A DNA stretch of 56,309 nt, filler included, from Platydemus manokwari (lineage: Eukaryota): NCBI GenBank assembly GCA_037951405.1. It is 5 parts of 5 records of this genome, joined end to end, with 100 filler letters (N's around TTAATTAATTAA, not from the genome) between each part and the next. Parts side by side here need not be neighbours in the genome. Positions count along the whole stretch, not along the records: positions 9,371 to 23,583 come from JBBMOY011502526.1; 4 more parts are not named here. The stretch is one strand, 5' to 3'. The stretch's first letter is position 1. Each line of letters starts with the position of its first letter. Made by a program: the position numbers and the translations under genes. Of the stretch, positions 1-56,309 are shown piece after piece. Under the pieces are notes generated by a model that did no database searches, was not told the origin of the DNA, and was given only the letters and a program-made list of their open reading frames with translations.

Positions 1-12984: not shown

Positions 12985-14064
12985 ATGAAAAATTCCAGTT
13001 CATATTTTTTAATTGATATAGTTATGAATTGTCAATTCAGCAATCAAAGCTTCTCCGCTGATGTCATTTATAAATATATAACATTGGTTTTAACACCACT
13101 TAGTATTCTATCCAATTGTTTTGCTTTCATAATTTTTAAACAGTCCATTTGGAATAATTCTGTCATGTCAAAAATTTTGCAAACTCTTTCTCTATTTGAG
13201 ATGCTTTTCAATTTGAATGTCCTCATAGAAGCTTCAATGAGACATCAAATAGAAGAACAGCATTCAAGCTTAATGCAATTAATGATATTTATTTATATAA
13301 TAACTGCAACAAAAGTTTTGATGATAGTTTTCCTAATTGCACGCAACTGGACAGTCGTAATTCTAGCTGCACATCGATATGAAAGTGTTTGTAGACCGGT
13401 TGGAAGTTGCCGATATATTCGAGCGGATAATATAAACATTATATTTGCGTTTATTATAATTTTATCCATTGTTATTGCAGTACCGAGAATGATGGAAACA
13501 AAAATTGAAATATGTAAGCCGACATTTTCTGTTAAGAGATTTGTCCCATTATTCATTGCCAACAAATGGTACCTGTATCTCCATACCGGATTGTTGTTGT
13601 TTTTCGTTCAAAACGGTGGACCAGTTATATTGGTATGTTTGTTAAGCAGTTTTGTGCTACGAGTCATTAAGAAAATGAAAAAGATTCGAAAATCAAATTT
13701 GAATTTGAATGATAAAAGTGGAACTTCCCAGCCAAGTGGAGATAAACTCATAGTCATTCTTTGTGCAGCGTTTTTCGTTTTAGAAACGCCAGCATTTTTT
13801 AGTAAAATACTTCACCATTATTTCGATTATCAAGGTTATCATATGCTCAATATGCATATAGGCCACATAGCGAATACTTTGATATACTTGGATTCTATTA
13901 TTAACATAGCAGTATATATAATTTCCAATCCGACTTTTAGAGTATCGTCGAAAACTCTACTATCTAAATCAATATGCAGAACGAAATTAATGAGTGGATT
14001 CAATCCAATCACTATGATAACAACAATTCCACAAACCAATCTTGGAGAAACGGTGGAACTGTAG
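12985..14064 (+). CDS. Intronless class A (rhodopsin-like) orphan GPCR, peptide- or chemoreceptor-like
   Basis: 359-aa ORF with seven hydrophobic segments and an N-terminal NQS sequon. TM1 has SN, TM3 reads RNWTVVILAAHRYESVCRP (DRY position is HRY), TM6 has ETP, TM7 reads DSIINIAVY, and helix 8 reads NPTFR. The start could be the second Met at 13024. Confidence 0.92.
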   Translation: MKNSSSYFLIDIVMNCQFSNQSFSADVIYKYITLVLTPLSILSNCFAFIIFKQSIWNNSVMSKILQTLSLFEMLFNLNVLIEASMRHQIEEQHSSLMQLMIFIYIITATKVLMIVFLIARNWTVVILAAHRYESVCRPVGSCRYIRADNINIIFAFIIILSIVIAVPRMMETKIEICKPTFSVKRFVPLFIANKWYLYLHTGLLLFFVQNGGPVILVCLLSSFVLRVIKKMKKIRKSNLNLNDKSGTSQPSGDKLIVILCAAFFVLETPAFFSKILHHYFDYQGYHMLNMHIGHIANTLIYLDSIINIAVYIISNPTFRVSSKTLLSKSICRTKLMSGFNPITMITTIPQTNLGETVEL

Positions 14065-15859
14065 AATTTGACTAGGTACTCAACTTTTCATCTGTCATTT
14101 TTGATTATCAATGTTATTATCGGCTATTATTCTAATTCAATTTTCTCTTTATCATTTCATTTTCAAACTCGCATTAAATTATTATTGATTATTGATAATG
14201 TAATAACTTGATTAGTGAATATTTATATTCTATGTATGCTCAGTTATTAAGCTTAAATATAAATCGGAGTGAAGAGATGTAAATTCAATTATTTAGATGA
14301 TTCAAGAAAAATTAGAAAATTAATAGAAAATAAACACTATAAAAATGTCTTTATTTATTAGCAAATTTCAAATTATTATTTATACTGTAATTCAAGAAAT
14401 TTCCGAGTATATTTCTTTAGTCTAAATTGTTTTGCATAATCGATGAAAACTAAGTACATGATTGCGTGCAGAATAAATGGGGGCAAATACTTGTTGAAGA
14501 ATAAAGATTACTTAGTTGGGTTTCTGTACTATTATTTATATGATTCATTTTGATTGCAATGGTAAAATTAGTGAATTCAATTTTAAAGCTACTGCCAACC
14601 TCCGAGTTGAAACAAATTTTAACCTTTCATACTTCAATTCTCAATTCATTATTACTTTCACAATAATTTCGCAACACAAATATATAAGTTTAAATTAATA
14701 AGGTAAAAAAGTTAGACCTTGGTAAGGCAAATAATCAAATTGCTGCCGCAAATATTCATTTTCATTAATTAACATTTCATTAATAAACATTTCCAACAGC
14801 ACTTGTGGATCTATCTTCAAATAAACACAAAGATAATATTGAACTCTTAATTCCGTTCTTTAACAAAATATACGAGTTCTCAAATGTCTCATTTATTAGT
14901 TTTGGGTTTTATGCAAATTGTATATTTAATTTATTGTGATTAATAGAATTAATATAGGGGATTTTCTGAATTTTAGGTTAATTATTTTTAATTATTTTAT
15001 GAAAAGGTCCTTGATTATAAGTGACTTGAGTGTGTGTTTTCAAAAATATAATTTATAATAACAATGTATTTTTATTTGTTTAGTTTCTAATAAAATTTGG
15101 TCTTTCGTGCTGAATAAATCAATATTAATAACCTGTTAGTAATAGTCAGTTATGTAATTTTACAGTTAATTTATAATTTATATATTTGATTTTTCTACTA
15201 ATAATTATTAAGCTAACTATTCTTATTTTCTATACTATGTCGAGATGTCAAATTATATTAACAGAGGACAATCCACCAAAAAATTATCAAACCGAGGAAT
15301 GATAGCTGTGAAAAGTGCTCAGGGCCTTGTAACAATGTGTTAGTAAGAATGTGTTAGTATTGATTTTGATAAATATCTTGAGTAGATAACATAATGATAA
15401 TAAGATAATTGAGTGAGGTAATTCATTTAACAGAAACAATGTAAAGTTCCTGAAAAATTATTTTGAATACAAAAGATTAAAATAGTAACTTTACAGAAAT
15501 CTGCTGCTAAACAAAAAGAAATAAAAAGAACACATACATTATTGAAGAAGAAATCTTGAATGAATGAAGTACTGAGATAACATCTAAATGTGAGGAAGAC
15601 TTATTTAAGTAAAATAAAGAATGCCGTGTATTAAAAGAGCTAGCAACGCCTATAAGAGATCATCGCAAATATCAGGAATGCAGAACATTGGATATCTGGT
15701 GCATAAAACTAGTGAACTATGCAATTGTAGAATTTAGTAAAGCACTTAGCATTAAAGCTAAGACAAAGCTAAGAGAAACTATGAGAAAATAACATTATAA
15801 GAAAATGTAGCTCACAATTTATCATTTCTTCTAATCGTATATAGAAGAAAGAAAGAAAA

Positions 15860-16440
15860 GATATTAGAATATGCCTTGATTTCATAGAGTTAAATTTAGT
15901 ACCAGAAAGACAATTGCCAAACGTAGAAGAGGTAGTATAATCATTATGGGAGGAATAATATATATAATTGCAAACAAGTTATACATACATTATCGTATAC
16001 AGTAAGGGAGTTTGTTCCGATTTAGACTCTATCCAGAATACACTTTGTCGAATTCGAACAGGAATTCTAATGACCAGATTATTGAAATTAATCGAAATTA
16101 TATATTTAGTGTTATATAGATCAGGTCAAACAAAAAAGTATTTTAATAAAGATGGAAAAGAATTTAAATTCCGTCAGTCTTTTATTTTCAATTATTTCTT
16201 ATCATTGGTTGGGTATAAATAATTTTCGAGCACATTCATAGGATCTTGATTTAATTACTATTGGTTAACATAACATATTATCATTCTTTAAAACACATTT
16301 ATCTATAAAGGCTTGATATCAGCAAGGCAATGCAGCCATTTTTATTGCTGAATATTTTTGGAACTCGTTAAAACAAATAATTTATTAATAAGAATTTTAT
16401 CAAAACTGATTTCACAATTTATGTGGGAGTCTAATCTAAA
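15860..16440 (+). mobile_element. Highly decayed Tc1-like transposase remnant
   Basis: RRRGSIIIMGGI (about 15922-15957) resembles GGGSVMVWGxI, and YQQGNAAI (about 16317-16340) resembles FQQDNAxxH, in the correct order. Confidence 0.4.
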
Positions 16441-19385
16441 AAATCCATCCATTTTCGTCTTACGAACTGAAAATTGATTTCAAATTAATTGGATTTCTAT
16501 GTATTGCTTTATAACATGACTGAAAAAATTATATATCTTCTAATAATACAATTTGTTTATCTTTCGTCAGCCAATAAAAACTTATTCTAATTTGATGAAT
16601 TTGAAGATTTCAATCAAAAGAAAAAATTTGAAATATCTGCTGTGTAAACAACATTTCTTCTCCAAATATGAATGCTCAAGATTTGTTATTATTTTCATTT
16701 CTTTTTGGGATTTTTTTATTTGATTATCGATTTTATATATGACATCCAATGAATACTGGCATGAAACATTTTTTTTCACTTAACCATTTAAATAGTCCTA
16801 TAAGTAATCCATTATGTAGAAAGCAGGTTTTCATAGATCCGGTTCAATAAATGTAATCAAATTTGCAAAAGCGATATTAAAAATCGAAAACTTTTAATTT
16901 TCTTGTTAAACGATATAAATTTCCAGTAGATGATAAATGAGTTTATGATTATGGTAATATTAAGTAGCCAGCGATATTGTTACGATATAAATCATTCGAA
17001 GATAATTCAGTGAAACAATAATGGATGAAATTCTAAAATCTAAAGATCGTAGAAAGCCAATCCAAGAATAAACGACATTCACAACATAAAAACTAGTAGT
17101 TATTTCAAGAGTTGACTCTTTTTATGAAATTTCCTTACATATTTAATTGAAAGGTTATTTTCAATCTTTAATTTAATTGATGCATTTTGTTAAGTTTTGG
17201 TTTCTCGAGGTTGTAAAAATTTAAAATCGTATTTTGGTAATTCGAAGACCTCTGATCGTCTATTATATTTGTCTGTTTAATCGTTCTCAAAGTTATTCCA
17301 ATGATTCAGATCAGGATTTTTGGTCCGCTCTATATCACAGTTCACAGTATTAAAAACAATGATATTAACAGATTTTAACACTGTGCTTAAAACTATAATT
17401 ATATTATTTTCGATTATATTATAAATGATTGTAATTTCAGTAATTAATTAAAACAGATATTTCATTAATAATCATATTAATAAAAATTTAAATTCAAGGT
17501 AAAAGTGATATAAAAATTAAAATTTAATACTAAAATTATAATTTCAAATTAAATATTTTAAAATCCTAATAATTTCATTTCACCACTTAAAGTTTGTAAA
17601 TTTTTTTTTCAAAAATATTGCAATGAGGTTTCAGTCAATAGTTACCTAACTTTGTGAACCTTCACTAGGTTATGTTGTCAGAATATTATTATTAGGATAT
17701 TATTAGCTTAAAAATTGTAATTTAATGATTATAATTTCGAAATATTTTAATTTAAAAATTTTATTTTAAGTAAAAAGAATTCGTTAAACAAAAAAATATT
17801 TCTTTACTTTTATTGTTTATTCTTGTAGTGAATAATAATTATTTGACTTGTTACAAACGCATAGTTTGTTATCGGAATCTATTTACATATTTTGTTTCAG
17901 TGGAAGCATAGAAATTTTTGTGCGGAAAATGTGATACAAGCATGACACAAAAAATTACACAAACATCTCGACTATAAATACCGATATAAAGATGGCCACT
18001 TGCCAGTTGGAAGCCAAATTTTTGGCTACGTGTTGAGACATTGTATTTAATTTATAAGTCATACTGAGTAGTACGCGTGTAGTTGGAAGTTTAGTTTTTA
18101 ACGTAAATTTGTGACAGTTAGAAATAAAGTTTACAACCTTTGATTTTTGGAGTCAATAATAATTTGGTTATTCAGAATCAGGCAGCCCAACAATATCTAT
18201 GTTCGATATATCTTTATTATTTATTGTTATTACTGTATATTTTTATCTTATCCACATTTTTTGTATAATCGAATTCTCATTTTATTCTATTTATTTTGGC
18301 GTATTGAACATTCTTAAATCTTCTCGGTAGATATAACCGAATTACTCAATATCTTCGACATTTTAAGAATTTATTACAATTAACTTACCTAGAATCGTAT
18401 CGTTAGCCACTAATATTTCATTAAAGTTATGTTAACAAATAATAAATAATAATTTTTTATCAATACTTAAATATATTGTCAAGCGATAGATTTTTACAAT
18501 TCAAATTTATGAATATTTATTATGAATATTATGAATATTATGAAAATTATGAATAACCAATCACAATAATTTTAAAATTATCTCAAGTTTAATGAGTAAA
18601 AATTGATGAACGCTCATTTATCAATAGCTGCAATAGAAAAACGCTTGTATAGAACTCATTTCTCATTAATTTATATTATATTTCTCATTAATAGATCTGC
18701 AATGTCCACATAAATTATTGTTGAAACATTGTGATTGAGATATCAGCGATCTGACTTGAGATGGAATAGTTATAATATAATAATATTAATAAAATTATAA
18801 TATTAATGACCAAATACAATACCGCAATCAACAGTTGACTGATAAAAAGATATTGCCAATGTTAAATATAATAAAGTACTTGAAATTGGTTCTATTATAA
18901 AAATTTCCGATTAATAAAAATAATTCCTGAATGAAATCCACGCAGTAAATAAACAAAAAATTAATCAAATATAATCTGAGGATTACTGAATATTTACGAG
19001 TAAATTATATAATAAAAATTATTTTCATTATTTGTTTTGTAGACAGAAAAGAAATGCAAATTGAATTAAAAATGACACAAAGAATTCGATGTTAGTTACA
19101 TTTACATGTGATAATAGTGAGAAGAACAGTGTTCTCGTGTTATTATTCGATAAGATCGTTGCTACGATTTCGAGTTTGGATGTAATGAAAAAAATAATTT
19201 TTTAATGAATAAATGTGACTTGAGCTTCAATGTTTCGAATTGCAAAATGTACAATAGTGTTATTGATTGAGCAATTGATGTTGTAATTGGTGAAAATGTT
19301 ATTTTATTTAACACAGAATAAATGTGCTAAAATTTATTAAGTGGTCAAAATATAAATGAATAAAGTATTCTTTGTGGAAAAATTA

Positions 19386-19443
19386 GTCCTGTTTCGGCCC
19401 TCCATAGCACTCATCAGTATCCCGGTTCAGAGATATATAGGAC
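19386..19443 (-). ncRNA. Type III hammerhead ribozyme motif with intact catalytic core
   Basis: Minus strand reads GUCCUA-UA-UAUCUC-UGAACC-GGGAUA-CUGAUGA-GUGCU-AUGGA-GGGCC-GAAA-CAGGAC. CUGAUGA and GAAA are intact, stem I is 6 bp, and stem III is GUCCU/AGGAC with one A.C mismatch. Stem II is imperfect. Predicted cut is between 19436 and 19435. Confidence 0.85.
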
Positions 19444-19515
19444 TTGTTAATCACTCGGAGCCTTCAAGAGCAATAGCTGCAATGATGGTGATGGTGTTTT
19501 TAAGATACGGATAGT

Positions 19516-19565
19516 GTCCTATTTCGACTTTCCATGGGCCTCATCGGACCAGAGACAGATATGAC
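19516..19565 (-). ncRNA. Type III hammerhead ribozyme motif with an 8-nt deletion
   Basis: Minus strand reads GUCAUA-UC-UGUCUC-UGGUCC-[8 nt missing]-GAUGA-GGC-CCAUGGAAA-GUC-GAAA-UAGGAC. The 3' strand of stem I and the CU of the core are deleted relative to the other copies. Confidence 0.7.
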
Positions 19566-20981
19566 TAAAGGATATCTTGAAAATAGCTATCCGTTTATAT
19601 ACCAATTTAGAGACCAATTCATCAAATAATCAAAATCAAGGATTAGTATATTGTGATTAAAGATCTCGACTGGATTTTAAAGAGCTGACAGACAATAAAT
19701 TTTGCCCCTTATTGCCGCAAGAAATATGAAAGAACAATTCATTATGGATTGCAGATTGAACTACGACTATAATGGACGATAGTAGCTCAATAAGATAATT
19801 AATTAAAAATAATAATTATATTATAATTAATTATAATTAACCACAATATTATATAAAGTACATATTATCAACTAGCATAAATATTTGAAAAATAATAGAG
19901 AAAATTGCACAAATTTTTTGTTAAAATTCAATTCATAGTAAGTATGGAAATATTTTATTTTACGTTATATTTTCATGTTTTACGGGTGCTGGAGAGCGTA
20001 AACATTAGACCATCCCTTTTAAACAGAACTCGCGCTTTAAATTATTGTTTTATTCAAATAAATATTGTTATTTTATTTTGTTTTAATTCAGAACCCATTG
20101 ATCTATAAGCCTCATGTATAACAAATTAGATAATATCTGAACTTATTTGATTAACCATTGTCGAAATTGTTAATTGTTTATCTAATCAATTTCATTATCG
20201 GTGTCCCATTAATACATATCTATCGATCATAATTCATTGACTAATGTAAATATCTTTGCTTTTCGATCTCTGGTTACTGATAGTGTACCGAAAATTGTTT
20301 TGAATATATTTAACTGATCCTAAATGAAATGACAGCAGAAGTCACTTTGTAATATTTTAATGAATTGATCAGTCGACTTGGAATTTACTTAGTTCTGAAA
20401 CTAAATGTTAATAATCAACATATTTACTCAAATTAACCAATAATCTCCTTTATTAACAAATTAACAGTTTGTAGTTAGAGCGATATTTACTTTTATGGTA
20501 CTAGTTTACATGAGGAATATCTTCTCTCATTATTAACAAATGACAAACTGGAATTTATGTTTCAATTGAATTAACAATTAAATTTACGATCGGGATTGTG
20601 CCTCTATCGCTTCAACTCAGTTGTGCCAATTGCTTTTGACTCTTTGCATTAAGGAATTATCAGAAAGCGAATCTATGAGATTAATTAATAAGCAGAACTT
20701 AGTTATTATCTTTTATCCATATTTGCTTTTATGTCTAAGCTAAATCTATTATCTATCTTATCCATTATCTTTATGAGATTTCTGCTTAAATTAGCTATCA
20801 TTATCGACGGTTTTCTAAGAGCCAATCAACCGTGTGTTTATAAATGATTTTAATTTTTGTCTTTGATTTCTAAAATTTTATTTAAAGCATTTTATTATCA
20901 TCAACAAAGTGTGAATGGCTACATTCTCAATATAATATATTATGTCATATTGATCAAACTCGATTCCTTGACTATATAGAC

Positions 20982-21823
20982 CAGTGATTCCCAAAGTGGT
21001 CCATACCGACCCCCAAGGGTCGATGAAGACCTGCAAGGAGTCTAAGTGGGTTAAAAATTGGAGAGTCAGTGAGAAGAATTTTCCAAAAATTGCAAACATT
21101 ATAAAAATTTAACCTTGTAGCATTATCAACTCGAGATATTCACTCGTTGCCTTATATATGCATAAAGCTATCCAATCTATATCCAACATTCGAAAGTACT
21201 CCATTCAGATTTTGAAACTAGATTTGAGGATATTTTGACGTCCAGTATACGCCAATGGATTATCAATCCATATGGTAACATTGAATAAACGGATGTCACA
21301 TTACAAGAGGAATTGATTAGAATAAGTATTAACGAAGAAATTAAGGTACAGTTTAGAAACGAATATCAGCATTTCTGGCTTCAAAAAGACATGCCTATTA
21401 TTTCCCGTATTATAGAATACCGCAAGAAAGTTTTTAATTGTTTTTCCGTCTTCATATCTAGTGGAAAGAGGTTTCAGCGCAGTGACAAATCTCATTACAA
21501 AAAAGAAAGAAACTGGACATCATTAACCAAGGAGGTTTGAGATTAAATCTAACTAAATTGAATCCAAATGTTCATAATTTGTTATTAAATTTATTATTAA
21601 TTTATTTTGTTGCTTATTTCTTTTTATGTAACGGATAATTTTAAAATTAATTAATAAAAATAATAATTATATTAAAATGTTTTGTTTTTTTCGCTTTTTC
21701 ACATTATTATAGGAACTTCACTACTGTTGAAATTTAAATATTTTATGGTGTATAGCAAGGGGTCTGCCCAAAACCAAAAAATATGGCAAGGAGTTTACGA
21801 GAGAAAAATTTTGAGAACCTCTG
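20982..21823 (+). mobile_element. Non-autonomous hAT (Buster/Charlie-type) deletion derivative
   Basis: Imperfect terminal inverted repeats cagtgattcccaaa...tttgagaacctctg. 8-bp target-site duplication atatagac (20974-20981) / atctagac (21824-21831) with the central TA typical of Buster elements. Internal transposase C-terminal remnant: FETRFEDIL..QWIINPYG..LQEELIRISINEE..FWLQK..FPSSYLVE.GFSAVTNL. Confidence 0.9.
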
Positions 21824-23279
21824 ATCTAGACCAACATGCAGTTAAGGATACCAATTTTTAACTGCTTGTATGCTTATGATATGATTGTTAAGGTTTTAAT
21901 TGTTCATTCATTTGTCGAAACAAAATGTTTTAGAGAATTGGAATTTAGTATCGGAGTGGAACTTTTACTGCCATATTATTCGCTTACGATCTGATTTTGC
22001 GTTTACATTCAAGATATGCGAGAATATTTACTAGTGGGTTTTACCATTATCCAATGTAATAGGTTTAGAGCTCCAGCTTGTTTCTTGTTAGGATTGATCT
22101 TATTTTCTGACATAATTTGATAAATAAATGAATCGTACTGCATTGAACGTGGAACTTGGTTTAAGTAGTCTGCCAATCATTTGTTAATCGAATATTATAA
22201 TATTGAAAAATAGAATTACGAAGTTATGGAATATAATTTTTAAACTATGAGCTCATTAAATAATATTTAAATTCATCAAAATTCTTCATTTAAATTTGGA
22301 TATATTTTTTGAAAATTTATATTTTTTCAAAAATATTTATGCAAATCAGATCTCGGCCAGAAAAAAATAATCCCGGAGATAATCCACAGTGATTAATATC
22401 TCGAGTATTATGGCAGACTATTATAACTGAAAGAGAATTATTGATCGCTATTCAAATAAATGATTTGAGAATTCAAAACAAAATATCTAGACACTACTGA
22501 ATGTCTTTCGAATTATATTTAATCCAGCTATTGGCACTATATTACCTGAAAGCTTGAGTCCAGTGATATATAAACCATGATTATTCTTAATATATTTTTA
22601 ATTGGTTAATTGTTTTACCAGTTTAAAGTATTGTTTGTCGAGATTTCTGTAATTATTGAAATTTTTATTAGTGGATTCTGTTTCGTTTTCATTTAATATA
22701 TTTCTGTGTTCCAATGTTTACTGCATCATAGGAAAATAAAATAATAGAAAATATGAAAAAAATAATTTTCAAATTTTTATTTTAGCAATAACATAGGATC
22801 AACGTAGATTATGAATGAGTTATGAGTAGATTATTTAGTGTAGATGATAGATGACTCGAAAGACGGAGGAAATTTTGGGTTTTCGATTAGCAACCAAGCG
22901 CATTTGTTTGTTTTTTGGGTACCTCACTCGTATTCTGTGATTTATTTTTATTTCTGAAACGTTATTGGACAGAACTTTGAGAATTAAAATCGAGTATTTA
23001 TTTGGTGTAACAAATATGATTGGCGTTAAAATTCTTAGCATTTTAGACAACTCTGATTTTGGTATCAAGACAATGAAGAATTTAATAAATGAGAATAGAT
23101 AAAATTAAAATTAGGCACAAGCAATTTCAAAACCGATTCGTTTAGTAGAATAGGGTATTCAATTAGATTTTCCAAGTTATTAAAATACCAATGAGGATTT
23201 CATCAAACTCGTAACTGAACCTCTATTTAAAACGAGACATTAATAACTGAGTGTAATCCAATTAATCATAAAAATATTG

Positions 23280-23583
23280 TACGATGGATATAAATAAAAG
23301 TTTCCTTTTAGAAAAAGAACAGTGATGATATTCTTTGAAACGATTCAAAATTTCCATTTCCATTCATCAACATTTAGAGCTTAAGCAAAATGGCTAGCAC
23401 AGTGAAGAAAAGTCAGGAAAGATTGATTCTTGAGATGCGTTTGTAATGAAATTAATGAAGACATTAGATTAGCTAATTATGGGGATTATGAAAAGTAGTT
23501 GACAATCGTCAATTGCTTAACAATCCATTGGACGATCGATTCTGGAAGCGCATTGTGACGTCGGACGAGAAGTGGGTATATTT
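23280..23583 (+). mobile_element. Mariner transposase fragment, truncated at the contig end
   Basis: PLDDRFWKRIVTSDEKWVY (23525-23581) matches the mariner RIVTGDEKWIY motif holding the first catalytic Asp. The left boundary is uncertain. Confidence 0.8.
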
Positions 23584-23683
23584 NNNNNNNNNNNNNNNNN
23601 NNNNNNNNNNNNNNNNNNNNNNNNNNNTTAATTAATTAANNNNNNNNNNNNNNNNNNNNNNNNNNNNNNNNNNNNNNNNNNNN
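23584..23683. other. Artificial contig linker
   Basis: N44-TTAATTAATTAA-N44. Confidence 0.97.
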
Positions 23684-24289
23684 GGGTCAAAGTAGGTCAA
23701 AATGCAATTAATTGAAAATTAGCGAGGACCCCTTCTTTTAACATTAGAAGCAATTGGAATAATATCTTAAATTTTTAGAGTTATTTTATAAAAAGTGACT
23801 TCGAAATTAATGAGAAGTGCCAGGAATAAGGTACTTGTGTTTTATCTAAAAATAAGTATTTTAATATCTATTTAATAGATTGGATACATAGATCCCAAAC
23901 CTGTCGAGGTTGTAATGAAATGAAGATTTGATCCAAATCAAATAAATCGTACAGGTAAAGATGCCACACATATATAATTTTCAAAATTCAAATAGGGACT
24001 TGATTCAACAATTCAGCCTTGTCACTTTTCAACTTTCTTAATAAAGTGCCTTTGGTGCACAGGGATAAGACAAAAAAATTATATTTACAAAATTATATCC
24101 ATAAGTAAACTAATAAGCAACAAATAATGATAATTTTTATTAAAAAAAACCAACAATTCAAAAATTATTAATTGAAATACAACAAAATTTGTAGATTCCT
24201 AGCCATTGAAGAAATATCTAATGAAATCTATCTATATCTATTGAAACTAATGAATGATATTTTATTCATAGAAAGACAGTTGAACCATT

Positions 24290-24960
24290 GTAATTATCCT
24301 AATGGATTTTGATCTGCACTTCGTCAAATTTGTATATGAAGAAGTTTGCCAATGTGGAAGCAAGGAAAATTGTCATACATGCAAAACAATTTCTATTGGG
24401 CAAATATGTAGGTAACCACAGAGACAATTTTAAAAGGGTGTGTTCTGCAAAAAGACAAATTGATAAAAGGATAACAAAAGAAGCTCTACTACAGCAAAAT
24501 AGTTCAGAATTCCTAGAACAAGTCGTAATTGATAATGATCACATGAATAACGTTCAGAATAACAAAAGATATTTAATTTTTATCATAGAAAATTTTATTA
24601 AGCTTGTAAGTCTAACTGTTTTGTTTAGTCAATATGAAAAGAGAATTTTTGAGGTATTTCTTAATTATTGGATTTATCATTTCTAGAAACTAAAAAGTGA
24701 TTTGAAAGATAGGGGTAAACAGTTTGAATGTCAATTCATGATAACAGAATTTTCTAAATTCGATATTCTTCATGAGTTTAAATCACCTTATCAATATCAA
24801 TTAAACGGATTGGGAGAAAGAGTTATTCGTATAGTTATAGATATGATAGTTACGTCGCTGATGTGTGCAAGTAATGAGTGAAACTGGTATGTACTCCTAC
24901 CAAGAATTGAATTTTCAATCAATTTTACTCGATAAGATTAAACAAAATTCTCTTGTCTTG
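24290..24960 (+). mobile_element. Decayed Ty3/Gypsy integrase (rve) remnant
   Basis: Reading through stops gives FLEQVVID..KRYLIFIIENFIK..WIYHF*..DRGKQFE..SPYQYQLNGLGERVIR..W..LLPRIEFSIN, which is the integrase core layout. Confidence 0.85.
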
Positions 24961-26946
24961 AATCACTTTTGAAAGGACGGTCAATCATAATTCTTAAAGT
25001 TGATGGAAAAATGTACCAAAGGCACCTTGAGGGAAATTGTGCGTTTGCTTATTTTAAGATTCAGCTGTTTGAAACTTTTTAAACATACTTCCATTGTGAC
25101 TGTTATCCTGGTAAACCAGTTTTAGTAAATTATTTAAAGAGGTTACGAAATACAATTGAAGTTCTCATGGTGCGAAGAATTAAATATAATTATATAGTGG
25201 ATCAAAAGAATTTAAAAGATAAATAAATAATTTAAACTGAAAAATAAAAAAAAATTCGAATTAAAAAATCTTAAAAAATGAAAAAAATATGAAAACTAAA
25301 AATGAAGTAGAGGAAATAAAATGAAAGGAAAAAATAAGAAAAAGAAAAAAATTCGAAAAATAAGTTAAAATATGGAATAAAGTTTAAAAAAATTAAAAAA
25401 TTATCAAATGAATAAAGTAAAAATATAAAAAAACTAAAATTAAAAAGTAAAAAAGTATATACAAATTTTTATCTAGAAATGGATGATTTATTTCGAGAAT
25501 ATGACATTTGTTTTTGTATTAAAAATATTAGAGAATTTATTTATTATTGTTATTTATCAAGACGTAAAGATTACTGAAAACAAAAATATCAAATGGATTC
25601 AGATTATATTTTTGACAAAAAATATTTTAAATAAGTAAACTTATTTTACAAAGGGAAACAATTCTAAATCATTTATGGAATTTAATGAGGTGATCTAATT
25701 TGGCTAGAATCAGCAATTTATCATCAATGATTAGAACCGTTCATAGTTTCGAATAGTTAGAAGTCGTAAATTAATGATTTCATAAATTATCTTACAACTA
25801 ACAAATAAATAAAAAATAATCTATATAATGAATATATTGAATATATTACAAATTAATCGATGTGTAATGCTGGATGTTAAAATCAAGTAAGTCAAGTGAT
25901 CTCAAGATAAATAAAAATCGACAAAAGAACTAAGTGCCACACTACCTGAGCGTCAAACAATGGAAATACTTTTGAGTTCCAACAAATTCTTTTGAACTTT
26001 GTGGGAAGGTGATTAATAAATTAATCACTGATTTCTTGCCGTAGATAGATAAAAATTGTACGAAAATGAAAAATAAATAATTGTCGAGTATGTAAGAAAA
26101 TAAGCTTTTTAAAAATAATTAAAAATTTTGAATAAACATTCTATGAAAAATTATAAAAGAAAATCGTTAGTAATTAGGTTAAATAAAATAATTAATAGAA
26201 AGGCATTTTAAAATTCTCAAGAAAATGACGTATGAAGAATTGAGTTATCAACAAAAATCAATTTAATTTGAAATATACTAAAAAAATAACAAAGACAGAA
26301 AATAAAAATATATCGAACAATTCCACTAATGCCTACGATTTGAAAGGAATTATATTATTAGTAAGGACATAGTCTTAATCTATATCAGCATAATGTTACT
26401 TCTGAGTTCGTTTCTAACTACTTAATTTTATTATTAATCACAAATTATATTCTCTTTTGTTAGTGATAGCTACCTCTTTTAAAGTTGTAGTTTCGTTAGA
26501 AGTGTTTGATTAGATGATTTTCGTAATTTTTATTATTGCAAACAAAGTAAACATTTTAAAATATATTAAAATCTTTTTTGGTAGGCTTCTTTAACTGTCC
26601 ATCTTAATTAGATATATAAATATAAATAAATATAAATAAATAACAAGAAACTAACATCAGAAGCAATTCCAAGCTTAACAGAATAAGGCACAAGAAACTT
26701 TAAGTTTCAATATTGGAAAAAAAAACCGCGGGTGAAAATGTTTAATATGAATTAAATATAATTAAAAATAAATCTATAACTTTTTAATATTCAGTTTCTT
26801 AATAGTATGTTATTTAATCAAATAAGTTTTTCTTTCAAAGTCATTTTAATTAAAATATTATATAATTTCTTTAAATTTAGTATATTTATAATATTTTTCA
26901 AATATAAAAACATCTAAATTTTATTTGAATTTAAGATTTAGATACA

Positions 26947-27318
26947 ATGTCTTATCTTCGTCACATTGCAGCTCAGTCTTTTAAAGAGTATCAATCAGGT
27001 TATAAATCGATGAACCCTATCCTAAAGATGTGGAAAAATTTTGGTTACGATAGGGCCTATTATCCACAAATAGGATTGAAAACAGATGATACGCATATGG
27101 ATTCGCCTGTTCTTTTAGAAGCATTAAAAAGACTACCCAGAGAAGAATTAGAACAACGTAATTTTCGCATTAATACAGCTTTTCAACTTTCATTGAGGAA
27201 AGAAATACTACCAAAAGATCAATGGATTGATATATTAAATGATGACCCGTATCTTAAGCCATATATGGATCTAGTTAAAAAAGAATTTGAAGAATATAAC
27301 GATTGGGATTTACGATAA
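26947..27318 (+). CDS. UQCRB: Cytochrome b-c1 complex subunit 7 (UCR_14kD family)
   Basis: Single-exon 123-aa ORF with Y.QIGLKTDD, EALKRLP, RNFRI..A.QLSLRKEILPKDQW, D.PYLKPY...V.KE..E...WD. Confidence 0.95.
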   Translation: MSYLRHIAAQSFKEYQSGYKSMNPILKMWKNFGYDRAYYPQIGLKTDDTHMDSPVLLEALKRLPREELEQRNFRINTAFQLSLRKEILPKDQWIDILNDDPYLKPYMDLVKKEFEEYNDWDLR

Positions 27319-27424
27319 AATGAATTTTGTCATATTATTCGATAAAGTTTAATTAAAATTAGTTTATAGTTTTATTATCAATTAAATAATTTTCTAATCG
27401 CATATAAATCTCAATTATATTTAT

Positions 27425-28144
27425 TTATGAACTGTCTGAATAATACGATTCTGAAGAAGATACAATATGTTCGTTAAATTTGACTGCTTTTGATTTTCGT
27501 TTATTTTTTTTCGATTTGAGACTAGTTTTTGGCTTTTGATGAACTTGCAATGGAGCAACATGCAAAACTACAGTATTACTCGAAGTTGATTCGTTAATAG
27601 TTGTGGGTAAGTTTAAAATTTGATAATTTGATTTGATTATAGTATTTGAGAAACTTCCTGTCGAGGGGTAAAGTTTTTGAATTCTATCTGGAATTAATTT
27701 ACTTGTATTATTATTAGGCTTATTTTCAAGTGGTTTTTTGTTGATTAGATTTTCTTTGAGATTCAAATTTTTTCCGTTTGTATTAGGTTGAGGTGTAATA
27801 AAAAACAAACTTTTATCTAGCTGAGGTAATGAAGAATTACGATGTTCGTTCTTTGATTGTTTCTGTCGAGATTCTATTGATTTAGATGAACTGTGAAGAG
27901 GACTATGATACATTACACCAACATTTGTATGATTCTTAAATTGGTCAAGATCCGAATTTTCTAAATTATTATCTAATTCAGAGATTAATTTAGCTAGATT
28001 ACTCTTGTCAGATTCAGTTGGATAAATCTGTTTTTCTGATATGTCTGATTTTGGTTTAACCTCTTGAACAGAGTAATCAAATTTTTTATTACTATTACCA
28101 ATAGAGATTGATTTAAAACAGAATAGTCTTTTAAAAGTAATTTT
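27425..28144 (-). CDS. Orphan Ser/Asn/Lys-rich protein, terminal exon (5' structure unresolved)
   Basis: A stop-free frame of 240 codons, 77 codons longer than the ATG-based ORF call, is unlikely by chance in this AT-rich DNA. It ends in KKNKRKSKAVKFNEHIVSSSESYYSDSS*, with a minus-strand AATAAA at 27376-27371. Confidence 0.65.
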   Translation of the reverse strand, partial: KITFKRLFCFKSISIGNSNKKFDYSVQEVKPKSDISEKQIYPTESDKSNLAKLISELDNNLENSDLDQFKNHTNVGVMYHSPLHSSSKSIESRQKQSKNEHRNSSLPQLDKSLFFITPQPNTNGKNLNLKENLINKKPLENKPNNNTSKLIPDRIQKLYPSTGSFSNTIIKSNYQILNLPTTINESTSSNTVVLHVAPLQVHQKPKTSLKSKKNKRKSKAVKFNEHIVSSSESYYSDSS

Positions 28145-28699
28145 TCAAAATCAATGATGCTAGTATAAAATAGATTTTCATGTTTATTATTTTCTAATAT
28201 TTATTAGAATAAATATTGAATAAAGTTGGTATTAAACTACTGAACGAAATTTCCCGATTGTGTTTAAAAGATTTTTATCATTATAACTGACAAGTAAAAT
28301 TTGAACTGAATTTTATACAAATAATATTCAGATATTCTTGTATATAGAAATGTAAATAAATGATAAATATAAACAATACTCATTAGTATGGAAATAAATT
28401 TTTATCGGCATTAATTCAAATAATTCGTCAACTTATTCGATCTTCAACAATTTTATTATAATGCTTATAAATTTTTATTAAATTTTCTTTTACTCTTGCA
28501 AGTTAAAAAATTATTGAATTTTTAATTGGTCTTAATATGAACTAATTTTGCATGTCAAAGTTTTAAATTTATATTTTATGTTTTGCATGTATGTATTTGT
28601 ATAAATTTTCCTACCGTAAATTCAAGGGTTATGATATTTTTGTACATCATAGTTACTTGAAATATTATGATTAAAAATAATAACGACAAAATTCCATTT

Positions 28700-28900
28700 A
28701 TGTTCTGGAGTGTGGTATAAAAGGAGTTCAAAATACGATTGAGCTTTGTGCGAAATTGATTTACGCCGAATGTGGTTACTAATTCCCGTTAGTTTTCAAA
28801 TTTGATGTTAATCGAATGATGGCCACAAACAAGTCAGTTCGATAGTGCGGATAAGACCACACAAATGACGTTAGCTTAGTGTGTGGCCTCCGCTGTTCAA
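28700..28900 (-). mobile_element. Possible 3' end of a CR1/L2-like LINE ORF2, decayed
   Basis: GGHTLS resembles RGHxLKL, followed by ELVTTFGVNQFRTKLNRI, which resembles VVxAxSVNxFKxxLD. Confidence 0.4.
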
Positions 28901-29675
28901 TGTCAAGAGCTGAGGTTAAGAGGCATAAATGATTGAAACATTCAGACCGGGCCTGGCAAAAACTTGAGTTAAGTATGAAGATAATTATTAAATTTAATGT
29001 TTCCTTTTTAATTGCTTTTTGGGATTCTTTTCAATGATTTATTTGGTAAATTAATTAACAGTAAAAATGCATCGTTTTTAAGTTCCAACATTTGGAATTC
29101 ATTTCGTTGATAAATTCAGAAATTTAATTATCTGTGATACTACATCTATATCACAAAAGTAATGTTTATCGTACAATATAAAAAGGACTAAATATAAAAT
29201 TACATTAAAAAATATGAATGAAGAATATATACTCACTTGAGTTAGAGGTTTGTGGACAGATAATCATTTGACAAAAATTATTTGTGAAGGACATGTTCTG
29301 GATGTGAAACTCTAAATTACTTTTAGATATCATTGAAGTAGTTACATGCTGCTGAGACAAAGTTTAACAGGTGGCACATCAAATTCAAGATATTTAATTG
29401 CAAAAGAATAAATTATGTTTGATATTTGTCTTCTGTTTATAAGCCGAAATATTTGTTGGGCATTTCAACAAATAAATAATGCAATCTTTTCATAAGTTTT
29501 TGATAGAAATATATCATAAATGACAACACGAACAAATAACATAACAATTAATAACAATATTCATTTTCGTCAACAAACATTTCTATTAAAATGAAATAGA
29601 TTTTGCCATAACACATTGACTAAGTCATATTATTATATTAAATTTAAAAAAAACAAAGTTTTTCTAAAAATCTAT

Positions 29676-32600
29676 TCAAATCAAAAATCTGTGATCAACC
29701 AAAGTTTTGTTTGCCAAATTATGAGCTCCACATGCATTTCGAATTAGTTTGAGGATCTATATTTACAATAATAAATCGGATATATCGATAATTCCAAAAA
29801 TATTTACCGTGACTAATCCCCATGTTATAAAGGCATCAAAGACGGTATTTTTCAATATCAAATCGACAACACAGAACAATAAAATATCAAAAGTGATAAG
29901 AGATAATTCTTGACCATAGAACAAGATATTACCGAATGATGTGCCATTATCTGTCAAATAATATTTACTTCATCTAAAAAAACCAATAAAATACCTCGAT
30001 AAAATCGTCCTTCAATTGAGTTGTCTTCAAATTCACCATCGAAAACATCTTCAAAAAACTTTCTATCTTCATATCGAAAGGTAATTCGGGGAAGATTTGT
30101 CTAAAAAGTCAGTTTAGATTTAGAAAATTTAACTCGAAACAATTTATCAGAAATTCTAGAATGATGAATGTTTTCGATCGATTATTGATTTTTATTCATA
30201 ACACCGAGTTCATTTTATCGAATTGGATTTGTTTGAGTTATATAAAATATATTGATATTATTAATATGCAAACATTTTGGAGTTGTTTATCCTTAAAAGA
30301 ATTTGTGAGGACAAATGATTAATAAATACTAACAACCAATCAAGTGATTTACTAATATTGAATTTTATAATTGTAAAGAGACATTTGGAATAAATTTGAA
30401 ATAATCATTATTTTTATTAGAATTCTAATATCACAGAACAATTTCAACAATACCCGGTTAATAAATCTGTCCAGAAATTTGTTCACTTCTAGATATTGTA
30501 GAGTTCTACTCTCTTCTGCCAAACGCGTTCCAATCGGTCGATAAATAGCATCTAAACCATCACGGAAATTGTTTGGTAAGGCCATTATATATGTTTGCTG
30601 CATTGAATCACTTTCTAAACCACGTTTGGCACAACTACCAGCATTTTCTTTTTGAAGTGCAACGTACATTTCAGCTAAGGAAACATCCGCTGTACCATGT
30701 ACACTGCGTCCATGAATGTAATAACCAAATTGCCTGTGAGCCAAAATGAATACCGATACATTTGATACAGAGCACAAGTCGACATAGTTGCGAAGTGTAT
30801 CTTTGATTAATCGTTCATATATGAGTATTGTAAACAGCCATTGTAAAAATCCTAAGATGGGACATTTGTAGATAAAATACAACAATGAAACGCTTATATG
30901 AATACTAAATTGGTTTTAAAATGTTTTAAAGCATTTAAATATACAAAAACTTATAAATATTAAAAAATTAGAAATATAAAATATCAGAGTACCCAGAACA
31001 CTGAAATTATCAAAGAATAAAAACCAATAAAATTAGATATTTTTTAAAATTACAAACAACTTTTTTAGGTTCGACTTGGCTAGTTAGTTTTTCTAAAAAG
31101 TAAGATGGCGACATCACTAACGGATTTGTGATATTATTGGTTAACAGACGTTATTTAGATGTTATCGTATTATCCAATCAAATCGGATTATTATATAAAC
31201 TGTCAATATCAAGTTATTTTTGAAAAAAAGGGATTTTCTATTTTACTATAAAGGTATTCGGTAAATTCTATCAAATAACAAATTTTAATTTTGATAAAAA
31301 GTAAAATGCAACGACATCTTCGAACAAACGGAAACATGTGAATAGATTGATTTCAACGAATAAAAATAATAAATGAAATGCAATTATTGATGTAAAAATA
31401 ATAAAAAAACACTACCTGTAATAGCAAATATCGATACAATCACTGAAAATCGAAACATTCGATAATAAGGAGCAGCATATGCATTTTGATTAGGTTGGTA
31501 AATAACAAATGGATCAAATCGGGTAATGTTTCCAAATCCAATAACTTCCATAAACAATATCACAATCATCAGATTGAACACCAATGATGTTTTTCGATAG
31601 GTTTGGATCTCATTCCATTCATTGGCAATGAAATAACTTCGCCAAATAGAAACACTGGTACAGTGTTGGATTTTATCCTTAGGAGGAGCCGTCTGATCGC
31701 CATTACTGTCAGTGTAATCGAATTTCGATCGTTCAATAACTAAGCATGAAAAATAAATAAATAAATATAGATAGATAGATAGATAGATAGATAGACAGAT
31801 AGATAGATATATCAAAAAAACAAATATAATTTGACATTTTATCCCATACCCGGTTTCGGTGCTAACAAATGTTTCGGTCGTTCCCAATCGATCAGGAAAA
31901 TATCAACGGTACATTGAGTGATAAAAATATGAACGATTTCCAATAATTTCAACAGAAATGCTGAAATGAGATAAGCCACAAAGAATGTATCATCATCGGG
32001 AGGAATGATGGTGAATAATGTTTGATTCTAGAAACAATGAATGTCATTCATTATCAAAACCAATGGTAATCACAAAACCCACAAACCGTACCTTGTATAA
32101 CAATAGAAAATACAAGCTCACACCAAAAATCACGAGAAAGAACACATTCGATATGGAAGCACACGCATAAGCTAACAATTTCAACAACACCAGTCCTTCA
32201 AATCCCGTAATACCGGAACGACGACACCAAAAAAATGAACGCAAAATAGCATAAAGTCCTGCCAGAGCACACATAACACCCATGGCAACGCTAATACTAT
32301 ATCGGAATCCAGATGTATAATCGGAATCGTTGTAATACATCACTTCAAACGATACATCGCCCATAGCATTGACCGTCGATGTCGATATCGTTGTAAAATT
32401 GACTTCTAGAATTGGCTGTAAAATCTTTCCATCATTAGCAATATTAAAGGAATTTGATGATATTTTTATCACTGAAAGTCTCATTGAACTAGCATATCGG
32501 ACAAATTGAGCAGCTTAACCAATGAAATCGTTTTGATTCATGCTCTATCAATCAATTGCAATTTACTTTTGTTTGTTGAAAATTCCACTGAAACACTTCC

Positions 32601-34940
32601 TACATTGTCAACTAGAAGCAATCTTCTGACAAATACGGGAACATTATTGATTCTGATTGGAATGGGATAAAGTTGTACGGTTGTACCATCATTATAAACG
32701 ATATCTAAACCAATCAAAACATCACAATAGATAAATCAATCGAATCCAATCGAATCACACTACTAACATGGATCATAGAAAATTGGTTGGAAGAGAGATT
32801 GATTAGCTAATTGACTGATTGGAATGGAACACTATATGGTGAGAATATATATATTAAAATGATTAAATATGGATATCAAACAACAGTTTCGATATAATTG
32901 GTACCGAATCGAAATGTTTCAGCTCGATTCACGGCAGTATTGGTACACAATTGCAAATTGTAAGTGTCAGTAGCGTTGCGTAAACCTAAGAATTGACCGG
33001 AAATATCATAAGCTGCAAGCATGATTTGAATTGATTCGCCTCTCCTATATTGATGTTGAATTTGTTGATTAGGAGATGTTAACGATTCAGAATAATAAAG
33101 CCATGGAAATCCATTTTTCCTAATAATAACGAAAATAATCTCTATATTGATAGATAAATCATTCCGTCAGATATTCATTCTAAACAAATATCCAAGCCAA
33201 ATTTCGCAACCAGAGAATAAACGAAATGCTTTTATGACAAAAAGAAAAATAATTCTTAAAATATTAATAACTGGCAAATTTGATAAACTGAAAATAGACT
33301 GGATATATTTGAACTTAGATCATAGTCAAACAACTTGAAAAATATTTTATTTATATTAAAAATCTTAATGAAATAATCATCCCAAAAATTCATTATAATA
33401 ATCTTGAATACAAGAAAAATTGCGCAATTTTTTTGGTTACTAAATCGAATAACAAAATTTCAAAAGCTGATTGGTTGAATCAAATCAACCAATTAAATTG
33501 ATCTGATAATAACTAATACATGGCACGTAAATACAACAATGACAATACCATGGTGACACTTTCATGGTGACACCGGTTTTGTATTTCCTTTTACTCATTA
33601 TCAAGTAGTCCATTTAAACCAACAATTCCATAATCTATTACCTATGGATTCGAACCCACACCCAGTTAATTCATTACTCTCACATACGATAAGGTCGTAT
33701 AGACCTGTTGTAATTGCATTATAGTTCCATATCAACACATTTCTGACATTTATAATAAAATTATTAATGCAAAATACTAATAAATAACAAGTTGCTCACT
33801 TTGTGAAGAGTGGACCTCGTCTTGAATCCATGACCCCATAAAAACTACAAGGTCCACCTCTTGGCACTCTATAATTGGGCACATTATACATGTCCATCAC
33901 ACACATATTGGCCAGACTCTGACAGCCAGAATCAATATTAGCCTATAGTGAAATATTATCCACACAATCATTGAATGTTATTCATCTTACAATACAGAGA
34001 GCGAAATTGTCCAGAATATTTAATGAAACGTATCCAGATAGAATTGCCTGGAGATAAAATGAAGAAATCAATGTCAAAATGTAATTAATAAATATTTAAT
34101 GCATGACTGACTCCGTTATAATTCAAACTCGCAAATGTCGCAGGAGCCGAATACTCAACACCGTAAGAATTTATATTATTAATGCATGCTGTAGGTGTCG
34201 CCTAAAATATTAATAAAACTTTATCAAGAAAATTGTGTATCAATTGTATACATAATAGCCTGAAGGACAAGTACAAGTACCCTGACCTGTATTGAGTTTG
34301 TTTAAACAAAACTGACATCTAAATTAACAATTAACAAAATATAGATATTTGAACGAATCTACTGATTATTTGTCGATAAATATCTTTGAGCACACTGCTT
34401 ACACGTAGTATTAGTTTGAGCTCCAGTTATATCAGTGCTACCTAAATGATGTCATTTATTATAAGGCAACTATGTTAGTTAAAAACCAAACTCAAAATTT
34501 GATCATTATTATTACCGCATCCTGTACACGAAGATTGCGCGCAAAGAATACAACTCCAGCCATCTGGTGAAGGATAAAAATTCTGAAATGATTACAAGTT
34601 GATGACTGAAATTTTATGTATTATTTAGTTTACATTTGGACACGGTGTACAAGTAATTTCCGCACCTCCACCATTTTTTGTATATATAGAATTAGCCGCA
34701 CAAACACAAGAAAGTCCTTTAGAATAAGCTAAAAGTGGAATTCTAAATTATGAATTCTAATTTACCGTTTGAACTTTGAACAGAATTAGCAGGGCAGGAA
34801 ATGCATGTCATATCAGTTGATGATAAATATTGTGACGATGAACATCTTGGGATATATTGAATTGGATTTTGGCATTTTGTAAGAATAAGAAAATTAGATA
34901 TTAAAGCGAAAATAAAAATCATTTGGATGTTAATTAACAT
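29676..34940 (-). CDS. TMEM67: Meckelin / transmembrane protein 67 (ciliary transition zone), about 18 exons
   Basis: Manual splicing with canonical GT-AG introns (mostly 44-65 nt) keeps one frame. It gives a signal peptide, a Cys-rich ectodomain, CQSLANMCVM, GFPWLYY, FRFGTNY, VRRLLLVDNV, VDIFLIDWERP, VSIWRSYFIANEWNEIQ, YVDLCSVSNVSVFIL..FGYYIHGRSVHGTAD and NLANKTLVDHRFLI*. The start is at 34940 or 34922. Confidence 0.97.
31767..31808. repeat. (GATA)n microsatellite in a TMEM67 intron
   Basis: About 10 ATAG units, one of them ACAG. Confidence 0.95.
33640..33706 (-). other. tRNA-like fragment (B-box / T-arm), possible SINE head or tRNA pseudogene, intronic
   Basis: Minus strand has GTGGGTTCGAATCCA (canonical B-box GGTTCGAATCC), with GGTCTA about 40 nt upstream. 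No full cloverleaf. Confidence 0.35.
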
Positions 34941-35689
34941 AATAACATAATTGAAAATTCTTGTTGCTATTTGAAACAAGATTTATATCAGTTAAACAAT
35001 TTTATTTATAATTCTATTGTTGATATATCTTGTTAAATTGTTATTAAGTTAAATTATATTTAAAATTAGGAAAACGGTGCATTATAAAATGTTAAATAAA
35101 ATTTTTTCTATATTCTCAAATTGAAAAATATGTTCATTTTATAAATCAAGACAAATAAAAACTAAAGAAATAATTTTTAGGGCAACAATAAAGTAAAGAA
35201 AAATATTTTGCTAATGTGTAATGTTCTATTTTTTAAATATATTGCTTGGTCTAACAAATATTGAGAAATCTGTTCCGTACAGAAGTTGAAAGGACAACTA
35301 TTAAAATTTTTCATACTTCTAATCAAATAGTGATTTGATGAACATTGTACTCATAAGAAAAATTTTAATTTTTTTTGGTTAATTGTGGTTTTTTTGAATT
35401 TCCTGGAAATATTCTAAAGTATAATTAATAATTTATAATTTCCAAAAAACGAAGAAAAAATATGAAGATAGGAAGATAACATAAAATTTTTGTTTTTGAA
35501 ATTTAAATGATTTTCATTTAAATAATTTTAATTTAATGAAATATTAGAAATATTGGTAGAGTAGCGGATAAAATAACAGCTCTTACTTACAAAAAATACC
35601 ATCCGTGATTATATTTGATTTGCAATGAAATTTTGACAGTAATTTTATGTTGATTAACGTACTTAAAAACACATGTCATAAATTAATAT

Positions 35690-36115
35690 ATACTTCATCA
35701 CGAACTCATGCTATTGAATTGAGCAACACAAATCCAACACAAATCTGAATACTAAAATGAATTACATTTGTTTAACAGCATTAATTAAACCAAATTGTTT
35801 TCGACATCGGTAATTAAATGAATTTGCAGACTTAAATTTTAAAAGATATTATTAGATTTGCGTCTTTGAAAACAAAGTTAAATTAATTTAAACAAAGAGT
35901 TAAAGAAGGAGAAAAAAATTGTAGACGCGACTTCTCTTGATCATCCAGTAAATCAGGTGAAATTTATCGTTGTGCAATTGGAATGAAGTTCTTGTAAAAA
36001 TTTGGGGAAACTTTTAAAATTAATGGAACTCTATCGTGGACAATCAGTAACAACTGCGACTTTGACTAATATTCGATAGACAAAGTCATTTACTACTACA
36101 ATCTGAAGGATAACT
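35690..36115 (+). mobile_element. Possible highly decayed hAT transposase remnant
   Basis: ILHHELML resembles CxxHxExL, and a later LTNI...LQSEG resembles LxDIFxxLNxLNxxLQG. Heavily frameshifted. Confidence 0.3.
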
Positions 36116-36319
36116 ATCAAATTTGATGTATCATGTAATAAATTCGATAACTCTAAAACCTGTGAGCCCCAAAAGTTAGGTATTAATGCTTTCTACCAGT
36201 CAGTCTTGTTCTTTGTTTTATAAAATTAAAGTCAAAGCTAAACTTGTGAGATCGTGAAACCTGAGTAATTAATTGGAGACGAGATTGGAGTTGCTTTTCA
36301 TAATTATAGGGTTATGCAT

Positions 36320-36409
36320 AAATATATAGACTTTTATTCAAAAATATATAGACATTTATTCAATAATATATAGACATTTATTCAATAATATATAGACATT
36401 TATTCAATA
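36320..36409. repeat. 22-bp minisatellite running into the contig end
   Basis: About 4 copies of caataatatatagacatttatt. Confidence 0.92.
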
Positions 36410-36509
36410 NNNNNNNNNNNNNNNNNNNNNNNNNNNNNNNNNNNNNNNNNNNNTTAATTAATTAANNNNNNNNNNNNNNNNNNNNNNNNNNNNNNNNNNN
36501 NNNNNNNNN
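36410..36509. other. Artificial contig linker
   Basis: N44-TTAATTAATTAA-N44. Confidence 0.97.
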
Positions 36510-49600: not shown

Positions 49601-52600
49601 GCTCTTCGACTTGTACAAACATCTCACTATTTTACATATTTTATACAATTCATTATTTCCAATATCTTTCAAATAACTTGCACTAACAATCATATATTAA
49701 AAAACAATGTCAAACAACTGAATATTAAAACAAGTAATTGTGTGACTTTCCACCACATAAAGTTCAGACAACTTTAATCATTAGATCTGTCCGAACTTGA
49801 TCGAATCTGGAAATTAAATCTCCACTTTATGTGCCTACTTGAAACCTTGAATTTTTCACTAGTGCCTTCATAGTGATAACCACTGTGGCTAACTCTGGAC
49901 TATTACTTTTAAACGACTTTAAATTCTGGGCGACATCATTCCAAATACCCCGTATACATTTAGTCAGCCGCCTATCCATAATGTGCATGCACCGTTTCCT
50001 TTGATACATATTTGTAACCACTTTCAGCGTGAAGACTTACACTGTCCAAAAGAGGGAATTTTAACAAATCTTGTCAAATAGTGTTGATCGAAAATTCAAT
50101 TCTTGTTACGAGTTTAAACTAGTTTCGCTTCACTCATTTTCGTCGTTCCAATATATGACCTTACTTCTCTGTACATTTATATTATTATTGCGAGTTCTTA
50201 TTAATCCAACCACATTAAAGAAATGTAAGCAACAATAATATAATCATTGATATAGTGCATTGAATATTCATAATCATCACCGTATTGGCTTCCAATGTCG
50301 TCATGGAGTCATAAAATTCGTCTTTCTAGTCTTTGATAATGGCTGTGTAGCACGTGGCAGTTATAATAAACATCAACTCCTAGCCCATATATTAAGCTCT
50401 TGTTTCTCAGTGAGCACTGAATCTAAAATGATCTCCATCGCCACAACAGAATCATTTTCGGATTCGTCAAACCATATCTTTCATTGTATAGTTTTCTATA
50501 AATTTGCTTCATTGATCTTAAAGTATGTTCTTGTCTTTGGTTTGTTTTCCCTCCACTAATTTAGTCATCGAATATTGCCATGTATTCGCGATTTTTTTCG
50601 CACCTCATGCAACATATGAAACTTGTGGAGATATTTCTCTACTTTCGTAGATTTTGGTAAGGGACTGAATTTCGGGAATTTCAATATCTGGCTGCATCAA
50701 AAAAGCACTCTTGTGCCCTCTAGGACACGCGGTCTCTTAGAAACTTCTACCCTGAATTGATGATCAATCCTAGAAGTTTCTGGATTCGAATATTGAATTT
50801 TTGGATTCGCTTACTATCATTTTGTTGAACTCCTTGCTAATTCAGCAATTAAGTTAGCAATCGACATTTTTATTATTAGTGTCCATGAACAACCCTCTTT
50901 GGGTCTTCTTTAGTTCCTTCTTTATTTCTTAAAATCCCAGCTTAACTTAAAAGAGCTTTGAATATAAATGTTATTGATTAATAACCAGTCTTCTGGTTTT
51001 GCCCATCATATTTTCGAAGATTATAATTCATTGCCTGTTATGATTACATCATTAATATTGACAGATTGGCCGTAAATAGTAGTCTAAGAAAATGTATATT
51101 CAATAACAGTACAACATAAATGAATATTATAACAAGCAATATCTTTCAAATAATTTACTATTTTAATATTTTTGCACTGAATTTGTAACCTATTTATTTA
51201 TCGAAAATTATACCAATGACATACATTTCCTCACTGATCTTTTCGACATTAGTTTATGGCTTTTTCTCTGTCATTACCCATCATTTCCGATAAATTTATA
51301 AAGAAAATTCAGGATAATAATCGATACTGTTATTTATTTTCGTGTTCATACGTAAAAAAGAAATATTTGAAATAAACAACATTTTTTGATGACTTTTATG
51401 TTGGTCTAATTTGGCTCACACAATTCAACAATCAATTAAGTATGAATCTCATTTTTAATGATTTATTCATTAAAATTGCTCTGATCACGAATGTTTTATT
51501 ATATCTAATACGTATAAATGTTATGTTTACCAATTTGTCGATCATCTCTAATCTCTGTGATACCTTAAGCTTTTAGACCCAATAATAGATTTTAAAATCT
51601 TTATTATTTGGATTGCTTTTGAAAATCAATGAATAATGATAAAAAATCTGACGTTAATATATTAAGGTATCAATGTAGCAAGCATTAGTTGGCAAATAAT
51701 GATTATATTATTTGATGAGTGTACCTGATTTGTGTTGAGATAATTATATATAATATTATAATAAATCGACAATTATTGTCATTTTTTGATTTTAATTTGA
51801 ATCTAGAATACAATTTCCGTGACGAATCCAACATTCTATGCTCAGAGATTTCAAGATTTCTTCGCTAATGTCGTTTTCAGGAAAATACCTTCGTGTTAGT
51901 AAATCAATATTTGATTATAATTTTATAATTAAAAATCTTTTCTTTATGTTTGAATTCGTTCCTTTCAATGAATTTAATTATTTTATTAATTCTGATTTTA
52001 TTATGATATTTATTATTATTATTATTATTGATCATTATTATAACTGTGGGGATTTTAAAATGGTGATGATGTTTTTTAAAAAGAATTTAAAAGATTTTAT
52101 AATCCGTTTTTACATTTAAAAAATATTAATTTATTAAAATAATTTTATCTCGTGAATTTTCAATTCATATTCAATGCGTGATTTATTTAATAGTAGCGGC
52201 TTACAATAACTGTGTCAAATAATTGACCTCTTCTGATATCTGTTACTCGGTAATCAATAAAGTTAGTTAGTTTTGGTATGTTTTGATTCAGTATTACCAA
52301 AATATTAAAATGGCGTGTGCCGCCACATACGATTAGAAATGGTCTCCATATAAAAAAGCAAAAGAAAATATTTCCAATTTTTAAAAGAATCAAGCTAACT
52401 ATCTCAATATTTTCATTTCAATCTTATATTTTTATCTAATAGAAAAGTGAAATTCTTATTTTGAATATTGAAGATTTACTGCTATTTTTTAAATTTATTA
52501 AAATGCAATCCATTAAATATATCGTGTGTTGAAACAGTTTAATATATCCATAATTTGGAAATATTTTTGATAACTTTACTTGCCACACCGATTAGTGAAT

Positions 52601-52946
52601 GTTTAATTTTCGTAGTTAATGTCTACTGTGAATATTTATTGGTTTATCCTTTATTATCCAATTCATTTGAAAAACTATCGATATATCTTAATCGGAAGAA
52701 AAAGATTTCCTGTGCCAAAATATAAGAAATGTTAGAAAGAAAAAAAAGAAAATATTAAACAACTAATGAGCATCCATGTCATTGTGGACAGAAAAATCTT
52801 CAGTTTATTTTGAAAATATTGAAGAATTTCTAAATATATAACAAATAACGTGTCGAAATGCTCTATGACGGACTCAATATTTAACAAATAAGTTGATTAT
52901 TTTGATGATAAATATGAATGATTGAAAGAATATTTGTTATTTTATA

Positions 52947-52984
<38 letters not shown>

Positions 52985-55222
52985 CTGATAAAATAAATAA
53001 TTTTTTGAACTCAATAGGAATTTTTAATTTTAACTTTGAAACTCACCAGCTTAATTGGAAGATGATTTGATAAATGAAATGTATTTACTTCGATATTAAC
53101 ACTTTTCACGATGAATAATAAAATGATCAGCATATTCTTAAATTGTGTTCTGATACGATGAAGGAGAGAATAAAGTTTTTTGAAACAACTTTGTTGTGTT
53201 TGAAAAGATTCTTTTATATATGTGTGTGTTGGATATTTCGAAAAATCTTAAATATTATTATTAAAACAGCGGAAACGAGTTAAATGTTCTGCATGTGATG
53301 CCATGTTAAAAAAAAATATTACGGTAAACATTTATTTTGATTCGATTGTTGTGAAAAGGATAGATATTCGAATATTTTGCTTTGTGGTGAAGGCCTTTTA
53401 AAAAATGAATTTTGAGGGATCATTGGGTTGCACTAATATGGGAAAGGAGGAAATTCAAATGTCATTCTTGATTAAATTAATCAATAAATTGTGCTTGTAA
53501 ATTATTTGAGTTATTATTATTTCTGGTTTTCAGTAGATCAGCCACAAATTCTAGGCTCACATGCTATAAGATTCCGGAATTTTGTTCATTTGGGTTTGAT
53601 AAAAATATACATGTTATCAATGTTGTGACGTATAGTAATGTTGTTGTTTTTCACTGTTTTGTGTACATTTATTATAACACGTTTGTTTAAATTCTAATAT
53701 TTGTAAAAATACTATTTAATTGACCAATTATAAATTTAGCACTTTAAGTGTAAATCGTCAATCTTTAGAGTAAAAACCTTTACCAAGTCTAGGGGGAGTT
53801 CATAACTCAAGCAGCTATAAGTAGAAATGATAACGTTTCCGTTTTAATGTTAAATAACAGATATTCAATGTATTTGTATATATTTTAAAGCGGGCCCTTG
53901 GACTAAATAAACAAATGGTTCCATCTGTAAAATTCACATGTTTTCGTTAGTTTTAATTGGATGTCGATAATAAAATTAGATTCGATTCAACAATTATATC
54001 ACTATTATTATTATTATTATTAATAGATCATGGTTTGGAATAATGATGATTTTTATATTTTTATTTACATCTCAACAAATATTATGAGATTATTACTCGA
54101 TAAGTACAGCCTTGATTTCATCTACTCATGTCTATATTTCGACTCTTCATTAAATAAGTATAATTTATAAAATGATTCTAATTAGCTCTCATAATTTATT
54201 TGATGTTCATTTTATTATTTTACGTCGGTATCGTTAGATGTGATTTTGATTATTATCAACATATAGAAATCCTAATGTTGACGAGACTTTTGTTTAGCAA
54301 TGCGACACCATCCGGATCGTAAGCGATCATCATCTCTACGTAAAGGTTAGTCAAAACTACTGAATATAATGATGAACTTTTATTTTTGTCTCATACTCTT
54401 TAAATAATTTTCGATTTTTTATTTATTTCAGATGTTTGTGATAAAGAGTTAGTGTGCGATTAACAAATATTTCTGTGTCCTTGTTGTGTTACGTTTTGTT
54501 ACTTCGTATTAGCCTTTATTGCAGTTTTTTTATTGGATTGGGATTATTTTCCTTTGATTATTATATTTATCATATATTCATCTATTGTATTTGTTCTCAC
54601 AAAGAATCTTCGAATTGAGTCAAAATAACATTTAATAATTAAATAGAGCTTTCAGCTGAAAATATTATTTCGAAGAATGGAAATGATTACCACTGGAAGA
54701 ATGACATTAAAAACTACTTGAATAGTTATTGATGAAATCAATCAATGTGTGGAGTTCTCTCTAATCACCTTCAACTGAATGGATAGATCTCGCAATATTC
54801 AGATGTTTTCGATCAATATTGATAATAAGTCGCACGATTTCTTTTATGTTGGATATTTTATTTTTGTTGTCATCATTCTTCTAGAACATTGATATTCTGT
54901 TGTATTAGTTGTGCTTTTTGTTTTATTTTTTATGGCTTTATTTTACAATTATCGGTATCCATTATCGATATTTACTCTTCAAATCCTAATGCTTTGTTTT
55001 CTGTTTTTAGGAAACCTTCTCATTCTCGAGAGATCGGCGGTAAACTGTTTTTTCTTTCATTCTTACTTATTTCTATGATTAGATAAGACAACAACTGCAC
55101 AGACAGAAGATGGTGTAGTTGATGGAGACAAGTGTGGAACGAGTCGGTCGGATGCAACTATTACAAAGATGCAGCAAATGCCACCTGATCAGAATTCACC
55201 AATGATCTTGCATAGTGATTAA
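46634..55222 (+). CDS. PIP5K1: Type I phosphatidylinositol-4-phosphate 5-kinase, 5'-partial
   Basis: Predicted exons: 46634-46712, 46778-46849, 46914-47184, 47284-47796, 49155-49380, 49431-49563, 51807-51894, 53534-53593, 54298-54345, 54432-54447, 55011-55039, 55083-55222. All introns are GT-AG and phase-compatible. Motifs: [83 protein letters not shown]...VFRKIP. The N-lobe exons were not found in this contig. The last exons are less certain. Confidence 0.93.
48146..48390. repeat. 24-26 bp intronic minisatellite
   Basis: About 9-10 variant copies of gtattg(cg)ttgatcatcattgattag. Confidence 0.93.
52045..52117 (+). repeat. Fragment of the 5646-6110 repeat family
   Basis: tgtggggatt...tgatgatg...aaagaatttaaaagattttataatccg matches 5646-5717. 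Confidence 0.7.
52947..52983. repeat. (AAT)n microsatellite
   Basis: About 12 perfect units. Confidence 0.95.
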
Positions 55223-56075
55223 CACACAGGCATATTGATTAATATTTATATCGATTTATATCATTTTGAGATTATTAACCCATGGCTAACCTTAAGTAGG
55301 ATAATCAGGGGACTTATTAATCGATCGATTTTGTAGCCATTTCTCCTCATCCTCACAAATGATATTGGCTGCAACAATTATTGATTAATTTTCCAACACC
55401 TTCATTTTACAGTCAAAGTTGCTTCTAATACCTTCCTTGTCATTGTATTATGATTGTATTTGTCTCACATATCAGCTTATTCATCAAAATTTTGTTATTT
55501 TTGCATCACATTTATGACAGAATGTGTCCAGCCTTTGAATTTTATAGGATCTTTTGATTTATTTTTATTCATTGATTAATATTGTCACTTATTACTGATT
55601 TGTAAAACAATGCATTCACAGATCAGAGAATAAAAGATCATGGCCTTGAACTCACCAATTATTGAATGATGGGTTCGTGATTTTATCCGCTACTGATGAG
55701 TGAAAAATGCTATTAAGCTGGTCTATTGAAGTGAAATTGCTACAATTATCTCTGCATCAAATCTTCATTGCTGTGCACGTACTTGCTCAATATTGTAATA
55801 AATTAAGAGCAAGTTAAATCACGCTTAATATTGCATGTCACCTAAATTGTATTCATCGGTTGCTATAAAGTAACCAGTTGATGAAACAATTGGTGTTCTA
55901 CAACGATTGGAATTTTCAACCATTTTATCTTGATAATTCGATTCCTTCGTGAAACATATTTCAAATCCGGAATGTGTTTATTGTTTCTTCAATTGTTATT
56001 GAATTTTGTTTCCTATATTCTTGTTCGTATGTCTATCCCCTATGTTATGAGAATGCAAAATTTTATTTTAACATA

Positions 56076-56305
56076 AAAAATTTTCGTTTAGAGTCGGTGG
56101 GATATCCTTCACCTTATTTTCAGTTGGTATGCTTCGATAGCTTTCAGTAGTTGTCTTCCTTTGTAGGCAGAAGAATTATCTTCATAATCCTGAGAGTACG
56201 ACAGTTCTGATTTTGGTCCGTGCCGGATAGTGTTTTTGATTTTCTAGTTTTTTTCTATTACAGATAGTAAATTGCTAATATGTTTGAGGTCTGTATGAAA
56301 ATGTC
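56076..56305. repeat. Dispersed repeat, copy B (reaches the window end)
   Basis: Matches 44699-44930. Confidence 0.93.
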
Positions 56306-56309
56306 TAAG

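What the first reader, a model, noticed from the sequence alone, without database searches (positions are those of the whole stretch)
19386..19565. Tandem type III hammerhead ribozyme motifs flanking a short spacer: a retrozyme-like unit in an animal genome
Seen: two same-orientation minus-strand motifs (19565-19516 and 19443-19386) about 72 nt apart. Each has the order stem III - NUH - closed stem I - CUGAUGA - stem II - GAAA - stem III', which is type III topology. The predicted cut sites (19558/19557 and 19436/19435) would release a 122-nt RNA, or 130 nt if the 8-nt deletion is restored. Established: tandem hammerheads give 5'-OH/2',3'-cyclic-phosphate monomers that can circularise, as in retrozymes. 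Metazoan repeat-borne hammerheads (Schistosoma Sm-alpha, newt satellite 2, Penelope-associated) are mostly type I, whereas type III is typical of viroids, satellite RNAs and plant LTR retrozymes. Inference: a non-coding mobile family using type III ribozymes, possibly undescribed in this lineage. These particular copies are decayed, and I cannot verify novelty.
Basis: partly seen in the sequence, partly recalled or inferred. Interest (0 to 1): 0.85.

Follow-up and report, generated by a model that had tools for sequence, protein, structure and literature searches.

The report
Hammerhead ribozyme pair inside flatworm LTR
The two motifs are real but broken type III hammerhead ribozymes, and they sit in a dead 0.8-kb LTR-like repeat of a flatworm genome; until now this layout (type III hammerhead in an LTR with 4-bp target duplications) has been described only for plant retrozymes.

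Summary
Confirmed: window 19565-19516 and 19443-19386 (minus strand) are two same-sense type III hammerhead (HHR) motifs. Both are decayed here.

- **Family.** The genome holds at least 250 HHR motifs of this family. Some natural copies keep the full catalytic core and fold into the canonical three-way junction.
- **Selection.** HH1 and HH2 differ at 9 positions. All 9 lie at the cleavage-site H, in the loops, or in pairing-preserving stem I changes, including one G-C to A-U swap. This points to past selection on both ribozymes.
- **Rfam.** RF00008 scores these motifs about 19-21 bits against a cut-off of 48.5, so routine annotation misses them.
- **Mobile unit.** It is not a 122-130-nt tandem repeat. 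It is a discrete unit of about 790-840 bp (window 19335-20123) with TG..CA ends. It has 4-bp target-site duplications (AATT here; 10 perfect of 34 candidate pairs against 0.6 expected). The HHR pair lies near its 3' end, after a TATA-like box. This is a solo LTR.
- **What was not found.** I found no full-length element, no PBS or PPT, no arrays and no RNA data. The 125-nt inter-cleavage RNA is not unusually structured.
- **Host.** A flatworm, judged from GPCR homologs.
- **Best reading.** An extinct LTR-retrozyme-like family in an animal, which is a new variant of a known kind.

The parts
20124..20127 (.). Target-site duplication AATT, on the upstream side of the unit as read on the minus strand
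   Evidence: sequence. The same 4 bases follow the other end of the unit.
19335..20123 (-). Solo LTR-like repeat unit (789 bp here, about 840 bp in fuller copies). It starts TGTTAT and ends TTAATA (TTAACA in most copies).
   Evidence: Homology among copies starts and stops at these ends. The flanks are unique. The unit has TG..CA termini with a 5-nt inverted repeat.
19593..19601 (-). TATATAAAC, a TATA-like box starting 36 nt upstream of the first base of HH1. Its role as a promoter element is inferred.
   Evidence: present at the same place in nearly all copies. This is weak evidence because the region is AT-rich.
19516..19565 (-). HH1, a type III hammerhead remnant. It is inactive: 8 nt are missing, including part of stem I and of the core. 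Predicted cut site 19558/19557.
19444..19515 (-). Spacer between the two ribozymes (72 nt here)
   Evidence: It shows no similarity to the sequence before HH1 or after HH2.
19386..19443 (-). HH2, a type III hammerhead remnant. The core is intact, stem II keeps 2 of 4 pairs and stem III keeps 6 of 7. Predicted cut site 19436/19435.
   Evidence: (RF00008, 19.0 bits), (72.1 bits with R1).
19331..19334 (.). Target-site duplication AATT, on the downstream side of the unit

Best explanation
The window holds a dead solo LTR (19335-20123, minus strand) of an old, apparently extinct LTR-type retroelement family of a flatworm.

**Layout of the LTR.** The 5' part, roughly 550 bp, is AT-rich and U3-like, and it ends in a TATA-like box. 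Two canonical type III hammerhead ribozymes follow, with cleavage sites about 125 nt apart. A tail of about 55 nt then ends in CA.

**Inferred mechanism when the family was active.**
1. [quoted passage not shown]
2. As in plant LTR retrozymes, RNA bounded by a ribozyme in the upstream LTR and one in the downstream LTR could be circularised.
3. That RNA was copied by a reverse transcriptase supplied in trans.
4. An integrase inserted the copy and made the 4-bp target duplications.
5. Solo units arose either by LTR-LTR recombination or directly as short cDNAs.

**Shown.** The ribozyme motifs and their past conservation; the unit boundaries; the 4-bp duplications; the copy number; the decay.

**Inferred.** Transcription from the TATA-like box, self-cleavage, circularisation and the trans-acting machinery.
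For: **The ribozymes**
- The family alignments show an intact core, an H17 cleavage site, a G10.1-C11.1 pair and three helices in many copies.
- Three natural unbroken copies have the type III junction as their minimum-free-energy fold: L017 HH1, L009 HH2 and L013 HH2.
- 89% of helix cells are paired, against 35-46% when the partners are slid.
- The stem I pair 10-25 is A-U in 29 sequences and G-C in 16.
- The 9 differences between HH1 and HH2 all fall at H17, in the loops, or in pair-preserving stem I positions.
- The HHR segments are more alike among copies (0.84-0.85) than the spacer (0.80), the upstream part (0.76) or the tail (0.71).

**The LTR-like unit**
- The ends are discrete, TGTTA...TAACA.
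- There are 10 perfect 4-bp duplications among 34 candidate end pairs. Shuffled partners give 0.58 on average and at most 4 in 2000 shuffles. No pair matches at 5 bp.
- The flanks are unique.

**Parallels in plant retrozymes**
- 4-bp duplications, type III HHR in the LTR and abundant solo LTRs (PMC4918200).
- An LTR promoter upstream of the HHR, which cuts off the 5' leader (PMC12029980).
Against: - No full-length element was found. About 60 downstream and 24 upstream flanks share nothing. No contig carries two units kilobases apart. No PBS-like TGG follows the 3' end.
- Each LTR has two ribozymes rather than one, and I have no demonstrated reason for that.
- No RNA data exist for this organism in the indexed runs.
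- No sampled copy has both ribozymes intact, so activity today is unlikely.
- Rfam's own threshold is not reached.
- The TATA-like box is weak evidence in DNA that is about 75% A+T.
Confidence: 0.5

Rival explanations
1. The ribozymes are 5'-end processing modules of an autonomous LTR retrotransposon. They trim the capped leader or set a defined RNA end, as HDV-like ribozymes do in R2 and other LINEs. No circular RNA stage and no non-autonomous life style are involved.
For: The HHR pair starts about 36 nt after a TATA-like box, so HH1 would sit at the very 5' end of an LTR-initiated transcript. Ribozymes at the 5' termini of retrotransposons are known (summarised in PMC7936874). The family has LTR-type ends and 4-bp duplications.
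Against: No coding internal region is linked to these LTRs. A single ribozyme would be enough for 5' trimming. Cutting in the downstream LTR as well would remove the repeated end that a linear LTR-element RNA needs for strand transfer.
Confidence: 0.2
2. The HH-spacer-HH block is a captured dimer of a small, once independent ribozyme-bearing element that landed in an ancestral LTR. It was then carried along passively and has no role in the LTR element.
For: The layout of one unit plus an extra ribozyme is what a dimeric small retrozyme insertion looks like. The spacer has no similarity to the neighbouring LTR sequence.
Against: Every sampled HHR of this family lies in the LTR context or in a truncated piece of it. 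No free 125-nt repeats or arrays were seen. The 125-nt RNA is not unusually self-paired (z from -0.01 to +1.56). The HHR segments are the best-kept parts of the unit.
Confidence: 0.13
3. One reading: the 122-130-nt RNA released between the two cut sites is the circular intermediate and the mobile unit of a tandem, non-LTR-type retrozyme that uses type III ribozymes.
For: There are two same-sense ribozymes at a fixed 125-130-nt spacing in most copies. Cleavage would give ligatable ends (established hammerhead chemistry).
Against: There are never more than two ribozymes per locus. The repeat boundaries lie about 560 nt upstream and 55 nt downstream of the pair, with 4-bp duplications there. The monomer RNA is not structured beyond shuffles. 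A 125-nt circle cannot encode the 0.8-kb unit that was actually copied.
Confidence: 0.1
4. The motifs are chance look-alikes in a repeat and were never catalytic.
For: Rfam RF00008 gives only about 19-21 bits. No cleavage assay or RNA data exist.
Against: All invariant core bases, the three helices and the cleavage-site rule are met twice in one unit. The differences between the two copies are only structure-compatible ones. The core pattern has zero chance matches in shuffles.
Confidence: 0.04

Closest known systems
Plant LTR retrozymes (Cervera, Urbina and de la Pena 2016, PMC4918200; NbRZ1, PMC12029980)
   Same: Type III hammerhead embedded in an LTR. TG..CA-type ends with 4-bp target duplications. 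Non-coding. Many solo LTRs. In NbRZ1 the promoter region lies upstream of the ribozyme within the LTR.
   Different: The host is an animal (a flatworm). There are two ribozymes per LTR, 125 nt apart, instead of one. The LTR is about 0.8 kb rather than about 0.35 kb. The DNA is AT-rich rather than above 55% GC. No paired-LTR copy, PBS or PPT was found. Rfam's type III model scores it far below threshold.
Metazoan non-LTR retrozymes and Sm-alpha / newt satellite 2 repeats (PMC7229834)
   Same: Animal host. Repeat-borne hammerheads in same-sense pairs at a spacing of the order of 100-400 nt. Low GC content.
   Different: Those carry type I hammerheads in tandem arrays. They lack LTR features, have long or no target duplications, and their monomer RNAs are highly self-paired. 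Here the ribozymes are type III, there are exactly two per unit, the unit has LTR-like ends with 4-bp duplications, and the monomer RNA is unstructured.
Atypical type III hammerheads of animal genomes and HDV-like circles (Drosophila pseudoobscura, dipterans, termite, toad; PMC7936874)
   Same: Type III topology in animals.
   Different: Those have extended helices I and II with a pseudoknot, and no transposon association was described for the genomic copies. Here helix I has the 6 bp plus 6-nt loop called typical of plant retrozyme and subviral HHRs (PMC7936874). Helix II has 4-5 bp with a 5-7-nt loop.
Flatworm TRIM elements (ta-TRIM of taeniid cestodes, PMC4558846)
   Same: Small non-autonomous LTR elements of Platyhelminthes.
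   Different: No ribozyme is reported in the title or abstract of that paper. I have not read it in full.

Membership tests
Hammerhead ribozyme, type III (Rfam RF00008) | Conserved core CUGANGA ... GAAA, a U-H cleavage dinucleotide and a G10.1-C11.1 pair | tested here: met
   Met in many family copies: core plus cleavage site are kept in 16 of 30 HH1 and 14 of 30 HH2. In the window, HH2 keeps the core and HH1 does not.
Hammerhead ribozyme, type III (Rfam RF00008) | Three helices around the core, with I and II closed by loops and III open to the flanks | tested here: met
   This is the minimum-free-energy fold of three natural unbroken copies, L017 HH1, L009 HH2 and L013 HH2. 89% of helix cells are paired, against 35-46% when slid. 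RF00008 was the best model of the hammerhead clan for HH2.
Hammerhead ribozyme, type III (Rfam RF00008) | Score at or above Rfam's gathering cut-off (48.5 bits) | tested here: not met
   19.0 bits for the window HH2 and 20.6 bits for L017 HH1. Other copies were not reported at E up to 10 in 50 kb.
Hammerhead ribozyme, type III (Rfam RF00008) | Site-specific self-cleavage | not testable with these tools
   This needs in vitro transcription. No RNA runs are available to map the ends.
LTR retrozymes (plants) | Type III hammerhead embedded in a long terminal repeat | tested here: inconclusive
   The unit has LTR hallmarks: TG..CA ends, a short inverted terminal repeat, 4-bp duplications and unique flanks. 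It was seen only as a solo unit.
LTR retrozymes (plants) | 4-bp target-site duplications | tested here: met
   10 perfect and 18 with at least 3 of 4 matches, among 34 candidate pairs. Shuffled partners give 0.58 and 3.4. No pair matches at 5 bp. The window has AATT / AATT.
LTR retrozymes (plants) | Two LTRs flanking a short non-coding core with a PBS and a PPT | tested here: not met
   None was found among about 80 loci. The fragmented assembly limits this test.
LTR retrozymes (plants) | One ribozyme per LTR, with cleavage sites 600-1000 nt apart | tested here: not met
   There are two ribozymes per unit, 125-130 nt apart. Single-ribozyme units are secondary deletions with different junctions.
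LTR retrozymes (plants) | Abundant unit-length circular RNA | not testable with these tools
   No RNA run holds the sequence.
Metazoan non-LTR retrozymes | Type I hammerhead (helix I open) | tested here: not met
   Helix I is closed by a 6-nt loop and helix III is open.
Metazoan non-LTR retrozymes | Head-to-tail arrays of a 150-450-bp monomer | tested here: not met
   There are at most two ribozymes per locus, and the spacer is not repeated after HH2.
Metazoan non-LTR retrozymes | Highly self-paired monomer RNA | tested here: not met
   Seven monomers of 122-125 nt give z-scores from -0.01 to +1.56 against shuffles. The copies are decayed, so this test is soft.
Penelope-like element hammerheads | Minimal type I hammerheads in pseudo-LTRs that act as dimers | tested here: not met
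   The topology is type III with a stable 7-bp helix III.

The most novel reading that the evidence does not exclude
LTR retrozymes are not restricted to plants. A flatworm lineage once hosted an LTR-type, type III hammerhead element that propagated through self-cleaved, possibly circular, RNA and borrowed a Ty3/gypsy-like integrase. Each LTR carried a double-ribozyme cassette. Such an element could have arisen by convergence or by horizontal transfer.
Probability: 0.3. Interest if true: 0.75.

Novelty: new variant of a known kind. Interest (0 to 1): 0.55.

Why it matters
The field's current picture is a clean split. Plants have LTR retrozymes with type III hammerheads. Animals have tandem non-LTR retrozymes with type I hammerheads tied to Penelope-like elements (PMC7229834, PMC7761336, 10.64898/2026.07.22.740005).

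A flatworm family that combines canonical type III ribozymes with LTR ends and 4-bp duplications blurs that split. It also bears on the open question of where plant retrozymes and viroid-like RNAs got their type III ribozymes. PMC7761336 mentions horizontal transfer from "bacteria or insects" as one possibility.

The result also shows that Rfam's threshold misses such ribozymes, so the family may be under-counted in animal genomes.

The practical weight is limited. Every sampled copy is decayed, and neither a full-length element nor any RNA evidence is at hand.

Tried and rejected
1. **Rfam as arbiter.** RF00008 scores are about 19-21 bits even for better copies. I used a family-specific covariance model instead.
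2. **Full-length element.**
   - A pattern search for the 3' end followed by a TGG-type primer site gave only unique flanks.
   - All-against-all comparison of flanks found nothing shared.
   - ORF inspection of flanks without matching duplications found nothing.
3. **An apparent internal region (L065, L070, L077; extended as L083-L086).**
   - This is a 5'-truncated fragment of the unit embedded in a duplicated region of at least 2.7 kb that carries protein-kinase exons on the other strand.
   - It is most likely a duplicated host region and not the element's interior.
4. **Ribozyme-mediated excision as the origin of single-ribozyme units.** Rejected, because the three junctions lie at different points within the ribozymes. 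That fits recombination between HH1 and HH2.
5. **tRNA-like parts, as in Sm-alpha.** ARAGORN found none in 17 loci.
6. **Internal direct repeats that would make mini-LTRs.** None were found.
7. **Relatives elsewhere.** Exact-pattern scans of viral and metagenome contigs gave 0 matches. No paper prints the sequence.
8. **Expression.** No RNA run holds the sequence. Read laying was not used, because only one DNA run kept as contigs was available.
9. **Bacterial promoter and terminator scan.** Not meaningful for a eukaryote, so I ignored it.
11. **A first fuzzy-regex script.** It timed out.

Full report
**1.

Read on the minus strand, window 19565-19516 (HH1) and 19443-19386 (HH2) are two same-sense motifs. 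Each has the order stem III, U-H site, closed stem I, CUGAUGA, stem II, GAAA, stem III'.

- **HH2.** It matches Rfam's type III model as the best of the hammerhead clan, but only at 19.0 bits (E 6.8, cut-off 48.5). The core pattern CTGATGAG-N8-16-CGAAA occurs once in the window and in none of 100 shuffles.
- **Decay.** HH1 lacks 8 nt that most copies have, covering the 3' strand of stem I and the first two core bases. HH2 has only 2 of 4 stem II pairs. Neither folds into a hammerhead by minimum free energy.
- **Geometry.** Other copies have 125 nt, or 130 nt in a subfamily with a 5-nt insert.

**2. It is a family, and the family's ribozymes were real**

*Copy number*
- A search of the window's own genome (911 Mb in about 2 million contigs) with the 191-nt region gave 397 candidates. 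All 40 that were scored matched, at 78-83% identity.
- A covariance model built from 51 HH1 and HH2 sequences matched all 150 scored candidates at 56-89 bits.
- The 32-nt 3' half of the ribozyme, with up to 3 mismatches, occurs 252 times against 0 for the reversed control. Thirteen of these are exact.

*Intactness*
- Among 30 aligned copies, 3 keep an unbroken HH1 and 4 an unbroken HH2. None keeps both.
- L017 HH1, L009 HH2 and L013 HH2 have the type III junction as their minimum-free-energy structure: a 7-bp helix III, a 6-bp helix I with a 6-nt loop, and a 4-5-bp helix II.

*Structure support*
- 89% of helix cells are paired across the 51 sequences, against 35-46% when the partners are slid.
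- HH1 and HH2 differ at 9 of 58 positions: the H of the cleavage site (C or A), loop 1, loop 2 and stem I.
- In stem I, one pair is G-C in HH1 and A-U in HH2 (16 against 29 sequences). Two more pairs switch between U-G and U-A.
- No difference touches the core or helices II and III. I take this as evidence that both ribozymes were kept by selection after they diverged.
- The two ribozyme segments are also more alike among copies (0.84-0.85 mean pairwise identity) than the spacer (0.80), the upstream part (0.76) or the tail (0.71). Alignment quality in AT-rich parts could contribute to that gap.

*Rfam*
- RF00008 does not report better copies at E up to 10 in 50 kb, apart from one 20.6-bit partial match. 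By Rfam's own cut-off the family is not a member.
- By the defining structural features it is a type III hammerhead. Self-cleavage itself is untested.

**3. What the mobile unit is**

Homology among copies does not stop at the ribozyme pair. It runs about 560 nt upstream and 55 nt downstream and then ends abruptly.

- **Ends.** The unit starts TGTTAT and ends TTAACA, that is TG..CA with a 5-nt inverted repeat. The flanks are unique.
- **Target duplications.** The four bases before and after the unit are identical in 10 of 34 candidate end pairs, and match at 3 of 4 or better in 18. Shuffled partners give 0.58 and 3.4, with at most 4 perfect in 2000 shuffles. No pair matches over 5 bases.
- **In the window.** The unit is 19335-20123 on the minus strand, flanked by AATT at 20124-20127 and 19331-19334.
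- **Reading.** These are the marks of integrase-mediated insertion, so the unit is a solo LTR.
- **TATA-like box.** TATATAAAC starts 36 nt before HH1 in nearly all copies. This would put a start site a few bases before the ribozyme. It is an inference, and weak in DNA this AT-rich.
- **Negative searches.** There are no other internal repeats, no tRNA-like part and no second ribozyme of opposite polarity.

**4. What I could not find**

- No full-length element was found. No contig carries two units kilobases apart. About 60 downstream and 24 upstream flanks share nothing. No primer-site-like sequence follows the 3' end.
- Three loci that seemed to share flanks proved to be a truncated fragment of the unit inside a duplicated region of at least 2.7 kb with kinase exons. 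They are probably host gene duplicates.
- Units with a single ribozyme are deletions between HH1 and HH2 with different junctions, not cuts at the cleavage sites.
- Copies are about 20% apart from each other, so the family is old and probably extinct.
- No RNA run holds the sequence.
- Viral and metagenome collections hold no exact match to the ribozyme's 3' half.

**5.

- There are never more than two ribozymes per locus, and the spacer is not repeated after HH2.
- The target duplications sit at the 0.8-kb boundaries.
- Seven 122-125-nt inter-cleavage RNAs fold no better than shuffles, with z from -0.01 to +1.56. Retrozyme monomers are described as more than 70% paired (PMC4918200).
- A 125-nt circle may still have been released as a by-product, but it is not what was copied into the genome.

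**6. Host**

- An intronless 359-aa ORF at 12985-14064 is a rhodopsin-type receptor.
- Its named homologs, at 32-41% identity, are all from flatworms: Schistosoma, Echinococcus, Hymenolepis and others.
- The host is therefore a platyhelminth. The low identity to the parasitic groups suggests a free-living one, but that step is inference.
- The same genome also has type I hammerheads above Rfam's cut-off on short contigs. It has one single-copy type III hammerhead at 44.6 bits.

**7. Comparison with what is known**

- Plant LTR retrozymes share several features with this family. These are the type III ribozyme in the LTR, the 4-bp duplications, the abundant solo LTRs and (in NbRZ1) a promoter upstream of a ribozyme that removes the 5' leader (PMC4918200, PMC12029980).
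- Animal retrozymes are described as type I, tandem, LTR-less and linked to Penelope-like elements (PMC7229834, 10.64898/2026.07.22.740005).
- Type III hammerheads in animal genomes are reported only as atypical long-helix forms in dipterans, termites and HDV-like agents (PMC7936874). A remark about unpublished insect elements also appears in PMC7761336.
- I found nothing on flatworms beyond type I Sm-alpha (PMC2770079).
- This literature check covers open-access text only. The 2010 survey by de la Pena and Garcia-Robles was not readable.

**8. Verdict**

- The motifs are real and are type III by structure. They belong to a family with at least 250 ribozyme motifs in this genome.
- The best-supported reading is a decayed solo LTR of an LTR-retrozyme-like element in a flatworm, with an unexplained double-ribozyme cassette.
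- I rate it a new variant of a known kind, of moderate interest. It challenges the plant/animal split of retrozyme types. However, it rests on dead copies, without a full-length element or RNA evidence.

Noticed in passing
window 12985-14064 (+): An intronless 359-aa rhodopsin-family receptor ORF (7tm_1, E 2.4e-10). All named homologs are orphan receptors of flatworms at 32-41% identity. Two unnamed proteins are 73-76% identical. This places the host in Platyhelminthes.
   Followed up: partly
L031 1501-1557 (-) = G000:C1153215:4691-4747: A different type III hammerhead with unrelated stems (RF00008 44.6 bits, just under the cut-off). It is single-copy in the genome and sits in AT-rich non-coding DNA.
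   Followed up: partly
L032 796-850 (-) = G000:C1699800: A type III hammerhead-like motif with a CUGACGA core (43.6 bits) on a short contig whose sequence around the motif looks much more GC-rich than the AT-rich loci of this genome (judged by eye). It could come from another organism in the sample.
   Followed up: no
L088-L092 (G000:C380834, C127192, C756161, C1100308, C51764): Five type I hammerheads above Rfam's cut-off (34.6-47.2 bits) on very short contigs. L088 shows no tandem repeat within its 711 nt. Type I and type III hammerheads therefore coexist in this genome.
   Followed up: partly
L086 8467-8766 (-) and 6931-7299 (-) (G000:C1117552): An ORF fragment similar to the fusion glycoprotein of Monjiviricetes (PF24664, E 3.5e-11) and a reverse-transcriptase fragment (RVT_1, E 2.7e-10) lie near a truncated copy of the unit. 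A kinase exon lies at 4222-4554 (-). I observed these only.
   Followed up: no
L063, L069, L071: Units with a single chimeric ribozyme, formed by loss of the 125 nt between HH1 and HH2. The junctions lie at different points, which fits recombination between the two ribozyme repeats.
   Followed up: yes
L001 (window), L009, L011, L012, L024 HH1: Several copies have lost 5-8 nt at about the same place in HH1, the 3' strand of stem I. L001 and L009 have an identical gap and the others differ. This is either a deletion hot spot between short GA repeats or a subfamily marker.
   Followed up: no
L022 1377-1459 (+): A long perfect hairpin that scores 38 bits against plant MIR319 (cut-off 54). It is most likely an inverted repeat of some other element and not a microRNA.
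   Followed up: no
family alignment, ribozyme position CCGAAA: The G of the CG just before GAAA reads A in about a quarter of the HH2 copies, more often than most other positions are changed. This may be CpG-type decay or just a transition hot spot.
   Followed up: no
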